Virus record (IMG/VR): IMGVR_UViG_3300020037_005233
Location: 32,001-96,000 of that record
DNA length: 64,000 bases
DNA from: a virus
Lineage: Duplodnaviria > Caudoviricetes
Strand: one strand, 5' to 3'
Numbering within the stretch: the stretch's first letter is position 1; the number at the start of each line of letters is the position of its first letter. Positions 1-64,000 of this stretch are shown here, one piece after another. The notes beneath the pieces are model-generated. The model had not been told where the DNA came from. It was given only the letters and a program-made list of their open reading frames with translations, and searched no databases. A program made the translations under genes and the position numbers.

Positions 1-1
1 C

Positions 2-265
2 GATTGTGTTTGGCAGAATTACTCTGGGAAAGATTTAAAGATTCCTGCGCTAGGTTACCGCGCCTCACTTAAGTACTGGACCAAAAATCCGGGCAGCAGA
101 GAGGCCTTATTAAATAAGGTCAAAGCTCTCGCTGGCGATGACTTCACCGTGACAGAGACTAAGAGCAAGTTCTGGCCTACCACTGCTAGGAACTTAGTTT
201 TTAGAACTGGCGACCCTGCCACAGCTAAAAAAATAAACGCTGCTAGGTACGATATTGAGAGCTAG
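2..265 (+). CDS. 3' end of a hypothetical protein (runs off the window start)
   Basis: Open frame DCVWQNYSGK...RYDIES ending in TAG at 263-265, followed by a hairpin. Confidence 0.6.
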   Translation, partial: DCVWQNYSGKDLKIPALGYRASLKYWTKNPGSREALLNKVKALAGDDFTVTETKSKFWPTTARNLVFRTGDPATAKKINAARYDIES

Positions 266-294
266 CACGCACATAATTTCCGTGTGTGCTAGCT
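260..294. terminator. Hairpin between convergent genes, probable terminator
   Basis: AGCTAGCACGCAC-ATAATTTCC-GTGTGTGCTAGCT inverted repeat. Confidence 0.6.
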
Positions 295-296
295 GC

Positions 297-557
297 TTAA
301 TCAATATAAATTTTACTACCGTCACCAAGCTCCGCGTACAGAACCGTGTACCTAGTATTCCCACACATAGGATTGTATGTGGTATCCTCGTCCCCAGCTC
401 TCTGGAACTCCCACTCTCTGTTGCAATCACAGCCGTAGTTTCCTTCGGTCCACCAGTAGTGCGAGTGCTCACCCCAGGTAATCCCTTTCTGATCCCCTAT
501 GCGGATCTCACCAGTCTCATTGTTTTTAATAGCGACTTTATAGTTTTGTTCTATCAT
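297..557 (-). CDS. Hypothetical phage protein (GNYGCDCNR Cys motif)
   Basis: ORF track; Cys-rich motif typical of small phage proteins. Confidence 0.7.
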   Translation of the reverse strand: MIEQNYKVAIKNNETGEIRIGDQKGITWGEHSHYWWTEGNYGCDCNREWEFQRAGDEDTTYNPMCGNTRYTVLYAELGDGSKIYID

Positions 558-560
558 GAG

Positions 561-668
561 TCAGTACAGAAGGGGGATCTCTGTCTCCTCAATTATTACT
601 TCAATATACAAATCAGCTTGCCTATCTAACAGTGCCCAAAGATCTTTCACCAATTCTGAATAGAGCAT
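561..668 (-). CDS. 35-aa hypothetical protein (MLYSELVKDL...)
   Basis: GAGGAG SD, directly downstream of the repeated promoter; not in ORF track. Confidence 0.55.
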   Translation of the reverse strand: MLYSELVKDLWALLDRQADLYIEVIIEETEIPLLY

Positions 669-689
669 ATAAATTTCTCCTCTAAAGAT

Positions 690-718
690 CTTATACCCGA
701 AAAGAGTCCTATTTAGCC
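690..718 (-). promoter_or_regulatory. Phage promoter copy 1 (GGCTAA-N17-TATAAG)
   Basis: Matches the 9-copy consensus. Confidence 0.75.
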
Positions 719-1239
719 TGTATGAAAAACACCTTAGTCACATCACAACTATGGATGAGCGCGGTATTACCGAAACGTCCTAGCTCTTCAGGCGTCCATG
801 TCGAGACATGGTCTTCGAACGGGTTGTCTCTAACACCCTTTTGCGGGCAGTTTGAGTAAGAAATAATTGCTGTCTTAGTGTGCTTGAAAATCTCTTCTAA
901 AAGCTGGTTTGCCTCATCTTTGTACAGATGCTCGAGTACTTCTAGGAAGGTGACCATATCGTACTGGCCTAAGTTTGGTAGCACGTCCTGAGCAAGGCCG
1001 ATGTGGATGCGGTCGTAATTAGCCCAGCATGGGGAGCGGTATTTCTCATGCACTTCGATGCCTTCTATAACAGTCTTCCACTCCGGCTGGTAAAATCTCC
1101 AACTCCACACGTCTGTGTACTCTCTTGTGAGTGTTCCCCACTTCCCAAATCCCACGCCTATGTCCAGCACGCGCTTGGGCTGAACCTCTAAGATCTTTGT
1201 AGCAACAGGACTGATAAGAGCTGGGTGTGATGTAGGCAT
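709..1239 (-). CDS. Class I SAM-dependent methyltransferase
   Basis: VLDIGVGFGKWG motif I, GIE, YDMV..LEVLEHL. Confidence 0.85.
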   Translation of the reverse strand: MPTSHPALISPVATKILEVQPKRVLDIGVGFGKWGTLTREYTDVWSWRFYQPEWKTVIEGIEVHEKYRSPCWANYDRIHIGLAQDVLPNLGQYDMVTFLEVLEHLYKDEANQLLEEIFKHTKTAIISYSNCPQKGVRDNPFEDHVSTWTPEELGRFGNTALIHSCDVTKVFFIQAK

Positions 1240-1264
1240 TGGCTGACGCTACCTCAGCCCAGAA

Positions 1265-1513
1265 CTACTTGGAAAGAAATTTTTTGATTGCAGCTACAAG
1301 CCCCGGTCTAGGCTTTGGGTGCTCCCCATGTAGGGCTTTTAAGTGTTTACCCATGGACCGGCCTGTGGCACGAGCCAGCGCGTATTCGTCAGCCAGGTCT
1401 CTTGCGACCCTCTCAGCTTTATGGGTACCGCCTAGTCTGCCACTGCTAAGTGCGGCTTGGATGATGCGGTGTCGACTTAGTGCGGCAAGTTTACTGAAGC
1501 CTTTTGTGAACAT
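1265..1513 (-). CDS. Small basic protein with N-terminal MFTKGFSKLA tag (putative virion cargo)
   Basis: Shared N-terminal motif. Confidence 0.7.
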   Translation of the reverse strand: MFTKGFSKLAALSRHRIIQAALSSGRLGGTHKAERVARDLADEYALARATGRSMGKHLKALHGEHPKPRPGLVAAIKKFLSK

Positions 1514-1540
1514 AGTTAAATTTTATCTTGTTAAAGATTG

Positions 1541-1573
1541 GTAGTCACGCAGATTATAAGTCTGCGTGACTAC
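1541..1573. terminator. 12-bp hairpin, probable terminator
   Basis: GTAGTCACGCAG-N9-CTGCGTGACTAC. Confidence 0.6.
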
Positions 1574-1582
1574 AACTACTTC

Positions 1583-1795
1583 CTATGGTTTATCCATAGA
1601 CTTCATAAGCCGCTCTAGTACAGCCCTCCTATGCTCTAGATCAGTAACTTTTCTAGTTTCTTTTTCTACGAGGTCTTGTAAGGATTTTATATGCTCATCT
1701 TTCATTTTTACGGCAGCGCTGTGCCGATTGTACCAGTAAAAGCCTATAAGAGCCCCAACCGCAAAAATCAGCAGGTACGTGATTAATAAATTCAT
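1583..1795 (-). CDS. Small membrane-anchored coiled-coil protein
   Basis: N-terminal hydrophobic helix then heptad pattern. Confidence 0.65.
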   Translation of the reverse strand: MNLLITYLLIFAVGALIGFYWYNRHSAAVKMKDEHIKSLQDLVEKETRKVTDLEHRRAVLERLMKSMDKP

Positions 1796-1809
1796 AGTTA
1801 ACTCTCTTT

Positions 1810-2154
1810 CTATTTTACAAGATGTTTACAGTCGTGAGCCAGCATCCTCACACGCTCGCGTGTGATGACTTCTGGGGTAGCTTTAACGGCCATCTCTAAA
1901 ACGCTCATGGTATTCTCTATCATTTCTCTGCATGTTTCTTCCGACAAATTAATGGTCTGTTGTTTAGAGACCTCTTCAGCAATCAGTGCCTCGACTATAT
2001 TCGAGGCAGCTAACCCTACAAGAACACCACCCACCTTACAGGTGAACATATTGATATCAAGACTAGGATCCGCTTTAATCTGAGCAACCGCCAATGCGAC
2101 CACAACCTGCTTGATAGCTTCTGCGATTTCTTTTGTTGTTTTTATATTAGACAT
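1810..2154 (-). CDS. Hypothetical protein
   Basis: AAGGAG SD before MSNIK start. Confidence 0.65.
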   Translation of the reverse strand: MSNIKTTKEIAEAIKQVVVALAVAQIKADPSLDINMFTCKVGGVLVGLAASNIVEALIAEEVSKQQTINLSEETCREMIENTMSVLEMAVKATPEVITRERVRMLAHDCKHLVK

Positions 2155-2217
2155 AACTACTCCTTTAAAAAGGCAGCCGCACACATTTCTGTATACGGCT
2201 GCCCATGATTTAGTACC

Positions 2218-3048
2218 TTAGTTATTCACTGACTCGAACGTTACAGGATGGTATATTCTCACCGGTACACTTGGTGGGAATCTATTAGCCTGTGTGATTG
2301 CCTGTGCGCCGGTTAACACGGTAGAGCTGTTGTTAGTACATGCTCTATTCGTGTCTTCCTTAGACAAGTAAGTCACTGACTGTGTTCTGAAGCCTGTGTT
2401 AATCTTCAACGCATTACCCGTGGTGCTTGAGTTGTTAAACTTCCACATCACAATAGCTTTGCCATGAAGATTAGCCTGAACGTATCCCTGGCCTGTGCAG
2501 TTAGCACCGGCAAAGTACACATCTACAGTGCTCGGTAAAAACCCGTTAAGGTCATACCATGCAACAGCGTCATCAGTTTGGTCGTAGACAAACAGGTTAG
2601 CGCTGATACCGCCACCAGTGGTTGAGATCAAACGATCACCAACCACGGTGTTATCAGCGTCCTTAACCTTGAACCATCTGCCATCAGCACCTGCTGCTCC
2701 TGCTGTTCCTGCAACACCTTGAGCACCCTGAGCACCGGCTGCACCAGCAGCTCCTGTGGCACCGGCAGAACCGGTTGCTCCTGTAGGGCCTGTTGCTCCG
2801 GTTGCGCCTACAGCACCAGTAGAGCCTGCGGCACCACTGATTGAAGCAGACGTTCCATCCGTACAAGTGATCGTAGCTGTGTTACCGCTTTGTGACACAG
2901 AACAACTACCTGAGACAGATGTAGACGCTTGCGCTGCTTGATTGCCGGTACTGAGGGGGCTATCAGCATTCATGCTTGATACCGCACCCTCGCAACCAGC
3001 GGTTATAAGACTCATTGAAACTACCAACATCATTTTTACATTTCTCAT
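2218..3048 (-). CDS. Lipoprotein with collagen-like Gly-X-Y repeat
   Basis: Signal peptide with lipobox (LITAG-C); about 17 consecutive GXY triplets. Confidence 0.8.
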   Translation of the reverse strand: MRNVKMMLVVSMSLITAGCEGAVSSMNADSPLSTGNQAAQASTSVSGSCSVSQSGNTATITCTDGTSASISGAAGSTGAVGATGATGPTGATGSAGATGAAGAAGAQGAQGVAGTAGAAGADGRWFKVKDADNTVVGDRLISTTGGGISANLFVYDQTDDAVAWYDLNGFLPSTVDVYFAGANCTGQGYVQANLHGKAIVMWKFNNSSTTGNALKINTGFRTQSVTYLSKEDTNRACTNNSSTVLTGAQAITQANRFPPSVPVRIYHPVTFESVNN

Positions 3049-3071
3049 ACGTACTCCTTTGTTATTGTTTA

Positions 3072-3302
3072 TTACTCTGACTCAGCTTCAACACTGCCTT
3101 CTTTTACAACCAGAAGTAGTCCCCATCTTTTTAGGAACTCTCTTGAGTTGTTTTTCACAAATGATTCTTTAAGTGCTGTGACCAATGCTTCAGCTGTCTC
3201 TAACTTAGATACACTGCGGCTTTGCTCGGCAGCCTTCATGAGCTCTGCTTCGAACTCATGTAAGCCATCTATAAGCATCATCGCTTCTTTTACTTCTTTC
3301 AT
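3072..3302 (-). CDS. Hypothetical protein
   Basis: ORF with GAGG SD. Confidence 0.6.
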   Translation of the reverse strand: MKEVKEAMMLIDGLHEFEAELMKAAEQSRSVSKLETAEALVTALKESFVKNNSREFLKRWGLLLVVKEGSVEAESE

Positions 3303-3651
3303 GGGACACCTCTATGTTTCTGACCAGGTTTATAAAGGCATCAAAACTTTTTATATCACACCTTATCTGCCTGTGCTCCAGCAGCCGCTGGTACCAGGGT
3401 AAGGATCTGATGTAGTCTGTTTTGATAACATTTAAGAACTCGGCTCTTAGTTTAAGCGCACTGACAGCGGTAAGCCTGACGTCGATCTCTATTTCTAGGA
3501 TTTCATCGGGCTTATGCATGTACTTGTTGCAGAAGCTCTCTGCGCACAACTTCGCTTGTTCGATGAGAACAAGATCCCTTGTACGGCAAGACACTTCTTC
3601 AATCATGGCGCATGAAATGTTATCAAGAACATCCTCTACATCATGATTCAT
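3256..3651 (-). CDS. Hypothetical protein
   Basis: ORF with GAGGAG SD. Confidence 0.6.
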   Translation of the reverse strand: MNHDVEDVLDNISCAMIEEVSCRTRDLVLIEQAKLCAESFCNKYMHKPDEILEIEIDVRLTAVSALKLRAEFLNVIKTDYIRSLPWYQRLLEHRQIRCDIKSFDAFINLVRNIEVSHERSKRSDDAYRWLT

Positions 3652-3652
3652 A

Positions 3653-3733
3653 TTAACTCCTCATACACAAATAGACATGAACAAGTGAAAAAATTCCTAC
3701 ACTTGTGCCTAAAATTATTATTTCTAAATTCAC
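3653..3733 (-). CDS. 26-aa hydrophobic micropeptide
   Basis: AGGAGG SD, GTG start, single TM-like stretch. Confidence 0.45.
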   Translation of the reverse strand: MNLEIIILGTSVGIFSLVHVYLCMRS

Positions 3734-3750
3734 AACAACCTCCTATAAAA

Positions 3751-3776
3751 GGGGGAGAGCCCGAAGGCCCTCCCCC
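3751..3776 (-). terminator. Rho-independent terminator
   Basis: GC stem with TTCG loop followed by TTTT on the minus strand. Confidence 0.7.
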
Positions 3777-3795
3777 AAGTTAACTAACTAGAGTA

Positions 3796-4188
3796 TTAAG
3801 CGGCTTTCTTAGCATGGGATTTACCCTTGCTAAGTATTTCACTTTTACTCGCCTTACTTGCTATAGCAGCGGTAGCAGCAAACACAATAACAGTGACACC
3901 TGCTTGGAGGAACCTGTCCACCCAAGTAGATACTTTATTGTTCTTAGGCTTAGCTGCTTCAGCTAGCTTTTCTTCTAGAAACGAATAATCAACCTGATTA
4001 AGAGTTCGTTCGATAATGATTTTTCTATCGCTATCGTTGAGTTCTAGGGAGTTTTTTTTGATGTATGATTCTAGCTCATCCGCAGCTTTCTGACGCATAA
4101 TTTCAATGCTTTTGACATCGATCTTAGAGTCAGCTGGTTTAGAATCAACTGCTTCAGACTTCACTTCTTTTACTTGTTCATTACTCAT
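3796..4188 (-). CDS. Hypothetical protein with C-terminal TM helix, downstream of the hammerhead
   Basis: AAGGA SD; hydrophobic segment GVTVIVFAATAAIAS. Confidence 0.7.
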   Translation of the reverse strand: MSNEQVKEVKSEAVDSKPADSKIDVKSIEIMRQKAADELESYIKKNSLELNDSDRKIIIERTLNQVDYSFLEEKLAEAAKPKNNKVSTWVDRFLQAGVTVIVFAATAAIASKASKSEILSKGKSHAKKAA

Positions 4189-4209
4189 ATTGTTTCCTTT
4201 GTTCGTTGT

Positions 4210-4274
4210 TATCCCATTTGCTCATCAGTGCAGGATAGGGGAATACCTGCAGACCCTAACAGGGTTTCGCATAT
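4210..4274 (-). ncRNA. Type II hammerhead ribozyme
   Basis: Minus strand: AUAUGC-GAAA-CCCU guu AGGG-UC/UGCAGG-loop-CCUGCA-CUGAUGA-GCAAAU; complete core and three stems. Confidence 0.9.
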
Positions 4275-4302
4275 TTAAGCTGATCCAAGCAGTACAAATA
4301 GA

Positions 4303-4350
4303 AACCCCTAGATTTAGCTGCCTGTAATAGCGCAACTAAATCTAGGGGTT
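4303..4350. repeat. 15-bp perfect inverted repeat in 5' leader
   Basis: AACCCCTAGATTTAG-N18-CTAAATCTAGGGGTT. Confidence 0.8.
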
Positions 4351-4377
4351 ACTGAGAGATATTATTCTCCTATTAAG

Positions 4378-4406
4378 CTTATACCCGAAAAACATCACTT
4401 TTTGCC
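4378..4406 (-). promoter_or_regulatory. Phage promoter copy 2 (GGCAAA-N17-TATAAG)
   Basis: Consensus match. Confidence 0.8.
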
Positions 4407-4425
4407 ACTTATACACAGACCCTGT

Positions 4426-4965
4426 TTAAGGCCTCATAACTGACATAACGATGCCCCAGATATATACATGACATTCTGTAACGGCTGAAAATCCGTTAGC
4501 CGCTCTTACTTTATAGGCAGGTGTTTTCCTTGCCATGACGATACAGTGCTCTGTGCTAGTATCTGTCATGTCCTCTCCTGCCATGGCCGTAGCCATGTTG
4601 TCTTTCATGAGTGTGGATACTAATACCTCTGTATCAGGATGCCTTCGTAACATCTCAGAAAACAGCTGCGTAAACACACCCATTCCTCTGTAGTTCTCCG
4701 ACACCTCTATAGAATCAAGAGATATCTCTCCTGGCTTTCTGGGGTCTACTCTGTATAAAAGTGCTCCTACACGGTCACCGTTATTGTTGTAGCCCTCGAT
4801 TACGTTGTTTATTTCTACGCCTGTATTGAACACACTAGACTCCAGTCTAAGCATGCCCAGGCCTGGTACGGTTAGGTAAGCACTGCACACAGCAGGCTCT
4901 ACCGCAGAAACAGAAATAGCTGCTGCTATAGCCACACCTATGGCGGCCTTGATTAAAGCTTTCAT
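4426..4965 (-). CDS. GNAT-fold acetyltransferase with signal-like N-terminus
   Basis: IEVSENYRGMGVFTQL acetyl-CoA motif A. Confidence 0.7.
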   Translation of the reverse strand: MKALIKAAIGVAIAAAISVSAVEPAVCSAYLTVPGLGMLRLESSVFNTGVEINNVIEGYNNNGDRVGALLYRVDPRKPGEISLDSIEVSENYRGMGVFTQLFSEMLRRHPDTEVLVSTLMKDNMATAMAGEDMTDTSTEHCIVMARKTPAYKVRAANGFSAVTECHVYIWGIVMSVMRP

Positions 4966-5008
4966 AAGACCTCCGATATTTAAGTTGTTTGGGGATTACT
5001 TTAATAAC

Positions 5009-5044
5009 CGTACTTACTGAGATGGCCACACCTCAGTAAGTACG
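5009..5044. repeat. 13-bp perfect inverted repeat in 5' leader of the GNAT gene
   Basis: CGTACTTACTGAG-N10-CTCAGTAAGTACG. Confidence 0.75.
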
Positions 5045-5101
5045 TAAGGAACCATGCTAGTGTATGCATGGGAGTATAATTGATATTTTTACTCTATTAA
5101 G

Positions 5102-5130
5102 CTTATACCCGAAAAAACGCGGTTTTTGCC
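5102..5130 (-). promoter_or_regulatory. Phage promoter copy 3
   Basis: GGCAAA-N17-TATAAG. Confidence 0.8.
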
Positions 5131-5137
5131 ATGTGGT

Positions 5138-5335
5138 TTAGGCTGGTTTTTTGGGGGTAGGTAGAAACCCAAATTGATTGGGTCTAGGGACATTAGCAGG
5201 GTCAATGTCGGTGTAGCTCTTCTTACCGGCTTTGAGTGCCATGCGTTCCCATGTAGAGGACCTAGGCTTTAGCTCGTTTGCAGCGGGTAACTTCTTTGTC
5301 TGGTTGTAGAAACCCTTAAGGAACTTGGATAACAT
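5138..5335 (-). CDS. Small basic protein with variant tag MLSKFLKGF
   Basis: ATG 11 nt after TGCTATAAT; partial motif. Confidence 0.55.
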   Translation of the reverse strand: MLSKFLKGFYNQTKKLPAANELKPRSSTWERMALKAGKKSYTDIDPANVPRPNQFGFLPTPKKPA

Positions 5336-5400
5336 AGTGGCTGTGATTATAGCACTGACACTTAAAATAAAAAAGGGGCAGCCAGTGGCCACCCCTTTTA

Positions 5401-5679
5401 TCAGTGCTGAAGGTCTTCTTCACACATATCCATAGGGCTTGCTACATATTCCCTGGCTGGTACCACGAACGCCTCTGGAGACCTGTAGGTGCTTAGAGGA
5501 ATCTCTGGGTTGAACCTGATGGTGATGGTTCTGGTCAGGGGCAGCAATATCTCTTGTCCTGGCAAGGTGATCTGCTTAGCCTGCAAAAGCTTTTGGCCTA
5601 GTTGGATCAGTTGTTCTGGATCTGTGATATCTACTATCGTAGACGAGATGGTTGTTGATTTATCTAGTATCTTTTCCAT
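5401..5679 (-). CDS. Hypothetical protein
   Basis: ORF coupled to neighbour. Confidence 0.6.
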   Translation of the reverse strand: MEKILDKSTTISSTIVDITDPEQLIQLGQKLLQAKQITLPGQEILLPLTRTITIRFNPEIPLSTYRSPEAFVVPAREYVASPMDMCEEDLQH

Positions 5680-6009
5680 TTATTTCTTCTCCGTAAATAT
5701 GTAGCTAGTGGCTACGTTCTTAAAATGCTTCACCGCGTTTACATAACCGAGCCCAAACGATGTTCCCTCTGCAATCACAACTATGGGCTGTGAGTTGTTT
5801 GGAAACACAATCTCCTCTGGCACGCCATAGGGCGGGGCTACGTACGAAACAATCTTCTGCCCTGAGGGTGATATAGACGTTTCAAATTGTATTGGCTCTA
5901 TTAGTACTGGCGACGTCGCGTCAGGGTGTTCGTCAGGGCACTCTAGCAGCCCTACATACTTTCCCTGCGGTGTTGATACTATTGCTAGTGTTGATTCTTC
6001 TGGTACCAT
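5680..6009 (-). CDS. Hypothetical protein
   Basis: AAGGAG SD. Confidence 0.65.
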   Translation of the reverse strand: MVPEESTLAIVSTPQGKYVGLLECPDEHPDATSPVLIEPIQFETSISPSGQKIVSYVAPPYGVPEEIVFPNNSQPIVVIAEGTSFGLGYVNAVKHFKNVATSYIFTEKK

Positions 6010-6018
6010 TTTAACTCC

Positions 6019-6597
6019 TTAGTGCATTCCACCTTCGATTACTCTTAGCGCGTGTTGTCTTGCTTGTAGCATCTGCCCTGCTGCAGACGCGGCCCTGTCT
6101 GAGGCTGGGATGAACCGCTCTATTACTTGCTGCATTGAATCCAACCTCCCTCTTTGTCGATCGAGCTCTTCCATCATTACCGACCTGTCCTCAAGCATTT
6201 GGGATCTAGCTGCCTCAAGCACTGAGACGTGTACAAGATCTCTTGTCGCATTTTCACGAATAAATAAGCTTAGGTTTGTTCTAAAGTCTTTACTGACAGT
6301 TGATTTAGATAGTAGTGCCACAACCACCATGTCTTTTTCGGACCACAGGTGCATGTCATTTCTAACTCTGGCTACACCAAACTCTACCCTGTTTTTCTTA
6401 ATAAACTCCTTAGCCTCGCGTTTTGCGAGGCTAAGGAGATCCAACTCATCTCTATGTCTGGTTACTACGGAATATAGTGCTGTTTGTGTTATACCGAGTG
6501 CTTTAGTTAACTGACCAGTAGTACAAAACAACTCCCCTTTCTCATCTTCCATCATCGGCATATAAAGACCCATAAAACTCCAGCGAACTAACTTCAT
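6019..6597 (-). CDS. ORF6N/antirepressor-like DNA-binding protein with coiled coil
   Basis: HTH-like TTGQLTKALGIT; LWSEKDM..VALLSKS..SKDFR pattern. Confidence 0.55.
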   Translation of the reverse strand: MKLVRWSFMGLYMPMMEDEKGELFCTTGQLTKALGITQTALYSVVTRHRDELDLLSLAKREAKEFIKKNRVEFGVARVRNDMHLWSEKDMVVVALLSKSTVSKDFRTNLSLFIRENATRDLVHVSVLEAARSQMLEDRSVMMEELDRQRGRLDSMQQVIERFIPASDRAASAAGQMLQARQHALRVIEGGMH

Positions 6598-6656
6598 AAT
6601 ATATCTCCTTTATTTAACTAAATCCTTAGCGTCTCAAAATGCAACGCTAAGGAAAT

Positions 6657-6845
6657 CTATTTCTTACCCGCAAGCTTAGCCGGATCAAATATCACAACCA
6701 CGGACCCGTCTTGGTTCATCTTCACCAATCTGGAGACTTGCTCAAGCTCTCTGATCCACCTTCTTCTATCGTCTACACTTGTTTTAACCACAGTAGTTTC
6801 ATCGTACGTTCTAGTCTTAAATGTCTCTTCTTTTTGTTCTTGCAT
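6657..6845 (-). CDS. Hypothetical protein
   Basis: AAGGAG SD. Confidence 0.6.
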   Translation of the reverse strand: MQEQKEETFKTRTYDETTVVKTSVDDRRRWIRELEQVSRLVKMNQDGSVVVIFDPAKLAGKK

Positions 6846-6854
6846 AATATCTCC

Positions 6855-8744
6855 TTATTTTGTCCAACAACTAGCTAGGTGCCCCTCTACTTCCATAGTG
6901 ACATACCGTAGCAACTTATTTGCTTCTTCCTTCATGATTTTGCACTGTAAAGCAAACACTGCCTCAGAGTCCGTCTTCTTTATATCGAGCACGATCTCAT
7001 CATACACGCTGTTATACATTCTAGCGTCGTACTTGCGTTGTTTGCACTCCTTCCTGATTCTGTACATTGCGGCTTTGGTCATTTCCGCGTTTACACTTTG
7101 GATGTGGAAGTTTGCTCCTTCTCTACTGATGCCAGCGAGTCTTGCTTTAACCATCTCGTTTACAACACCAGCGATTTCATAGTCACTTAGAGCCGACTCC
7201 CCACACTTTTTCTTCTTACATAGTTCTGCCACAACCTCTATCCTGAGCTTCTCCGGCTGTGGCCTAAACCACCTACGTTTTCTGCCTACAATATTAACAG
7301 CCTCAAACAGTGTGCTTGCCTCTGATTGCTTCGCTTCAAGCCACTCGATACAGGTTTTAAACGTCCTCTTATACCCGTAGTACATATCCTTAGTTTCTTG
7401 TGCAGTTATTTTTACTCCATTACCTACCAGATCCTCATAAAGAGACGTAGCTCCGAGCCCGTAAAAAAGACCGAAGTTTATTGCCTTTGCAGGATCTCTG
7501 AGGTGTTTATTTTCATTCTTTTTAGTAACAGGGACACCAAAGAGCATTGATGCCACGTAACAATGAAAGTCCTCTCCTGAGTTGAATCCACTGACCATCA
7601 GAGGATCCCCACTTAGATCAGCAGCAATCCTTAACTCAGCTCCAGAATAATCAACTGTTCCTAGTAATCGGTCTTCATCGGTGATGAACGCGTTACGATA
7701 CCGTTTTTCTCTGGGTATGTTCAGACAGTTTAGCCCGCCTACTGCAGCAGGCCTTCCGGTCTCTGTACCGTATTGATTAAACCTAAAATGCACACGCCCT
7801 GTAACAGGGTGAATAGCATCTAGATATTGCTGACCATAAGTGCTCAGTCGTTTTTGGACGGCTCTGTAAGCTTGCAACGCCTGCACCACAGGATACTGCT
7901 TGATCTTCCGCTGCGTCTTTTTATTTGTGTCTCTGATCATTTCCCCGTCTGCTTTAACCCCAAGCATCTGCAGGCCGTAGAGCACAACGGGGTTACTGTC
8001 GTAGTTTACAAAAACATCTCCGAACAAGTCACGCCCGTACACATTCTCGAAGTACACATCCAACTGGTTCTTAGCAACTAATGCAGCGGCGCGGTTATCA
8101 TCCATAACAACTTTCCACGCCGAGGCATCAATCTTCTGCCCGTAGTACTCTATATCTGCGAAAGCCTGCACAGCCCTAGATTCTGTAGTCCAGGCCCTGA
8201 GTACTCCCTCACTTCTCATCTTTTTTTGCATCTCATCTATGAGTGGTAGCAGTGCTTTGGCATCATTAGCCGCGTAATCAAGCTGTGCTTTGCTAAAGTC
8301 TCCCTTATGCCCTATGAATGATTTCTGAAGGGTTTTATCCACGTCAGTGCCTAGGTATTTTTTGCTTACAGCATCTAAGCCGTAACCTTCAAACTGTGTA
8401 CCCGCAGTGAGTGTATACTCTGCAAGCATGGTATCGAAGATGCCTTCGATATCACAACCAGCAGTTCCTTTAACCATCTTGTAGTCAAACCCTCCGTTGT
8501 GGAGTGCTTTCTTAATGAGCTCGTTCTCTAGCGTAGGCGCCAGTGCCTTAAGTACATTCACGTCTCTGCAATCAAGGACGTAAACGTGACTGTCTGTGGC
8601 TAGGGATGCCAAGACAACTTTATCTTTATGTGGGTCAAGTCCTGTGGTTTCAGTGTCGAAGCTTAGACGAGTAGCACTGCTCATTAGCTCGCTATTTAGC
8701 TGCTCCGCCTGCGACGGTGTTGTTATGTATTTGTATTCAGTCAT
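6855..8744 (-). CDS. polA: DNA polymerase family A (3'-5' exonuclease + polymerase)
   Basis: DTETTG ExoI, HNGGFD ExoII, YAAND ExoIII, DYSGAELR motif A, KAINFGLFYG motif B, VYDEIV motif C. Confidence 0.95.
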   Translation of the reverse strand: MTEYKYITTPSQAEQLNSELMSSATRLSFDTETTGLDPHKDKVVLASLATDSHVYVLDCRDVNVLKALAPTLENELIKKALHNGGFDYKMVKGTAGCDIEGIFDTMLAEYTLTAGTQFEGYGLDAVSKKYLGTDVDKTLQKSFIGHKGDFSKAQLDYAANDAKALLPLIDEMQKKMRSEGVLRAWTTESRAVQAFADIEYYGQKIDASAWKVVMDDNRAAALVAKNQLDVYFENVYGRDLFGDVFVNYDSNPVVLYGLQMLGVKADGEMIRDTNKKTQRKIKQYPVVQALQAYRAVQKRLSTYGQQYLDAIHPVTGRVHFRFNQYGTETGRPAAVGGLNCLNIPREKRYRNAFITDEDRLLGTVDYSGAELRIAADLSGDPLMVSGFNSGEDFHCYVASMLFGVPVTKKNENKHLRDPAKAINFGLFYGLGATSLYEDLVGNGVKITAQETKDMYYGYKRTFKTCIEWLEAKQSEASTLFEAVNIVGRKRRWFRPQPEKLRIEVVAELCKKKKCGESALSDYEIAGVVNEMVKARLAGISREGANFHIQSVNAEMTKAAMYRIRKECKQRKYDARMYNSVYDEIVLDIKKTDSEAVFALQCKIMKEEANKLLRYVTMEVEGHLASCWTK

Positions 8745-8763
8745 GGGAAAAACCTCTAGAGAT

Positions 8764-8792
8764 CTTATAACCGAACTAGAGTGAATTTTTCC
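8764..8792 (-). promoter_or_regulatory. Phage promoter copy 4 (upstream of polA)
   Basis: GGAAAA-N17-TATAAG. Confidence 0.75.
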
Positions 8793-8895
8793 GTTTTAAA
8801 CTAGATCAGAATTTCGAACAGTTTGGCGGATACATAGCACAAAATAAGTGCAGCTGCTATGCATAGAAGGGATAGTTGCATGTCAAAGTCTTGTT

Positions 8896-9438
8896 TCATT
8901 TGCGTGCCTTTGGGTGGTGAACGGATTCGTCTTTTCTTACACGGCCGTACCAGACCGATTCTTCTTTAATACTCTTAACATCTAGCATGCCCAGGTCTTT
9001 GAATAACCTCAACGGAGACTTTAGATTAGCTCTGATGGCGTTCCAGCCGCCCTCCCTAATCACACGCCAACATTCTTCGGTGAACGGGGCTCTGAGAGCG
9101 TCATCCATTATGTCTACGAAAACAGCGTCGTAATCATTGGTATCTACGCCGCTCAGGTCTTTAGCGACGATGGCTAGTTTAATCCTGGTAGGTAATTGTG
9201 ACATGAGTGATTCAGCAGATCGCATCTCTGTATGAACAGCGTTACTACCGTCTTCAGGCACTACTAGCGTTATCTCAACCCCGTACTTTTCAGCCAAACC
9301 CTCTAAGGTGGCTACATTGCGTGTAACCTTCCCTACAAATAAAAGGCGCTTTGGAATTTCAGCCACGGCAAAAGGCTCGTGATTTATCTTATAGACTTGC
9401 AGGTTTAGTATGCGGGCCAGTGTTTCGTGTAGTGCCAT
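8896..9438 (-). CDS. Hypothetical, possibly degenerate Rossmann/methyltransferase-like
   Basis: YDAVFVD...ECWRVIREGG resembles MTase C-terminal motifs; glycine loop absent. Confidence 0.45.
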   Translation of the reverse strand: MALHETLARILNLQVYKINHEPFAVAEIPKRLLFVGKVTRNVATLEGLAEKYGVEITLVVPEDGSNAVHTEMRSAESLMSQLPTRIKLAIVAKDLSGVDTNDYDAVFVDIMDDALRAPFTEECWRVIREGGWNAIRANLKSPLRLFKDLGMLDVKSIKEESVWYGRVRKDESVHHPKARK

Positions 9439-9445
9439 GTATGCC

Positions 9446-10423
9446 TCAAAGGTTTTCGTATATCTGTACTAGTCTTGCAGCAAGAGTGTTTGGATGCCAG
9501 TACTTCTCCATCCAAGCCCTACTTTTATTCCCCACTACCTGTAACTCTTGCATAGGCTTTGATGATAGCGTCTTTATGGTTTGGTAAAGTGAGCCGATGG
9601 TGCTGTGTATTGCGGGCAAATCTTCCATGCCTTCCTCGCCAACAACTGTTTTCATCGCTGCCTTTGTTTTATCGTCCATATTACATAAGGTCACGCACCC
9701 TGCTGACATATATTCTAAGAACGACAGATGGTAGCTGCCTGTGATGAGTTCTTCCACACCCATGTGAGACCATCTTTTTCTGCTCAAACAATCTAGATAA
9801 CTTGTGTTTACGATCACGTCTTTTGTGATGCTTCCCTCTAGCTCTAGCTTAGTAAGCGCGATCGCTACAAAATCATATCCTTTATCGTCCCACCCTCTTA
9901 AGGTAGTGTTCGAGGGGGAGAAGCTTACGTTAACGGGCCCGCTATCCCATTTATAAGGCATGGGCGTGTACTTGATATCGTTGATTGGTAGTATATTAGG
10001 GACGATGAAATTCGCTTCAGGATAATGTCTGACATGGTACTGTGCAAGCACCGCTCGTCTACCATCAAAGAAGGGGTCCTTTAGTGTATTCTCGAAGCTT
10101 TCTGTACTGTCTCTGGGGGAGTGGTACTGGATAAGGCATTTTTTTGATCTGGCGATAGACTCTAGTCTAGGGCCCGCAGCTCCCTTAAATATGTGCTGCT
10201 CGAAAGCGAAGTTGTGGAAGTGGATTACGTCTGCTGATACAAACGCATGCTCGAGTGCGCCCGGAGGCGCGTTGTGCCATAGCTGGCCACCGACAAAGAT
10301 TTTGTTTATGTTTTGCTGTCTGTCGACAAACAGCTCGGCCTCGCACCCGACATCGTTTAGAGCAGCGACGGTGTTAGCTGGTGCGTTAGATAGCGGCGTG
10401 TTGCTAAGGTGCAGCACTCTCAT
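9446..10423 (-). CDS. Glycosyltransferase-like (GT-B) protein
   Basis: MRVLHLS start, ADVIHFHN, SFLEYMSAGCVTL, ending LVQIYENL as in GT4-like proteins. Confidence 0.7.
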   Translation of the reverse strand: MRVLHLSNTPLSNAPANTVAALNDVGCEAELFVDRQQNINKIFVGGQLWHNAPPGALEHAFVSADVIHFHNFAFEQHIFKGAAGPRLESIARSKKCLIQYHSPRDSTESFENTLKDPFFDGRRAVLAQYHVRHYPEANFIVPNILPINDIKYTPMPYKWDSGPVNVSFSPSNTTLRGWDDKGYDFVAIALTKLELEGSITKDVIVNTSYLDCLSRKRWSHMGVEELITGSYHLSFLEYMSAGCVTLCNMDDKTKAAMKTVVGEEGMEDLPAIHSTIGSLYQTIKTLSSKPMQELQVVGNKSRAWMEKYWHPNTLAARLVQIYENL

Positions 10424-10863
10424 GTGAGGCTCCCTTGTACCAAGTCTTTCTCACCCTTCTCCCCCGCACAAGTGGAGAGCATCTTATCTGTGTACCTAAT
10501 CCATATAGGCCGTTTTGGGTCAAACTCATGATCGTGGACAGGGTTACCCCACCCATCTGTGTACCTGATAAAGCCACGGTGCCTGAGCTCGGTAAGCCCT
10601 AGAGCCACATGTTTTGGGTTATACCCGCTGTTCTCAAATCCCCAGATTATGTTGGACAGAAGCCCCTCAGCCACTCTACCGTCTTTTGCAAAGCACTGGT
10701 GAAGCCCTATGAAAACAAGAGTCGCTTGGTTTCCTGACGAAATCTCACTTGGAACTTCCGACATCCCGCGATAAAGTGGTACAATGACCTGCAAGGGTTC
10801 CTTTGTAGAGTCGACAAGGATGTCTGTAGACATCACAACCGAGGGCTTGGGCTTGTTTTCCAT
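10420..10863 (-). CDS. Hypothetical protein (possible winged helix)
   Basis: GLTELRHRGFIRY pattern. Confidence 0.55.
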   Translation of the reverse strand: MENKPKPSVVMSTDILVDSTKEPLQVIVPLYRGMSEVPSEISSGNQATLVFIGLHQCFAKDGRVAEGLLSNIIWGFENSGYNPKHVALGLTELRHRGFIRYTDGWGNPVHDHEFDPKRPIWIRYTDKMLSTCAGEKGEKDLVQGSLT

Positions 10864-10937
10864 AGTATTGAGTTTCCTTCTGCAGAGCTTACGCTTCTTG
10901 GCTTAGCCCCGCAAGTGCGTTAAAATGAGGTCATCAC

Positions 10938-11270
10938 ATGTTTAGCACAGGTTTTAAAAAAATAGCAACAGCGCCCACAGTCAACCTCACGCCAGAGGAA
11001 TATTATGCTACAGTAGGTGGTAAAGATCCTTATGTTGGCGCAGTAATAGGATCCGCAGTAGGCGGCATCGCTGGCGCTATCAAAGGCAAATCTAACCGCA
11101 GCAAAGCAGCTATCTTAGGTGCTTTAGCAGGCGAGGCGGCAGGGGCCGGCACTGGCTACATCGGTGGTAAAGCTGTAAGAAGCTATCAGGCTAGAAAAGT
11201 TCGCAGATTAACAGGGGATTTGAATATAAGAGCTACGCCATCTCGTAGCTACGGCGGGGAGAACGCGTAA
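10938..11270 (+). CDS. Putative virion internal protein, tag MFSTGFKKIA, glycine zipper
   Basis: Motif; first gene of the structural block. Confidence 0.75.
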   Translation: MFSTGFKKIATAPTVNLTPEEYYATVGGKDPYVGAVIGSAVGGIAGAIKGKSNRSKAAILGALAGEAAGAGTGYIGGKAVRSYQARKVRRLTGDLNIRATPSRSYGGENA

Positions 11271-12154
11271 TGTATAGATCTAAAGAAGTTTTGAACACGA
11301 TGGCTAAGATTGCTGCTGACGCTTATCTAGGTAAGCAAAAGACTGTGCTTAACGATAGCCTGAAAAAGATCGCAAAAGATGAGGGTCTTACCCCACACCA
11401 GATTGAGTACGTGGCTGCGGAAGCAAACAAAACTGTATGGGCGGATCTGTTTAAAATGGATAAGACAGCAAGCTATGACTTCGCTCTTGCCGAGCCAGGG
11501 TTAGTAATTAAAGAATTACAGCTTAAAGAAAGCACCGGACAAATTAAAGAGGCTCAGATGGATTATTTAGGCAGCCCTGTATTTAATAAGACCGCCGTAG
11601 ATAAGAGTGTTTACGGTGAGTTTGTGACGCTCTCTACAGACTCAGCGTCCTACGACCAGGTTAAGCTTGCAAGTCACAGAGGTGATTTGAAACGTACCAT
11701 GGTTTCTCGTATGGAGAAAATGGCTCATCTCAGAGATGAGCTCAGCATGGAAATGATTAAGACCAGCACGGCTATCGACAACTGCCGTAAAGCTTTTATT
11801 AAAGAAGCTAGAACGCTTGTTATGGAAACCCCATTCACCGATCGCGGGATTGCTATGGACAAGATCGCTGAGTTCGTAAGATCCGCGGGGTTTAAAGAAG
11901 TCGGCAAAGACCTCATGGCCAAGCTATCACACGTGGTTAAATCACAGGGCCTGATCAAACAAGCAGACCTCAAAGCCCCTGAAGAATATATCAGTGACAA
12001 GCTCCCTGCCAGAATCATCAACGGCAGACACCAGCTTTATATCACTATCCAGACTCTTCATAAGCTTCAAGAACAGGAACTTGGGCTGCAACGAAATTAT
12101 GAGATTGTCGACAGCTCGCTTCCTATTTTGAAGGAGAAGATCCGTGAGCTCTAA
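11270..12154 (+). CDS. Putative head/core protein rich in K-x-A sites
   Basis: KIA, KTA, KEA, KLA, KMA, KQA recur; position in head module. Confidence 0.7.
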   Translation: MYRSKEVLNTMAKIAADAYLGKQKTVLNDSLKKIAKDEGLTPHQIEYVAAEANKTVWADLFKMDKTASYDFALAEPGLVIKELQLKESTGQIKEAQMDYLGSPVFNKTAVDKSVYGEFVTLSTDSASYDQVKLASHRGDLKRTMVSRMEKMAHLRDELSMEMIKTSTAIDNCRKAFIKEARTLVMETPFTDRGIAMDKIAEFVRSAGFKEVGKDLMAKLSHVVKSQGLIKQADLKAPEEYISDKLPARIINGRHQLYITIQTLHKLQEQELGLQRNYEIVDSSLPILKEKIREL

Positions 12155-12362
12155 GTTTACCACTGGCTTCTATAAAGTAGCTTTTGTGGGGGCACTCGTA
12201 GGAGCTCTCGGCAAAGGCGCTTTGGGAGCTGGTAAGCTTGCATGGAAAGGTGCTAAAGCCGCTAGTGGTGGATCAGCACTTGGAGCAGCACTAAATGCTT
12301 CTCAGTTGGTGGGTGATACCCAAACCAACTGGAACAAGATGCAGAAAGCATACAGGAACTAA
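12144..12362 (+). CDS. Small tagged Gly/Ala-rich virion protein (SKFTTGFYKVA)
   Basis: Motif; overlaps upstream stop. Confidence 0.7.
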   Translation: MSSKFTTGFYKVAFVGALVGALGKGALGAGKLAWKGAKAASGGSALGAALNASQLVGDTQTNWNKMQKAYRN

Positions 12363-12365
12363 CCC

Positions 12366-13754
12366 ATGTCTAAATTAATGAGGCAGGCAAAGGTAGACTT
12401 ATTAGCTCTAAGCAAGATTGCAAATACAGCAACACCACAGGGCAGTGAGCTTAAGGCCTGGCTTAGACTTCTAGCTCCCGCAATGCTTACAGCGGGCATT
12501 GGTGGTATCGCAGGATACAAGGCAGGGAAAAACAGTGAGAGTGCTATCAAGGAAGAGGCAGACAAGCTTAAAGCCAGTTTCCACAGCACCTTTGATAAGT
12601 CCCCTTCCTTTAAGAAGGACCCATCTTTGTACAGCCAGCGATTTAGCGAGCTTGCCCTCATTTCACCCACTATTGCTAAAAATCCTAACTTCGCGCACAA
12701 AATCATCGAAGGTAGTTTACACACAGGATTCGGTGTAGACGACATTCATAAATTATCCGCGATTGAGTTTCAACGCTCTAATACCAAGCAACTATCTATG
12801 CCAGAGCAAGCATCTGCCGCAGCAAGGGCTAATGCTATGAGCACAGTAGTAAACATATTTGGCGTACGCATGTTGGACGGTGTGCTGGAGGCCGGTAAGG
12901 ACCTTAATGATATTCACGCTGCTAGGGTCGCCAAGACTGTTGCAGAAAATGAGGCTGGGTCAGCCGCTTCTAAAGCCAGTGGCATACATAAAGTTCAGGA
13001 TGCTCCGTTCAACAGCAAACAAAAAGACATTCTTAGAGAAGCGATGGACGCTGAAACTGCAAAGTATATGGCAGAGAAAAAGCTTAGAGCCGCCGCAGCT
13101 ACCGCACCTAAAGAAGATAAGAAACCGGGCGGTTTGTTCGGGTGGTTAAAAAAGGAAAGTTCTATGGCAAATGTAAGTGACGAGTGTTTAGGACAGATGC
13201 TGGCTGAGCGCCACCAGATGTTAAAAACTGCTGGTATGTGGGATAGCATTAAAAAGAACATGGGCCCTGGCACAGAGGCTATGGCTGGTTACTTGAAGTT
13301 CATGGCACCCTCTCTGTTAATTGGTGGCGGCGGTGCTCTAGTTCAGCACGTGCTACAAAGTCAGAAAGATAAGAAGGCCGCTAATGAGGCGGAGCAGGTT
13401 TATTTAAACATTGCTAAGTCTAGCGATGTGATGAAGCAGAACCCTGCCGCAGCACGCGAGATTTTCTCTACTATGCAGATGTTCGCACCAACTCTAGCGA
13501 CTAGGCCGATGCTGGTTAAAACTTTTGTAGAGCACACACTGCAAAACGATCATATGGCTCCTCAAGCAATTAAAGAACTTGCGGATGCAGAGGCTTCTGC
13601 TGGGCGCAAAGGTGGCACAACCTTCCTTAAAAGCTTTAAAGAAAACGTTGATCTTGTTGGTAAGCCTGTCGCAGATTTTGGGACACAGTTTGATAAAGCC
13701 AAGAAAGAACACGCTAAGAGAAGTAGTACATTCGCCGAGCGAGATAAAAAATAA
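12366..13754 (+). CDS. Putative virion internal/ejection protein with duplicated domain
   Basis: Two copies of hydrophobic Gly helix + F..L...(S/A)PT(I/L)A..P domain. Confidence 0.65.
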   Translation: MSKLMRQAKVDLLALSKIANTATPQGSELKAWLRLLAPAMLTAGIGGIAGYKAGKNSESAIKEEADKLKASFHSTFDKSPSFKKDPSLYSQRFSELALISPTIAKNPNFAHKIIEGSLHTGFGVDDIHKLSAIEFQRSNTKQLSMPEQASAAARANAMSTVVNIFGVRMLDGVLEAGKDLNDIHAARVAKTVAENEAGSAASKASGIHKVQDAPFNSKQKDILREAMDAETAKYMAEKKLRAAAATAPKEDKKPGGLFGWLKKESSMANVSDECLGQMLAERHQMLKTAGMWDSIKKNMGPGTEAMAGYLKFMAPSLLIGGGGALVQHVLQSQKDKKAANEAEQVYLNIAKSSDVMKQNPAAAREIFSTMQMFAPTLATRPMLVKTFVEHTLQNDHMAPQAIKELADAEASAGRKGGTTFLKSFKENVDLVGKPVADFGTQFDKAKKEHAKRSSTFAERDKK

Positions 13755-15682
13755 TGGAAAAACGGGCAGTATTCGGTGAGAACGTTGGTAAGGAACGGGA
13801 CGTCTTCTTTATAAAAGAAGATCGTAACTACCTTATTAAGCGTGCTAGCCAGTACCACCCAGAAATCCAAAAATATATCGACAATGCCACACCTATTAAG
13901 GATCTGGTGCAGGTGCTTATCACGGCGCTAGGTGCTTACGAGCAGTGGGGCATTAATGCAAATGCCGATGCTTTTCCAGAGGCTGCTTTGTCGCACAAAG
14001 GCGACGACTTTGGTTACGAGACATTCAAAACAAACGCCAACTATTTCTTACATCATGTTAATAAGGATCCTTCCCTTGCCAAAGGCAAGGTCCTGCATAC
14101 GGTATGGAACCAAAAGGCAAAGCGTGTAGAACTTGTTATCGGCATCGATGTTAATCTTGACCCTGAAGGCGTGAGCTCTGTAGCTAACGGCGAAGCACTT
14201 GCATTCAGCATGGGCTCCAGACTTCCTTACGATGTTTGTAGCATCTGTGGCAATAAGGCTAAGACACGCGCCGAGTACTGTGATCATCTGAAGTATCAGC
14301 TAAGACAGATGGACCCTGTTACAGGCAAATTAGTCTACGCCAACAACACGCTCCCTAAATTTTTTGATATCAGCCGCGTCCTTATCCCTGCCGATAAGAC
14401 TGCTTATATGTGGACCAAGGTAGCCGCTGCCGCAGGTGATAACCCTTTTGCAAAGCTTGGCTCCGCTGAGTTAGCGGCACTCCCACCAGGCAAGATCAAC
14501 GACCTCTCGTACCTAAGGAAGATCGCTACCGATCGTGAAGCTCTCAATAAAGAAGCTGTTAAGAAATCCGCTGCCGTCAGTAAGTCAGCGTACATAAAAA
14601 AGCAGATTCCGGTACAGGTACCAGCTCCTAAAGTAGTCTGTAAATTAGAAGAAATTATCCCCATCGCTAAGTTAGCTTTGGAGGCTAATTCCCCTAACAT
14701 TGATATAAATGTGTTTCGTGGCCACTCGCTTCCAGAGGCTATGGTCACGCTTCTTGCCATGGGTATAGTCCCTAAGCGCGATGAGATGACGGGAATGCAC
14801 GAGCTATTTGTAGCTCATAAGCCATCCGTGCTGGATAATTTGACTACAGGCATCGATAATTTTAGTAGAAAACTAGCGGATAAGTTAGTTCCTTATGTCG
14901 AGGAAAGAAGTTTTAGCAAGCCTATTTTGTTGAAAAGGTTGATGAAAACGGCAGCTCTTCCTTCTACTAAGCTTCGTGCGCTGGTAAACCCTTCTAGTAG
15001 TAAACTAGACAAGTTAGCAGAAGGCTCCACTGCTCATGCAGGTTTAGCCGCAGCGATCGCGGCCGCCCTTTACGCGATGATGTCCGGCGGGGCTGAGAAG
15101 AGATCAGCTGGTATGGGTAGGCTTATCGCAGACCATCCCTTCATCGCCATGGCACTAGGTGCTGGCATGATTAAAACACTAAGAAACTTAAATCCTAGCC
15201 GCCAAGTAGAATCTGGTCAGATTACTCTTGCTGATCCAACTCGTGGCCTCTATAATAATGACTGGCAGAGTCGGTTTAGAGATCTTCAAACACGACCTGT
15301 CGCGGTTATAAAAACCGGGTCTGTGTCAGTCACTACTGCAAGCCAACTTATCGATGGAATGTCGTTGCTGTTTCAGCATGCAAACCTAAATAAACTGGCG
15401 CAATCACAGCACCCTGTTACCGATTTTATTTTACAAAATCCAAGCAAATTTGAGTTAGGACTTATTGGCGCCTACGCCGACGGTCAGAATGTGTCTGAGA
15501 AAATCGGATCCATGATGGCTTCTGCTAGTCGTTTGATTAAGTCCGCGTCCTTAGGTAATCTCGAATTTCTTGAGATGTTGCCAGACACCGACAGGGACGT
15601 TGTATGGGATCTGGCTATTATTAACGCGGCTGATGAAATCAATCGCAAAATTGTCGAGGGAGGCTCTTATGGCAACTCTTAA
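13754..15682 (+). CDS. Prohead maturation protease with Zn ribbon and C-terminal extension
   Basis: FLHH, FSMG (catalytic Ser), CSICGN..CDHL, FFDISRV..PAD. Confidence 0.75.
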   Translation: MEKRAVFGENVGKERDVFFIKEDRNYLIKRASQYHPEIQKYIDNATPIKDLVQVLITALGAYEQWGINANADAFPEAALSHKGDDFGYETFKTNANYFLHHVNKDPSLAKGKVLHTVWNQKAKRVELVIGIDVNLDPEGVSSVANGEALAFSMGSRLPYDVCSICGNKAKTRAEYCDHLKYQLRQMDPVTGKLVYANNTLPKFFDISRVLIPADKTAYMWTKVAAAAGDNPFAKLGSAELAALPPGKINDLSYLRKIATDREALNKEAVKKSAAVSKSAYIKKQIPVQVPAPKVVCKLEEIIPIAKLALEANSPNIDINVFRGHSLPEAMVTLLAMGIVPKRDEMTGMHELFVAHKPSVLDNLTTGIDNFSRKLADKLVPYVEERSFSKPILLKRLMKTAALPSTKLRALVNPSSSKLDKLAEGSTAHAGLAAAIAAALYAMMSGGAEKRSAGMGRLIADHPFIAMALGAGMIKTLRNLNPSRQVESGQITLADPTRGLYNNDWQSRFRDLQTRPVAVIKTGSVSVTTASQLIDGMSLLFQHANLNKLAQSQHPVTDFILQNPSKFELGLIGAYADGQNVSEKIGSMMASASRLIKSASLGNLEFLEMLPDTDRDVVWDLAIINAADEINRKIVEGGSYGNS

Positions 15683-16295
15683 TGAACTGATGGCGGAAGT
15701 AGGCCTTTCTGTTTCTGGAAACGGACACACTAAGGAAGCTCAAGCACCTAAGTCAGTTAACGAAGAGATCAGTAAGGTATTAGAGAATCTCGGATTAGGT
15801 GGAGATGCTGAAACCATCAAGACCGCGTCTGAGGCAACACAAAACGAAGAAAACGGAGGCCCTATGGGTTTGACCAGTATTTATGAAGGTTTGTTCGGAG
15901 AAGAAGCAGCAGCTGCTGTTTCCACCCACCAAGAAAAAACAGCATCTGAACATGAAGAAGGCGATGTCTCGGCTTCCGATGTTTTCGGACAGCTTGCTGC
16001 AGCTTATTTCGGCGTAGCTAAAGAAGAGTATGTCGAGAAAGTAGCCGCTGATTTGGAAGCTGCTGCTGGCGCAGGACATGATCCTATGGCAAGCCTTGGA
16101 ACTGGTGGACAACTCACCGGTATCATCGGTAAAGAAAAAAGCCCACGCCTCCCAGTGAATGCTCAACAGGGCGAAAGCCATGATGTCACCACCGGCGGAA
16201 CTTCTCCATATAATTTGGCATTGGCGCAGGTGAAACAAATCCTTAAGCGTAGTATTAAAACCGAGCCCGGTGTATCCGGCGGTTATAACCAGTAA
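15669..16295 (+). CDS. Acidic scaffold-like protein
   Basis: GGAGG SD before MATLNE; KEA, KTA, KTA, KVA sites. Confidence 0.65.
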   Translation: MATLNELMAEVGLSVSGNGHTKEAQAPKSVNEEISKVLENLGLGGDAETIKTASEATQNEENGGPMGLTSIYEGLFGEEAAAAVSTHQEKTASEHEEGDVSASDVFGQLAAAYFGVAKEEYVEKVAADLEAAAGAGHDPMASLGTGGQLTGIIGKEKSPRLPVNAQQGESHDVTTGGTSPYNLALAQVKQILKRSIKTEPGVSGGYNQ

Positions 16296-16323
16296 TCGTA
16301 AGATCTGAAGAGGAGAATATAAA

Positions 16324-17256
16324 ATGCATACACAAATTGAACAGATTCTTTCATCCCTGACCGAGGAAGATGTGCAATCTATCTTGAATACACAATTTCC
16401 TGAAGAACTCGAAAAGCAGGCTGCTGCAGAATTAGCTAGCGAAGACCTCGCTCAAGCTCTTTATGCATTCGGCGCTTACCAAGCTGATCGTGAACTTGCT
16501 GAAGTTGACGGCGTTGAAAAAGTTGCTGCTGAACAAACTGAAGAGTTTGATTCTGCTGAAGCTGAGATCGCTAACGCAATCGAAGAAGCTCTCGAAGCAT
16601 CTGGCGTACTCGATTCTGAAGACGAACTCACTGTACAAAAAGAAGCTCAGGCTGCTGCAGGACTTATCTTTGCTGGTTATTCTGCACAGATCGAAAAGAT
16701 CGCAGAAGAAGCTAAAGAAGTCCCTGGCAAGATGGCTAAAGTTAAAGCCGCTCTTGTTAAGATGCAAGAATCAGCTAAAGCTCACGCTGCTAAGGCAAAA
16801 GGCCATGTCGGCGCACACGCCGGCAAGTACGGTTTGGCTGCTGGTATCGTCGGTGGTATCGCTGCTAAGCACATGCATGATAAGCACATGAGCAAGAAAG
16901 CTTCAGAGCTTTCTGTTGATGAACTTACTGGCCAAGTATTGGCTAAGCTTGCTGTAGCTCAAGAGATTGAGTTGGGCGTTGAAAAGCTTGCGAGTGCCGC
17001 TACTGAAAGTGCGGCTAGACTAGCAAAAAAAGTAATCCCTGGCTCTGCTATGACCGCGACTGAAAAGGCTAAAGCTTTAGACAAGTATTTGTTAAAAAAG
17101 CACCCAGTCGGTCATAGGGTAGAAAAGCTTAAGGGCGCGGCTACTGATGCTGGCAAGTACTTAAGAGCTAACGTCAAGCCTATCGCTGGCGGAGCTGCTG
17201 TTGGTATGGCTGCTGGAGCTCTCGGCCACAAAGCTTTGAGCAAGAAGGAAGACTAG
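16324..17256 (+). CDS. Scaffold/core polyprotein-like protein
   Basis: Ala/Glu-rich, many EKxA sites, Gly-zipper segments, strongly biased codons. Confidence 0.7.
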   Translation: MHTQIEQILSSLTEEDVQSILNTQFPEELEKQAAAELASEDLAQALYAFGAYQADRELAEVDGVEKVAAEQTEEFDSAEAEIANAIEEALEASGVLDSEDELTVQKEAQAAAGLIFAGYSAQIEKIAEEAKEVPGKMAKVKAALVKMQESAKAHAAKAKGHVGAHAGKYGLAAGIVGGIAAKHMHDKHMSKKASELSVDELTGQVLAKLAVAQEIELGVEKLASAATESAARLAKKVIPGSAMTATEKAKALDKYLLKKHPVGHRVEKLKGAATDAGKYLRANVKPIAGGAAVGMAAGALGHKALSKKED

Positions 17257-17258
17257 TC

Positions 17259-17753
17259 ATGGCTATCAAGTCACTACAAACCCTCATGGACGAGGCCGAC
17301 AGGTTGATTGCATCAACCCGTGGCGACGTTGTGAAGGTTGCGGCAGTGGCTGGGTTAGATGACGTTGTGGGAGTTGCGCAGGCATTAATTAATGCTGGCG
17401 CTATTGAATCTGGAAATGACTCTGGGGTTGTGAAAACAGCCTCGGAGTCTTCCGGGTTTGATAAACTGGCTCTCGCACTCAATCGGTCGCTTGCGGCTGT
17501 TGAGATTGAGTCGATGGAAAAGATTGCTAAGTTCTGCGGCTCTGCCCAGAACAACGGGTACACAGATCAACAGATTACAGAGGCAGTCCAAAAGATTGCC
17601 GCTGCAAGTGTTAAAAAAAATCTGGCTACCTTAGTAGCTCTCGAAGCATCGACTACGGTAGGTACGGGTATTACTCAAAAAGTTAAGAAGCCTGTGTCTA
17701 CTGACCAAGGCTGCGATGTCGACCTGACTAACAACATGGGGAGGGGGCTATGA
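17259..17753 (+). CDS. Putative head protein
   Basis: KVA, KTA, KLA, KIA, KIA sites. Confidence 0.65.
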   Translation: MAIKSLQTLMDEADRLIASTRGDVVKVAAVAGLDDVVGVAQALINAGAIESGNDSGVVKTASESSGFDKLALALNRSLAAVEIESMEKIAKFCGSAQNNGYTDQQITEAVQKIAAASVKKNLATLVALEASTTVGTGITQKVKKPVSTDQGCDVDLTNNMGRGL

Positions 17754-18100
17754 AAACAGTCTCTCTGGACATGGTTAAACAGGCCGGTGTTTTACTGAAG
17801 CGAGAACATGAGGAGCGTTTGCGGCTAGAAAAAGTAGCTTCTGCGCTCGAACATGAAAAACGTGCGATGAAAATTGCATTTCGTGAGGTAGAATTAGGTA
17901 TTGCAGAGCCTTTTAAAACATTTGATGAGTTTTTGAGTAAGGTTGCAAACCTAACTCAAGAAAACCTCGATATCGTCGAGAAGGCTTTGGAACGGGGTTA
18001 TGGTTCTTCTTTCCATACCGCAGAGCTATCTGATGGGAGCCCAGCTCCCAGAGGAAGTAATGCATTGGAAAGATGGGTTTTGAATGGCGAGGAAGCATAA
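17750..18100 (+). CDS. Scaffold-like coiled-coil protein
   Basis: Position before decoration/MCP; KQA, KVA, KRA, KIA sites. Confidence 0.65.
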   Translation: MKTVSLDMVKQAGVLLKREHEERLRLEKVASALEHEKRAMKIAFREVELGIAEPFKTFDEFLSKVANLTQENLDIVEKALERGYGSSFHTAELSDGSPAPRGSNALERWVLNGEEA

Positions 18101-18115
18101 AAAGGAGAAAATACT

Positions 18116-18583
18116 ATGTCACTTCCTAGTGAATTGATTGCACCTATCAGCGTAGATCTTCGAGCAGAAGAGCTTGCTTTAGAAGTAATCAAAGGTAATG
18201 AAAAGTTGATGGTTATTGATGGCGCTTTAGCCTCAGGAGTTAACGTAGCAGCTGGTGACTGGGTTTTGAAAACCACCACTGGTTTCGACGAAATTCCTAC
18301 AGGCAACGGTCAACCACACGTGTATCCTGTCGTTACTGGTAACAACCAGTACGATGCATTGGCTACTGGAAATGTTACTGCTGCTATCGGCGGCGGTTTC
18401 ATCTACCGTACCAATAAGTATGTAGCTGGTTCCTACACCGTCGGTCAGGCTTTGACAGTCAAAGACTTGGGCGCTGGTGAGATGGTTCCGTCTGCTGCAG
18501 GTGTCAACGATGCTATCGTTGCTCGTGTGTACAATATCGATGCTGTAAAAAGCATTATGGAAATCTTGGTTCTTAATCGCTAG
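18116..18583 (+). CDS. Capsid decoration (cement) protein
   Basis: 155-aa beta-rich protein directly upstream of MCP; Y.VG..L motif. Confidence 0.65.
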   Translation: MSLPSELIAPISVDLRAEELALEVIKGNEKLMVIDGALASGVNVAAGDWVLKTTTGFDEIPTGNGQPHVYPVVTGNNQYDALATGNVTAAIGGGFIYRTNKYVAGSYTVGQALTVKDLGAGEMVPSAAGVNDAIVARVYNIDAVKSIMEILVLNR

Positions 18584-18636
18584 TAGCGGTTGAGATCTTA
18601 GAAAACTAAGCCAACCTAAGAAGGAGGAGGCTACAA

Positions 18637-19560
18637 ATGATGAATGAAGAAGCAACCACATTTAATAACCTGTTTATCGAGCGTATGGATACGCAAGACG
18701 GACAGGTTAAGACAGCTCAGGCAGGACAGGCTTACGTCCGTTCTTTCCTACGTGAACACAGTTTTGCTCGTAAGATTCTCCCACCAGAGAGTGTTACCAG
18801 AGCAGATCTCCAACGTTCTACCCGCCACGACACCTTGATCAAGGTAGTTGATTTCGAGCATCCCTCGACAGCTGCTGCAGTCAATTTTCGTTCGGCTGGT
18901 CGTGAGCGTTACTTGCAAGGCAAGCGTTACTCAGTACCTTTCTTCAAAGTTGAGAGCGATCTCTTCACGAAGCAAGAAGCTGAATTGCTTGCTTACGAGT
19001 ACCCAATCACTAAGGTGATTGAAGAAAACAGCATCAAGGACATTATGTTTGTAGAAGACTCTGTCTTCTTGCAAGCTTCTGCCGGAGCTGTTTTCAATTC
19101 TGGTAAGAAAATTGTTAGCGCTGACACTGCTGTGTCACGTAGCAATCTTAACAAATTGTTCAAGATGATCGATGTGGATAAGCTCCAGTCGATGGTATGC
19201 TTGATGACCTCAGTCGATTTTGATGACTGGCAGGTTCAGCAAGCAACTGATGTCGGCTCACCTTTGGCTACCGAAATGGTTGTCAATGGTTACAAGTACG
19301 ACACCATCATGCGCCGTAAGCTTGTTGTGACCAACAAGGTTGATTTGCTCAGCCCTGGTCATATCTACGCTTACACCGATCCTAAGTTCCTCGGTAACTT
19401 CTTCATCTTGAACGACGTTAAGTTCTGGATTAAGAAAGAAGCCGATCGCGTGTTCTGGAAGAGCTGGGAATACGTCGGAATGGGTATTGCAAACCTTCGT
19501 TCGGTTGCCAAAATCGAACTTGCGGTTCCGCAAATCATTCCTGGCGGCGGTTCTTTCTAA
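18637..19560 (+). CDS. Major capsid protein, HK97 fold, encapsulin-like size
   Basis: 307 aa, AAGGAGG SD, FARKIL..., ending EYVGMGIANLRSVAKI, strong terminator follows. Confidence 0.8.
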   Translation: MMNEEATTFNNLFIERMDTQDGQVKTAQAGQAYVRSFLREHSFARKILPPESVTRADLQRSTRHDTLIKVVDFEHPSTAAAVNFRSAGRERYLQGKRYSVPFFKVESDLFTKQEAELLAYEYPITKVIEENSIKDIMFVEDSVFLQASAGAVFNSGKKIVSADTAVSRSNLNKLFKMIDVDKLQSMVCLMTSVDFDDWQVQQATDVGSPLATEMVVNGYKYDTIMRRKLVVTNKVDLLSPGHIYAYTDPKFLGNFFILNDVKFWIKKEADRVFWKSWEYVGMGIANLRSVAKIELAVPQIIPGGGSF

Positions 19561-19585
19561 GATTAGAAGTATTTGTTCTATTCTG

Positions 19586-19618
19586 GCCCAGGTGGTTAAC
19601 CTCCACCTGGGCTTTTTT
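19586..19618 (+). terminator. Rho-independent terminator after MCP
   Basis: GCCCAGGTGG-N7-CCACCTGGGC-TTTTTT. Confidence 0.9.
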
Positions 19619-19669
19619 ATTGCCTACAGCACTGACCTAGATGTAGTGTGGGTTTAGGAGATTCATTAT

Positions 19670-20218
19670 ATGGAAAGCAAGAAAAGATACCGCATTGTAA
19701 ACGTGACAAACCTCACCGGCGGCAGAGGTAATTTTTTAGATTTGGGCGAGATCAGCTCTGGCGTGTTTATTCCACCGGGGAAGTCTGTGACGGTGGAACT
19801 CAGCTATATCCCACAAATTCTCAGAGACTGGGCTGAGGCAGGTAACGTCCGTATCCACAATGACACCACTGGTCAGATCGAGATGGGCCCTAGCGCAGAT
19901 ATCTCAAGAAGTATGGTTGCTCCAGTTGGTGAGGTTTCTGCTACAGAGCTTGATATTGGAGAAGATGAGCCAGACCTTGCTGAGGCTGTCCCTGCGGCAC
20001 TCCCACACCAAGCAGATACACGAAGCAATGGAGCACACCTCCCCGATAACAGCCAACAATCCCGCGCGAAGGTAACATTAGGGAGCCAAGATGAGTCCTA
20101 CCCGGTTGACGCTATTTCTCCTATTCCTGGCGACCGTCCTCGTAGTATCGATGATTCCGAGAAGTTTACTGTGAAAGCCCCCCGCACCCAAGGTGTTGGT
20201 GGCATCATGGGTCGGTAG
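19670..20218 (+). CDS. Hypothetical protein after MCP
   Basis: AGGAG SD. Confidence 0.65.
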   Translation: MESKKRYRIVNVTNLTGGRGNFLDLGEISSGVFIPPGKSVTVELSYIPQILRDWAEAGNVRIHNDTTGQIEMGPSADISRSMVAPVGEVSATELDIGEDEPDLAEAVPAALPHQADTRSNGAHLPDNSQQSRAKVTLGSQDESYPVDAISPIPGDRPRSIDDSEKFTVKAPRTQGVGGIMGR

Positions 20219-20234
20219 GTGTTAAAATAGGGAC

Positions 20235-20717
20235 ATGTCTAATCTATTTGATGTCCCACCACAACACAGGATTCGAATGGAGAAGGCGCGGAAATATCTG
20301 CGCCTTTTTCTTATGGATACCGAGGAACTTAATAGGTTGGTGAGGGGTAAGGAGATCGATGACGATCGCCTTGATCTTGCTATTGAACTCACGATCAGTG
20401 ATTGGAACACAACCACACCAGTGATTGGTAGAGTTAGCATAGGTAGTTTCCCCTCACTTTATTTGCTCCTGCACGGCGCCGCTATTCAGTGTTTGAAGAT
20501 GGGCGGGCTATGGCAGACAAGAAACGAACTCACCTACAACTCTGGTGGCAGTAGTTTTGTCAGAGCTAATAAGACTCCGTACTACCAGAGCTGGATTCAG
20601 AATTTTTCATCTGAGTACGAGGCTAAAAAATTAAACTACAAGATTCAAAGGAACGTTGAGGGTGCTTACGGAACAGGGTTTCATTCTGAGTACGACTTAA
20701 TAGGCTATGACTGGTAG
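20235..20717 (+). CDS. Putative head-tail adaptor
   Basis: Size, position, helical N-terminus. Confidence 0.55.
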   Translation: MSNLFDVPPQHRIRMEKARKYLRLFLMDTEELNRLVRGKEIDDDRLDLAIELTISDWNTTTPVIGRVSIGSFPSLYLLLHGAAIQCLKMGGLWQTRNELTYNSGGSSFVRANKTPYYQSWIQNFSSEYEAKKLNYKIQRNVEGAYGTGFHSEYDLIGYDW

Positions 20718-20725
20718 CGTCATAA

Positions 20726-21643
20726 ATGAACACTATAAAATTCAAATCCTATCGCGCAATACCTCTCAGCAAAACACCTGCTAAAGTTCTCATCAAATGG
20801 GAGATTGAGGCCGGCACTACTGATTTGCAGGATTACGAGTTTTACGTCGAGCGTGGGCAGGCTGAAGATAACAAGCCTGGCGTTCAGAACGTAGATATTT
20901 TCAGAAGGCCTGTTACGCCTGAGATAGCGGTCACCACTACAAACAATATGCATGTGCTACATCGCGATGGTATCAGCGCACTTGATTTTAGCTGGTACCT
21001 TGATTTTAGCGACGCACTTAAGAACTTAAACGCCACTCCGTTTTACCGCATCAGATGCAGGAAAATAAGCACGCAAGAAGACATAGTCACTCCGAGCTTT
21101 ACATGGGCTGGTGAGCTAGACCTTGTAGGTCTTTATGTAATTGATGAGCACAACTTCATGCTCTCCGATGTGACTGGTGTGCCGTGCCTAGTTTATAACA
21201 GACGGCGTGGTGGAGTGCCGTGCCCACGTTGTTACGACCCCATTCAAAAGAAACGCACCTCCTCTAGTTGCAGCACTTGTTACGGAACCAACTGGGTGGG
21301 TGGCTTTCACAAACCTATTGATACGTTTATTGACTTCACACCTAACCCAAAAGCATCTGTGATCCAGCAGTGGGGTGAAACACAGCCCAACGAAACAAAC
21401 GCGCTCGCATCTAATTTCCCCTCCCTATCACCTGGCGATATAATCAGAGAGCTTAGGGAAGACAGGTTATGGCGTGTGGTACAGGTGGCCGAGACAGAGA
21501 AGCGGCGTGTGCCAATGCTACAATTTACCCGCATCACAGAGATTAAGCCCGGAGACATCGAGTACAAGATACCTGTTGATGAATTGCTTTCTATTGCAAA
21601 GATTGCTGAGCTAGAGTCTAGTAAATTAAAAAGGGAGTTTTAA
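20726..21643 (+). CDS. Putative neck/head-closure protein with CxxC zinc finger
   Basis: CPRC...CSTCYGT.WVGG, P.LSPGDII. Confidence 0.55.
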   Translation: MNTIKFKSYRAIPLSKTPAKVLIKWEIEAGTTDLQDYEFYVERGQAEDNKPGVQNVDIFRRPVTPEIAVTTTNNMHVLHRDGISALDFSWYLDFSDALKNLNATPFYRIRCRKISTQEDIVTPSFTWAGELDLVGLYVIDEHNFMLSDVTGVPCLVYNRRRGGVPCPRCYDPIQKKRTSSSCSTCYGTNWVGGFHKPIDTFIDFTPNPKASVIQQWGETQPNETNALASNFPSLSPGDIIRELREDRLWRVVQVAETEKRRVPMLQFTRITEIKPGDIEYKIPVDELLSIAKIAELESSKLKREF

Positions 21644-21645
21644 TT

Positions 21646-21840
21646 ATGTTCGCAGAGGGCTTCAAAAAGATTGCGTGGGAGATTAATCAACAGGCAGCCG
21701 CTGATTTTAGTCGCGGAGCTAGCAAAGGCTTTGGCGCTGATGACTGGAAGTCTGGTATACAAAACCTCAAGAATCAGATTGGTCTAGGAGGCCCCCAAAA
21801 ACCTCCTGCAGCAGGCACAGTCGACAGGGCTGGTGGGTAA
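21646..21840 (+). CDS. Small tagged protein (MFAEGFKKIA)
   Basis: Motif. Confidence 0.7.
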   Translation: MFAEGFKKIAWEINQQAAADFSRGASKGFGADDWKSGIQNLKNQIGLGGPQKPPAAGTVDRAGG

Positions 21841-21842
21841 AA

Positions 21843-22064
21843 ATGTTCAGCACTGGCTTCCTCAAAATCGCTGGCGTGTATAGTGTGCAAGGACCTCAAG
21901 GCGGTATCAAGCCCAGCAGCAAGCCCGCACGCATTAGCAGTCCTACGCCCGCACCTAGTTTTCTAAAGTCTGTTACCGGGGCCAAGGCGACCACTCCATT
22001 TGGCAGGCCTCTAACCGGCTTTGGGCACCGTCCCAAAATAACGTCTTTCCTACGACATGGCTAA
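21843..22064 (+). CDS. Small tagged basic protein (MFSTGFLKIA)
   Basis: Motif. Confidence 0.7.
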   Translation: MFSTGFLKIAGVYSVQGPQGGIKPSSKPARISSPTPAPSFLKSVTGAKATTPFGRPLTGFGHRPKITSFLRHG

Positions 22065-22371
22065 GGCTAAACTAACCCTATCCTCTGTAGAAGAGTTGTT
22101 TTCTGACACCTCACCGTTCCCGGCGGAGATGATCAGGGATCAGGTAGTTGAGGACCTTAAGATGACTGATTTGGCAGGTGCTAATCCGTCTCAGCTAAAG
22201 ATCTCTTTTGATGCTGACCAAGGGAGTGATATACTCATCAGGAGGATAGACCCAAAACAAGCACAGGGCTATCTCGTCTTTCAAGACGAGCGGGATTACA
22301 CTTCTTGGCTTTCCGCAGCACTAGCAGGACCTCCAGATTCAGAAAGGAGCGGCAATGGCAACGGGACCTAG
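22057..22371 (+). CDS. Hypothetical protein
   Basis: Coupled ORF in structural operon. Confidence 0.6.
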   Translation: MAKAKLTLSSVEELFSDTSPFPAEMIRDQVVEDLKMTDLAGANPSQLKISFDADQGSDILIRRIDPKQAQGYLVFQDERDYTSWLSAALAGPPDSERSGNGNGT

Positions 22372-22984
22372 AGATATAATCGACCCAAATAAGTTCTTCC
22401 CTAACACGTTGTTGTTCATGGAGAATAGTTTGCTCGCGTTTTTGCAGGCACTATTTTCCACATTCCCTCAGGATACCGGGTGTTTCCACTACAATGACAG
22501 CTCAGACCTGACAGAGATTAAGATCGAGGGTCAGGGCACTGACAACTTAGATTCTGTCGACACCAGGCCCAAAATCACAGTATTTCGTGGTAACGTGGGT
22601 TGGAACCTGGCTGGAATAAATGGATCGGTGGGGAGTAAGAATTTAAGCCAGTTGCAGGTCAGACACACCGCGATCTTGTCAGGGACTGTTGGTATTAGCT
22701 GCTACGCTAGAGAAGATCTAGAAGCTGACCGTATCGCAAACATCTGTGCAAGCGCAGTAGAAGCGTTTAGCCCAGTAATTAGAAGGTTTGGTTTCTTGCA
22801 AGTGCACACGGCTCAGATAGGACAGCGAGCTCAGATAGGTGCAGATAGTCGTCCTGAATTATTCGTTACTCCGGTCCTTATCAAGGCCGAGGTAACAAAA
22901 AACTGGAACCGCGAGATCGTGGATCCTGTTCTACTTAGAAAAGTTTTGATACAATATGTTACGACTCCTAAAGTTGGTCCGTAA
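22355..22984 (+). CDS. Putative tail terminator/completion protein
   Basis: Position before sheath; RPKITV...ISCYAREDLEADRIA pattern. Confidence 0.55.
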   Translation: MATGPRDIIDPNKFFPNTLLFMENSLLAFLQALFSTFPQDTGCFHYNDSSDLTEIKIEGQGTDNLDSVDTRPKITVFRGNVGWNLAGINGSVGSKNLSQLQVRHTAILSGTVGISCYAREDLEADRIANICASAVEAFSPVIRRFGFLQVHTAQIGQRAQIGADSRPELFVTPVLIKAEVTKNWNREIVDPVLLRKVLIQYVTTPKVGP

Positions 22985-23007
22985 CTTAGCCCAGAAGAGG
23001 TTGATAA

Positions 23008-24954
23008 ATGGCATACAGTGAACCAGGCGTAAAAGTTTCTCAGCAGTTTGTAAATGCATTGCCAGCACTGGCAGCGTTTGCATTACCAAACGTAAACGTA
23101 GGGCCAGCCTTCCAGGTTGTTACTGGCAGGGCCGCCGGCGCATACACGGGTGTTGCCGCAGACTATGCCTACGCAGGACAAATCTTAGGTACGATCGTAG
23201 ACACGCGCGAAGACGACGGAGACCTAGTTGGTTATCCGGTGAAGATCGAATTAAAAGACACTGTCATCCGCATCCTGAACCAAACCGGTACGGGTGATGT
23301 AGATACCTACGATCTTAATAAATTTAACGACGTTACGGTTAACGTTTTTCTAAACGTTGTCGCGGGAGACGTTATCGTTGTCACTGGCTCAGGCCTCGGC
23401 AACAACGGTGCTTACACCGTCAGAGAGAAAGTTAGCAGCAACATTTTAGTAACTAACGAAACCTTTGCAGCTGTAGAAGCAGGCCTTAACTACAGCATCA
23501 GACGCAATATTCAGACTAGTGTAGGTAATGTATTAATCCCTACCTCTACATCTGGTGTCACCGTCACTGACTTGTTAGTCCACTTACCGGTCTCTCTTAC
23601 CTACGTTGACACTGTTTTTGGAACGGTGCCTATCATCAGCGCAGAAGTCCTTCTCAGTTACAGAGCGCTCCGTTTAGAAAAGTCTGCTGATGTGTTTGAG
23701 TACAAGAAAACAAGCGAGCTCCAAGCTGATTTCGGTCTTGACCAAATCGTGCCTGAGAATCCAGTAGTTTTCGCGGCTTTCTTAGCACTCAATAACTCAG
23801 CCACTCCTACAAATATCTTAGCTCTTCCACAAGACTTCTTAGTCCCTGGCGATGAGCTTCTGGCTTACAGCAAAGCATTTGATATTCTAGCACTGACTGA
23901 AATGTACGCGATCTCTGTTCTTACTCAGAACACAGCCGTACACGGATCCCTTAAATCTCATGTAGAGGGTATGTCTTTACCAGACAACAAGCGTGAGCGT
24001 GTCGGTATCATCAACCGCAAAATTGTTCTCGATGCTGTTGTAGTTGACGAGGTCACCACAGGTGGAGCCGAAGGCATCAGCGGTGTCGGGTTTAACATCT
24101 TTGATTCTGCAGCGTCACAGTTCATCACCGATGGTGTTGTCCCTGGAATGTACCTCAAAGTAACTGCACCCTCTCCAGTAGTTGGTCGGTACAAGATCGG
24201 TGCCGTGAGTAGCCAGACACATCTCATTCTCTCAGAGGCAGCTCCTGCTGCAGCTCTAGGAGTGACATTCACTATTGAAAAGAACCTTACCAAGGCAGAG
24301 CAAGCAGCTGTACTTTCAGCTTATGCTCATAGCTTAGGATCAAGACGTTTGGTCATGACTTGGCCAGATGTGGTTAAGATCCCTGTAGGGAACGTAATCA
24401 AGCAACTTCCTGGGTATTTCTTAAACTCTGGTATCGGCGCTCTTACCACAGGGTTGCCTACTCAACAGGGTCTGACCAACACCTCTGTAAGCGTTTACAC
24501 TGGTGTGGTTCATAGCACTAAATACTTCGACAGAGATCAGCTAAATGTGATCGCTGACGGCGGAGTGATGATCTTTGTTCAAGACGTGCTTGATCAAACG
24601 GCTCTTTATATCAGGCACCAGCTCACCACTGACAGGTCTGCTATCAAGTTCCAAGAATACAGCATCACCAAGAACGTGGACTTTGTTGCCAAGTTTATCC
24701 GTAACAACCACAAGCAGTTTATTGGTAAGTACAACATCGTCGACAATGCTTTTGACGATCTCAAAACCAATGCTAAAGGCATCATCACTTTCTTAGTGGA
24801 GAAGACAAAACTTCCTAAGATCGGTGGCGTTCTTCGCAGCGGGAAGCTTACAAAAATTGAGCAGGACCCTGTCAATATCGATAGTATTGTTGAGGTGTAT
24901 AACCTAGATATTCCAGTGCCTCTCAACAACCTAGACATCACTATTGTCGTCTAA
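23008..24954 (+). CDS. Tail sheath protein
   Basis: MAYSEPGVKV start, IRHQLTT..QEYSI, C-terminal PVPLNNLDITIVV. Confidence 0.85.
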   Translation: MAYSEPGVKVSQQFVNALPALAAFALPNVNVGPAFQVVTGRAAGAYTGVAADYAYAGQILGTIVDTREDDGDLVGYPVKIELKDTVIRILNQTGTGDVDTYDLNKFNDVTVNVFLNVVAGDVIVVTGSGLGNNGAYTVREKVSSNILVTNETFAAVEAGLNYSIRRNIQTSVGNVLIPTSTSGVTVTDLLVHLPVSLTYVDTVFGTVPIISAEVLLSYRALRLEKSADVFEYKKTSELQADFGLDQIVPENPVVFAAFLALNNSATPTNILALPQDFLVPGDELLAYSKAFDILALTEMYAISVLTQNTAVHGSLKSHVEGMSLPDNKRERVGIINRKIVLDAVVVDEVTTGGAEGISGVGFNIFDSAASQFITDGVVPGMYLKVTAPSPVVGRYKIGAVSSQTHLILSEAAPAAALGVTFTIEKNLTKAEQAAVLSAYAHSLGSRRLVMTWPDVVKIPVGNVIKQLPGYFLNSGIGALTTGLPTQQGLTNTSVSVYTGVVHSTKYFDRDQLNVIADGGVMIFVQDVLDQTALYIRHQLTTDRSAIKFQEYSITKNVDFVAKFIRNNHKQFIGKYNIVDNAFDDLKTNAKGIITFLVEKTKLPKIGGVLRSGKLTKIEQDPVNIDSIVEVYNLDIPVPLNNLDITIVV

Positions 24955-24981
24955 TTTTCAAAGCATTAAGGAGATCTATAA

Positions 24982-25698
24982 ATGGCTACTACCGACTTTG
25001 CAAACTGGGACTTCAGTAACTATCATGTCCAGCAGGAACTTAAGGGCGGACAATTCGTGTCTGCAGAAACATCACTGATCGCCTCCGGAAGACCGGAAAT
25101 CACTGGCGGCGGTAACTACAGCTCCGGCACTGCCGGTGACGTAGGCACCGTGTACCCTATTGGTTTGATCGAGAACGCAGGCATCAGCCAAAGCAAGCAG
25201 CTACAGAAGTTGTTTGAAATCGGCAGCTCCAGAAGCTACTTCGTTCCCGGCCGCGTGATCGGGTCTGTGAACATCGGCCGTATTTTTTACTACGGCCCTT
25301 CGCTTCTCCGAACCTTCTACGCCTACTACTACAATGATGCTAACAACATCAAAATTGGTACAGAAGCAGCTAGCGCTGAAGTAACTCTAGAGGATAGCAG
25401 TATCACTCAGTCTCCTCTCGCAAGACTTCTTGGTAGCGACACCGCTTTCCACAAAGTTAAGCACAGTCCTGGCGAAGATTACTTCTACGTGAATCTTGCC
25501 TCTGACTTATTCAATCAAGGCTTTGGTCTTGCGTTCTACTTTAAAGACACTAACTTCAACTCTGTCGGTGCATTCTATCTTGAGAATGTGTACGTACAGG
25601 GCCACCAGTTCAGCCTGAGCTCTGGTTCAGTGCTGGTTATGGAAGGTGCGTCTATGCAGTACGATCGTATTGTTCCTATTAAGTTGATTAACGCCTAA
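24982..25698 (+). CDS. Tail tube protein
   Basis: Follows sheath; IGLIE..GISQSKQLQKLFEIGS..YFVPG. Confidence 0.8.
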   Translation: MATTDFANWDFSNYHVQQELKGGQFVSAETSLIASGRPEITGGGNYSSGTAGDVGTVYPIGLIENAGISQSKQLQKLFEIGSSRSYFVPGRVIGSVNIGRIFYYGPSLLRTFYAYYYNDANNIKIGTEAASAEVTLEDSSITQSPLARLLGSDTAFHKVKHSPGEDYFYVNLASDLFNQGFGLAFYFKDTNFNSVGAFYLENVYVQGHQFSLSSGSVLVMEGASMQYDRIVPIKLINA

Positions 25699-25712
25699 TA
25701 GGTGGTGCCTGC

Positions 25713-28229
25713 ATGGATTCTCTGGATAAAAAACTAAGGTTAACATTCCGCACGATGTACGGAGCAGGTACCGGAAGCGCTGGGGCTGGCCTTGGGTTTT
25801 TAGCTAGAAGCCGATATGAAGACAGGTTTAAGCCAGACAAAGAAAAAACAACTGGGGACAAGCTATTAGCAAAAGCACCTGTGCTGGGAGCGCTCACGGG
25901 CTTTGGTGCCGGATTCTTTAGAGGTAAACACCACGCAAAGACATTAGTGGACAGCCTAAGCAAGTTTGGAGCTCTAAAAAAAGACGTTGAGCTCAGGCCA
26001 CATCAACTTGATTTGATCGATCAGGTGCACAAAAACAACGGTCAGATGCTAGTAGCGCACGCAACCGGAGTGGGCAAAACCCTGGGTGCTATAGCAGCGT
26101 TTGAGGACCTGAAGCAAAAGGGCAAGGCTAGTAAAGCTATCGTAGTGGTTCCGTCTTCGCTTAGAAGTAATTTTGTGGATAGCGGTATCAAGAAGTTTAC
26201 GAATTCTTCTGTGTCTACCTTTGGGCCAAAGAATGAATCGGGGACTAAGAATGTGGGTCATCACTCAGCGGCAACCTATAATGTCATAAGCTACGATTTG
26301 TTCAGAGAACACGGCAAAGAAATAATTGATAAGTTAAAACCAGACACACTCATCATGGACGAGGTGCACAGAGCTCGCGCCACTGAGGGTGTTACATACA
26401 ATAAACTCATGGATTTGAGGCCACACTTTAAAAACGTGCTCACACTCACTGGATCTGTGGTTAACAACGACCCTAATGAAATCGTACCCCTTCTAGATAT
26501 TACCTACGGCAGGACGGGTCACAGGCTGGTAAATACAAAATTCTTCGATAAGCTATTTGTTAATAAACAGGCTAAAACTGTTGGGTTTATACAGCCAAAG
26601 ACAGTCATAGAGAAATCTCTTAAAAACAAGCCACAGCTTAGTAAATATTTAGAAGGTAAGGTTAGCTACGTACCACACGAGGATGTGGAGAAACTGCTGC
26701 CCAAGAAAAGCATGGAAGTTGTACGTGTACCAATGTCTAAGAGACAGCACGAACTATATGACTTCTCCATGAGTTCTGTAGATCCGCTTACAAGATGGAA
26801 GATTAGAAACAACCTCCCGGTGGGGCAGAAGGAAGCTCAAGAAGCTTTTGGAAAACTCATGCAGGCAAGGCAAGTTGCCACAGACCCATCAGTTCTTGAC
26901 AAAGAGCTGCAGAAGCTACCGGATCCAGCTGCATTTAGTCCTAAAATCAAACGCATCGTGGATGACCTTCAAAGTCACCTTGATGCTGGAAAAGATAATA
27001 AGTCCGTTATCTATGGTAACCTTCTTGAGGGCCAGCTGAAAGCTGTTGAGAAGTCGCTCAAACATAAGGGCATTGATTACACCACTTTTTACGGTGTGGG
27101 TAACGAAGGGAACTCCGCTAAGGCTAGGAAGCAGAATATTGAAAACTTCCAAAAAGGTGACCACAGAGTACTACTCATTTCTGGTGCTGGTGCCGAGGGC
27201 CTTGATCTGAAAAATGCAAACATGCTTCAGGTGGTAGAAGGACACTACAACCCAGAGCGTATTCACCAAGCCGAGTCTCGCGTGAGAAGGCTAGGCTCCC
27301 CTGTCAAAGAGGTTCAGATTAAACGCTATGTATCCACACCATCAGGTTCTAAAGCAGGCTCGTACCTCAAAGACTTGTTGAGTAAAACACCTGTTGGAGG
27401 AAACACAGGCGTTGATGAGTGGATTTATACTATAGCCGGTAAAAAAGAAAAACTTAACGCATCATTCAGGGATGTTCTTAATAACCGCGGCGTAGATAAG
27501 ACAGCTGGGTTCAACGTTAATGACTCTGACGACAGGGCCTTTGCTGGTCACCTGTTGGGGTCACAGGCTCCGGTTGCAGGGCAGTATGGAATGATATTCG
27601 GACGTGCTTTTGGAAGACCTATAGCTAACTTAATGGCTAGACAAACAGATAAAGCTTTAGAGACAAAGGCAAAGCAAATCTTGTTAGATATGGGGCACGA
27701 AAACCTTGCTACAAAGCAACACTTTCCTAAGATAATGGCAGAGTCTAAGCTGGATGAGAAAGCACTAGACGCTAGTATGGGTATGGCTGCACTAGCAGGC
27801 GGCGCTGGTTTGATGTATAGCCTAAACCCAAGCGCGCACAAATTAGTCGATAAGTATGTAGCCGCCCCCCTAGGTAACCAACTTCAGAAATATTTAGCAA
27901 AGCGTCCTATCGTACCTTATGGAGGTAAAGCCTCCGATAAAGCACGCATGTTGCTTCATGCGGCTTCCAGCACTCCCGGAGGCCGTAAGTTAATAGCCAC
28001 GGGCTTAGTAGGTATAGGTATGGGATTAGCTGGGCCTATACTAGGGGCATACGTAACTAGAAAAGTGCTAAATAGTTCCCTTAAAACAGACAACCCCGAT
28101 CTTAAAAAGGGGATTGATATTTATAAAGAAAAACTTCGCAAGAAATATGAAAGTAAGTACAAAACCTCTAAAGGATTTGTAAACGAGTTCGAGACCAAGA
28201 AAGAACTTGGTATTGATGTGATTGATTAA
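25713..28229 (+). CDS. SNF2/SF2 helicase with hydrophobic Gly-rich N- and C-terminal extensions
   Basis: LRPHQ, ATGVGKT, DEVH, LTGS, AGAEGLDL, QAESRVRRLG. Confidence 0.9.
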   Translation: MDSLDKKLRLTFRTMYGAGTGSAGAGLGFLARSRYEDRFKPDKEKTTGDKLLAKAPVLGALTGFGAGFFRGKHHAKTLVDSLSKFGALKKDVELRPHQLDLIDQVHKNNGQMLVAHATGVGKTLGAIAAFEDLKQKGKASKAIVVVPSSLRSNFVDSGIKKFTNSSVSTFGPKNESGTKNVGHHSAATYNVISYDLFREHGKEIIDKLKPDTLIMDEVHRARATEGVTYNKLMDLRPHFKNVLTLTGSVVNNDPNEIVPLLDITYGRTGHRLVNTKFFDKLFVNKQAKTVGFIQPKTVIEKSLKNKPQLSKYLEGKVSYVPHEDVEKLLPKKSMEVVRVPMSKRQHELYDFSMSSVDPLTRWKIRNNLPVGQKEAQEAFGKLMQARQVATDPSVLDKELQKLPDPAAFSPKIKRIVDDLQSHLDAGKDNKSVIYGNLLEGQLKAVEKSLKHKGIDYTTFYGVGNEGNSAKARKQNIENFQKGDHRVLLISGAGAEGLDLKNANMLQVVEGHYNPERIHQAESRVRRLGSPVKEVQIKRYVSTPSGSKAGSYLKDLLSKTPVGGNTGVDEWIYTIAGKKEKLNASFRDVLNNRGVDKTAGFNVNDSDDRAFAGHLLGSQAPVAGQYGMIFGRAFGRPIANLMARQTDKALETKAKQILLDMGHENLATKQHFPKIMAESKLDEKALDASMGMAALAGGAGLMYSLNPSAHKLVDKYVAAPLGNQLQKYLAKRPIVPYGGKASDKARMLLHAASSTPGGRKLIATGLVGIGMGLAGPILGAYVTRKVLNSSLKTDNPDLKKGIDIYKEKLRKKYESKYKTSKGFVNEFETKKELGIDVID

Positions 28230-28238
28230 GGAGAAACT

Positions 28239-29054
28239 ATGAGTTTTAAAGGGGGCTTCAACAAACAAGCCGGTTTTTTAGACGCAGCCGGACGGGTTCT
28301 TAAAAGCAGCGTAACAGCCAAGGGAGCTGTTAAAAACATCGGTAGAACTGCAGCTATGGGTGCCGCAGGCGGCGCACTTACTGGTGGTCTACAGAAGGAC
28401 GAGAACGGTAACCGCGGCGGTATCGGCGGAGCTCTTAAGGGAGCTGTAGCTGGTGGTGTTGGTGGTGCTGCTATCGGCGTAGGCGCAAATGCTGGAGACA
28501 GGGTCTCTAAGCTACGTGGCATCAACAAGGTTAAGAACATGCCAGGGAAGCCGGCAAATCCTATTATACTTCCTAAACCAGCTGTCCAAAGATCAGTGCC
28601 TAAACAGCGCCCAGATATTACGCCTGAGTACGCTAAAGTAGCTATGCTACTTAAAGAAGCTGCCAAGCGTAAAAAAGGTTCTAACATTTCGCCTCCTATG
28701 GCCGGACACTCTTTAGCCGACCAACTGGCTAAGGCTAAAGCTAAGAAGGACGCAAACCCCGATCTTAAAGCTGAGAAGCGCTTCAATAAGCTGCCTAAAA
28801 AAACGCGAGATTTATACAATGAGGCTAAGGCTCTCAGCGATAAAGCACAGAAGGGCATTGATGATATCAAGGCCAGCCGCAGAGCCGCTGTAACTGCAGA
28901 GGCTAAGGCTGCTGGTAAAGCCGCAGCACCTAAGATCGTTGCTCCAAAGTCAGGGTTTGCTAAACACTGGCCTAAGGCTGCTGGCGGTGCGATCGCTGCC
29001 GGTGCCGCTGCTTATGGGTACCACAAGTACAAGCAGAAGAAGGAAAACGCATGA
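28239..29054 (+). CDS. Tagged Lys/Ala/Gly-rich virion protein (MSFKGGFNKQA)
   Basis: Motif, glycine zippers, highly basic. Confidence 0.7.
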   Translation: MSFKGGFNKQAGFLDAAGRVLKSSVTAKGAVKNIGRTAAMGAAGGALTGGLQKDENGNRGGIGGALKGAVAGGVGGAAIGVGANAGDRVSKLRGINKVKNMPGKPANPIILPKPAVQRSVPKQRPDITPEYAKVAMLLKEAAKRKKGSNISPPMAGHSLADQLAKAKAKKDANPDLKAEKRFNKLPKKTRDLYNEAKALSDKAQKGIDDIKASRRAAVTAEAKAAGKAAAPKIVAPKSGFAKHWPKAAGGAIAAGAAAYGYHKYKQKKENA

Positions 29055-29515
29055 GCTTCGCCCACTCCTTCACCAAAACCGCTTTAAAAATGCGAGCTAC
29101 TCCAAAGAAACATGGCGGTAGCGATGGTAAGCAGAGCTACGAGTTAAAGCGAGTGGGTAACAAGTGGACATGTTCCTGCCCTGATTTCACCTACAGACGC
29201 AACCATGTTGGCGGTGGCAAGTGCAAACACATCGAGGCGCACCTACAGGGTAAGAAGCCGTGGGAAGTCTCTACAAAGAAGCCGAAGCCTTTTAAAGAGC
29301 AACTCCCTGGTGGGTTAAGCTCTGGGCATCAGCCAAGTGAGTTTGAAGCAAAGCAGCTCGCCATGGGTAAGAAGACTGAGTCTGAACACACCAGCAACAA
29401 AAACTTAACCACTGAGATCGCCATGGACCATCTTATGGAAGACCCTAAGTACTACTCCAAGCTTAAAAAAATGGAGAAGAAGTCTCACTTCGTCCGCAGG
29501 TTTATCAGAGAGTAA
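29051..29515 (+). CDS. Tagged protein: SWIM zinc finger + DUF5661-like domain
   Basis: WTCSCPDF..R....CKHI; MGKKTESEHT....EIAMDHL.EDPKYYSKL. Confidence 0.75.
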   Translation: MSFAHSFTKTALKMRATPKKHGGSDGKQSYELKRVGNKWTCSCPDFTYRRNHVGGGKCKHIEAHLQGKKPWEVSTKKPKPFKEQLPGGLSSGHQPSEFEAKQLAMGKKTESEHTSNKNLTTEIAMDHLMEDPKYYSKLKKMEKKSHFVRRFIRE

Positions 29516-29932
29516 TTAGTCTTTGCACCATGGCTTTAGGGACTTGGTACCGCCGCTATAAGGTCTAGCAAGTTTAAGGTCTAGCAGTGTCTTGGATAAT
29601 TTCTCCCCATCGATCTCCACGTCGGCCAGAATTCTAAAATACTTATCCCTACCAGGATTTCTCAAAGCTATTTGCTTAGCCGCCTTTAATTTCGCAGCTA
29701 CAACTTCTCTTGCTTTAACAGCAAGGCGTTTAGTACAGGCAGACTTGCTAGTCATCTCTGGGGTGTCCACCCCATTAACCCTAACTGTGATGCCGTGCCC
29801 TAGTATGGGATCTACAGCGGCTATATCAACGGTGATGGTGTCACCGTCATGGTTTTTGATATAGCGCACACTTTCAAAATCAGGGTAGGCCATTGCTGTG
29901 ACAGACAGTAATAAAAGCAGTGCTTCAAACAT
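29516..29932 (-). CDS. Thermonuclease (SNase) family, exported
   Basis: Signal peptide, DGDTI, VRVNGVDTPE, DKYFRILA. Confidence 0.9.
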   Translation of the reverse strand: MFEALLLLLSVTAMAYPDFESVRYIKNHDGDTITVDIAAVDPILGHGITVRVNGVDTPEMTSKSACTKRLAVKAREVVAAKLKAAKQIALRNPGRDKYFRILADVEIDGEKLSKTLLDLKLARPYSGGTKSLKPWCKD

Positions 29933-30692
29933 TGTTTAGTATCCTCTTTGAGTTCTCTCTGATGTAGCGTTCTTTTGAAAGCCACTTATCTCTGCGTTCT
30001 GAATCAAATACAACAGCGTTTTGTGGAACAAATAGCATAGGCAATGGATCCACCACCTGCTGATAATTATTATGGTATCCGTAGAGCCACAGCTTATTTT
30101 GAAGGTAAATGGGTAGAGATCCTAGCTCATCTAATCCAGGTCCATCCCCTGACCCCGTAGAGCACTGATGTAAAATGATCTCAGACTGCATTTCTTTGAA
30201 AAGCCAGTCTTCATTGAGTGTGCAATTACCTGAGATAAACACCCCTGAGTTTGGAAGCCTAAGCCCGTAGCTCATTTCATCAGATGGATGGGGTACCAAG
30301 ACAAGTTCCTCGTCATGGTGTTGATCTTTTATTGTGATTTTAAGTGTCGCTCTCAGGTTAAAGGAATCAGATAACCTGATCCCGTAGTAGTCAGCGAAAT
30401 GTTCGTTTACAGCAGAGAGTACCCGCTGAGGTGCCACTAAATATGGCAATGTACTTTGCTTTTCAAATATCTGGCACAGCTCCTCGATGCCTGCGGTCTG
30501 GTTACTGCCCGTATCAAGCAAGATCAGCATGTCTAAGTCTTTAATGGATTTCCCCAGTGCCTCTAGCCTAGCCGGCGCCTGCGCAGGCGCGCCAATGAGC
30601 GCGAAGCAGTCAGGTGCTTCTATAGCAAAGCAGGCTGGTATTAGGGGGTGCCTGCAGAATTTGGAGCCTGTTCCTAGTGTTCTTAGTTTCAT
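29925..30692 (-). CDS. Metallo-beta-lactamase-fold protein (Apyc1/RNase Z-like), metal ligands lost
   Basis: LGTGSKF, GIEEL, SYGL, FISGNC, ILHQC, WLYGY; HxHxDH replaced by DTGSNQ. Confidence 0.65.
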   Translation of the reverse strand: MKLRTLGTGSKFCRHPLIPACFAIEAPDCFALIGAPAQAPARLEALGKSIKDLDMLILLDTGSNQTAGIEELCQIFEKQSTLPYLVAPQRVLSAVNEHFADYYGIRLSDSFNLRATLKITIKDQHHDEELVLVPHPSDEMSYGLRLPNSGVFISGNCTLNEDWLFKEMQSEIILHQCSTGSGDGPGLDELGSLPIYLQNKLWLYGYHNNYQQVVDPLPMLFVPQNAVVFDSERRDKWLSKERYIRENSKRILNNV

Positions 30693-30693
30693 C

Positions 30694-31194
30694 TCAAGCT
30701 CGCATGCAGACTTCAGTTACCTTGACCATTATGTTAGGAATCACTGTCTCTGCTATTTTATCTCTATCCAGATTCCATGCAGTGGCACCACCTCGGATGA
30801 GGAAACTTGTGGCTTTAATCTGCCAGTCGTCTTGGGGTTTATAAATGTCCACCTGCACATCGTAGGGTATCAACTTATTGAGCTCGGTAATGCAGTGGTA
30901 AAGAGCCTGCTTATAAAGTGGTTCTTTTAGTAAATTCTTCTTCGCGTGGATTGGAGTGACATGGATCACGTAGTCGTCCCCCACAATCCCGTATTCTAGT
31001 TGCACCACCTTGTTGTCTACCTTTATAAACGTCTCAACGGTCGCGGTCATGGGAGACATATCAAATTTACCTGTCTGAACCACCCCAGTATCAGCCAACA
31101 CATTGAAGAACGTGTCTCCGTGTTCTTCCCAACTGGCCTTCGTGTCTTCAGTAGCTTCTGGGTCTTCCTCGAAAAAGAATTTATCTTTACTCAT
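30694..31194 (-). CDS. Hypothetical protein
   Basis: Coupled ORF. Confidence 0.65.
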   Translation of the reverse strand: MSKDKFFFEEDPEATEDTKASWEEHGDTFFNVLADTGVVQTGKFDMSPMTATVETFIKVDNKVVQLEYGIVGDDYVIHVTPIHAKKNLLKEPLYKQALYHCITELNKLIPYDVQVDIYKPQDDWQIKATSFLIRGGATAWNLDRDKIAETVIPNIMVKVTEVCMRA

Positions 31195-31613
31195 GCTTTT
31201 ATGACCTCCAAAAACTTCTTAATGTCCCACTTACCACCATCTAGTTTGTATATTCTAGGAGCACGCTTAATCTCTTCCACAGTGTAATTAATCTTAACGT
31301 CATCACCCGTGAACGCAACAGCAACCCCGTCAAAACCAATAAGAAGTACGCCTAAAGCCCCTACACCACTAACCCTCTTTAAAAATCCGTGCTGTAACTC
31401 AGACAGCTCGTGTGTAAGGACTTTGCTGCTATCCCTTGCAGGAAGTTTTGATACAAACTTAGCCTCTATAGAAATGTGGCGCCCCTTGTACACGGCAGCC
31501 ATATCAGGGACACCTGATTGAAACATATCATTCTGTGGCCAGATCATGAAGTCGCTTAGGTTAGCGCCAGACTTCCTAAATTCTAGTTTAAACGCAGACT
31601 CATTAGTAGCCAC
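31191..31613 (-). CDS. Holliday junction resolvase / VRR-NUC-like PD-(D/E)XK nuclease
   Basis: E..F, GVPD, IEAK, LSELQ..FL. Confidence 0.8.
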   Translation of the reverse strand: MATNESAFKLEFRKSGANLSDFMIWPQNDMFQSGVPDMAAVYKGRHISIEAKFVSKLPARDSSKVLTHELSELQHGFLKRVSGVGALGVLLIGFDGVAVAFTGDDVKINYTVEEIKRAPRIYKLDGGKWDIKKFLEVIKA

Positions 31614-31615
31614 GG

Positions 31616-31930
31616 TTAATCCGCTGGTTGTAGCGACAAGAGCCTGACTCTCATGCGTTCTACACCATTAAGGTCATCCACTCTTAAGTATCCTGTGAGC
31701 TAATACCGTTCGCCCCTAAGAACCGTTTTATGAAAGCTCTCGGCATTGCGCCCCAGCACTTCTACAGGAATCTCGTTGTCATGTTGTGACTGCACACCCG
31801 CTGCGTTTACGAATTTCTCGACTGTAGACACGGTAAAAAGCAGCATGTGCTTGTTGCCACGAATGGGTATTAAGGTAGGGGTAGAAATCACAGTCCCGGT
31901 TAGGACAGATAAATTAACATCGCGTGCCAT
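31616..31930 (-). CDS. ssb: Single-stranded DNA-binding protein with in-frame TAG at 31700-31702
   Basis: VN.SVLTG..., EVLGRNAE..., LRGERY*LTGYLRV continues the OB fold to TAA at 31616. Confidence 0.75.
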
Positions 31931-31932
31931 GG

Positions 31933-31974
31933 TGTAGTGTATCTCCTGCCTGTTACAGCAAGAGATACACTACA
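31933..31974 (-). promoter_or_regulatory. Hairpin covering the ssb SD
   Basis: TGTAGTGTATCTC/GAGATACACTACA, 13 bp plus 4 bp with a G-U pair. Confidence 0.7.
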
Positions 31975-31978
31975 TGAC

Positions 31979-33256
31979 TTAGTGATTAGATGGCAATAGC
32001 TTAACTCTGGCATCAGTGAGAGCCCTAATTCTAGCATGAGCTCCTAGATGGTGCTTACATACATCCACTGCAGGGCACTTGGACTTACCACACTTAACGT
32101 AGTGAGGTGCTTTGTTAATAGCCATGGCAAGACACCTCTGACAGGCAAATGCATGAACAGGCGGGTACGTCTCTTGAAACGTCCTGCAGCTTTGTTTGTA
32201 GTGTCTGTCACGAGATGGCGCCTGTATTTCAAGCTCTAGAGTCTCCCCACATCCACAGTAAGGGTGTTTGAGAGCTGTGACATTAACTAGCTTGGTACAG
32301 TGTAAAGTCTCTCTGCAGCACTCACATGTACCAGGTACCACCTTTATCGCCTCCACAGTCCTTAGTGTGACGATATCCCAGCCATCCACAATAGCGGTCC
32401 CACCAGAATCCTTGGCTATGATGATCTTATCTCTCTCCAGATCCACATCAAGCACCACTCCATATATAGGATGGACATCGATTAGGAATGGAAGAGCAGA
32501 CGGAGACTTAAGCCAAGTCATTACTGCTAACGCGGTCGCATACCACACACATAACTCGCGTTCCATAGCGTATGGGGTGATTGGAGTTACAGTGCTGTCT
32601 TCGTGCTCACTAACTGCGTTTTGTAGCCACGAATCCACCTCATCTAGTAGGTAACTAGGTATTCCATATACTGTGTGGGCTACCATATTAAGTATATCTG
32701 CTACAGTTATCGGTCTGTTCTCTGTCGCATGGTTTACTAGTTGTCCGCTAACCACAGCCTGTACTTGTGGGCTCTGTAATAGATCCCTTACCGTAACATA
32801 GGGAGCAAATCCCCACCCGCTTGCAACCCTAAAAACCTCAACAGCACTAGGATCTAGTGTACTGCCTGTTCTGCGGTTTTTATACGTGTACATGATGTTG
32901 CCACCCTGAACCAGCTGCACCGGTGAATCTACGAATAAGAAATAAGGCTCGCTATAATCTAGGTAGTTAAACACATGATGTATAACTGTATCCATACCAA
33001 AGAAGTCTGATTCTGGTAGCCCTAGCTTAGATAAGAACTCGTCGCAGAAAGTTACTAATCCCTGTGGGATTCTGCCAACAACCTCAAATGTGCCATGCCC
33101 CCAGCCCTCTAAAGTGGCTTCTATCAGCGGGTTATTGTCTCGCTGAAACTTAAGCTCGGCGTTTTCAAAAAAGTGGTCGTTAACATTCCACAAAGTATTG
33201 TTTACTTTGTTTACTGGCCTAACCCATTCAGAATATTGTTGTGTGCTATTGAACAT
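31979..33256 (-). CDS. Hypothetical protein with Cys-rich C-terminus
   Basis: 425 aa, GGAGG SD, multiple CxxC. Confidence 0.7.
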   Translation of the reverse strand: MFNSTQQYSEWVRPVNKVNNTLWNVNDHFFENAELKFQRDNNPLIEATLEGWGHGTFEVVGRIPQGLVTFCDEFLSKLGLPESDFFGMDTVIHHVFNYLDYSEPYFLFVDSPVQLVQGGNIMYTYKNRRTGSTLDPSAVEVFRVASGWGFAPYVTVRDLLQSPQVQAVVSGQLVNHATENRPITVADILNMVAHTVYGIPSYLLDEVDSWLQNAVSEHEDSTVTPITPYAMERELCVWYATALAVMTWLKSPSALPFLIDVHPIYGVVLDVDLERDKIIIAKDSGGTAIVDGWDIVTLRTVEAIKVVPGTCECCRETLHCTKLVNVTALKHPYCGCGETLELEIQAPSRDRHYKQSCRTFQETYPPVHAFACQRCLAMAINKAPHYVKCGKSKCPAVDVCKHHLGAHARIRALTDARVKLLPSNH

Positions 33257-33276
33257 GTGAAAGTTCCTCCGTTATG

Positions 33277-33305
33277 CTTATAACAAGAAACTTTCATTTT
33301 TTGCC
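33277..33305 (-). promoter_or_regulatory. Phage promoter copy 5
   Basis: GGCAAA-N17-TATAAG. Confidence 0.75.
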
Positions 33306-33315
33306 TTTATATAGG

Positions 33316-33783
33316 CTACTTTTTTCGCTTCTGCTGTGGCTCTGGTTTTAGAGATTCTACCGCAAGCTCACCAACAACAGTCTGTGGCAGTACATTTGTT
33401 GTGTCTACTGCGCCTACCATCTTCGATGGGTTGGTGCCCACCTGAGAAAAGCTAGCTTCTGTCACCGCGATATCAGGCATGCCTACAGAATCCTTTGTAT
33501 GTTTGTATTCAACTGAGAACTGACTAAGTCTAGGGATACTAAATTTATCTGTAGCTACTGTAGTAGTCCCTACCATAGCGGTGCCGGAGGCAATTGCTTC
33601 CCAATTTCCGTCTGGATGTTTTGTAAAGGTACAGTTCTCAATTTTGATTGTGTTCTTAAGTGCCCAGAACACGGTATCTGAAGTATTCTTAGTTTTAATC
33701 GCGTACATTACCGCTACTGCAGCGGCTTCGTTGGGTTCAAAGGCAATGGCATGTCCTGTTTTTGAAACTGATTTAATTAGCAT
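33316..33783 (-). CDS. Hypothetical protein
   Basis: ORF. Confidence 0.6.
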   Translation of the reverse strand: MLIKSVSKTGHAIAFEPNEAAAVAVMYAIKTKNTSDTVFWALKNTIKIENCTFTKHPDGNWEAIASGTAMVGTTTVATDKFSIPRLSQFSVEYKHTKDSVGMPDIAVTEASFSQVGTNPSKMVGAVDTTNVLPQTVVGELAVESLKPEPQQKRKK

Positions 33784-34171
33784 TGAATTTAGCCTTTCGT
33801 TTAGCTGTTTCTAATTTTGTTTGGGTATCTACTGCACGCTGATATTCTTTTGTGTAGACTGACTTCCCCATGTCCTCTGACTTTGCCTTGGCTTGTGAGG
33901 CTGGGGTATTCCCTGCCATATGCTCGTAGCGCTCTCTGGTTGCAGACCTGATCGCCACTTTACCGTTGCCTAGGTTATAGCGGTAGCCGATACGGCCGTT
34001 ATTATCGAACCTGATCCTGATCGTAGAGTTAAGTTTGTCCGGTGTAAACCCTACATAGACGGCTCCATCAAGTGTTTCGGGGCGGTCCTCAAACTTACCT
34101 TCCCAGTACTCCTCGGTCCCGTCTGGGTGCCTATAAATGCAAACAGTGGTTCTTTCGTCTAGCCAACTCAT
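33773..34171 (-). CDS. Hypothetical protein
   Basis: ORF; probable start MSWLDE. Confidence 0.6.
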   Translation of the reverse strand: MSWLDERTTVCIYRHPDGTEEYWEGKFEDRPETLDGAVYVGFTPDKLNSTIRIRFDNNGRIGYRYNLGNGKVAIRSATRERYEHMAGNTPASQAKAKSEDMGKSVYTKEYQRAVDTQTKLETAKRKAKFNAN

Positions 34172-34221
34172 ATTGTGTGTCCCTACTTCTACGCTGCCAC
34201 ACATTACTGTACAATTCAAGT

Positions 34222-34458
34222 ATGAGCTACCAATACGACGGCTACGGTCCTTCCCCGAGTCCTAGAACAATTGGTGTGGTTAGGGTGAGATACCTGAAAG
34301 AGTATAAAAACCTACCAGATGGGGCTGTGGTCAGGCCTATTAAAAAGTGCTACCTGCCGGCACACTGGGACATTGAGTATGACGAGGAAACATACATTGC
34401 AGTCTACACCCAGCACGGCATGATAGGCCTCGTGCTGTGCAACGAACTCAGGTGGTAA
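34222..34458 (+). CDS. Hypothetical protein, isolated plus-strand gene
   Basis: ATG 6 nt after TACAAT (near-leaderless). Confidence 0.55.
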   Translation: MSYQYDGYGPSPSPRTIGVVRVRYLKEYKNLPDGAVVRPIKKCYLPAHWDIEYDEETYIAVYTQHGMIGLVLCNELRW

Positions 34459-34743
34459 TCACTTGACCTTGGAGTAGCGTGTCCACCGCATAACCTGGCG
34501 CATAAGGATGCTTCTGCGCTCATTTAATTTATCAAGATCGTGCTGAAAGATATCGAGATGGTGCTTGATACACTCTTCTTTTGTAGGCCAAGTTTCTTCA
34601 GCAACAGGCTCGACCCTATCAAACTGGTTGACTCTGAACCAAGATTCTTCAAAACGTAAAACATATCTGCCTTTTACAGGCCCTTTGGCAGGGTGGCGGA
34701 ACCATCGCTCCACCACCTCTGCCTTATCCGCTATAGACTTCAT
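34459..34743 (-). CDS. Hypothetical protein
   Basis: GGAGG SD; overlaps nuclease stop. Confidence 0.6.
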   Translation of the reverse strand: MKSIADKAEVVERWFRHPAKGPVKGRYVLRFEESWFRVNQFDRVEPVAEETWPTKEECIKHHLDIFQHDLDKLNERRSILMRQVMRWTRYSKVK

Positions 34744-36092
34744 CTTTTATAACCTCCGAAACGTGTGCCACGATCTTTAACAATGTATGATTTTAGCATT
34801 TCCATCAGGTCCGGCTTGTCCAGTTTCCACAGCTGCTTTAGCTTATCCTTGTGCCACTCCTTGAACTTATCTGGTTCAATTCTGTAGTGCCTGAGTACGT
34901 CCTGTAGAGATCCTAGTTTAGCCATGAGTTCTAGTTTAGTCTTCTCCTGCTCAGACTCAAACCTGCCGTCACTAAGCCTCACTTTAGCTGCATCAGACAT
35001 CTCCGCTACCTTAACATCAGTAAGCTTCCAATCCACAGACTCTTCACCAAGCTTGAACCCATACCACATGCCTTCAATAGCAACTCCGCCTTGTGGCGCC
35101 AGCTTCTCAATACCCTGTTTAAGCGACTTATTGAGCTCGTCATACAACGCACCTACAGTCCGTAGTTGCTTTGCCACACGCTCTAAATCTGAGAACACGG
35201 TTACGTTTAGATCCACAGACCCTCGCGCACGCTGCTCCATTAATTTTAGATTCTCTGGGCATGCTTGTACCATGTGACAGTAATCACATGCGCCACCAGG
35301 GATTGCCGGGAAATCCTCGAAGTGCTCGATGCTAGCAATTCTTGTTCTGATGTATTCCCCTATATCTTTAAGATCATCCTGATCCCAGTAAGTAGGCGTG
35401 CTGTAGAATGCAAGATCAGGGTGAGCGTAATGAATCACGGTTCTCATTGTCCAACCGGGATAAAACTGAGACACAAGCCACGCATACGCTCCTACCTGGA
35501 AGTTGTGATCCTCGTTCTTAGATGCATTAGGTGTGCTCTTATGATCCACGATAGTGATGATATTGGAGTCAGCGTCAAAATTGATCTGATCAAGCCTGCC
35601 TCCAAAATAAGCTGCCTTGTTAGGTCTACCGTCTTCGTCCACATATGAGGTTGCGACAAAGGTCTGATTAGGTACCACGTCATCAAGCAATGACTCCTCG
35701 ATACAAAGCGACACCGCATACGCCTGCTCGCACAAGGTATCTTTGTTCATGTACGGGGATGGTTTTGCAATGTAGGCTGCAGCTGCTCCGTGAATCATGT
35801 CGGACTGCTGGTAGGCTGCTGGGAACTTACCAACGGCCTCAGCCACCCATAAATCCACCTCAGAAGGCATGATAGCCTTGCCAGCAATCGTACGCATGGT
35901 GATCTTGCTTAGGACCTCGTGGATTGCGGACCCTCTCGAGGCAGCAAGCGTGTGGCTTACCACCTGATCCTGACGCACATACTGCCCGTAGAATCTCTGT
36001 GGGCACTTAGCAGCAATAAGCCTGCTGGGGGAGTAAGGCCCAAACTTCATCATTCGTCTGTCGTAACCCTGTGGTACCGTTTCTGTAAGCAT
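34740..36092 (-). CDS. PD-(D/E)XK Cas4/RecB-like exonuclease with Fe-S Cys ligands
   Basis: YSPSRL...CP, RGSAIH, GRLDQI, IVDHKS, QVGAY, CDYC.....CP. Confidence 0.85.
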   Translation of the reverse strand: MLTETVPQGYDRRMMKFGPYSPSRLIAAKCPQRFYGQYVRQDQVVSHTLAASRGSAIHEVLSKITMRTIAGKAIMPSEVDLWVAEAVGKFPAAYQQSDMIHGAAAAYIAKPSPYMNKDTLCEQAYAVSLCIEESLLDDVVPNQTFVATSYVDEDGRPNKAAYFGGRLDQINFDADSNIITIVDHKSTPNASKNEDHNFQVGAYAWLVSQFYPGWTMRTVIHYAHPDLAFYSTPTYWDQDDLKDIGEYIRTRIASIEHFEDFPAIPGGACDYCHMVQACPENLKLMEQRARGSVDLNVTVFSDLERVAKQLRTVGALYDELNKSLKQGIEKLAPQGGVAIEGMWYGFKLGEESVDWKLTDVKVAEMSDAAKVRLSDGRFESEQEKTKLELMAKLGSLQDVLRHYRIEPDKFKEWHKDKLKQLWKLDKPDLMEMLKSYIVKDRGTRFGGYKR

Positions 36093-36142
36093 AATGTGTC
36101 TCCGTAAAATATTACGGGAAGCTGTCAAAGCCTCCCGTAATC

Positions 36143-36171
36143 CTTATAACCTAAAAAGAAGCTATTTTGCT
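36143..36171 (-). promoter_or_regulatory. Phage promoter copy 6
   Basis: AGCAAA-N17-TATAAG. Confidence 0.65.
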
Positions 36172-36176
36172 GCGGC

Positions 36177-36386
36177 CTAGTCTTCGTCAGATTCGCTGTA
36201 TGAACCGTAGCTGTCTTCTTCATCAGACGCCTCGGCTTCGTTAAATTGATCAACTAGGTCGACTAACTCATCGTCTTCGCTGTCTTCAAATAATTCTGTG
36301 TCTGCGGTTAGATCCTCGACACTCTCGTCTGACTTGTTCATAATCGCTTCCGCAGCATCTTCAAGGCTTCGTTCACGTGGACTCAT
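36177..36386 (-). CDS. Highly acidic small protein
   Basis: Asp/Glu-rich 69 aa. Confidence 0.6.
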   Translation of the reverse strand: MSPRERSLEDAAEAIMNKSDESVEDLTADTELFEDSEDDELVDLVDQFNEAEASDEEDSYGSYSESDED

Positions 36387-36599
36387 TTAATCTCCCTCGG
36401 ATAACATTTTCTGACATCTTGTTATAAAAACTTCGAGGATTTTCTTTCTCGCGTCAACACCTAAAGCGCCAAGGACAAGGAAGTCACCCTCACCAGCCAC
36501 TTGATTCATCGCGTTAGTAATAGCCTGGGCCGCGTGTGCCTCGATGCAGGCTTCCACCTGTGCAAGCATGACGTCGATAGGAGGGAGGTCGTTGTCCAT
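36387..36599 (-). CDS. Hypothetical protein
   Basis: Coupled ORF. Confidence 0.55.
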   Translation of the reverse strand: MDNDLPPIDVMLAQVEACIEAHAAQAITNAMNQVAGEGDFLVLGALGVDARKKILEVFITRCQKMLSEGD

Positions 36600-36600
36600 A

Positions 36601-36990
36601 TCAGGCCTTGGTGCTACTGATCCTGATCACACGGTCGCCTACTACAGTGCTTAGGATTGTGGTAGATGTCAGAGATACACCGAAAACTTCTTTGTTCTCG
36701 GTGATGACAGACACGTCAGCGGGCCTGATGTTCTTAACCACTGTAAGTAGTTCTGTCGCCGGATCCACTGTGTCCAGGGCGGCCGACAACGCCTTGCCCG
36801 CTGCCTCGGCATGAGCCAAGAGGTCTGCGCCAGGAGTTTTAATCTCGGCATAACCATCCAAAAACAGGGCCTTTGCCTTGTCTGTGTACATCCACTTAAA
36901 ATTAGCAGCCTTCTTGTGTCTTGAGCACGCGTCGTTGTACTTGGTGTTAAACTCATCAATAATCGTTTGAAGTTCTTGTGGGTAGTCCAT
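36601..36990 (-). CDS. Hypothetical protein
   Basis: AGGA SD. Confidence 0.6.
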   Translation of the reverse strand: MDYPQELQTIIDEFNTKYNDACSRHKKAANFKWMYTDKAKALFLDGYAEIKTPGADLLAHAEAAGKALSAALDTVDPATELLTVVKNIRPADVSVITENKEVFGVSLTSTTILSTVVGDRVIRISSTKA

Positions 36991-37044
36991 GTGTTTCCTA
37001 ATAGTTAAAATGGAGCGAACACCTCACGGCGCCCACCCCATTAG

Positions 37045-38163
37045 TTAATAAAGTGCGCTATCGGCTGACTGAGATGAAGGCAATTTGCCGTCCCCAGCCT
37101 GCGGTAATAGCTCGGCCGGTGCCTCAAATACTGGAGGTGCTGGCTTCTTAGCTTCTTTGAGTTTCTTCTGAAGTACTGCAACCATAGAGTTTACGTCTGC
37201 AAACGCCTTGGCTGTAGCAACCCTGATTTCCTCACTGTTTGTCTTACCTGTCAACTGGCAGAGCTGTTCAAATAATGGTGCCGCAGCCTCATGATTTGCG
37301 CGCTCTCTTAAGATATCCTCTTCCGTTGGTTGTGGAGCAGACAGCATCGTCTGAGTCGCTGGTGCTTCTAACTGCGCCACTTCAGGAGAAGGGAGTGAGA
37401 ATCCAACAACTCGAGTGTATGGTCTTCCTCTAAGAGCCTGTAGTGATAGCATGTCTTCTGCACTGATTTTTTCACCATACTCTCTAATATAGGTTTCAAA
37501 ATCCACGGACTCGACATGAACTACTGGTGCAGGTCTTGTGCCTTTCTTACCGTTATACTCGTATGGAACAGGAACTTCTTTTTTAAACATTCTGAAGATC
37601 TGACCGCTGAGCTTGCCACCATACCTGATCTGCGCTTTTTGTAGTGCAGACACGGTATTCATAAGTGCTAGGATGGACGCACTGTCTAAGGTGAAAACCG
37701 CACCCATAGAATAGTGTGGGATCATTACATTAAGAAACATATGCTCACCGCACATACTCTTAATGTAATCGGGGCAAGATTTGTACTGGCACTTACGTAC
37801 TCTAGCTCCCTGTACATGTGGGAACGGCACCTGAGACACACCAGGATCGTTGCCAAAAGCCATGTAAGCTGCAACAGCTCCCATGTCGTTACCGTCTAAG
37901 TCTTTAGCCCCGTGCATACTCTTACAAACGAGCTCATGCTTTTTGTAGTATCTGAGGTCATCCTGCATAGACTCCTCAGGTACATCTGAGTGCAGGGTGA
38001 ACATAATTGAAGTAGGGGTTTCGCCTAAAATTGGAATCAGCTGTGGGGCATCATGCAGCAGAAAATGTGGTGAGTTTTTTGGATTCCCTTTTTCGTCTTT
38101 GAATCCGGCCCTAATTTTTCCGTCGCGTCTGAGTAGTGGTTTATCTGTTAGTCCAATGATCAT
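37045..38163 (-). CDS. Phage recombination protein (gp3-like family)
   Basis: MIIGLTD..L.R.GKIR.G start, LVCKS, C...CP, GAVFTLDS. Confidence 0.6.
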   Translation of the reverse strand: MIIGLTDKPLLRRDGKIRAGFKDEKGNPKNSPHFLLHDAPQLIPILGETPTSIMFTLHSDVPEESMQDDLRYYKKHELVCKSMHGAKDLDGNDMGAVAAYMAFGNDPGVSQVPFPHVQGARVRKCQYKSCPDYIKSMCGEHMFLNVMIPHYSMGAVFTLDSASILALMNTVSALQKAQIRYGGKLSGQIFRMFKKEVPVPYEYNGKKGTRPAPVVHVESVDFETYIREYGEKISAEDMLSLQALRGRPYTRVVGFSLPSPEVAQLEAPATQTMLSAPQPTEEDILRERANHEAAAPLFEQLCQLTGKTNSEEIRVATAKAFADVNSMVAVLQKKLKEAKKPAPPVFEAPAELLPQAGDGKLPSSQSADSALY

Positions 38164-39375
38164 ATAAAAATACCTCTCCCATAATAATGGGCAGAACCGA
38201 AGGAAGCTCGTTGCGAAACAACGTCTTCCGTTTTAAGGTAGGCGTTGTGCCTACCAAAGAATAAACCTATGCTAGTACGTGAAGTCAAACTAAAACCTAC
38301 CGCAAAACAAACCAAGGCTATTGATACAGCTCTTTGGCAGATGGTGTCTGTGTATAATACTGCGTTAGCAAAATGCTTCATAAGACTGCGTGCAGGACAT
38401 ATACCCACTCCTTTTGACCTGATAGCTATGTTTACAGGGCACGGGAAAAAGGCAGGTTTGAACCAGAACGCTATTCAGATGTGCTGCTACTCTGTTAGGG
38501 AGGCTTTTGACCGCTGGCTCCATCAAGATAATAGTGGTAAACGCCTCGGAAAGCCCCGTAAGAAGTCTGCTAGAAACAAAATAACTACGATCATCTACGG
38601 GCAGGCATCTAGAGTAACACATCCTAAAGACCGGCGTGTAAACGTACCGGGGTTTGGTAAGATCAGGTGTTCCGGTAATGAAATACCGGCGGGTAAGGTA
38701 ATGGGTGGTCGCCTTGTACGCCGCGCCTCTGGTTATTACTTCCAGTTTGTGGTTGATATTGTCCACACACAAGAACTCGTGAGCGACGCTCCTGCGGTAG
38801 GTATTGACCCGGGATTTAGTTCTCTTCTCACCCTCTCTGATGGAAGGAAGTTTGAGAATCCTAGAGAGCTTCGAAAAACGGCGGCAAGGCTTGCACAGGC
38901 ACAGCGAGGCAAAAACAAAAAACTTGTGGCTAGAATACACGAGCGTCTGCAAAGACAGCGTAAAGACAGGAACCACAAAATAAGTCATGATGTTGTAAAG
39001 AACTATGCCGAGATTTACGCTTCCAAAGACTCTTTTAAAGGTATGCAAACCCTTTTCGGAAAGAGTGTGACAGAAGCAAGTCTTGGGAGTTTGCTCGCAA
39101 TGATCGCCTATAAATCGCAGTCCTGCGGTAGGCAATTCAGGTGGGTAAACTCTAGGAACACCACGCGAACGTGCTCGGCCTGTTATTCCCTTGCAGGACC
39201 AACTGGGCTAAGTATGCTTGCGGTGAGGACGTGGGGATGTGGGTGTGGTGCCCAGCATGATCGGGATATTAATGCCGCTCAAGTGATCCTACGTTCCGGG
39301 CAGGGTATGCCCGCCAGCGTGAAAGTTTATTCTGTCGTCTGAGCGCTATGCCTGGGCCACATATTTGCATATCAC
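38164..39375 (+). mobile_element. Solo-TnpB (IS1341-like, IS200/IS605 family) element
   Basis: Antisense to operon; structured left end; TCAC-ended right end; deletion rejoins promoter/SD to the recombination gene ATG; boundaries uncertain by a few nt. Confidence 0.7.
38245..39342 (+). CDS. tnpB: RNA-guided endonuclease TnpB family
   Basis: KLKPT..Q HTH, VGIDPG RuvC-I, TTRTCSAC/CGCG zinc finger, HDRDINAA RuvC-III; RuvC-II Glu appears replaced. Confidence 0.9.
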   Translation: MCLPKNKPMLVREVKLKPTAKQTKAIDTALWQMVSVYNTALAKCFIRLRAGHIPTPFDLIAMFTGHGKKAGLNQNAIQMCCYSVREAFDRWLHQDNSGKRLGKPRKKSARNKITTIIYGQASRVTHPKDRRVNVPGFGKIRCSGNEIPAGKVMGGRLVRRASGYYFQFVVDIVHTQELVSDAPAVGIDPGFSSLLTLSDGRKFENPRELRKTAARLAQAQRGKNKKLVARIHERLQRQRKDRNHKISHDVVKNYAEIYASKDSFKGMQTLFGKSVTEASLGSLLAMIAYKSQSCGRQFRWVNSRNTTRTCSACYSLAGPTGLSMLAVRTWGCGCGAQHDRDINAAQVILRSGQGMPASVKVYSVV

Positions 39376-39394
39376 TAATGTTTCTCCTAATAAA

Positions 39395-39423
39395 CGTATA
39401 ACCTAAATTAGGCATTTTTTGCC
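39395..39423 (-). promoter_or_regulatory. Phage promoter copy 7 with orphan SD (AGGAG at 39384-39388)
   Basis: GGCAAA-N17-TATACG. Confidence 0.7.
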
Positions 39424-39441
39424 TAATTAGTCAACAGGTAT

Positions 39442-39966
39442 TCAAAGTCCCGCGGCTCTAATAATCTGTTCAACGCGCTGCTTGCTTAGCCCAAACCGTT
39501 TACCTAGTTTCTGCATCGTTGTCCTGTGCTCTAGGTTTAGCTTCCAGAGCTGTACAATCTCACTATCCCTGTGTGCTCCTGAAATCCCGTAAGAGATGCT
39601 GTGGGCGGGATTATGACACCACTCGTTTCCGCAAGTCATCTTACCCCAATGGTGCCCAGCATTATCGTACCCGAGATAAAGCAGCACCGCTCTTTTTGGT
39701 TTTATGTTGGGTTTTGTACCGTTCAGATAGACGCTGTCTGTGGGGCCCGTCCATTTAATGCACTGCCCGTCCTTGTAAACGATGTAACCCTCTACCTTGT
39801 CTTTCCAGCTATTGGTGCTGTATTTAGCAAGAGGTACATCAGTCTTTAAAGACACTCTATAGACGGTGCCGTAGGGAATCCCTAGCCGTTTAGCTATAGA
39901 AGTCCTTCCCTCTCCTGCTTTTAGTGCACGCACTATCTCAGGCGCGTTAGACGTATACAGAGCCAC
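39442..39966 (-). CDS. HTH + His-Me/HNH-like zinc loop + HTH protein (homing endonuclease-like)
   Basis: SIAKRLGIPYGTVY; CIKWTG...CGNEWCHNPAH; LGKRFGLSKQRVEQII. Confidence 0.6.
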   Translation of the reverse strand: MALYTSNAPEIVRALKAGEGRTSIAKRLGIPYGTVYRVSLKTDVPLAKYSTNSWKDKVEGYIVYKDGQCIKWTGPTDSVYLNGTKPNIKPKRAVLLYLGYDNAGHHWGKMTCGNEWCHNPAHSISYGISGAHRDSEIVQLWKLNLEHRTTMQKLGKRFGLSKQRVEQIIRAAGL

Positions 39967-40137
39967 TTACTCAGCCTCTAGCTCGGTAATGCGCGCCTTA
40001 ACAACTTCCATCTCTGACTCGATACGGCGTACATCCTCAGCCGCTGTCTTCACCATAGTAGCAGCACGCAGATCATTGTACTTAGTTCTTAGTTCGGTCA
40101 GTAACTCAGCCTTTTCAACGCCTAATTTTTCCATCAT
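39967..40137 (-). CDS. Small coiled-coil protein with VKTA site
   Basis: MEKLGV...MVKTAA. Confidence 0.55.
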   Translation of the reverse strand: MMEKLGVEKAELLTELRTKYNDLRAATMVKTAAEDVRRIESEMEVVKARITELEAE

Positions 40138-40188
40138 ATGTGTATCCCCTGACAAAACTAAACACTGCCAGGCTACACAAAGTCAAGT

Positions 40189-40416
40189 TTACTGGAGATC
40201 TTTTTTAGGTGGAGGATCAAGCTGGATCTGGATGTTGTCGTCGACAATAAGTTTTAGTGTCGTGCCTATGATTAGGAGTGCCTCTGATAACCTAAGCTGG
40301 TTATCTAAAATCAACCTATTTTGCTCGAGGCTATTATTGGAGAACTGGCCTTTTTCAACTGCCTCCGCCAACTTCTCGTGAATCTGATTGAACGCCTGAA
40401 GTATGTCCGTTGCCAT
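40189..40416 (-). CDS. Hypothetical protein
   Basis: GGGAG SD. Confidence 0.55.
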   Translation of the reverse strand: MATDILQAFNQIHEKLAEAVEKGQFSNNSLEQNRLILDNQLRLSEALLIIGTTLKLIVDDNIQIQLDPPPKKDLQ

Positions 40417-40741
40417 AGGGCTCCCCTTCCATGGTGTCCTGGCTGTAAGCTAGAAGCACCCCATCCTTCAATCCCTGAAGGTAGGATTCCTGAAGGCTTG
40501 CCACTAAGGCTACCTCCAGCGCTGTCTTGGCTATTGCTGAGGCACCGGGGTGCCCCTGCTTTATGGTATCACGGGCAGTGCGTAGAGGTCTAAAACTACT
40601 GTTAAGGCTTGTGGACTCAAATATAGCCCTTCCGTTCTCGTCATGTGGGAGTTTGCAGGCACGGCATAGCAAAAAAACTGTTTGGTCCATGCGATTTATA
40701 GTGTCTAAACCACCCTGACACTTCTTGCACAGATGCGTCAT
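40355..40741 (-). CDS. Zn-ribbon hypothetical protein
   Basis: CKKC...CRAC. Confidence 0.55.
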   Translation of the reverse strand: MTHLCKKCQGGLDTINRMDQTVFLLCRACKLPHDENGRAIFESTSLNSSFRPLRTARDTIKQGHPGASAIAKTALEVALVASLQESYLQGLKDGVLLAYSQDTMEGEPYGNGHTSGVQSDSREVGGGS

Positions 40742-41334
40742 GAGAAGAAGCCACCGTCCTCGTCTCCTGTGTGCTCCACAATTTTTACCCTGGGAGCTGC
40801 CGAGTTAAACGCCATGGCTGCTGCTTTAGCGCCGCCGGACTTACCGTAGCCACCCAACTTCTTAGGGGCGGCAACACCTAAAGATGCGTCTAGGAATGCG
40901 TCTGCGTCCTCTCCAACGTCTTTAGTGTTGTAATCAAATGCAGACTTAAACGCCTCTTCTTCAGCGTCTACAGGAGCCTGTTTTCTCACAACCTTAGGCG
41001 CTGCTTTGGGGGCGTGATCTTCTTCAACCTGCTCTGCAAGAGACTTAACTTCTTCGTCGGCTCCGTCACCACTAAGTTCGTGCCCACTGACTTCGTCATG
41101 GAACACCTCTTCTTGCTCAGGCTGAGCTACGTCTGACTTCTCAGCTAACTCCTGAAACAGCGGGCGCTCTCCAGCATAGGCTCCAAGCTCTCTTAAGCAC
41201 TCATCGGTGAGCATACGATCAATCAGGCCTGTGAGCACTCCCTCGATCTCTGGTACTGTCTTCCCAGTAAGCATCGCGTATGCTTTAAGTTTTCGCAGCG
41301 TGCCATCGTTCAGTGTAAGTGTTAATTCTGCCAT
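40738..41334 (-). CDS. Ribbon-helix-helix-like protein with acidic tail
   Basis: ELTLTLNDGTLRKLKAYAMLTGKT. Confidence 0.55.
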   Translation of the reverse strand: MAELTLTLNDGTLRKLKAYAMLTGKTVPEIEGVLTGLIDRMLTDECLRELGAYAGERPLFQELAEKSDVAQPEQEEVFHDEVSGHELSGDGADEEVKSLAEQVEEDHAPKAAPKVVRKQAPVDAEEEAFKSAFDYNTKDVGEDADAFLDASLGVAAPKKLGGYGKSGGAKAAAMAFNSAAPRVKIVEHTGDEDGGFFS

Positions 41335-41350
41335 AATGTATCTCCTAAAG

Positions 41351-41425
41351 TGGCTGGCGATCCAGGGATCGAACCTGGGACACCTCGGTTAACAGCCGAG
41401 TGCTATACCTCTTAGCTAATCGCCA
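41351..41425 (-). tRNA. tRNA-Asn (GTT) with encoded CCA
   Basis: TGGCGAT/ATCGCCA acceptor, CTCGG-CTGTTAA-CCGAG anticodon arm, CCAGG-TTCGATC-CCTGG T arm. Confidence 0.95.
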
Positions 41426-42672
41426 TCAATCTTTGCGTTTCCAAACCTTGTTTCCTCGTCCGTCGTCTACAAGGTGATATTTGTAAACATGCCCTGCACG
41501 CATCTTTAAAGTCAATTCCAATCCAGTGACTCCGTGAGTACTCAGGCTGTTCCTTACCTCGGCAACGACTCTTCCGGTCTTTGTACTGAAGACCTCGTCA
41601 GAGAACTCGTACTCCTGCATATTCTTAGCCATGAAGGTCATAAGCTCTTTAATGCTTCTGTAGAACACGATCGTGTGTGTACCAATAGCGTCGTGATTAG
41701 GGCAGCCTAAGTAGTACCCTGTTGTGGCAACAAACTTAACTTTTTTCATCACGTACCTCTTTTGCCCACAACCACAAATCGTACAAAACACGTACAGGCA
41801 AAATCAGCCAAGTACAGCTCGCCCATACCAAAGCACTGAGAAAGCCAGTAGCCAGCATGTCAGCTGCAATAAGCCCCACAGCGACTGCGTAGACAATGAA
41901 TAAAATCATCCAACCCATATTGTGTCTCCTACCCAAGCATCTGTTATTTAGGTCTATAACTCAAGACGAATAGTAACTCGTCCATAACAGCTCTAAACCC
42001 ACTCGTTTTGCACTGTGCCTCGGCCGCCTCTTCACTTAACAGCGGCCCCTTGACAGACTCGTGTGGTTCTAAATGCCCTACCGGTAAACAACAAACCCTG
42101 TAGTTTAAATCCAGTTTTCCACAAATCACGTCCCGCATAAACTACTCCTCAGCAAACGGCAATAGGCCGAAGGTTCTTGCAACAGCCTCTGGACTTGGTT
42201 TCTTCCAATTAAGTATCTGGCCGGTTTCAAGATCGATGTCTAGTTCTAGATAGTCTCCGCCCCCATCAGGTAGCCATGAGGGGACGTACCCACCGTCCAG
42301 TACAGCTATCTGTTTTCCTTCCTCTGGCATTAGCGTGTAGTGACCGCTATCACGCAGCTTTGCATGAATTTGTATAGAGCGCGCTTCTACTGTTTCTACA
42401 ACTTGCTTTGGTATCTTCATAATGTGTTTCCTCTCGCGTCATACGCATATACATGCATATTTTTAATCAAAACTCGCTCGTATATGTATATTTAATGTAT
42501 ACCATTGAAATCAAACAACTAATCTGTTTGTGGCCACAACCAATTATACATACATGAAAAAAGACTCCGAATAACGCATCGGAGTAACCGCGCTCACGTT
42601 CCTGTTTTCTGGGCTACCCATCGCCATGGCTTACCTCTATCGTCCCGTAAACAACCCTTAGGTCCTAAAAAG

Positions 42673-43080
42673 TTAAACTGCCGAAGTACCTTCTACACCA
42701 CGAGCAGTTCTATTTTCTGTCCTTTTTAGTTGGTAGTGCAATGCTTCGCTAAGATGGAAAATAGTCTCGGCGTTTTGCACACAAGGATACTTCACCTGTA
42801 ACTGTTCAATCATGTGCTTTGCAGCTGCGATAAGCGTAGTCACCTGACAGCCGTTAACACCAGCCTCTTTAACAGGCCCGTTTTGAATCGTGAACGCGAT
42901 GCTATTTTTATCGTGTCTTACATAGACAAAATTATGAGGTCTGATTGTCTCCTCAAACCAGACATGATCCATCGCCCCTGTTTCTGTAAAACGCTCTGGG
43001 TGCTTCTCCCTTAAATCATCCATTGTAACTACGTCAAACCCATCTAACTTAGTCACGCCCTTCATTGTCTCTAGTGCCAT
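42673..43080 (-). CDS. Tad1-like immune-signal sponge protein
   Basis: FTIQNGPVKEAGVNG...PCVQNAETIFHLSEAL....RTENRTARGVEGT fits the Tad1 C-terminal pattern. Confidence 0.7.
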   Translation of the reverse strand: MALETMKGVTKLDGFDVVTMDDLREKHPERFTETGAMDHVWFEETIRPHNFVYVRHDKNSIAFTIQNGPVKEAGVNGCQVTTLIAAAKHMIEQLQVKYPCVQNAETIFHLSEALHYQLKRTENRTARGVEGTSAV

Positions 43081-45150
43081 AATATATAATCTCCTTTTAC
43101 AACGTTCTTAATCGAAGGTTTCTTACACCTACACTCCTCAAACCATCAGGTAAGGCACTTCACGTCATCGCACGGAAAATCTCCTTTAGCATACACCTTT
43201 GCCCGCACAAGAACCTGCCAAGCTCAAGAGTGTTTCCGTTCTTTATGTCCTTAACCGTCTCCACCACCATTATCACACACACCGTAAAACTTAACCACAA
43301 CGGCATAGATAGTATAAGTGTCCAATTACTTACAGCGATCAGCAATTGCTTTATTTTTGTCATACTCTCCGCTTTCTTTTGATTTTAATAATAGCTCAAG
43401 CTCATGGTGTTGCTGGATGTCTCGCTCTACTAAATCAACTATAGATTCAGAAAAGTTGCGCTCCTCAAGCGCCTGATACAAAGTCACCTGCTTATCCAAG
43501 CACATACTAATGATCTGGCTACACTGTTTCTCAGTTAAGTACACCTTGATCATGTGGGGTCACCACCAGAACTACGATAAACATTACCTCTAGCGTCCAC
43601 AACATCCCAAGCACCGCCAGGTGTTACGTTGTCGGGGGCAGCGGCGGCCGCCTCATCTGGAGTGGAAAACGAGTTACCACAATGAGCTTTTACCGCCTCA
43701 TCAGTGGTCTCGTCCTCTTCTCTGATATAGAACAAAGCCGCCTGCTTAAACTCATCGCGCTCCTGCATCATGTCTCCGTACGCTATCCCACCCACACGCA
43801 AACCATTGACAGCATTAGGCCACGCTTTTAAAATCCACTCCGCCTTTTCAGGGTCATCAATAATCACCCTTAGTGTCATCATTTCATCCTTCTTCATACA
43901 TGTCCTTAGGTACAGTTTCTAGTGCAGTTAGAGCCATAACAGCCTTAGAGATAGCCTCCAACGCGGCAACGTTTTCTAAGTGGGTTCTATCAATGATCAT
44001 GATTCGTTTATAAAGAATATCCTTAAATTCGCTTATGCGGTTTATGTGCATAATTCACTCCCTGTCCTCTGCTTTAGCCATAAGAAGTTCATGTCCGTAG
44101 CTGTTAAAAGCAACATCTATCTGATCGATATCGATGCCTCCCTGTACGCTGTCTAAAAACTCTACGTACAGATCTCCGTGTTTCTCTATGAGGTTCTGTA
44201 ATCTATCAACCATCTGACTAGCTTTCATTGGTGTCTCTCCAAAGTGGTATCTTTATATAAAGATTCGCTCCGCAAAAGAACACGATTACTGACAGCATCC
44301 TGTATAAGTGCTTATCACTGTATCGCAGCTTAAAAACAGGCGTAGAGATAGTAAAACCAGCCCCGATAGCTGGGCCAAAGAAGTCTCCTGTAATCACACT
44401 CAGATCCCAGTCAAACGGCCTCACTTGTCACCTGCCTTTTGTAACACCCACTTAGCAAGCTTAACAGCTTCCTTTGTAGTAAGTTCATCGTGTGCGCAGC
44501 TAAACTTGAAGGCCATCCCGAAGAACTTAGCCTGTTTTCCTCTAATCATTATAGTGTCTGGTCTAGCAATCTTTTCAAAATCTATGTGCTCTCTTAATGC
44601 CCATGTAGGGACATTGTACGTGTGCCGATGTCTTAAAACAGTTACCATGCCACTCATGCTGTCATACACCTCAAGCACATCCACTTTCTTTCCACCTAGC
44701 TGGTTGATTATATGTGTACGTAAGTGTGCGTCTGGAGCTTTCTTGTCACCCATATATAACGCAGAATAACTTTCCTTAAACCCCTCAGATAAGAGTTCTT
44801 CTTTAGTTTTGAATATTGCTTTCATTTTTTCCCCTCTAGCTTCGCTTTTAATGCCGCATTCTCGACCTTAAGTTTTCTAATGTTTGTGTGAATGTTGCCC
44901 ACATCTGGCTCTCCGTTCACGTAATCAAATTCGCTGGCATACGCTATACGGCAAGCCTTCAGGCAGTTTACTTCGTTTTCCAGCACACTTATCTTGTCCT
45001 CAAACGGGCCTATAGGAACCACCCTCTTCAAACATGCTTTGCACGTAACCTCATACTGCCTGAATGTAGTGAACCTGTCTGCGTGAAATGAGATATCTTT
45101 CCCGCAGCTAGCCCGCCTAACCACACCCTCAAAACGATCAACTAAATGAA

Positions 45151-45381
45151 TTACAACTGGCACAAATCTCCCCCTCCACACCTACATGTATAAAAATCAC
45201 AGTTAGGGCACCTGTCCTTGTCATAGTTTTGGTGTGCTTCAAACCTGCGCACCAAAATAGACTTAGGACCGTGAATGCTAATGGCTACTTCGTTTCTGCC
45301 CTTGATTTCTTTTATTGTAACCACGATCTCGTCTGAGATAATGATGCTCTCCCCGTTTCGCCTTTTAATATGTAGTCCCAT
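45151..45381 (-). CDS. csrA: CsrA/RsmA-like RNA-binding protein with Cys-rich tail
   Basis: L.IKRRNGESIII.DEIVVTI..IKG..V.I.I.GPKSI.V.R.E. Confidence 0.85.
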   Translation of the reverse strand: MGLHIKRRNGESIIISDEIVVTIKEIKGRNEVAISIHGPKSILVRRFEAHQNYDKDRCPNCDFYTCRCGGGDLCQL

Positions 45382-46027
45382 TGCTCTGGTACCATTTACA
45401 CCTTTCGCAGGAACCGCATGCAGTGCCTAGTTTAATGCTGCCCCTGCAACAGGGAGTTGTGAACTCAGGCACCTCTAGCACCGGCGCTTCGAATGCCTGT
45501 ATCTCAACCCTAAGCCACCCAATAACAGGTAACACACTGATCGTGTTCTCCCACTGCGTTGCACCGTGCGGGGCCATGAAGGGCTTCACCCAAAAAATAT
45601 TATCGCCTGTGGCTACAGTCTCTGTTAAACCGCGTGTAATACCGGCGACAGAAACTTCGTTATTTTTTTCCTGTGCTGTCTCTAGCTGCTTTTTTCTCAT
45701 ATAGTTTCCCCACTTTTTGCTGGTATATTGCCCCGAATCACGCATCGGGGCAACCGCGTTCACATCCCATAGACTTACTTCGATGGCCCCTGCCCCTTGG
45801 ATACGTCGATAGTTTTTGACTTACTCTGCTTCACAAACCCAGGAAGGCTCTTCACTGGCTTGATCCCGTTCATCTGTGAAATCTCTATCTCTGTCCTAAG
45901 CACACGCATGATCTCTCTTGATTGCGAGGCGATGGCGTTAGCTTCTGGTGCTTTAATCTTCCTCTTTCTGATATCCTTCATCGTCTTAAATAAGATGTTC
46001 TTAAGCGCTTGTGCTGTTAAAGTGTCT

Positions 46028-46468
46028 TTACTCATTGTTTTTATCCTCTTTTGTTACTTGTAATAATTGTTTGGTCATCTTGTGGCATTCCCAGTACTCA
46101 CCAAAGCGAGTCTTTGAATACTGATCTTTTCGTCCTTCTAAGTATTTACTTCTGTTATTTAACCTCCATCGTTTATTTTTAAGCCAGTTCTTTAAAGGGT
46201 TACTCTGCGCCCACAAGTATTTATCTGCAGAAACCTTCTCGCTATTTTTCTCGCTATACCTTTTCGCAGAGGCTTTCTTAAGAGCTTTGAAATGTTCTGG
46301 GTCACGCTCTTTGTACGCTTTCTTCCATGCTCTGACCTTAGCTTTGTTTTCTGTGTGCCAGCTTCTTGATTTTACTTTTAAACACTCAGCGCATTTCCTT
46401 ATTGCTGGCGGCTTATCCAACAGAGCACAGGATGAGCAGAGGTACTTTCTCTTAATAGTTTCTTTCAT
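46028..46468 (-). CDS. Basic Zn-finger protein like the N-terminal part of HNH homing endonucleases
   Basis: CSSC...CAEC then K/R/W/Y-rich helices; no HNH visible. Confidence 0.5.
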   Translation of the reverse strand: MKETIKRKYLCSSCALLDKPPAIRKCAECLKVKSRSWHTENKAKVRAWKKAYKERDPEHFKALKKASAKRYSEKNSEKVSADKYLWAQSNPLKNWLKNKRWRLNNRSKYLEGRKDQYSKTRFGEYWECHKMTKQLLQVTKEDKNNE

Positions 46469-46538
46469 TCATGTAATCTCCTCCGCACTAAAGCTTAAAA
46501 TCATGTGCGCAAACACCTCAAATGCAGTGACCTTGTCG

Positions 46539-46886
46539 TCAGGGTCCTTGGTGTGTACTACCACAAGGTTTCAACCTGTTTTGCATAAGCCTAAGATCTA
46601 GCCGACTAATTTTAGTGGCTTTGTGGACAGATAGGGTTTGCTCACCAAGATCAAACATTCTCTTCACCTGAGTAAGCATGATCTATACATCAACAACCTC
46701 GTCAATTATTTTCATCTTCTCTTCATCAGACAAACAAGTCCTGTCCTTGTACTTAGCCAGTACCTGAATAAGTTCGGCGCACTCTTCAATTGCTTTCACC
46801 ACCTGCGCGTCTTTGCCCCAAACATCTATAGCTTCGGCACAGACCTGTTCTTCATAAATTGTCATAGTTAGTCCTGGTTTCTTCAT
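46539..46886 (-). CDS. MazG-like NTP pyrophosphohydrolase with in-frame TAG at 46683-46685
   Basis: WG..AQ..KAIEECAELIQ..AK...IIDEVVDV*IMLTQ, frame open to TGA at 46539. Confidence 0.65.
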
Positions 46887-46891
46887 ATATT

Positions 46892-46920
46892 CTTATACCT
46901 GAATAATTGATTAATTTTCC
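46892..46920 (-). promoter_or_regulatory. Phage promoter copy 8
   Basis: GGAAAA-N17-TATAAG. Confidence 0.7.
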
Positions 46921-47116
46921 GGCAGCGCGTCTACTATGGTGGACGCAAATGTGATTAGCGCCACTGTCACCACTACTCCAGCCAGCACTCCATAGTGGTC
47001 AAAAGCAAGACATATCAAAACACCCATCACAATAGTCACGGCAGTGAGAGCGGAAATGACAGCCATAAACCCAACCAGCGCGCCCACGTTATTAGCCAAT
47101 AATTTTAGAAAACTCT

Positions 47117-47749
47117 TCATGTGGCTTCTCCTTCTTCAGCAGCGTCTCCAAGTGGGCAGTACTTGTCATTCCTACCACGGTCTCGCTTAGTAAGTGCTTT
47201 CGCATAAAACTCCACACCCATCTCACGTCGCAATGCCGATATCCTGATGTCATACTGTTGCAGCATGTACTCGTTCATAAGTCTTCTCCCCATCTGATGC
47301 ATATAAGATGGTTTAGGCCTAGCGTCTGTAAGTTTTCTGCACCTGTGCACGCTGGTCAGACTGTTGTGTACGTCAAATGGGTGCTCCGACGCATCGTACT
47401 CAGCATCGAATGATAGCACTCCGTACCTAATGTTTTTAGTGTTCAGATATTCTTTTGCTCTATCCGCTAAGCTTTTAGGTACTACATAGTACAGGTAGTT
47501 AGGGCTGTTCCTACCCACGGCATACCACTCGTGTTTGACGCTCTTTGTTTCGAACTCGCGCTTAAGGTCTGACAGAGAGCTTTTTATCTCGATCTCTACC
47601 ATGGAGGTAGGTAGGCCATCTCGGCCTATCCACAACCCACACACGTCTTTTAAATACCTGTTACCAACCTCAGTACAAACAATATCAGCACCCTTGGCCA
47701 TCCGTAGCCAAGACATAGCAGCCCACTTCATGTCGCCTGTTAAACTCAT
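47117..47749 (-). CDS. MmcB-like PD-(D/E)XK nuclease
   Basis: CTEV...DV...EIEIKSSLSDLKRE...KH..Y...NYLYYVVP. Confidence 0.7.
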   Translation of the reverse strand: MSLTGDMKWAAMSWLRMAKGADIVCTEVGNRYLKDVCGLWIGRDGLPTSMVEIEIKSSLSDLKREFETKSVKHEWYAVGRNSPNYLYYVVPKSLADRAKEYLNTKNIRYGVLSFDAEYDASEHPFDVHNSLTSVHRCRKLTDARPKPSYMHQMGRRLMNEYMLQQYDIRISALRREMGVEFYAKALTKRDRGRNDKYCPLGDAAEEGEAT

Positions 47750-49146
47750 GAGGGTAATCTCTTACTGGAGCGAGCACAAGTCAAGGCAAATTTTGCCGTG
47801 TTACTTGCCACCAGCTTTGTACGCGAAAACCATTGCTGTTACCTGTAATAATGTCGCCAGTATTATTAGTTCGGTATCGTTACCATCTTTTTCCGCACCT
47901 CCGATATATGCCATCCTAAGTGGCGCGATAACAAACATACCCCACATCACACACTGCAATAATTCTACTACGGTCATGATCCCCCCTTAATCTCATATAC
48001 TCCGGCGTCTCCAAATAACTCTGGTCTGCGAAACACCTTTGGGTCGCATATAGCAAAATCACTCAGCTTAACCTTGTACACGTAGTATGCCGAGCCTTCT
48101 GTATTTACACAGAACTGAGGCTCTGTTGGTTCCCCAAATACCTGGAACTTTAGTGCCTCCCCGCCCATAGCAACCACTATAAACCCAAGAAATGTCAGGT
48201 TGTCTGCGGCTTCATTTATTGAATACGCAGAAATCTTTGATTCCTCTCCATCGCTTACGTGTGTAAATAGGTAATCACCTAACCTAATCTTAGCAAGGGG
48301 TAATTTTGTCATGATCTTCTCCCCTTAGTTTAAAGACGCACGTCTCTGATTTCTGTACAGCGGTGTTCCCTACGTCTAGGTTTAGCGCAAACAGTACCAG
48401 GCTAAACTCTTCCCCCACAAAGTCCTTGTTCACGGTTTCTTTTTCGGGGAGGTACACCTGAAATGACACTAGGCCAGGCTTCTCACCGTGGTATACCATC
48501 CCACCACTCAAAAGTGAGTAAAACTTCCCATTCACATGGAGTTCGTAGATAGGGTACCCCCGATCTAGGTCGTGCGGCCTATTCTTATAGTATACACCCA
48601 CCGCAATAACAGGGGAGGCTTTTGACTCCAGTGTTAGTTGCAGCGATGGTAGCGGCACATGTAATCCATTTTTAATTGTGATCATCGTAATCTCTCCCTA
48701 AGGGCATCGAGTGGTGCAAGGTGCTTAAGCTCCCCCCACCTATCCTTGCCGTCAATGTCTGTGTCTTTAATTAGGCCGTCTTTAATCATGGAGTCTAGGT
48801 CAAGCCTGATGGATATATCTGGGGCGTAGTATTCCGAAGAATACCCGCACGCAGTTTCATCAAACACCCAGAAATCTCGGTCAGTGCTGGTTAAGACATA
48901 CTTGCGTAATATCTCAAGTGTCCAACCATCTTTCTTATAAAACCTAGAACTCAGACTTGTTATCGCAACTCTCATTTTTAGGTTCACCTGTGTTGTGGTT
49001 GTAATAGTAAGAACAATCTTTGTCACAAAAGAACTGCCGCTTTAGCACAGCTCTTCCGCAGTTGATGCAGATATAGTCTTCTTTACGACACACGTCTTTA
49101 ACCAAGAATGGACGTATGATATTGTAAACAAAACGCTTAATCTTTC

Positions 49147-49422
49147 TCACACTTCCTCCTCGTAAGACGCTTCAAAAATATCTGGCTTACAAAAGTAGAA
49201 CTCGCCTTTCAAGCCTTTGATTAAGTAGTCTCCGCGACTGCCTGCCATAGGCCCTTCTAGAGTCATGATATGCAACCTAGATGCTAGAAGCTGGTCTAGC
49301 ACTGGTTCGACAGGGGACATAAAAGCCCTGATAGCTTCTAAGTTATCCCCTGTCCACCTGATCGCCTCTTTAACTACTACCCTAGACCTATACCTTTTTG
49401 GTACGTTCATTTCCCCTCCCAT
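49147..49422 (-). CDS. Conserved phage protein (EA..WTG...TLEG...GDYLIKG..GEFY.CKPDIF..SYE family)
   Basis: Motif; divergent paralogue at 51949-52209. Confidence 0.75.
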   Translation of the reverse strand: MGGEMNVPKRYRSRVVVKEAIRWTGDNLEAIRAFMSPVEPVLDQLLASRLHIMTLEGPMAGSRGDYLIKGLKGEFYFCKPDIFEASYEEEV

Positions 49423-52400
49423 CTCTGTCTAGCCTCTAGTGAAATCAGCTCTAACTTTAACCGTGCAATTGTAAACTCACGCCCCGCCCAAGCAACGGAC
49501 TTATCAATGCCGTATTTTAATACATCGGCAGAGTGCTCCTCATGCAACATCTTCTCCCCCTCTGCACGGAAATCTACCATATCTTGAACACTTACAAACG
49601 GACTCTGGCTATTCATGGACTATCTCCTTCGTTATTGACGGGGCCGTCGAAAATGGTGTGTGGTATCTCCGTGATTTCCTCGTTGATCGGATACTCAACC
49701 AGCTGCCCAAAATAAAGCATTGTCGGGCAACGCTTCTTAAACTCTTCATCGGAGATAGGAAGCAACGCCGCTCTAGCCTTTGCTGCACTAAAAGGGTGCA
49801 CCGATATTTCCTTCAATGCTTCCTCGTACCTCGTCACTTTTTCTTCCAGCTCAGCTATCTTAGAACGCAATTCTTCCCTTGATAGTTCGTTAGTGGCTAC
49901 AGTACCGCCACTCTCTTCGATCATGGCTGTGATTGCTCTACCCAAGAACTCTAGTCTGCCTCTATAGATCATCTCATCAGGTGATATATTGCCAAACATT
50001 GGGTTCTTGGTGTGGAACCATACATGTGTTTTCCACTCATCCCATTTCATATGCTTCATCACCGCTATGAAAAGCGGGTTATATCCTGGTTCCATCTTGT
50101 GCTCCTTTTATTGCCTAAATACTTCTTAAAACACTTTTTGCAGGTAACGCGATTAAAATAGGGCTCCCAGCAACGAGGCGACCTGCTGGTAATTAAACTC
50201 ATGGATTTAAGGGGCCATCACCTTGAAATAAATTTCAATCCACCGAATCGAGTACCCAACACGAACAGTCACAGACATGCCTCATACTCATCACCAGATG
50301 CTTTGTGCATACGCATAAGATCGTTAAAGGTCATCTTGTACCTCGTTAACTTCGTCTCGCCTGTTGATCCAACCGTATAAGAGTTTCCTATAATGTTTTA
50401 CCATTACCCCAATACACTGTTTACAAGTTACATCTGAGCTCAAGACTGAAACGGACTCAGTATCTTCTCTTGAGCACTCAGCCACAAGCTGGCCGAGCCA
50501 CGCGAAATGTACCTTTGTCCCCTCGTCTTCACGCTTTTTATCCTGGTCAGCAATTAGCCTCTTTTCATCACATGAACAGTCACAGGTAGTGCAATAGTAT
50601 ACGTCGCAGTTAGCACAGTATTTAACATGGCCGCATTCAAATTTGCTCATCCTTCATCTCCTTCACTTTGATGTCATCTTGCTCCATATCCTTCACTTTG
50701 GTTGATGCAACGACCTTCCTAAGCTCAATAAGCTCGCAGAGGTATTCAACCACTTTCTCGCTCACACTGGCGCTATAATGACGATCTCCTCCAACATGCT
50801 CCCAGTTCATTCGCATGAAGTCTTCAATCATAGACTCAATATTATCTAACGCATTAAGGTGTTTCATCTTTCATCTCCTTCACTTCGTCGCGCTGTTTAA
50901 TCATGGCGTCTAGTACCATCTGTTGTGTGCATATGACCTTGTTTAGGCAATTAATACAGGTCACATGAATGAGATAGCCTGTACATCTTGTATTGTACTC
51001 CCGTTTTTTACCGCAAAAAAGTAAGCGAAGATTATTTACGTAATGCACTTTCATTCAGTCTCCTTCACTTCGTCGCGGCGTTTGATCCATAGTGACGTGT
51101 AGTAAATTAGTGAGTTTATTTTTTTGGTTATGCAATCAACACATGTTACTTCATCTGCGAATCTCGAAGTTTTTTCATTACTACTGTACAATCCGTCATC
51201 ACAAAATTGTACACATGAGTTTCTATCAACTAAATGCACCTTCATTCAAACACCTGCTTTCCGTCTTCAAATACCATGTCTGGAATGTCATTTGCACGCA
51301 CGCAAAGTAAACCCGCAGATACCGTAAAACCCTCTTTCACCCAAATAATGCATCCATCGGCGGTAGCCCACGCCTGAAGCACGACGCGCTTCTTGGGCAG
51401 GACTGGGGACCAGTCATCAGTATCTAATCTAGCCGAAAAAGAACTTCCATTGGACTTCATAAGAAGTGCTAAATTAGTTCCAACAGCGTCAACTGTGTAC
51501 ATCTCTTCGGTGCTATGGGTTACTATCCCGCCGACTCCTACTTTTTCGATTGCTTCTTTAAGTGTTGCCATTTAATTCCTACTCCTATTTACTTCTTTTA
51601 GGCGGTCTTTAAGCCATTTCACTTGTTGTTGAAGGTCTAAAATGACCATATTCGATAACTCTTCTTTATGTTTTTCGACCAGTTCAGTTCTATATCTTTG
51701 AGCCCACGTGTGAGGACCGTCTAACTTTAAAATGCCGTCCTTTATTTCATCCATGAGTTTATCCTGGAGTTTGTTTTTATAATTAATCTCAGCATCAAAC
51801 GTGGCAAAAGGAATTACATTAGCATAGAAGTTTGAAATAGTTTGCCCAGCCGTGCTCCTCATTTGTTCCTTAAAATTATCCAGGGCGTCTTGCGTTTTTT
51901 GCGCAAAAATCTTTTCATCCATTTCGTTGTCTAGCTCAAAATTCTTCATCACTCCGCCTTGTCATATTTACGTTTAAATTCTTCATCACTCATCACGCTG
52001 AACGTGTCGCCGTCTTTGATGATCCAGTCGCCAACAAAAGCCCACTGAAGATACCCCCGCATTGGTGGTGGTTGGTATGAAATGCCGTTAAGATAACACC
52101 TTCTGTGTCTACTAAAAATAGTGCCCCACTTTTCGCACATATGTTCATATGATTTAAGACCATCAAGCCGCACCGCCTCAACCTCAGCTGGCTTGCTTCG
52201 GTATTTCATGGTGATACCTTCAGCTTCTTAATCTCATCATGAAGTCTGTAGTGCTCGTGTGTCTGCAACCTATGGTTGCTTGCCAAGACTTCGGCGTAAC
52301 ACTTTTTAAGGTGCTCGACTTCTCGTTCTAGCCTGCCAACGTAGTCTGACTCTAAACCTTCAAAGTGCATTGTCCCATCATAAATAGGGTGCTTCATCGA

Positions 52401-53144
52401 CGTGCTCTGGGTAAAACCATACTTTTCATAAAATGCTTTTGAATCTTCACTTTGTTTCATGATTGCTCCTTTAAAAACTCAATCAGTGCGGCAACATCTG
52501 CATTTGATAGTGTGCAGTAGTTCCAAACCCATTTTTCCATTTTCATCACTTCGTGTTCATGGCCTAAGTCACACCGCTCAGTTTTCTCGGTCTTCTGGGG
52601 TATGAACCCCGCCCACCTTACTTCTACACCGCCATCACGCTTGTGTTTCAGGTTAAGACATTCCCCCGAGTCTTCGTTACATTCTCCGTAAATTGCTAGC
52701 TTTGTTTTAGTGCGCCTCACCTGGGTGAGGCCATCTTCCATCTCTGATTTTAATCTGTTTAAGTCTGGCATTGTGTACTCCTATCTGTGCTAACGTAGTG
52801 GTTCTCCGCGCTTAAACTCGCCTGGATAAAAGCCTCCGCTTAGAAGGCCGTAATCACTTTTGTTCATAGCTTCTTCACAGTCTAAATGCATTCTGGCAGC
52901 AAAAAATTCTCCAAAGTTAGAATAAGCCCTGGACAGGTGCTTCTCTTTCACTAGGATTTTGTCTCCGCACCACTCACACTCGTATTGTTTTCGACCGATA
53001 ACGTGTTTTGTTTTTATTTCTTGATAAGCCATAAATCTCCCTACTACCTTGACCCGCTGGTCAACACCCCTAAAATTAAAAACAGGACAAGAACCTTATA
53101 TATATCCACACATGTCTGTGTATCCATAAACACTCCTTAAAATC

Positions 53145-53394
53145 GGCTGGTGGCACGCGGCTAACGAGTCATCCGACTAATTCCGTTCACTCCACCAGCC
53201 TCTTAATGCGCGTGACCTCTTTTAGCCTGAGTCGAGTCATTCTCTGGACCAGACGTGAGCGTTACCTAATGACATGGCTTTGGTCTGTGTGCTCAACACT
53301 TTACGCGCAAACTTAAAACTACTGAGGGCGTGGCGTCCAATTGGAGCGACCTCTCGACCTGCCAAGCGCCTCAGTCATGACCGTGCTTAGGTCA
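53145..53394 (-). ncRNA. Cluster of structured non-coding RNA domains (copy A)
   Basis: Stems GGCTGGTGG/CCACCAGCC, TGCGCGT/ACGCGCA, ACTGAGG/CCTCAGT, each enclosing inner helices. Confidence 0.6.
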
Positions 53395-53397
53395 AAG

Positions 53398-53544
53398 TTA
53401 TTCTTCGTATTCTTCCATTATTTCTTGCGCTGATTCAATCCCAGCCCAATTATCAACTCCTGCGGCCTCTAGTGCTTGCAGCCAAGCGGAGTCTTTCTTT
53501 AGCTGTTCATATTGTTTCTTTGAGATAGTAACTTGTTCTTCCAT
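53398..53544 (-). CDS. 48-aa protein like the phage family usually annotated as RecBCD inhibitor
   Basis: VTISKKQYEQLKKDSAWLQALEAAGVDNW; not in ORF track. Confidence 0.55.
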   Translation of the reverse strand: MEEQVTISKKQYEQLKKDSAWLQALEAAGVDNWAGIESAQEIMEEYEE

Positions 53545-54018
53545 CCATCCCCCAACTGCCCATATAGAGCGTGTTTAAAATTTGTCACCACTCATGACCG
53601 CAGTCTGGACATCTATGCCCAATAATGCGGTCTTCTCTAATACTTGAAAGTGAAATGCGGCGGCTCCATCTGTTGAGTATTCCGTGCTTAGTCCACCCAG
53701 CATAGTCCTTTGCCCAGCTGATGGCATCCTCTGCTGACTTTCCTTGCTTTATGAAAGTGTCAATAACAAGGTCACCGTCAAAGTTAGCGTTACAGGAAGG
53801 GCAGTATCCGTTTATGTTCTTATTCATGGCGTGGAAATTCCTGTTGAAAATATCTGCCAAGCTCAAAGCCCAGTACAATCCAGCCACAAATGACAACGAT
53901 AAAATCAAATGCGCCAATCATGGGGTTGGCTCTCTCCGCCCAAGTCAGTGCTGTGCATATTGTTGTCCCAACGAGCAGTACAATGTTATAAACCTTTTCC
54001 ATGTATCTCCTTAAAATC

Positions 54019-54187
54019 GGCGGCGAGCGGCGATTACGCTCTTTACTCTCTCTCGTTTGAGTACCGCCTTATTTGCGCGTCTCGGGTCGGTTTTTTATTG
54101 CCGACGGCTCTTGAGTTCCGATTACTCAAATTGGTTAGCACGTTTCCTAACCTAGAACCATTTGTGCACTTTCGTACTGACGCGCAA
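54019..54187 (-). ncRNA. Structured non-coding RNA, two domains (copy B)
   Basis: TTGCGCGTC/GACGCGCAA closing five helices; GGCGG/CCGCC three-way junction. Confidence 0.7.
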
Positions 54188-57100
54188 TCTTTGTCACTGA
54201 CAGTAGTTCTTTTTCAAGTCCTTCATCGCGTCCAAGACTTTCGTGATGTCAGATAGTGTTACACCGCTTGAGTCTTTGATAAGCACGGTGATTGCTCTAC
54301 GGTTTAAACCAGACTTTAAAAGTTTTTCTGCCGAATCTGAAATGCTGACAATAGATTTTGCCAAAACCTTCGCCGCTACTTCTTCACCCTCAACCTGCTC
54401 AACTTCAATCTTCTTTTTTCTCATCTTCTCTCCTCCAGCCCCGGCGGCTTTTGCTGTCGCACACTTCCTGCATACAGGATCGTTTCCACGTTTTGCTTCA
54501 ATCATTTTTATTTCCTCTGCGGTAGGTGGGTCGCACGCAATGAATCGCTTGCCACAAAAAGACTCGTAATAATCCCCATCCCTCAGTTTCGATAAGTCTT
54601 CTACCATCATAATATGTGTAACGTGTCTCGGCATATTTCTTCCTGTACTACAAACCGCCCTGCTTAGGTGTCAGCGACGATTTCATCTCCCACAAATTTC
54701 AGTGTTTGTGTTATCACGGGCTTATTTATGATCGCCCACACACGGTTAGCTACCCTAGCAGCTACAAGCCACTTTGTTGTGCCATCTTCATACCCTGATA
54801 TTGCGCCCTCTACCACGATCATGCACTGATCAATTGCATTATCCACGTCCGATTTAACCTTCTTTAAAAAGGCTTTCTTCTCTTCTTCAGTCAATATCCT
54901 GCCTGTACCAGTTTTTTCTTTGGATTCATCGCGGTCTTGTTTTAGCTTCATCAGTGTTTTAAACATGTACTCACTATCCTGCGATAGGCGGTGCAAGCAG
55001 TTCTTACAGTTTGCATCTAAGTCGTGGCCTACTACAGTAGTAGTGAGACCTTTCTTGTGTCCACAGAATGTCCTGCCGTTAGTGCCCTCAATATGTGTTG
55101 TCATTATTTCTCCCCCGCACATTCATCGTGTACAGCCCTTGCCCGAGCCTTCTCCGTAGTTATTAGGATTGCCTCTTTGGTTTTCTCTAGCGCTACTTGT
55201 GGAGATGCTGACCAGTCTGTGTACACAGTTACTTTCGCCTTTTCTGCATCATACAAAGAATCCATAAGCTTGCTACTCAGCCTATGTATTCTCTTGTAAT
55301 GGTGCTTTACTTGTTTTGGTGTTGGCATTTTTGCTCCCGATCTTCTCTAAAAAGTTTGCAATCTTAGATAGTCTAAGCGCGTATTTGTGGATACGTTTAG
55401 CTAGTGCACGCGGATTCTCGTCTTCGTCTACAACGCACCCGCAAAAATCTAACGCGTACTCAATTTCAATATCTCCTGGTTCCGCAAAGTGCTCTGCGTA
55501 AACATCTCTTTTTAGCGTGATACCGTAAATTTCTTTGTTATAGTGCATATAAAGTCCCCTAATTAAGTTACCATTAGCGTTATTTTCACACCTCACCAGC
55601 CGCTTTCGTTTCTAGCACCAATAGCTTAGTGTGCTTGTGATATCCTGTGGCCAGATCACCCCTGTCATGTTGCGGGTAACTCACCTCTTGGTAAACAAGA
55701 TGTGGGCCGTTGTGAGCAAGCCAAATCTTTTCACCATCTAAAATCTTCTTCATCTCCGCGTTCTCTTCACTCAAATCAGCGTTGTGATTAGCGAGCTTGC
55801 GCCCTAGCTCTTTTGACATGTTTAGCTGGCTCTCCAACTCTGCAATCCTTTGTGCTGCTGTGTATGCGGCCATATTTATATGATAAAGCTTATCTACAAT
55901 GTCAGCTGGCTCGTCCTTGATTTTCTTCTTTAATAGACGGCCTCCAATTTCATGAGAAGAACAAATCAAATACTTTTCAACAAATCCATCTACCTTTATT
56001 TTACACTTATCGCGGATTACATCTTCATTAGAAGTTGCCAGCCCAATCGCATCAATGGTGTCTCGGATTCTTCTTTTCAGAAAAGGAACAAAAACCCAAA
56101 CCCTATCCCCAACATTCCAATTAGTTTCCATTTTTCCACCTTGGCTTGAACAGAATGCAAGTAATTACATACGGCGGGTTTAATCTAGATATGATGCTTT
56201 TAAACTCACAACCATCTTGATGTGTCTGAGAATTAAACGCGCCAACACTAACTGACATGAAAGACCAAGAAAATAACGTAACCATTATTAATTCTCTATT
56301 ATAACTGTTCATTACACTGAATACTCTTTGAGAGCATAAGTCTTTAAGTGTCTTCATAAATGCCTTCATTCTAATAACTCCTTCAACGCCTCGCAAAACG
56401 CATAAGAATTTGATCCAGTGCAATTATAATACATCCGATTCAAACTCTGCTTCTTAGTCTGAACAACAGCAGATACGCTCGCAACTATTCCAATAACCGC
56501 AAATAGAAAAAGGACAAGCATTAAAAAGACCTGTAAAAAATCTAAGAACTGATTTGTTTTAACCTTCTTTTTCTTTTTCACTTACTCTCCTAACGATCCA
56601 ACTTACACTTACGCTCCAACTCGTTCATCTTAAGCCCAAGATCCAAAAGATCCGCTCTGATCGCATCGTTCTCTCTACCACACCTATCTTTGCTAAGCTG
56701 GTCCGGGTCATACCAAAATCTATTGCGAGACACCTCACACCCCAGGAGGTATCCGGGGTTTGTGACCTGTACCCAATTCTTGTAGACGCACCCGCCACTA
56801 ACCACGGTGTTTGTTATGCCGAACATAAAACCCGCTAGCTGAATCATGGACACCACCACAAATACGTTCTCTTTCATGTCTCTACCCCTTCTAAGCGTTC
56901 TTCGTACATTTGTTCAGTGAGTTGTGTCCAATGAGATATAACCACAGGTTTTGACCCAGTATGCTCCGCTATAAACCGTGATACCTTCTTAATAGGGAAC
57001 CAGCCCTCTGTTGTTTTTATGTATATAGACCCAAAAATGCCGCCGTCTAGCACATAAAACACATACCAATAATGGTTCATCTTATTTCCCAAGCTCGTAT

Positions 57101-58431
57101 TTTATTAAAACAAGTTTATACTCTTCTGATATTTTTAGTTTCGTGATCTCAGAGATGGTTGTCTCTTTAGATGATTTCCTTGGCGCTGGCTTAGAGTCTT
57201 TCCTGACCTTGGGGTGCCCTGGCTGCCTAAGTACTGCACTCGTGCCTTTCTTAAAATCGTAGTAAGTCCCTATCCCCAGCCCGTGATTTTTAATGACTAT
57301 GTTCTTGTTAACATCTGTGCTGCTTGCGAGCACAGTGTCGATACTAGCCACTAATTCTGTTAGTTCTTCTTTTGTTCTCTTTATTCTCATCTTAGGTCCC
57401 CTTCATAATCGTTATCTAAGTTCTTACAAAGCCACTTTGCCTCTACATAAAGATCTTCATCAGTAATACGCGAGTGCTCTAGGGCTTTGTGCTGTAGCGG
57501 TTTATTAATCTTGCCTGCGTACCAGTAAGCTAATCGATACATCACCCTCATCAGTTTATGCTTTATAAATATTTTCATCGTGCTCTCCTGTGCTAACCCC
57601 AGCTGTCTCAGGGTCGCTTCCCACCCCGTGAATTTCTTCGATGTATGGCTCAAAACCGTCTGTACTCAATCGTACAATAGTGCCGTCCATGTACGAGCCT
57701 GCGTAAACCCATTTTCCCCAGTACCACGTCTTAAACCTTATTTTCATCACAGGCCCCTTAAAATTAAAAAGGCGGTACAAACTGTAAAGTTCGTACCGCC
57801 AATACTAGGCAAAAAGTGCCTAAGTAGTCAACTAGAAATTATATGGAGGGTTGCCCCTAGCACCGCCGACCCAAACACCAGCCAAAATATCATCTGATGA
57901 CTAGCCATTTGGTGCTTTCCGTTCCAAATAAATGAGTAGGTTTTCCATAGCCTGGTCCTCTGTCTCTGCCATCAGGCTTAGGGCTGGGGCGGAGTGGTTG
58001 ACATAATCAACTAGGTACTTCCCCGTCATTAGTTTGCTCACTGTCACCGGGCGCCCCAATAACTTCTCCAGCTTCGTCAGTTTTTCCGGCTTCTGCTTTG
58101 TTTCTTCCATTTTTAATATTCTCCAATGTTTTTAATAGTTCTGCTGCTTCTTCTTTGGTCTGTAGTAATCCAGCCTTTAGCCACAGATCAAGTGTGTTAT
58201 CTACCTCATTCTCACCCTCCAGGCAGAGCCTTAGGCTGGTGGCTGTGTCGGTAGCGTCTCTGGTCTCTTCCATGATTTTACGGCACGTCTCTTCTGCGTT
58301 TTTAAGGTGGTGTAGCGTGTCTATATCAATGGTAAAACCCTTGCCGCCCTCAAACAAAAAACATGTATAGCATGAGACAGGGTCTTCCCCCGCCCAAAGT
58401 AACTTTTTACCTACAAAATCTTTTAACTGCG

Positions 58432-59433
58432 TCATCTGTTCTCCTCTATACAAGCGGTTACTCTACCCAAAATCGTTTCGAACTTCTCCGCAGACAGTAC
58501 CAACCTATCCCCTGTCGGCTGTTTATACAGAGTGTCCCCTGGCTTAACATTAGACTCCAAGCCCTGCCCCATGCCCATGACGTCGCCGTGCATACAATCG
58601 ACGTAATGAACAAACGCAGCCTCCTGGCATGCGAACCTAACAGGTGACCCCCACTCAAGCATGCGGTGATGACTTAAAACCACGTGCATCATAAAGTCTC
58701 TGATGATCTCAGGTACTTTATAAATGTTTGCAGCCTCAAAGATCAGTGCTGCTGTCATTGGGATATGTGGGACAAGCGTTCCTTGCAGCGTCTTCTTGAA
58801 CCCGGCTTCACTGCTGTATTCAAAGATTTTACCGAAATCGTGGAACATAACCCCGAACATACACAGATCTTTATTCAGTTGTTTACTGTAAAAGGGAAGG
58901 CTAAGTAACGCCTCCGCAGACTCGAGCATCTCAACCGTGTGTTCAAGTAGTCCTGACTTAAACGCGTGGTGAATCCCTGTAGCTGCAGGCCCCTGTTCAA
59001 ACTTCTCCCTGTACCCACTGTTAGCTACCAGTAAGTGCTCAGCCACTTGCTGAAACCAGGGATGGTTAAAGTCGTTGATGTAATGATCTAGTTTACTGCT
59101 TAGGTCTTCTACCGTGTACTTACTCCTGATCTCATAATCAGACATATCTACACCGTCTGTCACAGGCACGATATTCTGCATGCTAACCTGCAGCGCTCCG
59201 TTGTATTCTGTTGCAGTACCAGTGACAAAGCTGATGCTGCCATCTGGTGGAGTACCCATATGAGGTGTCCAATTCCACATCACCGCGGAAAGCGCACCAG
59301 TCTTATCCTGTATCTTAAACCTAGCATAGGGTTTACCAGACTTAGTCTGTGCCGCTACAAAATCTTTGATAAGCGCCTCGGTACTTACCGCGTCGCCAAC
59401 CTTAACATCACGTATGTAAGATTCTTTGCTCAT
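58432..59433 (-). CDS. YhaM/Cbf1-like 3'-5' exonuclease (OB fold + HD)
   Basis: TKSGKPY...QDKTG..SAVMW; PAATGIHHA..GLLEHT; HDFGKI.EY; SHH..EWGSP. Confidence 0.9.
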   Translation of the reverse strand: MSKESYIRDVKVGDAVSTEALIKDFVAAQTKSGKPYARFKIQDKTGALSAVMWNWTPHMGTPPDGSISFVTGTATEYNGALQVSMQNIVPVTDGVDMSDYEIRSKYTVEDLSSKLDHYINDFNHPWFQQVAEHLLVANSGYREKFEQGPAATGIHHAFKSGLLEHTVEMLESAEALLSLPFYSKQLNKDLCMFGVMFHDFGKIFEYSSEAGFKKTLQGTLVPHIPMTAALIFEAANIYKVPEIIRDFMMHVVLSHHRMLEWGSPVRFACQEAAFVHYVDCMHGDVMGMGQGLESNVKPGDTLYKQPTGDRLVLSAEKFETILGRVTACIEENR

Positions 59434-59791
59434 CTTGTTTCTCTTTCTCCAGCATCTCTAGAAAATAAAGCTTATACTCTTCTGTAGAAGCCATGATCTC
59501 TCTGTTAACAGATGCAAATATTTGTTGCTGATCAGCCTTAGCGCCTTGCCTAACTAGATCGTGTGCAAGCATCTGCGCCACAAGCTCTAGAGACACCCTG
59601 AACGCGATTTCCATCTTAAGCTCGCTGTCAAAAGTCTTTAGGTACTCAAGCCTGTGTTTGTCTTCTAATTTAGATGGCACCCACCCACTTTTATAAAACT
59701 CTCCTAGCTTCTCCCCAAAAGCATTAAGTATCTCTGATTTACTGGCCAGGGCCATTGCCTGATATGTTTCTTTATCTACATTACTTTCCAT
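59408..59791 (-). CDS. Hypothetical protein
   Basis: AGGAG SD. Confidence 0.6.
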   Translation of the reverse strand: MESNVDKETYQAMALASKSEILNAFGEKLGEFYKSGWVPSKLEDKHRLEYLKTFDSELKMEIAFRVSLELVAQMLAHDLVRQGAKADQQQIFASVNREIMASTEEYKLYFLEMLEKEKQDEQRILHT

Positions 59792-60097
59792 TTATTCTCC
59801 TAATTCACGCACAAGATCAGCAGCAAATCTAAGCTCTGATTCGGTTATTGATACCGCGACAGTATTCTTGCCTTCGTGAAAAGCCAACAGGCTTTTCCCT
59901 GTCCTAGTTTTTAAAATATACAGCGTAAGCTCGCGATTAATGGCCACGCGTTTTGTGTCCTCATACATCTCCTCTAAGCCACTATCTATGTGCTTAATCG
60001 CGTCCACATGCCTACGCCTTTCAAGACGCATAGCATCTATTTTTTGATCTGCGCTAAGCTTATCAAAAGATATTAAGTCCAGTTGTTGGTCGAACAT
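59792..60097 (-). CDS. Hypothetical protein
   Basis: AGGAG SD after promoter copy 9. Confidence 0.6.
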   Translation of the reverse strand: MFDQQLDLISFDKLSADQKIDAMRLERRRHVDAIKHIDSGLEEMYEDTKRVAINRELTLYILKTRTGKSLLAFHEGKNTVAVSITESELRFAADLVRELGE

Positions 60098-60117
60098 GAA
60101 TTATTTCTCCTAAACTA

Positions 60118-60146
60118 CTTATGCCCGAAATAAATCATATTTTTCC
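60118..60146 (-). promoter_or_regulatory. Phage promoter copy 9
   Basis: GGAAAA-N17-CATAAG with TTTCGGG before the -10. Confidence 0.65.
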
Positions 60147-60164
60147 AACGTAGGCAGGCTAGAA

Positions 60165-60749
60165 CTAAACCTTAAAAACGCGGAGGAAACCAACGACAGG
60201 CATGTCAGCAGTACCCACAACCGCCCTAGTGCGTCGATAGACACCATCACCCTCGCGTACAACCCCTGCTCCAGGCCCGGTATTGCCCTCAATAGTGCCC
60301 ACAGTCCCATCACCGTTCACGAGCTCAACCACACCCACATGACCTGAGGCGGTCTTACCGTGCCTCCAAATAATCAAACACCCTGGCTCAGGGTCCTTCA
60401 AGCGCATAAGTGAGCTGGTCTGATTCCAGACAGTCAAACAATGCTCTGATTTATAGACAGGGGACTTAACCGCAAGCTTATCCTCAACCTCTTTAATACA
60501 GAACTGAGAAAATGCCATGCACCAAGACTCCCCCTGTGCCTTGCCATCTACAGCCTTCTGAAACCGTTCTACATCAGCTCCCTTGTTAGGGCCACCGACC
60601 TCGCGTACACCGATATACTTCTTAAATGTTTCTAATAGTTCGTCTGCTGGTGTGGATGTTACCGGCGCCATCTGATCAGGCTGCCCCTCCACACAACTAT
60701 CGTCTGGTTTCCACGGCTTCTCTAAATTAGAGCTATCAGAGGTGCCCAT
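60165..60749 (-). CDS. CHAP-domain peptidoglycan hydrolase (endolysin candidate)
   Basis: YIGVRE..N.G, WCMAF (Cys), GHVGVV (His), TIEGNT. Confidence 0.85.
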   Translation of the reverse strand: MGTSDSSNLEKPWKPDDSCVEGQPDQMAPVTSTPADELLETFKKYIGVREVGGPNKGADVERFQKAVDGKAQGESWCMAFSQFCIKEVEDKLAVKSPVYKSEHCLTVWNQTSSLMRLKDPEPGCLIIWRHGKTASGHVGVVELVNGDGTVGTIEGNTGPGAGVVREGDGVYRRTRAVVGTADMPVVGFLRVFKV

Positions 60750-61503
60750 CGGAAATTTCCTTCCTTCTTTTCTTAGCGGCACATCCAAGATGGTATGCAA
60801 TACCAGTACTCGCACCATGTTCAACCCTCTTCCCGCAATACCTGCAGGGCTTTCTACACCTAACACACAGACCACTAGCAAAAGAGCCTACGCTACTACA
60901 GCCATCGCATTTGCTAATGGATTTGTAAGGCCTGTTGCCACTGCCTTTAACTACTACAGCCACCGGCTTATACCCGTAAAGTTCTTCTTCAAAACTACCC
61001 ACAGCAAGTTTTTTATTTCGCCACGTCATAGCAACGCAACATAACATATTTCAATAGCTAAAGTGAAGCGGCCGCTATCATAGCGACTGCCCCACAAACC
61101 ACCTTTTATTGTTGCTTTTAACGATCACCCATCTGTAGAATTGCCGCTCCAGTTGTTTTTAATTTCAGCCATTGTCTTTGCAAACATATCCTCTGCCACC
61201 GAAAACGCCTTTCTAACCCTGGCTACTTGATCAGGGGCGGTGACACGAAACCACACCGTAGTACCTTTACCGGAGCACAGCTCACAATCAGCCTCACCAA
61301 TAGATCCTATACCAACACAACTACTGCACACTTTTTCCACTAGGTTTCTCCTTTATTCCAAACCAGCCCCTTGCCCATTTATCTGCTTCTTCACGTGTCT
61401 TGTGCTTTCCGCTAAGAATTAGCCCTCCAGGATAACAAACAATAAAGAATGTCTCACCTGCCTTCGTATACTCATCTATTCGATAATGTGCTTTGCTCAT
61501 GGG

Positions 61504-62391
61504 TCATACCTCATTAATAGGATGTATCCAGCTGCTCTCTAACTCAGATAGTCTCCAGAGAATGATCATTGGGTGATCATACTCAAAGTAACCTACCTGT
61601 GTAGTGGCTAATCCACCCGGGATTTTTCCAGCGGCCTCTCTGTAAACGCGTACAGCGTAATCAGTAATTGCTTTGCCGCCGTACCAAGGAATGTTGTTTC
61701 TTCTGCTTAGGTAAGCCTCAACCACCATCCAAGTAGTTCTCCAACTATCTTGCTCGTTATAGCTCTTTTTGCTGGACTGAATAACAGTCACTGCCCATGC
61801 AACGGAGTAGAACAAACACCTGATCCAATTCCCAAGCGCTAGGTTAGTCATGTACCTGACCACAGGAAACCTTCCCACCCAAGCCTCTACATTCCACCTG
61901 CCGTCTGGATGTTTATACTTAGTTGCTCCAGGCCTACCGGGTAAGTACTGCTCGTTGTTCATATAGTACCTGATCCCGAGCGGCCACCTGCGTTTTCTCA
62001 GTTCTTTTGCTAGGCCGAAAAGATGTGTGTGCCTCACTATAGTGTAGAAACATAACAAAGCTAAGTAGTCGTCCCAAGCCTGTTGGTCGTTATGGGGGAC
62101 AGGGGACCTGTGTAGGATATAACTATTGCCAACAAAGCACTTAGTTATGGCTTCTGTAATAATACCGTGTTCAGAGATAAGTGTACCGTCGTACTCAGCC
62201 AACTCTTCATCTGTGTATTCATCGCCAGTGAGGTAGTGTGGTAGGGTAGCTAGAATAATTCCGTAGAACGCTGAATAAGCCACACCGTTACCGGAAGCAT
62301 TTCTTTGCCCAGGCGTAGTCTTGCCAGGAGCTACTAATCCGTCTGCATCTCTATATTGATTCATTATTTTTAATTGTTTTAACATTTCCAT
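61504..62391 (-). CDS. Hypothetical helical protein
   Basis: 295-aa ORF, aromatic-rich. Confidence 0.65.
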   Translation of the reverse strand: MEMLKQLKIMNQYRDADGLVAPGKTTPGQRNASGNGVAYSAFYGIILATLPHYLTGDEYTDEELAEYDGTLISEHGIITEAITKCFVGNSYILHRSPVPHNDQQAWDDYLALLCFYTIVRHTHLFGLAKELRKRRWPLGIRYYMNNEQYLPGRPGATKYKHPDGRWNVEAWVGRFPVVRYMTNLALGNWIRCLFYSVAWAVTVIQSSKKSYNEQDSWRTTWMVVEAYLSRRNNIPWYGGKAITDYAVRVYREAAGKIPGGLATTQVGYFEYDHPMIILWRLSELESSWIHPINEV

Positions 62392-62468
62392 TGTAGTCCC
62401 CCAAAAAGAAAAGACACGCTGAGGTTACCCAGTCGTGTCTTTAACGTAGTAGCCAAAGTCCGTGTGAA

Positions 62469-62693
62469 TTACTTTGATTTCTTTGCTGATTTCTTTGCTG
62501 CCTTTTTTGCTGTTTTTTTCTTAGCCATGTTTTGCTCCTTTCTTTGAGATTTATCGATTATTTTTGCTAAATTATTCATATCAATGCTTAGGCGTCTAAT
62601 CAGGCTCCTGACCTCGTACTCATAACCAGTCACAATAGATTGCGCTGATCTAGAGCCGAAGATCTTATAAAGCATTGCTGAAATACTAGGCAT
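62469..62693 (-). CDS. Hypothetical protein ending in histone-like Lys/Ala tail with internal start at 62528
   Basis: AAGGAG-N6-ATG before MAKKKTAKKAAKKSAKKSK. Confidence 0.5.
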   Translation of the reverse strand: MPSISAMLYKIFGSRSAQSIVTGYEYEVRSLIRRLSIDMNNLAKIIDKSQRKEQNMAKKKTAKKAAKKSAKKSK

Positions 62694-63796
62694 TTGCTTT
62701 GAGTTTCTTGGCCTTGGCTTTAGGTAAACTTCTATGTAACAACTCTCGCAATAGGGCTGCAATATCTGTAAGAGCTTCTGCCTGAATGCACTCGTTCTCC
62801 AACACTCGCCGGACAAAAGCTAGGTGAGTCTCCTGGTAAGTCTCCGTGCTTTGCTTATGCACCTCGAGCTCTTTGCTGTGCATGTCCAAAGCCGCCTGAA
62901 CTCTAAGTGCTAGCTCACGCGTAGACTTGGTAACTTCTGCCGTAATAAGAGCCTTCAACTTCTTCTCACTAATAAACATTATAAAGTATTCCCTTCCTTA
63001 TTCAAAACCACGTTTTCAGTAACTAGGCAAGTTTTTCTTATATAGTGTCTAGGAATCTTTTTATAGAGGTGCCGTGGTCTTTTCAGAAATGACTGCTGCT
63101 GCACAAACACCAAACGGTTTGAAACAGAACATCTAGCGGTAATCCAGCCATCTGGTCTCACCCGAACAATCTCTATTTTAGTGCCCTTTCCCCTACCCAC
63201 CAGTCGTTGCCATATCTGTCCTGGCTTAAGATTTTTCAGCTCCATTTTTTAACTCCCAATAAACCCTATAAAGCCTTGCCCAGGCTCCAGAGTCAGTCAC
63301 GTCCCTGTACACCTTTTGGTAAGCAGCAAGCAGCTCCTCGTACCTAGGATGTGTCCGCAAAGAGCGCTGGTCTTGCTGTATCCTAAGTACGAGTTCCTGT
63401 TGCTGTTTCGTCAACCTGCGATTCCTGAGCATCTGCTACAGAGGCTAACAATTGTTCAAACGTTTTTGCAACCCACTTAGTGCCATCAAATACATGGGCG
63501 GTGTAGTTGAAATCCTTCTTAAGGCTGTCCCTAACAATGACTGCCAAACCTATGTGAGGGTTCTGTGGCAGATCAGCCTCGGTATCCACTATCTGCGGCA
63601 TCGCTAAAAAGCTCATTTTCTCTCTCCATTCCTGCATCATAAATAAAGAGTGCTTGTGCGGGTTTACCCTAAGCACTTCCCCAGATATAGTTTTATAGTA
63701 CCAGCACTTTTCCGTCTTTATGAAGTCCCCCACTGGGGTCCCACCACAAATAGTCCATGCCGGCACGTCTTCAGCGTACGTGCTATTCTCTAACAT
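62686..63796 (-). other. Four coupled small hypothetical ORFs (62686-62979, 62979-63245, 63226-63432, 63383-63796)
   Basis: ORF track, overlapping start/stop codons. Confidence 0.6.
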
Positions 63797-63848
63797 ACTC
63801 ACTCCTAAAAATAGGGGGACTTGGCTTAAACCAAATCCCCCATTACCT

Positions 63849-63998
63849 TTACTCAACAACTAGCTCAGAGTCTGAAACCTCTGCCACAATCACCTGCACA
63901 TTAGTAGGTAACCACGGTGTGATATCATCCACCAAATCTGCGTTGTCCACATACACCCATGACGGTGCTTTGTTGCCTGCTAACTGCCTTAGCTTTTC
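63849..63998 (-). CDS. C-terminus of an SbcC/Rad50-like AAA ATPase (partial)
   Basis: PSWVYVDNAD (Walker B-like)...QVIVAEVSDSELVVE. Confidence 0.55.
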   Translation of the reverse strand, partial: EKLRQLAGNKAPSWVYVDNADLVDDITPWLPTNVQVIVAEVSDSELVVE

Positions 63999-64000
63999 AA

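Follow-up and report, generated by a model that had tools for sequence, protein, structure and literature searches.

The minus strand of an uncultured phage carries, at positions 4274-4210, what its sequence identifies as a genuine and complete type II hammerhead ribozyme, for which self-cleavage is predicted. The window, the whole stretch of DNA analysed, is 64,000 nucleotides long and corresponds to bases 32001-96000 of a 113-kb IMG/VR virus contig. The hammerhead lies within a long leader of about 180 nt in front of ORF130, a gene for an orphan protein. It probably trims the leader or read-through RNA, and the predicted cleavage would give the ORF130 mRNA a defined, insulated and likely nuclease-resistant 5′ end.

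Structure of the ribozyme

A type II hammerhead in a 5′ leader on the minus strand had been proposed in an initial annotation of this DNA, and its core, stems and coordinates are all present (Table 1). The order of elements is a stem II strand, GAAA, the stem III hairpin, the UC cut site, the stem I hairpin, CUGAUGA, the other stem II strand and the tail GGGA. Three helices are arranged around the core, and stem II is closed by the pair G10.1-C11.1. Loops close stems I and III whereas stem II is open, which is the type II topology. The invariant core is complete, with C3 U4 G5 A6 N7 G8 A9, G12 A13 A14, the pair A15.1-U16.1 and H17.

CUGAUGA occupies 4228-4222 of the minus strand and is followed by GCAAAU (4221-4216), which faces the 3′ strand of stem II, AUAUGC (4274-4269). 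The two strands form three contiguous base pairs, UGC/GCA, comprising G4221-C4269 (the closing pair), C4220-G4270 and A4219-U4271. Stem II extends to six pairs if one A.A mismatch is tolerated. GAAA at 4268-4265 represents G12-A14 (GAA, 4268-4266) plus A15.1. In stem III, ACCCU (4265-4261) pairs with AGGGU (4257-4253), including A15.1 (A4265) with U16.1 (U4253). Stem I is formed by UGCAGG (4251-4246) and CCUGCA (4234-4229) and closed by the 11-nt loop UAUUCCCCUAU. Stems I and III are retained in the thermodynamic minimum free energy (MFE) fold of a 76-nt region. Core numbering agrees with the cut between 4252 and 4251 given in the annotation as the predicted site. Stem I begins with U4251, which would carry the new 5′-OH.

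Table 1. Features of the hammerhead locus and its surroundings; positions refer to the window.
Feature	Position	Strand	Basis or details
Type II hammerhead ribozyme	4212..4274	-	Sequence reading, RF02276 match 4272-4212, descriptor match, 0/3000 shuffles
Stem III hairpin, 5 bp including A15.1-U16.1, loop GUU	4253..4265	-	Sequence reading, thermodynamic fold
Predicted self-cleavage site, 3′ of C17 (4252)	4251..4252	-	Hammerhead core numbering applied to the sequence
Stem I hairpin, 6 bp, 11-nt loop	4229..4251	-	Sequence reading; stem kept in MFE and centroid folds
Tail GGGA, candidate 4-bp pseudoknot partner of loop I UCCC (4242-4239)	4212..4215	-	Complementarity
Ribosome-binding site AAGGA, 6 nt before ATG	4195..4199	-	Sequence reading
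ORF130, orphan 130-aa protein	3796..4188	-	One hydrophobic helix near the C-terminus, basic tail
Strong intrinsic terminator closing the ORF130 unit	3751..3776	-	11 pairs, 9 G-C, then U run
Long near-perfect hairpin, about 19-21 bp, about -33 kcal/mol, then U-rich tail UUUCUAUUUG	4303..4350	-	Folding versus shuffles
Promoter-like motif copy 2: TGGCAAAAA, 15-nt spacer, TATAAG	4378..4407	-	Motif recurrence in genome
GNAT-family acetyltransferase gene, upstream	4426..4965	-	PF00583, 23.9 bits versus cut-off 20.7
Promoter-like motif copies in the window	4378-4407, 5102-5131, 690-700, 8764-8774, 36143, 46892-46902, 60118-60128	-	

Statistical and database support

The motif is more than a chance match. 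Our type II descriptor, which combines the core with the A15.1-U16.1 pair, H17 and three stems, found exactly one site in the window. With the observed stem lengths, none of 3000 shuffled windows contained a match, against one in the real window; with loose stem limits, matches occurred in 3 of 1000 dinucleotide-preserving shuffles. The hammerhead is the only candidate across the whole 113-kb contig.

The comparison with the Rfam hammerhead models, put forward in the annotation as a check, gave a full-length match, but one below the gathering cut-off. RF02276 (Hammerhead_II) aligns to 4272-4212 over model positions 1-66 of 66 with 32.5 bits. This is 4.5 bits under the gathering cut-off of 37 bits, which is an operational threshold and not a structural feature. 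The expectation value is 4.9e-5 in a local search of 301 nt. When the complete 64-kb window is searched with all 4227 Rfam families, it is 0.01, and the hammerhead is the sole match besides a tRNA. Due to the cut-off, the hammerhead is absent from a default Rfam scan, which reports only the tRNA. The window encodes a phage tRNA-Asn (anticodon GTT; 41351-41425, minus strand; 65 bits in Rfam), confirmed by ARAGORN.

Three other copies of the locus were obtained from JGI metagenomes via contigs with exact protein matches, and they are 100% identical across the whole leader. Protein searches with ORF130 or the GNAT protein yielded no diverged relatives. The DNA polymerase did not lead to a diverged locus either, its best match being 32% identical and not syntenic. 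A hammerhead pattern of fixed lengths retrieved three unrelated high-GC hammerheads from viral contigs and mostly a conserved coding sequence from metagenomes; neither search revealed a relative. With identical copies only and no diverged relatives, the window copy has no covariation support.

Comparison with other phage type II hammerheads

In viral contigs, DNA pattern scans detected hammerheads with this stem III or this stem I at 34 and more than 116 loci, and type II hammerheads are carried by more than 150 phage loci. In those loci, the descriptor identified 195 type II copies, 138-139 of them unique. Since the set was selected by partial identity to the window copy and contains many related gut-phage sequences, the figures are context and not independent proof: stem I has 6 bp in 123 of the 195 copies and the contiguous stem II has 3 bp in 139 of the 195, both as in the window copy, and the next ORF starts at a distance of 10-40 nt in 109 of the 139 unique copies (about 80%), with 30 nt in the window copy. 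For 13 clear copies in seven loci, RF02276 scores ranged from 29.9 to 44.8 bits, and 8 of the 13 were below 37 bits (29.9-35.6). A score below the cut-off is thus usual for the phage type II population. The default Rfam cut-off under-calls phage hammerheads: it misses these eight clear examples plus the window copy.

The type II ribozymes of the comparison set are compact, approximately 60 nt, and have variable upstream flanks. In a weak test, there was no sign of a larger conserved RNA cassette around the window copy, whose flanks had no relatives elsewhere in the viral contigs searched. One viral contig, L054, has five type II hammerhead matches within 4.3 kb (3104-7372). High-GC phage type II hammerheads on L156, L157, L158, L166 and L177 have a GC-rich hairpin, GGCCTGCC-GAAA-GGCGGGCC, about 5-10 nt upstream. 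Their order of hairpin and hammerhead echoes the window locus, but the U tail is missing.

The annotation further suggested a pseudoknot between loop I and the downstream GGGA. The complementarity of 4 bp exists. It is not significant, as a 4-bp match in the allowed zone is expected by chance in approximately 31% of shuffled tails (p about 0.3), and it starts further from the core than in the comparison ribozymes. The candidate begins 6 nt after CUGAUGA; of the comparison ribozymes, 92 have a pseudoknot of 4 bp or longer, and in every one of these the distance is 2-5 nt, nearly always 3-5. For the contact to follow directly after stem II, this stem has to be read as 6 bp including the A.A mismatch, an arrangement that is geometrically plausible. 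The pseudoknot was dropped as positive evidence for the hammerhead, being neither significant nor in the usual register. Some phage type II hammerheads of the comparison set have no pseudoknot at all. In most, though not all, known type II members, loop I forms a pseudoknot of at least 4 bp with the nucleotides immediately 3′ of stem II; the cleavage rate drops by orders of magnitude upon small changes or insertions around this contact (PMC3088659). In view of this sensitivity and of the weak and displaced contact, the cleavage speed of the window copy is uncertain.

These observations bear on the question of whether the hammerhead-shaped sequence is inactive or feebly active, as a decaying copy or a rare chance match without a role in expression. 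The score below the Rfam cut-off, the single copy in the phage, the lack of covariation, a weak and off-register tertiary contact and a stem II that is weak past 3 bp are consistent with inactivity, and hammerhead-like sequences that fail to cleave have been listed (PMC3088659). However, every invariant core position is intact, the shuffles do not reproduce the motif, and many clear phage copies score as low or, in some cases, lack any pseudoknot. The setting, on the coding strand, intergenic and 30 nt before an ORF with a ribosome-binding site, is typical of phage type II hammerheads. We consider an inactive copy unlikely.

Genomic setting

Nearby genes are phage-like, among them those for a collagen-like tail fibre and a family A DNA polymerase; the genes around the hammerhead are all located on the minus strand. 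The polymerase (window 6855-8744, minus strand) has a 3′-5′ exonuclease domain and is less than 30% identical to any deposited phage; the aforementioned best match with 32% identity is from a viral contig. The phage belongs to an unsampled lineage.

The hammerhead is intergenic, with the GNAT acetyltransferase gene upstream and ORF130 downstream. ORF130 could not be assigned to a Pfam or PHROG family, a protein atlas search was uninformative, and no homologue was present among 5.8 billion proteins. A membrane-anchored product, as the annotation has it, is plausible because of the single predicted hydrophobic helix. The ORF130 start codon (4188-4186) is on the same strand as the hammerhead, 30 nt after stem II and preceded by a ribosome-binding site. 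Its distance from the predicted cut is 63 nt, close to the 60 nt noted before. Promoter motif, hairpin, single ribozyme, ribosome-binding site, small gene and terminator form a compact unit.

Promoter-like motif and upstream hairpin

The promoter-like motif has approximately nine copies in the contig, all on the coding strand and most directly before genes. The consensus is TGGmAAAA, about 12-13 nt, then TTTCGGGTATAAG. Further copies are located outside the window at contig positions 15506 and 16523. At several copies, a ribosome-binding site and an ATG follow 15-25 nt after TATAAG. Copy 2 and copy 1 (5131-5102, before the GNAT gene) share 23 identical bases and, unlike the others, precede long structured leaders. 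The -10-like hexamer of copy 2 (4383-4378) is 126 nt before the cut, in line with the distance of about 120 nt in the annotation. An AGGAG right after copy 2 (window 4367-4371, minus strand) is at the position of the ribosome-binding site of other copies, and no start codon follows. The stretch of hairpin, ribozyme and ribosome-binding site may therefore be an insertion into a once-short leader. The GNAT leader, starting from copy 1, has a near-perfect 16-bp hairpin (window 5005-5044, minus strand) and a smaller one at 5069-5050. As a whole, it folds far better than shuffles (z -5.1); it has no ribozyme.

The long hairpin that was noticed upstream of the ribozyme is indeed present at 4350-4303. 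Its folding has a z-score of -8.3 (0 of 200 shuffles), and it is identical in the three metagenome copies. It resembles an intrinsic terminator of the upstream GNAT gene, albeit a leaky one, and the hammerhead may consequently act mainly on read-through transcripts. The hammerhead RNA could also come as read-through from the GNAT gene. Located between promoter motif and ribozyme, the hairpin may halt most transcripts before the ribozyme. A recurrent pair of terminator and hammerhead was rejected as a general rule: among 134 phage type II hammerheads, just 2 have a terminator-like, U-tailed hairpin within the preceding 110 nt. Nor is there a clear enrichment of long stems upstream (28 versus 18 in a control region).

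A second module of promoter motif and hairpin is located outside the window, approximately 16.5 kb before its start (contig 15462-15506, minus strand). Its stem is unrelated to that of the hairpin at 4350-4303; the loop GCUAUUAC(N)G is the same, a U5 tail is present, and there is no ribozyme. The next 300 nt or so contain no ORF of at least 40 codons. The module has two members in the phage and no copies in the other viral contigs searched. The second module may represent a family of small phage RNAs or attenuators.

Two readings assign the hairpin a larger role. In one, the repeated promoter drives a hairpin with the conserved loop, either a protein-controlled terminator or a small regulatory RNA, and the hammerhead separates this hairpin from the mRNA. 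One transcription unit would then provide a stable small RNA and an insulated message. We regard such a combined leader device as quite improbable. In the other, the upstream piece is the main product: a regulatory RNA of approximately 120 nt, with promoter copy 2, the long hairpin and stem III, whose 3′ end is matured by self-cleavage and protected by hairpins and the cyclic phosphate. The exceptional stability of the hairpin is in favour of this, as is the second module with its U tail and the ORF-free stretch behind it; the same loop on a different stem suggests that the hairpin RNA itself is under selection. Against it, the module exists in only two copies, of which the second has no ribozyme, and other viral contigs have none. 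Upstream of phage hammerheads, U-tailed stems are rare and long ones not clearly enriched, as the above counts reveal, and a U-tailed hairpin is more simply explained as the terminator of the GNAT gene. A regulatory RNA as main product is very unlikely.

Proposed fate of the cleavage products

Trimming of the leader, the preferred reading, may proceed as follows. Transcripts would originate from the promoter-like motif (4407-4378) or from read-through of the hairpin (4350-4303). On reaching the ribozyme, the transcript would fold into the three-way junction and cut itself after C4252. The upstream product would carry the long hairpin and end in stem III plus one base, with a 2′,3′-cyclic phosphate. 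The ORF130 mRNA would have a 5′-OH flush on stem I, followed by an A-rich leader predicted to be unstructured and then by the ribosome-binding site and ATG. As the 5′-OH would be on U4251, the first paired base of stem I, the message would begin with a flush hairpin. Due to the type II topology, both new ends would be closed hairpins. The cleaved pieces would be connected by no more than the 3 bp of stem II and perhaps the 4-bp pseudoknot, and should separate at once. The short stem III with its 3-nt loop counts against this explanation.

The remaining leader after cleavage is predicted to be unstructured (z +1.65; 194 of 200 shuffles fold at least as well), and this predicts an accessible ribosome-binding site and AUG. 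A cleavage-activated start codon was considered and rejected. The MFE structure of the leader pairs 4291-4276 with 4187-4171, but this duplex is not better than in shuffles (p = 0.10). Start-codon masking is not a general trend across 137 phage hammerheads (p = 0.16).

In bacterial mRNA decay, RNase E enters poorly at a paired 5′ end that lacks a monophosphate, and 3′ exonucleases are impeded by a 3′-terminal hairpin with a cyclic phosphate. Relative protection is thus expected for both products. From the hammerhead chemistry, a stabilised 5′-OH mRNA and a released hairpin RNA can reasonably be inferred, in agreement with the annotation. The ORF130 message would become independent of its origin, be it promoter copy 2 or a promoter further upstream. 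The outcome for its stability depends on the host.

Cleavage may instead lower ORF130 expression. The 5′-OH product would be degraded in hosts with RNase J, limiting the production of a possibly toxic membrane protein from read-through. Collins and co-workers reportedly observed in 2007 that the 5′-OH product of the glmS ribozyme is degraded in RNase J hosts, and the 5′-OH chemistry is the same here. The predicted membrane helix of ORF130, and its bracketing by an own promoter motif and terminators, fit this proposal. However, a 6-bp hairpin with a flush 5′ end should be an obstacle to 5′ exonucleases and 5′-end-dependent RNase E. Hundreds of phage genes have such ribozymes directly before the ribosome-binding site, which fits maturation better than destruction. 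We regard lowered expression as very unlikely, too. The type II layout, predicted to leave a closed hairpin at either new RNA end, offers a simple and testable reason why this permutation is favoured between phage genes.

Comparison with known systems

The type II class was described in 2011, together with its pseudoknot and the observation that copies are often situated among genes of prophages and phages (Perreault et al. 2011, PMC3088659). Bacteria and prophages commonly carry type II hammerheads with a pseudoknot between loop I and the tail, and these cleave both in vitro and in E. coli (PMC3088659). The window copy shares with these ribozymes (PMC3088659; RF02276, clan CL00010) the core, the 6-bp stem I, a possible pseudoknot of loop I and 3′ tail, and the intergenic location on the coding strand. 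It differs in an unusually short stem III with a triloop, a score 4.5 bits under the cut-off and a 4-bp pseudoknot candidate that begins 6 nt beyond the core. The phage has a single copy, whereas arrays of several ribozymes flanking genes are known elsewhere. The window element is one more well-formed type II hammerhead among many known in phages, ordinary and unsurprising to specialists.

In vivo cleavage was detected by cyPhyRNA-seq in 2021 for three type II hammerheads of Desulfovibrio vulgaris that are located near phage-like genes (PMC8782182). They are of the same type as the window copy, are likewise near hypothetical or phage-like genes and have the same expected 2′,3′-cyclic phosphate and 5′-OH ends. 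They are experimentally validated, whereas cleavage of the window copy is predicted, and the sequences are unrelated outside the core. The function of bacterial and phage hammerheads is still an open question, with polycistronic mRNA processing as a suggested, unproven role (PMC6765202). The trimming proposed for the window copy would agree with such a processing role (PMC6765202, PMC3088659). A single ribozyme in a compact unit is a tidy test case for this function.

The predicted outcome resembles three other systems. RiboJ, reported by Lou and co-workers in 2012, is said to be an engineered insulator made of a satellite-RNA hammerhead plus an added hairpin. In both, a hammerhead between promoter and ribosome-binding site removes a variable leader and leaves a defined, hairpin-capped 5′ end, which is a prediction for the window element. 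The window element, in contrast, is natural and belongs to type II, and stem I itself would serve as the hairpin at its new 5′ end. The early genes of phage T7 are separated by RNase III processing sites, long double-stranded sites that are cut by a host protein enzyme. There, as predicted here, cutting of an intergenic transcript leaves hairpin ends and uncouples neighbouring messages; the window RNA would cut itself, and the end chemistry is different. The glmS ribozyme of Gram-positive 5′ leaders is also a self-cleaving leader RNA whose 5′-OH product decides the fate of the mRNA. It has a different fold, depends on a metabolite and ends in degradation, whereas no ligand-binding element is evident in the window copy.

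Follow-up and report, generated by a model that had tools for sequence, protein, structure and literature searches.

The question raised by this locus is how a TnpB element can lie one base before the start codon of an intact phage gene, and by what route such an element, with no transposase beside it, would spread. The window analysed here is a 64,000-nucleotide stretch, bases 32001–96000 of a 113,446-bp IMG/VR virus record whose estimated completeness is 73%. Its source is an uncultured phage with a genome of roughly 155 kb, and the record has genes for a family A DNA polymerase, an SNF2 helicase and a PD-(D/E)XK nuclease.

The phage genes around the element

The gene next to the element is Gp3-like (PF18897, Pfam match; 37045–38163, minus strand). 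It is intact, encodes 372 aa and starts with the ATG at 38163–38161, the same start position as in P0186, its homologue from alleles that lack the element. On the other side of the element lies a second minus-strand gene (39442–39966) with matches to HTH and sigma-70 region-4-like domains, which in the empty alleles directly precedes the Gp3-like gene. The tnpB gene is antisense to both of these neighbours, and its element is present in a single copy in the 113-kb record. Between the element and the HTH gene, an orphaned promoter-like repeat together with the 5′ leader of the Gp3-like gene occupies 39376–39430 (minus strand); in empty alleles this segment is contiguous with the Gp3-like ATG, and it will have driven that gene until the element came in. 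The promoter-like repeat and its Shine–Dalgarno (SD) sequence at 39376–39424 belong to a 50-nt family of six copies (family D1), found in the window at positions 670, 4358, 5082, 33257, 39375 and 60098. Two of the copies, those at 33257 and 60098, have their first base immediately before the ATG of a gene. The architecture of the family is GGCAAAAA, a TATAAG-like element and AGGAG, in this order, and it is found upstream of several minus-strand genes. We also note that the gene for the sigma-r4-like protein sits just upstream of the copy at 39375.

Empty alleles and the boundaries of the insertion

Searching the phage collection with the DNA of 37000–40500, in near and distant modes, gave zero matches, and scans of viral contigs with single proteins, Gp3-like or TnpB, gave none either. 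Related phages were reached via the 90% cluster of the Gp3-like protein, which holds variants from other assemblies. Three element-free alleles with clean junctions were found (L005, L006 and L099); the earlier note on this DNA, made from the sequence alone, had pointed to such alleles as one way to check its proposal. L005 (68 kb) and L006 carry P0186, with the HTH gene followed by the Gp3-like gene and nothing between them, and in their flanks they share about 83% identity with the window. The third contig, L099, has 94% identity across the Gp3-like gene.

In the sense of the phage genes the empty site reads AGGAGAAACATTA-T-ATG in L005 and L006 and AGGAGAAACATTA-C-ATG in L099, while in the occupied allele the element is interposed between CATTA and TATG. 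Because these two blocks are contiguous in the empty alleles and split in the window, the insert is placed at 38165–39375 (plus strand, 1,211 bp). A lone phage base, 38164, is left between the element and the ATG; on the plus strand it is A in the window and in L005 and L006, and G in L099. The element is antisense to the Gp3-like gene, one base before its ATG and inside the 14-nt gap between ribosome-binding site (RBS) and start codon. The earlier note had drawn the insert at about 38164–39375: the empty allele is essentially the predicted one, and only the left edge has to be moved by one base, since 38164 belongs to the phage. Its prediction that deletion of the element would join the promoter repeat and AGGAG to the Gp3-like ATG was correct, as the two are contiguous in all three empty alleles.

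Three nucleotides, TAA, are common to both junctions, being shared by the first bases of the element and the right flank, so that the block can be drawn anywhere from 38165–39375 to 38168–39378. The right ends of relatives share a TGTACCA-plus-one-base terminus that aligns with CATATCA-C in the window, and we favour 39375 as the last base of the element on account of this alignment. The right end of the element does finish in TCAC, as had been noticed before. An inverted-repeat scan of the element found no terminal inverted repeats, and there is no target duplication beyond the 3-nt TAA ambiguity. Exact-pattern scans of viral contigs, with the empty target of the window and with the empty site of the relative L007, found no match.

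Occurrence of the occupied allele

The element is known from one site in one phage lineage. Its copies are identical over 36265–41160 in three JGI contigs. The occupied allele with an intact Gp3-like ORF recurs in at least three more JGI samples, and two other studies, one of wastewater and one a ‘marine plankton’ project, yielded contigs with it; this indicates that the insertion is tolerated. Contigs of four runs aligned to 37000–40500 contained no empty, joined or excised form of the same strain; coverage in X2, X3 and X5 was partial, and contigs drop rare variants. In the X2 and X3 contigs, which come from one study, the element is 100% identical to the window and the Gp3-like segment 37556–37879 shares 12 variants with L099. 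Co-conversion was considered for this haplotype and dropped, since the sequence is window-like on both sides of the patch, which makes it a patchy mosaic. An L099-like patch flanked by window-like sequence suggests that recombination around the locus is frequent.

Left end and the presumed replacement ribosome-binding site

The left end of the element (38165–38268, plus strand, 104 nt) consists of an element-specific tip followed by a core and a hairpin that are conserved in relatives, according to a left-end alignment. The tip form of the family is TGAGG-CCTTTCC. The tip of the window element has an A/T run and then CCTCTCCC, which on the minus strand presents an outward GGGAGAGG at 38173–38180, 9 nt before the Gp3-like ATG (8 of these are A/T of the element), as the earlier note had described. 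We presume this to be a replacement RBS. Its predicted pairing energy is −8.7 kcal/mol, as compared to −7.3 kcal/mol for the displaced AGGAG, with a generic anti-SD that may not be that of the host. With the same generic sequence only 1.2% of random positions are equally strong, about 80% of the phage's own gene starts are outranked, and the tips of relatives reach −1.5 to −6.2 kcal/mol, i.e. have a weaker SD. These values support the idea of a replacement SD, its role in translation being presumed. The pyrimidine motif CCTYTCC is found in the left ends of relatives whatever their context, and the SD may owe something to chance, since a motif of this kind is typical of left ends in the family. 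No terminator-like site was found on the minus strand inside the element.

An 82-codon antisense ORF (38160–38408, minus strand) runs through the left end, and its TGA overlaps the Gp3-like ATG (ATGA). Translational coupling of this ORF to the Gp3-like gene is doubtful; its own GTG start is without a good RBS.

Predicted guide RNA scaffold, presumed guide and candidate TAM

The predicted guide RNA (omega RNA) scaffold extends over 39190–39375 (plus strand; the 5′ limit is approximate) and comprises the 3′ end of tnpB and a 33-nt tail. Among seven clade members with 58–70% protein identity, nucleotide conservation runs 33 nt beyond the tnpB stop codon and ends at the common terminus. The RNAalifold consensus of the scaffold, made with seven relatives, has 31 pairs, 12 of them with compensatory changes; the fold of the single sequence is unremarkable (z = 0.57). 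An Rfam search of 37900–39700 at E ≤ 1 returned no family, RAGATH-18 included. The features of IS607-type TnpB systems, a serine recombinase TnpA and a RAGATH-18-type guide RNA, were thus not found for this element. In a separate observation, 14 nt just before the tnpB start (38253–38266) are 86% complementary to 39325–39338, at the 3′ end of the ORF within the scaffold, and pairing of the scaffold with the tnpB leader could be possible.

The right flank (39376–39395, plus strand) is the presumed guide and target, the same in the empty alleles, and it includes the displaced AGGAG (39388–39384, minus strand). It lies in the promoter-like repeat and leader of the Gp3-like gene, with the SD on the side of the guide and the start codon on that of the left-flank motif. 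Counted from 39376, 57 nt are identical in L005, and in L099 all 34 nt available are identical, in phages that otherwise differ by 6–17%. The proposal that the right flank supplies the guide is supported by an exact match in the empty alleles. The left flank is TCATA in the window and in L005 and TCATG in L099. When further relatives are placed by alignment of the left-end tip, it is TCATG in L007 and TCAGA in L091, and GCGT is found in L092 and at the proven junction of L085. The TAM of the window element is probably TCATR, judging from few flanks, with GCGT in two relatives. This is close to the TCAT suggested earlier, which fits the window and its empty alleles and does not extend to L092 and L085.

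A target with TAM is absent from the phage's own genome, where the nearest guide-like site, at 41334, has two mismatches and no TCAT. At that site (41334–41349) the leader of the gene 40738–41334 matches 16 nt of the guide with two mismatches and is preceded by TGCCA.

The TnpB protein

The tnpB gene (38269–39342, plus strand) is intact and encodes 357 aa, with the Pfam domains OrfB_IS605 (PF01385, 45.6 bits) and Cas12f1-like_TNB (PF07282, 57.2 bits), each above its cut-off. The best solved relatives are ISDra2 TnpB (PDB 8EXA/8H1J; E = 2e-22) and an AI-designed nuclease, with PDB 8IAZ more distant than ISDra2 TnpB (E = 1.5e-9). In the alignment to ISDra2 TnpB the RuvC-I and RuvC-III aspartates are retained as D180 and D333, and the position of the canonical RuvC-II glutamate is Ser252. 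Of 120 homologues most have Ser at position 252, all have Asp254, and 109 have Glu269. The zinc-finger cysteines C302, C305, C324 and C326 are invariant, and the full C-terminus is kept.

Loss of the canonical glutamate, with an alternative conserved glutamate downstream, is also the pattern of the RuvC-II-rearranged (RIIr) TnpB branches, which are predicted to be active via the alternative residue (PMC10691335). By analogy with these ‘rearranged’ branches, conserved Glu269 fits the role of a substitute RuvC-II glutamate. As the canonical residue is missing, nuclease activity of this TnpB rests on that analogy. The window protein has Ser at the canonical position, where Gly is described for RIIr-5, and it is likened to these branches by their described pattern. 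One of them, RIIr-4, was reported to be virus-specific (Altae-Tran et al. 2023, PMC10691335); similarly, the close relatives of the window TnpB are found in phage-like contexts, in metagenome and viral contigs. In species-representative bacterial genomes no close relatives were found, only TnpBs of 42–51% identity, and these genomes therefore yield neither a host nor a TnpA partner. The absence of TnpA stated in the earlier note holds for the 113-kb record (73% complete), in which neither a Y1 transposase (PF01797) nor a serine recombinase (PF00239) was matched.

We noticed in addition that tnpB, read antisense in the codon-aligned frame, is open over 280–361 codons in five of the eight clade members, namely the window (38365–39207, minus strand), L007, L083, L087 and L091. 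In four of these five the open stretch exceeds that of at least 95% of 300 synonymous-codon shuffles, and the tnpB of L087 has zero TTA, CTA or TCA codons. A translated ‘TnpB_rev’ ORF has been reported in a cyanophage preprint (10.64898/2026.02.14.705889). The open frame may be read as a gene, as an anti-polarity device or as an effect of codon bias.

Insertion sites of related elements

The elements of close relatives lie mostly within phage gene blocks and are often antisense. L085, which is 71% identical, has a proven empty allele, L098, and there the element directly follows the TAA of a 148-aa gene; a terminator lies beyond it, and the next ATG is 83 nt away. In L007 the element is between divergent genes, and in L091 and the P0011 contig it is co-oriented with the neighbouring genes. 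In L087 about 29 nt separate the ATG of the gene from the start of the conserved left-end tip, so that the gene keeps its native SD. The targeting of start codons, proposed in the earlier note, is not supported by this comparison as a property of the family: L085 is at a stop codon, and L007, L091, P0011 and L087 are elsewhere. A reading in which L081, L083 and L085 abut antisense start codons was rejected, as L098 shows the junction of L085 to be at a stop codon. In L081 the conserved right-end terminus is missing, and 127 nt separate the start of tnpB from the ATG of the neighbour, whose SD is for this reason probably native.

The pair L085:2764–3917 and L098:2400–2500 is a second occupied and empty pair, in another phage. 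The left end of the L085 element is only about 55 nt long, its right end is intact, and an 8-nt TTAAGTGG lies on both sides. Such a flanking repeat, unexpected for IS200/IS605, may reflect one-ended homing resolved by microhomology, or a deletion between repeats. Among more distant relatives (43–47% identity), L019, L029, L030, L041, L042 and L051 have, about 150 nt upstream of tnpB, a small co-oriented ORF that shows the zinc-ribbon pattern CxxC...CPKC, and L031, L038 and L048 have a small lysine-rich ORF. The right ends of the distant relatives finish in GAGGTTCAA, unlike those of the clade of the window.

Probable RNA-guided homing and alternative explanations

As far as comparison of alleles can tell, the locus probably holds a transposase-less, non-autonomous IS200/IS605-like element of TnpB and guide RNA that acts as an RNA-guided homing element. 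We consider this the best reading because the guide is exact in the empty alleles and the left flank there is TCATA or TCATG. TnpB with its guide RNA would cleave the intact site, in related phages that co-infect or following excision, and the element would be copied in by recombination with an occupied genome. The target would be the most conserved local sequence of the phage, i.e. promoter, leader and start codon. Transcripts of the Gp3-like gene would begin at the orphaned promoter and run across the element, and their translation would use GGGAGAGG and the A/T spacer in the reshaped tip, which would make the insertion tolerable.

The single site and lineage, the identity of the three JGI contigs and the contigs of four runs with no empty or joined form are also consistent with a passive relic that arrived once, by a host transposase acting in trans or by illegitimate recombination, and has been clonal since. 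TnpB would then be of no use for spread, and the SD-like motif would be a by-product of the conserved left end, for which the presence of CCTYTCC in relatives regardless of context speaks. We regard such a history as rather unlikely, though a real competitor, since the ORF is intact with all motifs conserved, the scaffold covaries, the tip departs from relatives precisely where a strong SD and an A/T spacer arise, and relatives still carry perfect targets. Cutting might instead have been selected mainly to destroy or exclude element-free competitors at co-infection, copying being a side effect. A target in the essential, invariant promoter–start region of related phages would suit a weapon of this kind, and a dual outcome has been described for phage homing endonucleases (review PMC13565253). 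Sequence cannot separate this possibility from homing, but flanks that are 83–94% identical still permit recombinational repair, and we give it little credence.

The Ser at the position of the canonical RuvC-II Glu could alternatively mark a nuclease-dead, TldR-like binder of sites with TCATR plus guide, which would act as a repressor at the Gp3-like promoter region in relatives or as a regulator of another kind. TldRs are told by loss of catalytic residues or by C-terminal truncation; here D180 and D333 of RuvC-I and RuvC-III, the zinc finger and the C-terminus are all kept, the alternative glutamate is present in 109 of 120 homologues, and the phage's own genome has no target with TAM. We find this explanation highly improbable. 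Returning to RNA-guided homing, a more elaborate version would have the element reshaped for life in a phage operon and adapted to the SD–ATG gap. The tip would have evolved from TGAGG-CCTTTCC into an A/T spacer and GGGAGAGG, a portable RBS, and tnpB would avoid the three antisense-stop codons so that ribosomes can follow the phage transcript through. This version is tentative, and we would not yet lean on it.

Relation to known systems and significance

IS200/IS605 elements with TnpB and omega RNA (OMEGA), e.g. ISDra2, are known for transposon homing (Karvelis 2021, PMC8612924; Meers et al., 10.1101/2023.03.14.532601). The window element resembles the ISDra2 type in the domain order of TnpB, in a predicted scaffold that takes in the 3′ end of tnpB and stops at the right boundary, in a presumed guide that is the right flank, in a short candidate motif abutting the left end, and in having neither inverted ends nor a target duplication. 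It differs in that it is phage-borne, has no TnpA in the record and has the canonical RuvC-II Glu replaced. Moreover, all targets that can be seen for it lie in alleles of other phages, not in a sister chromosome.

A TnpB-driven, TnpA-independent IS605 ‘gene drive’ has been reported in multicopy plasmids (PMC11870625), and ‘non-restorative transposon homing’ in co-infecting phages has been put forward as a theoretical possibility only (review PMC13565253). Both share with the mode proposed here a spread by cutting element-free homologous molecules without TnpA. Compared with the theoretical case, the window locus is a natural polymorphism of occupied and empty alleles with a perfect guide match. 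The free-standing homing endonuclease genes of T4-like phages (Seg, Mob) are likewise intergenic between conserved genes, have a target that is invariant in relatives and need phage recombination. In contrast to Seg and Mob, recognition here would be by an RNA guide and a short motif, and the interruption itself would mark self from non-self.

Homing by TnpB has been demonstrated on bacterial chromosomes and on plasmids, but for phages it is a proposal only. With a pair of occupied and empty alleles in which the guide, the candidate TAM TCATR and the target are defined to the base, TnpB homing in phages becomes directly testable. A compact (357 aa) viral TnpB with rearranged RuvC-II and a defined guide boundary is also a candidate for biochemistry. 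The locus illustrates how a gene may escape inactivation by an element that lies one base upstream of its start codon, by way of a new, presumed RBS.

Follow-up and report, generated by a model that had tools for sequence, protein, structure and literature searches.

Two non-coding gaps with a common architecture

The window analysed here, a stretch of 64,000 nucleotides from the 113,446-bp genome of an uncultured phage, contains two non-coding gaps in the early-gene region, designated copies A and B, whose features all lie on the minus strand. Each gap holds a large module (D1) enclosed by a left arm, UUGCGCGU, and a right arm, followed by a short linker, a second module (D2) and a leader, GAUUUUAAGGAG, that runs into the ATG of a short hydrophobic ORF. 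Copy A is preceded by a further hairpin module (hp0), and a gene for a gp5.9-family RecBCD inhibitor lies between the copies. The features are listed 5' to 3' on the minus strand.

54073..54187 (-): copy B, D1 whole; arms UUGCGCGU(C) / (G)ACGCGCAA around a 99-nt four-way-junction interior
54187-54180 (-): copy B, D1 left arm UUGCGCGU
between the arms (-): copy B, D1 interior, 99 nt, beginning CA-GUAC-GAAA-GUGC-ACA; helices of D1 are GUAC-GAAA-GUGC, GGUUAG/CUAACC, UGAGU/ACUCA and GUCGG/CCGAC
54080-54073 (-): copy B, D1 right arm ACGCGCAA
between D1 and D2 (-): copy B, linker AUAA
54068-54019 (-): copy B, D2, GGCGGU...GCCGCC, with two inner hairpins
54018-54007 (-): copy B, leader GAUUUUAAGGAG, then AUAC and ATG (block 54000..54018)
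54002 (ATG) to 53820 (end) (-): ORF downstream of copy B, 60 aa, hydrophobic
53398..53544 (-): gp5.9-family RecBCD inhibitor (T7 type), 48 aa; Pfam PF25708, E = 5e-20; PHROG 6234
53367..53393 (-): 5' boundary block, a small hairpin (GACC-UAAGCAC-GGUC) plus AUGACUGAGGCG, a few nt past the gp5.9 stop codon
53321..53375 (-): hp0, hairpin module with closing stem ACUGAGGCG / CGCCCUCAGU and a 36-nt interior
53311..53320 (-): AU-rich linker AGUUUUAAGU between hp0 and D1 of copy A
53207..53310 (-): copy A, D1 whole; arms UUGCGCGU / ACGCGCA around an 89-nt interior; weak fold
53310-53303 (-): copy A, D1 left arm UUGCGCGU
between the arms (-): copy A, D1 interior, 89 nt, beginning AA-AGUGUUGAGCAC-ACA
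53213-53207 (-): copy A, D1 right arm ACGCGCA
between D1 and D2 (-): copy A, linker UUAAGA
53145-53200 (-): copy A, D2, irregular hairpin of ~21 bp with closing stem GGCUGGUGG / CCACCAGCC
53144-53133 (-): copy A, leader GAUUUUAAGGAG (SD); leader, spacer and ATG form the block 53125..53144
53127 (ATG) to 53044 (end) (-): ORF downstream of copy A, 27 codons, hydrophobic

The sequence-only reading had described a duplicated architecture on this strand, and its elements are present where it placed them, including GAUUUUAAGGAG at both 53133 and 54007. The motif set shared by the two gaps is beyond chance: CTCCTTAAAATCGGC has exactly two sites in the 113,446-bp genome, which are copies A and B; TTGCGCGT and GATTTTAAGGAG have no further site in the genome outside the gaps; and the combination UUGCGCGU...ACGCGCA and the leader GAUUUUAAGGAG are both confined to them, with order and spacing alike. 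The 'terminator-like' hairpin upstream of copy A is hp0, itself a module of the same kind, which the sequence-only reading had missed.

The flanks of tRNA-Asn, the sole tRNA gene of the genome, and those of copy B have strings in common. One common flank, CAAAGAUUG, is weak taken alone, since two of its four minus-strand sites fall within genes. Another string, AGGAGAUACAU, occurs in the genome only at the copy B leader and directly after tRNA-Asn, and the tRNA and the D1-D2 unit look as if they fill equivalent slots.

Predicted folding of the modules

All of the copy B helices listed in the sequence-only reading occur in the RNAfold minimum-energy structure. Its description of the interiors as well paired holds for D1 of copy B (-42.6 kcal/mol, z = -5.4 to -5.7, with 0/300 shuffles equally stable) and fails for D1 of copy A, where the structure is not significant (z = -0.8 to -1.0). 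D2 of copy A folds at -24.8 kcal/mol (z = -3.4 to -3.8) and forms 9+2+6+4 bp, and D2 of copy B gives z = -2.2 to -2.5. For hp0 in the window RNAfold gives -25.2 kcal/mol (z = -2.5), and the z values for hp0 run from -2.1 to -2.5. D1, hp0 and the D2 of copy B are branched, with closing stems of 6-9 bp. The predicted fold of copy B leaves the SD block unpaired; the MFE and centroid folds of copy A both contain a weak long-range pairing between the AAGG of the SD and a CUUU located at the gap's 5' end.

A related array in a second phage lineage

A second lineage, G002, represented by >24 contigs from JGI, NCBI, ENA and Logan, carries an array in its early region that is syntenic with the window arrays; similarity between the window's phage (G000) and G002 around the arrays is otherwise patchy. 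The order on the coding strand is a long hairpin hp0, tRNA-Tyr, D1, D2, a bare-hairpin D1', D2', SD and an HTH gene. This lineage supplies further versions of the modules (D1_C, D1', D2' and a second hp0), and they bear out the earlier proposal of a family in which the closing stems are conserved and the interiors unrelated, the latter scoring no better than shuffles when compared. D1_C contains two perfect hairpins in its interior, D1' is an 'empty' hairpin with a 7-bp stem and a 7-nt loop, and the G002 hp0 has the same arms as the window hp0 around an unrelated interior of 81 nt.

Modules in G002 are joined by (G/A)UUUUAAG linkers, and the type (G/A/C)(A/G)UUUUAAG(U/A) is found at the hp0-tRNA, tRNA-D1 and D2-D1' joints. 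The tRNA-Tyr sits at the position of the hp0-D1 linker, with UUUUAA on either side. Its CCA is encoded and continues in a direct chain, ...ACCA-UUUUAAG(U/A)-UUGCGCGU..., so that an 8-nt linker, UUUUAAGU, separates the CCA from D1; the module stems measure 7-9 bp. Since a tRNA-Tyr within the array must be excised, the shared AU-rich linker would serve for processing in at least this one case, which makes cleavage at the other linkers plausible. The earlier proposal of processing signals gains from the same-strand tRNA-Tyr; the folding energies lack a clear preference for the sense strand.

Every array ends in D2-GAUUU(U/A)AAGGAG-N4-5-AUG, and three unrelated genes follow: the 27-aa ORF, the 60-aa ORF and the HTH gene. 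Short hydrophobic ORFs, noted earlier downstream of both window copies, are not a general feature, the gene after the G002 array being an XRE/HTH regulator. Diverged homologues of this HTH gene (55-63% identity) have no array upstream. At the other end, CCUAAGCACGGUCAUGACUGAGGCG of the 5' boundary block has an exact match in the G002 array, there 3' of an Acb2/Tad1-like gene, and two different upstream contexts of the G002 array were seen.

Replacement of interiors between fixed arms

Across versions, arms and linkers are identical, and interiors resemble one another no more than shuffled sequences do. D2 of copy B and D2 of G002 share 98% identity over 52-69 nt, yet the adjoining D1 interiors are unrelated. 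Together these observations mean that interiors have been replaced, with the joints at the arms. Mosaic breakpoints lie at the same places. In L010, a natural variant without the array, copy A and its downstream genes are replaced; it shares the 5' boundary block up to ...ACUGA and departs at 53371, the 5' foot of hp0, and its lack of copy A implies that the array is dispensable. A minor contig of run X1, which is labelled 'RNA-Seq cDNA' and is probably DNA, has mosaic breakpoints at 54078 and 53313.

The covariation sought by the sequence-only reading amounts to just two compensatory events: pair seven of D1, G-C in both window copies, is A-U in D1', and D2 of copy A has one U-A pair more than D2 of copy B, with a base inserted on each strand. 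D1' also contains one G-U pair. The remaining stem positions are invariant and therefore uninformative on covariation. Were closure alone important, the arm sequence would not need to be conserved.

Judged from these comparisons, the elements form a small family of hairpin-closed modules, so far uncatalogued, with constant closing stems, AU-rich linkers and exchanged interiors. The pattern requires cassette replacement by recombination, which makes an account at the level of DNA a serious rival to any at the level of RNA.

Searches for known families and relatives

Rfam 15, run over the whole window at the gathering score, returned tRNA-Asn only; the region 52900-54400 had no match at that score and, at E <= 10, two chance-level matches (E > 5, 15-16 bits), in agreement with the earlier expectation that no catalogued family would be recognised. 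At E <= 10 the G002 array gave tRNA-Tyr only. ARAGORN, whether run at default or with thresholds lowered to 90/80/70% and introns permitted, likewise reported only tRNA-Tyr; it found no tRNA in either window gap, even at 70%. Module interiors match nothing in Rfam or in phage records, and inspection by eye for anticodon-loop mimicry or CRISPR-repeat or ToxI-like repeats revealed no consistent feature in them.

No sigma70-type promoter or intrinsic terminator was called on the sense strand of the copy A, copy B or G002 arrays, no antisense promoter was found in the arrays, and the phage's own promoter-like motif GGGUAUAAG is absent from them. The strings that follow hp0 (AGUUUUAAGUUU) and D2 (GAUUUUAAG) do not reach the criteria of the terminator scan on the sense strand. 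The reverse transcriptase (PF00078) expected beside a retron msr-msd or DGR is absent from G000 and G002, whose records are 73% and 54% complete; so are the Y1 transposase (TnpA, PF01797) of IS200/IS605-type hairpin elements and the integron-type tyrosine recombinase (PF00589).

In 50,697 phage records, megablast and blastn matched the gp5.9 gene alone (MW202601/4). The gp5.9 gene of MW202601 is followed by a 380-nt gap that is unrelated and shows no structure (z = -0.3). A strict architecture pattern retrieved chance matches inside ORFs from viral contigs (L008), unrelated high-GC loci from metagenomes, two of them inside coding sequence (L012-L014), and an unrelated locus lacking a tRNA from a Rhizobiales genome (L045); all were rejected. 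The patterns CAGTAGTTTTAAGTTTGCGCG and ACGCGCA-N-GCCGATTTTAAGGAG had no viral matches. Related-locus searches from the neighbouring 146-aa and 80-aa proteins returned nothing, and one based on the helicase gave a single distant high-GC relative, G001, without the locus. UUUUAAG was dropped as a stand-alone signal, being common on the coding strand.

A possible role as processed intercistronic cassettes

The reading that we prefer, tentatively and with less than even confidence, is that the gaps are intercistronic RNA cassettes, co-transcribed with the early genes and the tRNA, cut at the AU-rich linkers and ending in a portable leader. Arrays of self-closing modules (hp0, D1 and D2, with tRNA-Tyr in G002), spaced by single-stranded AU-rich (G/A)UUUUAAG linkers, would lie within a long early (host-takeover) transcript, and would be transcribed by read-through from upstream genes, because the array has neither promoter nor terminator of its own. 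Host endonucleases would do the cutting: RNase E in the linkers, which fit RN|WUU, and RNase P at the tRNA. The information content of RN|WUU is low, however, and UUUUAAG is frequent on the coding strand. The closing stems of 7-9 bp look too short for classical RNase III sites, and with single-stranded AU linkers RNase E is a likelier candidate than RNase III. Stem-closed modules may then be left over, either protecting a 3' or 5' end as terminal structures or persisting as stable free fragments, and D2, the last module, together with GAUUU(U/A)AAGGAG may serve as a portable leader offering an open SD to any gene that follows. Arms and linkers could double as short homologies by which co-infecting phages trade interiors, tRNA genes and the gene cassettes alongside.

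Should the modules be processing and leader cassettes of this kind, they would illustrate how early polycistronic RNA is punctuated and stabilised in uncultured phages, and how genes are moved together with ready-made translation starts. Phage early regions concentrate host-takeover and anti-defence functions, and attention has gone almost wholly to their small proteins. The present comparison adds a non-coding family, shared near-identically by two otherwise mosaic phage lineages, that evolves by whole-interior swaps within fixed stems; its conserved arms and linkers provide a handle, as a pattern or covariance model, for finding further modules.

Alternative explanations

The interiors themselves might be the functional part, with stem and linkers as a constant processing frame for cargo-carrying small RNAs (sponges, base-pairing sRNAs or decoys for defence nucleases). 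This is possible, though we consider it unlikely. It is favoured by interiors that are unrelated but fold well one by one, such as the four-way junction of D1_B (z = -5.4) and the two perfect hairpins of D1_C, and the location fits an anti-defence island, the counter-defence neighbours being the gp5.9 RecBCD inhibitor and the Acb2/Tad1-like gene upstream of the G002 array. The linked tRNA-Tyr belongs to a type with a demonstrated capacity to rescue phages from defences that cleave tRNA-Tyr (PMC11555353, PMC13096335), functional sRNAs can arise from phage intergenic regions (bioRxiv 10.1101/2024.10.31.621285), and T4 makes stable non-tRNA RNAs beside a tRNA. Against cargo, the 'empty' D1' and the poorly folded D1_A indicate that it is not always present or structured, no interior matches an Rfam family or phage record, and L010 does without copy A. 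A fuller version, also unlikely, is a recombining 'cassette rack' in which a constant frame (closing stem and RNase E-type linker, with tRNA co-processing) would release interchangeable structured cargo RNAs, for example decoys or sponges against RNA-decay factors or the defences of the host, which phages would trade within anti-defence islands. The decoy or antitoxin-mimic payload proposed at first is pure speculation. If the interiors did prove to be functional cargo, phages would possess a modular small-RNA system.

We regard as comparably doubtful the view that the modules act as DNA, either as recombination joints like the T4-type PeSL cassettes that mediate indels between small ORFs (PMC2839356, PMC4122927) or as selfish nested palindromes, with arms and linkers as exchange microhomologies in a hyperplastic early region and hairpins devoid of RNA function. 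Interior swaps and mosaic breakpoints exactly at arms and linkers, patchy G000/G002 similarity around the arrays and conservation of arm sequence beyond mere pairing all suit it. So does predicted folding: both strands fold about alike (summed -253 kcal/mol sense vs -241 kcal/mol antisense), the helices are nearly all Watson-Crick, with few G-U pairs (21/242 on the sense strand and 17/238 on the antisense strand), and in copy A the antisense strand folds better than the sense. The modelled energies thus do not clearly favour the sense strand, although for D2' and the tRNA the sense fold is clearly the better one. However, the content swapped within D1, D2 and hp0 is 7-99 nt of non-coding sequence rather than genes, a length of 7-9 bp makes the arms very short for homologous exchange, a sigma70 promoter of the PeSL type is missing, and neither incomplete record contains a recombinase, reverse transcriptase or Y1 transposase. 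Strict co-orientation with genes, with the tRNA and with the SD that closes every array points instead to a role at the RNA level.

Decay of a former phage tRNA array, with D1, D2 and hp0 as remnants whose acceptor-like closing stems survive, is improbable. D1 begins with a 7-bp stem, 2 nt and a 4-bp hairpin, the spacing of an acceptor and D-arm, and D1_B forms a four-way junction; a genuine tRNA-Tyr is part of the module chain, and its variants have SNPs that look damaging (D-stem G to A, U33C); the tRNA-Asn slot and copy B also have flank strings in common. Yet the Rfam tRNA model matches no module at E <= 10, ARAGORN at 70% with introns allowed finds only tRNA-Tyr, T-loop and D-loop consensus is absent, whereas T4 rnaC keeps a canonical T-arm, and decay would not preserve identical arms around unrelated interiors.

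Type I toxin mRNAs typically have long structured 5' leaders, and both window copies precede short hydrophobic ORFs, but a cis-regulatory leader (riboswitch, thermometer or type I toxin-antitoxin leader) controlling translation of such proteins is very improbable and largely refuted by the same cassettes preceding the HTH regulator gene in G002, the SD being free in the predicted copy B fold, the unconserved interiors leaving no ligand pocket or conserved switch, and neither an antisense promoter nor an Rfam riboswitch match having been found.

Comparison with known systems

Integron attC sites have short conserved inverted ends around folding interiors that vary in length and sequence, and lie between small gene cassettes. 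The arms of our modules, UUGCGCGU/ACGCGCAA, are not RYYYAAC/GTTRRRY cores and no integron integrase was found; the interiors are branched multi-hairpins rather than one imperfect palindrome, and the modules stand upstream of genes, with an SD at the end.

The early RNase III hairpins of T7 (R0.3-R1.3) are repeated, intercistronic and upstream of ribosome-binding sites, and their cleavage leaves protective ends. D2 of copy A, an irregular hairpin of ~21 bp, is of the right size for such a site, whereas D1 and hp0 are branched, with closing stems of 7-9 bp vs a coaxial duplex of ~20 bp.

The stable RNAs of T4, rnaC and rnaD (species 1 and 2, NC_000866), are structured non-tRNA RNAs of ~120-140 nt with paired ends, directly downstream of a same-strand tRNA. 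In rnaC a canonical T-arm (GGUUCGAAUCC) lies beside the closing stem, a feature that none of our modules has, and the T4 RNAs show no repeated frame with swapped interiors and no SD following.

PeSLs (promoter-early stem-loops) of T4-type phages are non-coding cassettes, small in size, that recur where ORFs meet (Arbiol et al. 2010, PMC2839356; Comeau et al. 2014, PMC4122927). Our arrays resemble them as stem-loop cassettes at ORF boundaries of hyperplastic early regions, differing between close relatives by insertion, deletion or replacement; such hyperplasticity is seen in the L010 replacement at 53371, the patchy G000/G002 synteny and the two G002 contexts. A PeSL, however, is a sigma70-like early promoter (TTGACA-N17-TATAAT or a variant) beside a single, simple stem-loop. 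That promoter is lacking in our modules, which are multi-domain, interior-swapped and tRNA-linked, with a conserved SD leader at the end. The element is a variant of phage intercistronic or tRNA-cluster RNA elements already known.

Architecture and genomic setting of the two gaps

Two minus-strand non-coding gaps in the window, copies A and B, are each composed of two stem-closed modules (D1 and D2) followed by a Shine-Dalgarno (SD) leader and an ATG. Every feature that the sequence-only reading had described in these gaps was found in the sequence, and its list of copy B helices is reproduced exactly by the predicted fold.

Features at the locus (window coordinates, all minus strand)
53375-53321: hp0 module, a "terminator-like" hairpin upstream of copy A
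53310-53303: copy A, D1 5' arm UUGCGCGU, then an 89-nt interior
53213-53207: copy A, D1 3' arm ACGCGCA, then linker UUAAGA
53200-53145: copy A, D2, GGCUGGUGG...CCACCAGCC
53144-53133: copy A, leader GAUUUUAAGGAG, with ATG at 53127
53398-53544: T7 gp5.9-family RecBCD inhibitor, 48 aa, between gaps A and B (Pfam PF25708, E = 5e-20)
54187-54180: copy B, D1 5' arm UUGCGCGU, then a 99-nt interior
54080-54073: copy B, D1 3' arm ACGCGCAA, then linker AUAA
54068-54019: copy B, D2, GGCGGU...GCCGCC
54018-54007: copy B, leader GAUUUUAAGGAG, with ATG at 54002

The D1 interior of both copies starts with a 4-bp hairpin and ACA. A scan of the whole genome found TTGCGCGT, a 12-mer and a 15-mer only at these sites, so the shared arrangement is homologous and not due to chance. 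The 53375-53321 hairpin is itself a module, since a second phage lineage (G002, below) has the same arms around a different interior. D1 of copy B folds far better than shuffled sequences (z = -5.4 to -5.7), with the SD open, and D2 of copy A likewise gives a significant fold (z = -3.4 to -3.8); D1 of copy A does not (z about -1).

No Rfam family matched either gap at the gathering score, and relaxing the cutoff to E ≤ 10 gave no credible match, in agreement with the proposal that the family is undescribed. ARAGORN found no tRNA in the gaps; its sole call, 12 kb away, is a tRNA-Asn(GTT) with encoded CCA (41351-41425, minus strand), the only tRNA in the record. This tRNA starts 1 nt past the upstream stop codon, directly after CAAAGAUUGA, and is followed by CUUUAGGAGAUACAUUAUG; AGGAGAUACAU, also after the tRNA, has its only other genomic occurrence after copy B, and CAAAGAUUG, likewise a flank string of the tRNA, precedes copy B.

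The phage genome (113,446 bp, the window spanning 32,001-96,000; 46% GC; 73% complete by CheckV) is probably that of a myovirus, because the window carries genes for a tail-sheath-like protein, a DNA polymerase, a helicase and an exonuclease. No near relative was found among 50,697 deposited phages; metagenomes of wastewater, freshwater and marine plankton, sampled in several studies, contain identical DNA. Both copies sit among consecutive small genes on the minus strand, an arrangement typical of early, host-takeover regions. Also on this strand are four small tandem Cys-rich ORFs (108, 76, 66 and 64 aa; 50324-51245) with similar C-terminal tails (...RRDEVKE / KEMKDE...), suggesting local amplification of a paralogue family, and, upstream of copy B, two neighboring 146-aa genes (54194-54634 and 54664-55104) without a Pfam or PHROG family, one having a weak PHROG "DNA binding protein" match. 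In a contig from a marine plankton metagenome, the Zn-ribbon ORF downstream of the 60-aa gene that follows copy B shows strong divergence, with 23 differences in 140 nt (53682-53821), which marks another mosaic spot in this region.

Natural variants and the array of a second lineage

Pattern scans with the full architecture gave chance matches only; the family was opened up by contigs carrying the identical 60-aa protein and by Logan contigs of a wastewater run. One JGI contig (L010, 3600-4260; 3300020036 Ga0206648_1009586), a natural strain variant, matches the window at 100% identity down to position 53371, where the hairpin upstream of copy A has its 5' foot. Beyond that point it carries an unrelated gene cassette, with 59-aa and 70-aa ORFs and an SD of its own, and both hp0 and copy A (D1 and D2) are absent. 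The gp5.9 gene and a small GACC...GGUC hairpin are retained before the switch. In the wastewater run, a minor 280-nt contig links D2 and the 3' arm of copy B, through an unalignable stretch of 166 nt, to the 18 nt immediately upstream of the copy A 5' arm. Searching viral contigs with its loose end yielded G002 (IMGVR_UViG_3300020049_006105, 47.5 kb).

Array of G002, in order along the coding strand
1: stop codon of an Acb2/Tad1-like gene
2: CCUAAGCACGGUCAUG
3: hp0, ACUGAGGCG, 81-nt interior, UGCCCUCAGU
4: linker AGUUUUAAAAU
5: tRNA-Tyr (GUA), encoded CCA
6: linker UUUUAAG(U/A)
7: D1_C, UUGCGCGU, 58-nt interior, ACAGCGCAA
8: linker AUAA
9: D2, 98% identical to copy B D2
10: GAUUUUAAGU
11: D1', bare hairpin UUGCGCA-CUCGGAA-UGCGUAA
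12: linker UAAAGA
13: D2', GGCGGU, about 70-nt interior, GCCGCC
14: GAUUUAAAGGAG, then the AUG of an XRE/HTH gene

This type of array lies upstream of an identical HTH gene in at least 24 contigs (JGI, NCBI, ENA, Logan) with two upstream contexts, the Acb2/Tad1-like gene or the Gly-Tyr-repeat ORF, the versions differing by few SNPs (tRNA D-stem G/A, tRNA U33C, linker U/A). The tRNA changes fall at normally conserved positions (U33C in L025 and L031; D-stem G to A in L026-L029 and L032), and these variants are missed by default ARAGORN but called by Rfam (33 bits) and by ARAGORN at 90% thresholds. Both phage tRNAs seen here have GUN anticodons (Asn GUU, Tyr GUA). A second, truncated array copy lies at the opposite end of the G002 contig behind a Gly-Tyr-repeat ORF; in G002-type phages an ORF consisting almost wholly of Gly-Tyr-(Asp/Asn) repeats (...GYGDGYGDGY*) adjoins one array copy upstream (L015 about 244-460, minus strand; also L025, L030, L031 and L033).

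Small genes flanking the arrays on both sides show patchy 78-93% nucleotide identity between the two lineages, so the arrays occupy syntenic positions in a single hyperplastic early region. In G002-type phages, the gene that precedes the array with hp0 has a weak Pfam match to Acb2_Tad1_hairpin (L026 1800-2012, L027 1693-2007, L028 787-999), a family of anti-CBASS/anti-Thoeris sponges. Together with gp5.9 in the window, this gene suggests that the arrays are located in counter-defense neighborhoods.

Replacement of module interiors

The versions agree fully or almost fully in their arms and linkers. The interiors of D1 (A, B, C), D2 (A, B, D2') and the two hp0 modules are no more alike than shuffled sequences (z from -1.3 to +0.3), the sole comparison above that range being D2_A with D2_B (z = 1.9). 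Copy B D2 and G002 D2 have 1 difference in 52-69 nt, while the D1 interiors adjoining them share nothing. Because point-mutation drift cannot give this pattern, the interiors have been replaced, with joints at arms or linkers; the breakpoints of L010 and of the 280-nt contig agree with such joints. D1' shows that the module frame can be "empty".

RNA-level and DNA-level explanations

Our tentative preference is for a recombining family of intercistronic RNA cassettes, in which modules closed by stems and set apart by AU-rich cleavage linkers would be co-transcribed and co-processed with a tRNA, with a portable leader at the end of the array. All modules, like the tRNA and the terminal SD, are on the coding strand between genes of the same orientation. 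Neither array has a call for a sigma70-type promoter or for a terminator on that strand, and the phage's recurrent promoter-like motif (T-run + GGGUAUAAG) occurs neither in gaps A and B nor in the G002 array; on sequence grounds, therefore, the arrays must be transcribed within the early message, from which the tRNA would be cut out. That motif, seen as a T-run + GGGTATAAG (e.g. UUUUUCGGGUAUAAGCUUAAUAG) in several gaps upstream of genes (window 5110, 4386 and 698 on the minus strand, together with 60975 and 7376, and genome position 15514 outside the window), probably represents the promoter type of the phage itself. In gap 3652-3795, GGGGGAGGGCC-UUCG-GGCUCUCCCCC-UUUUAU (about 3730-3770, minus strand) is a textbook intrinsic terminator and gives the form of a genuine one in this phage, in contrast to hp0 and D2.

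RNase E prefers RN|WUU. The linker past the tRNA (ACCA-UUUUAAG) fits this preference and is the same string as that after hp0 and D2, consistent with the cassette reading, as is the constant junction of D2 with the SD block GAUUU(U/A)AAGGAG, open in the copy B fold, ahead of three unrelated genes. Three changes leave pairing intact: a compensatory pair that is G-C in A and B and A-U in D1', a U-A pair gained on both strands in D2_A, and a G-U pair in D1'. For D2' and the tRNA, the sense strand gives the clearly better fold.

That the interiors are functional cargo, released as small RNAs, is unlikely on our estimate, though the anti-defense neighborhood and the known anti-defense tRNA-Tyr (PMC11555353, PMC13096335) lend it appeal. 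We give similarly low credence to elements acting mainly as DNA-level recombination joints, like PeSLs (PMC2839356, PMC4122927). For such joints speak the folding of the complementary strands of A and B, about as good as that of the sense strands, and summed energies that barely differ (-253 sense, -241 antisense kcal/mol), copy A preferring antisense; the helices are almost purely Watson-Crick, and the arm sequence itself is conserved beyond pairing. Enzymes for retron/DGR, integron or IS200/605 readings were absent from both phage records, each incomplete. Descent of the modules from decayed tRNAs is poorly supported, as tRNA models never match them even at relaxed thresholds and they have no T-arm. 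Three features contradict a riboswitch or type I toxin leader: interiors that are not conserved, an open SD, and the HTH gene context.

Comparison with known systems

Like PeSLs (PMC2839356, PMC4122927), the arrays mark sites of exchange within a plastic early region, but no promoter of the kind that defines PeSLs was called in them. The modules resemble T4 rnaC/rnaD in adjoining a tRNA and differ in having no tRNA features, whereas T4 rnaC retains a T-arm. Their stems do not begin at the CCA of the tRNA. In position they are similar to the T7 RNase III sites, from which they differ in helix length, the closing stems of D1 and hp0 being 7-9 bp.
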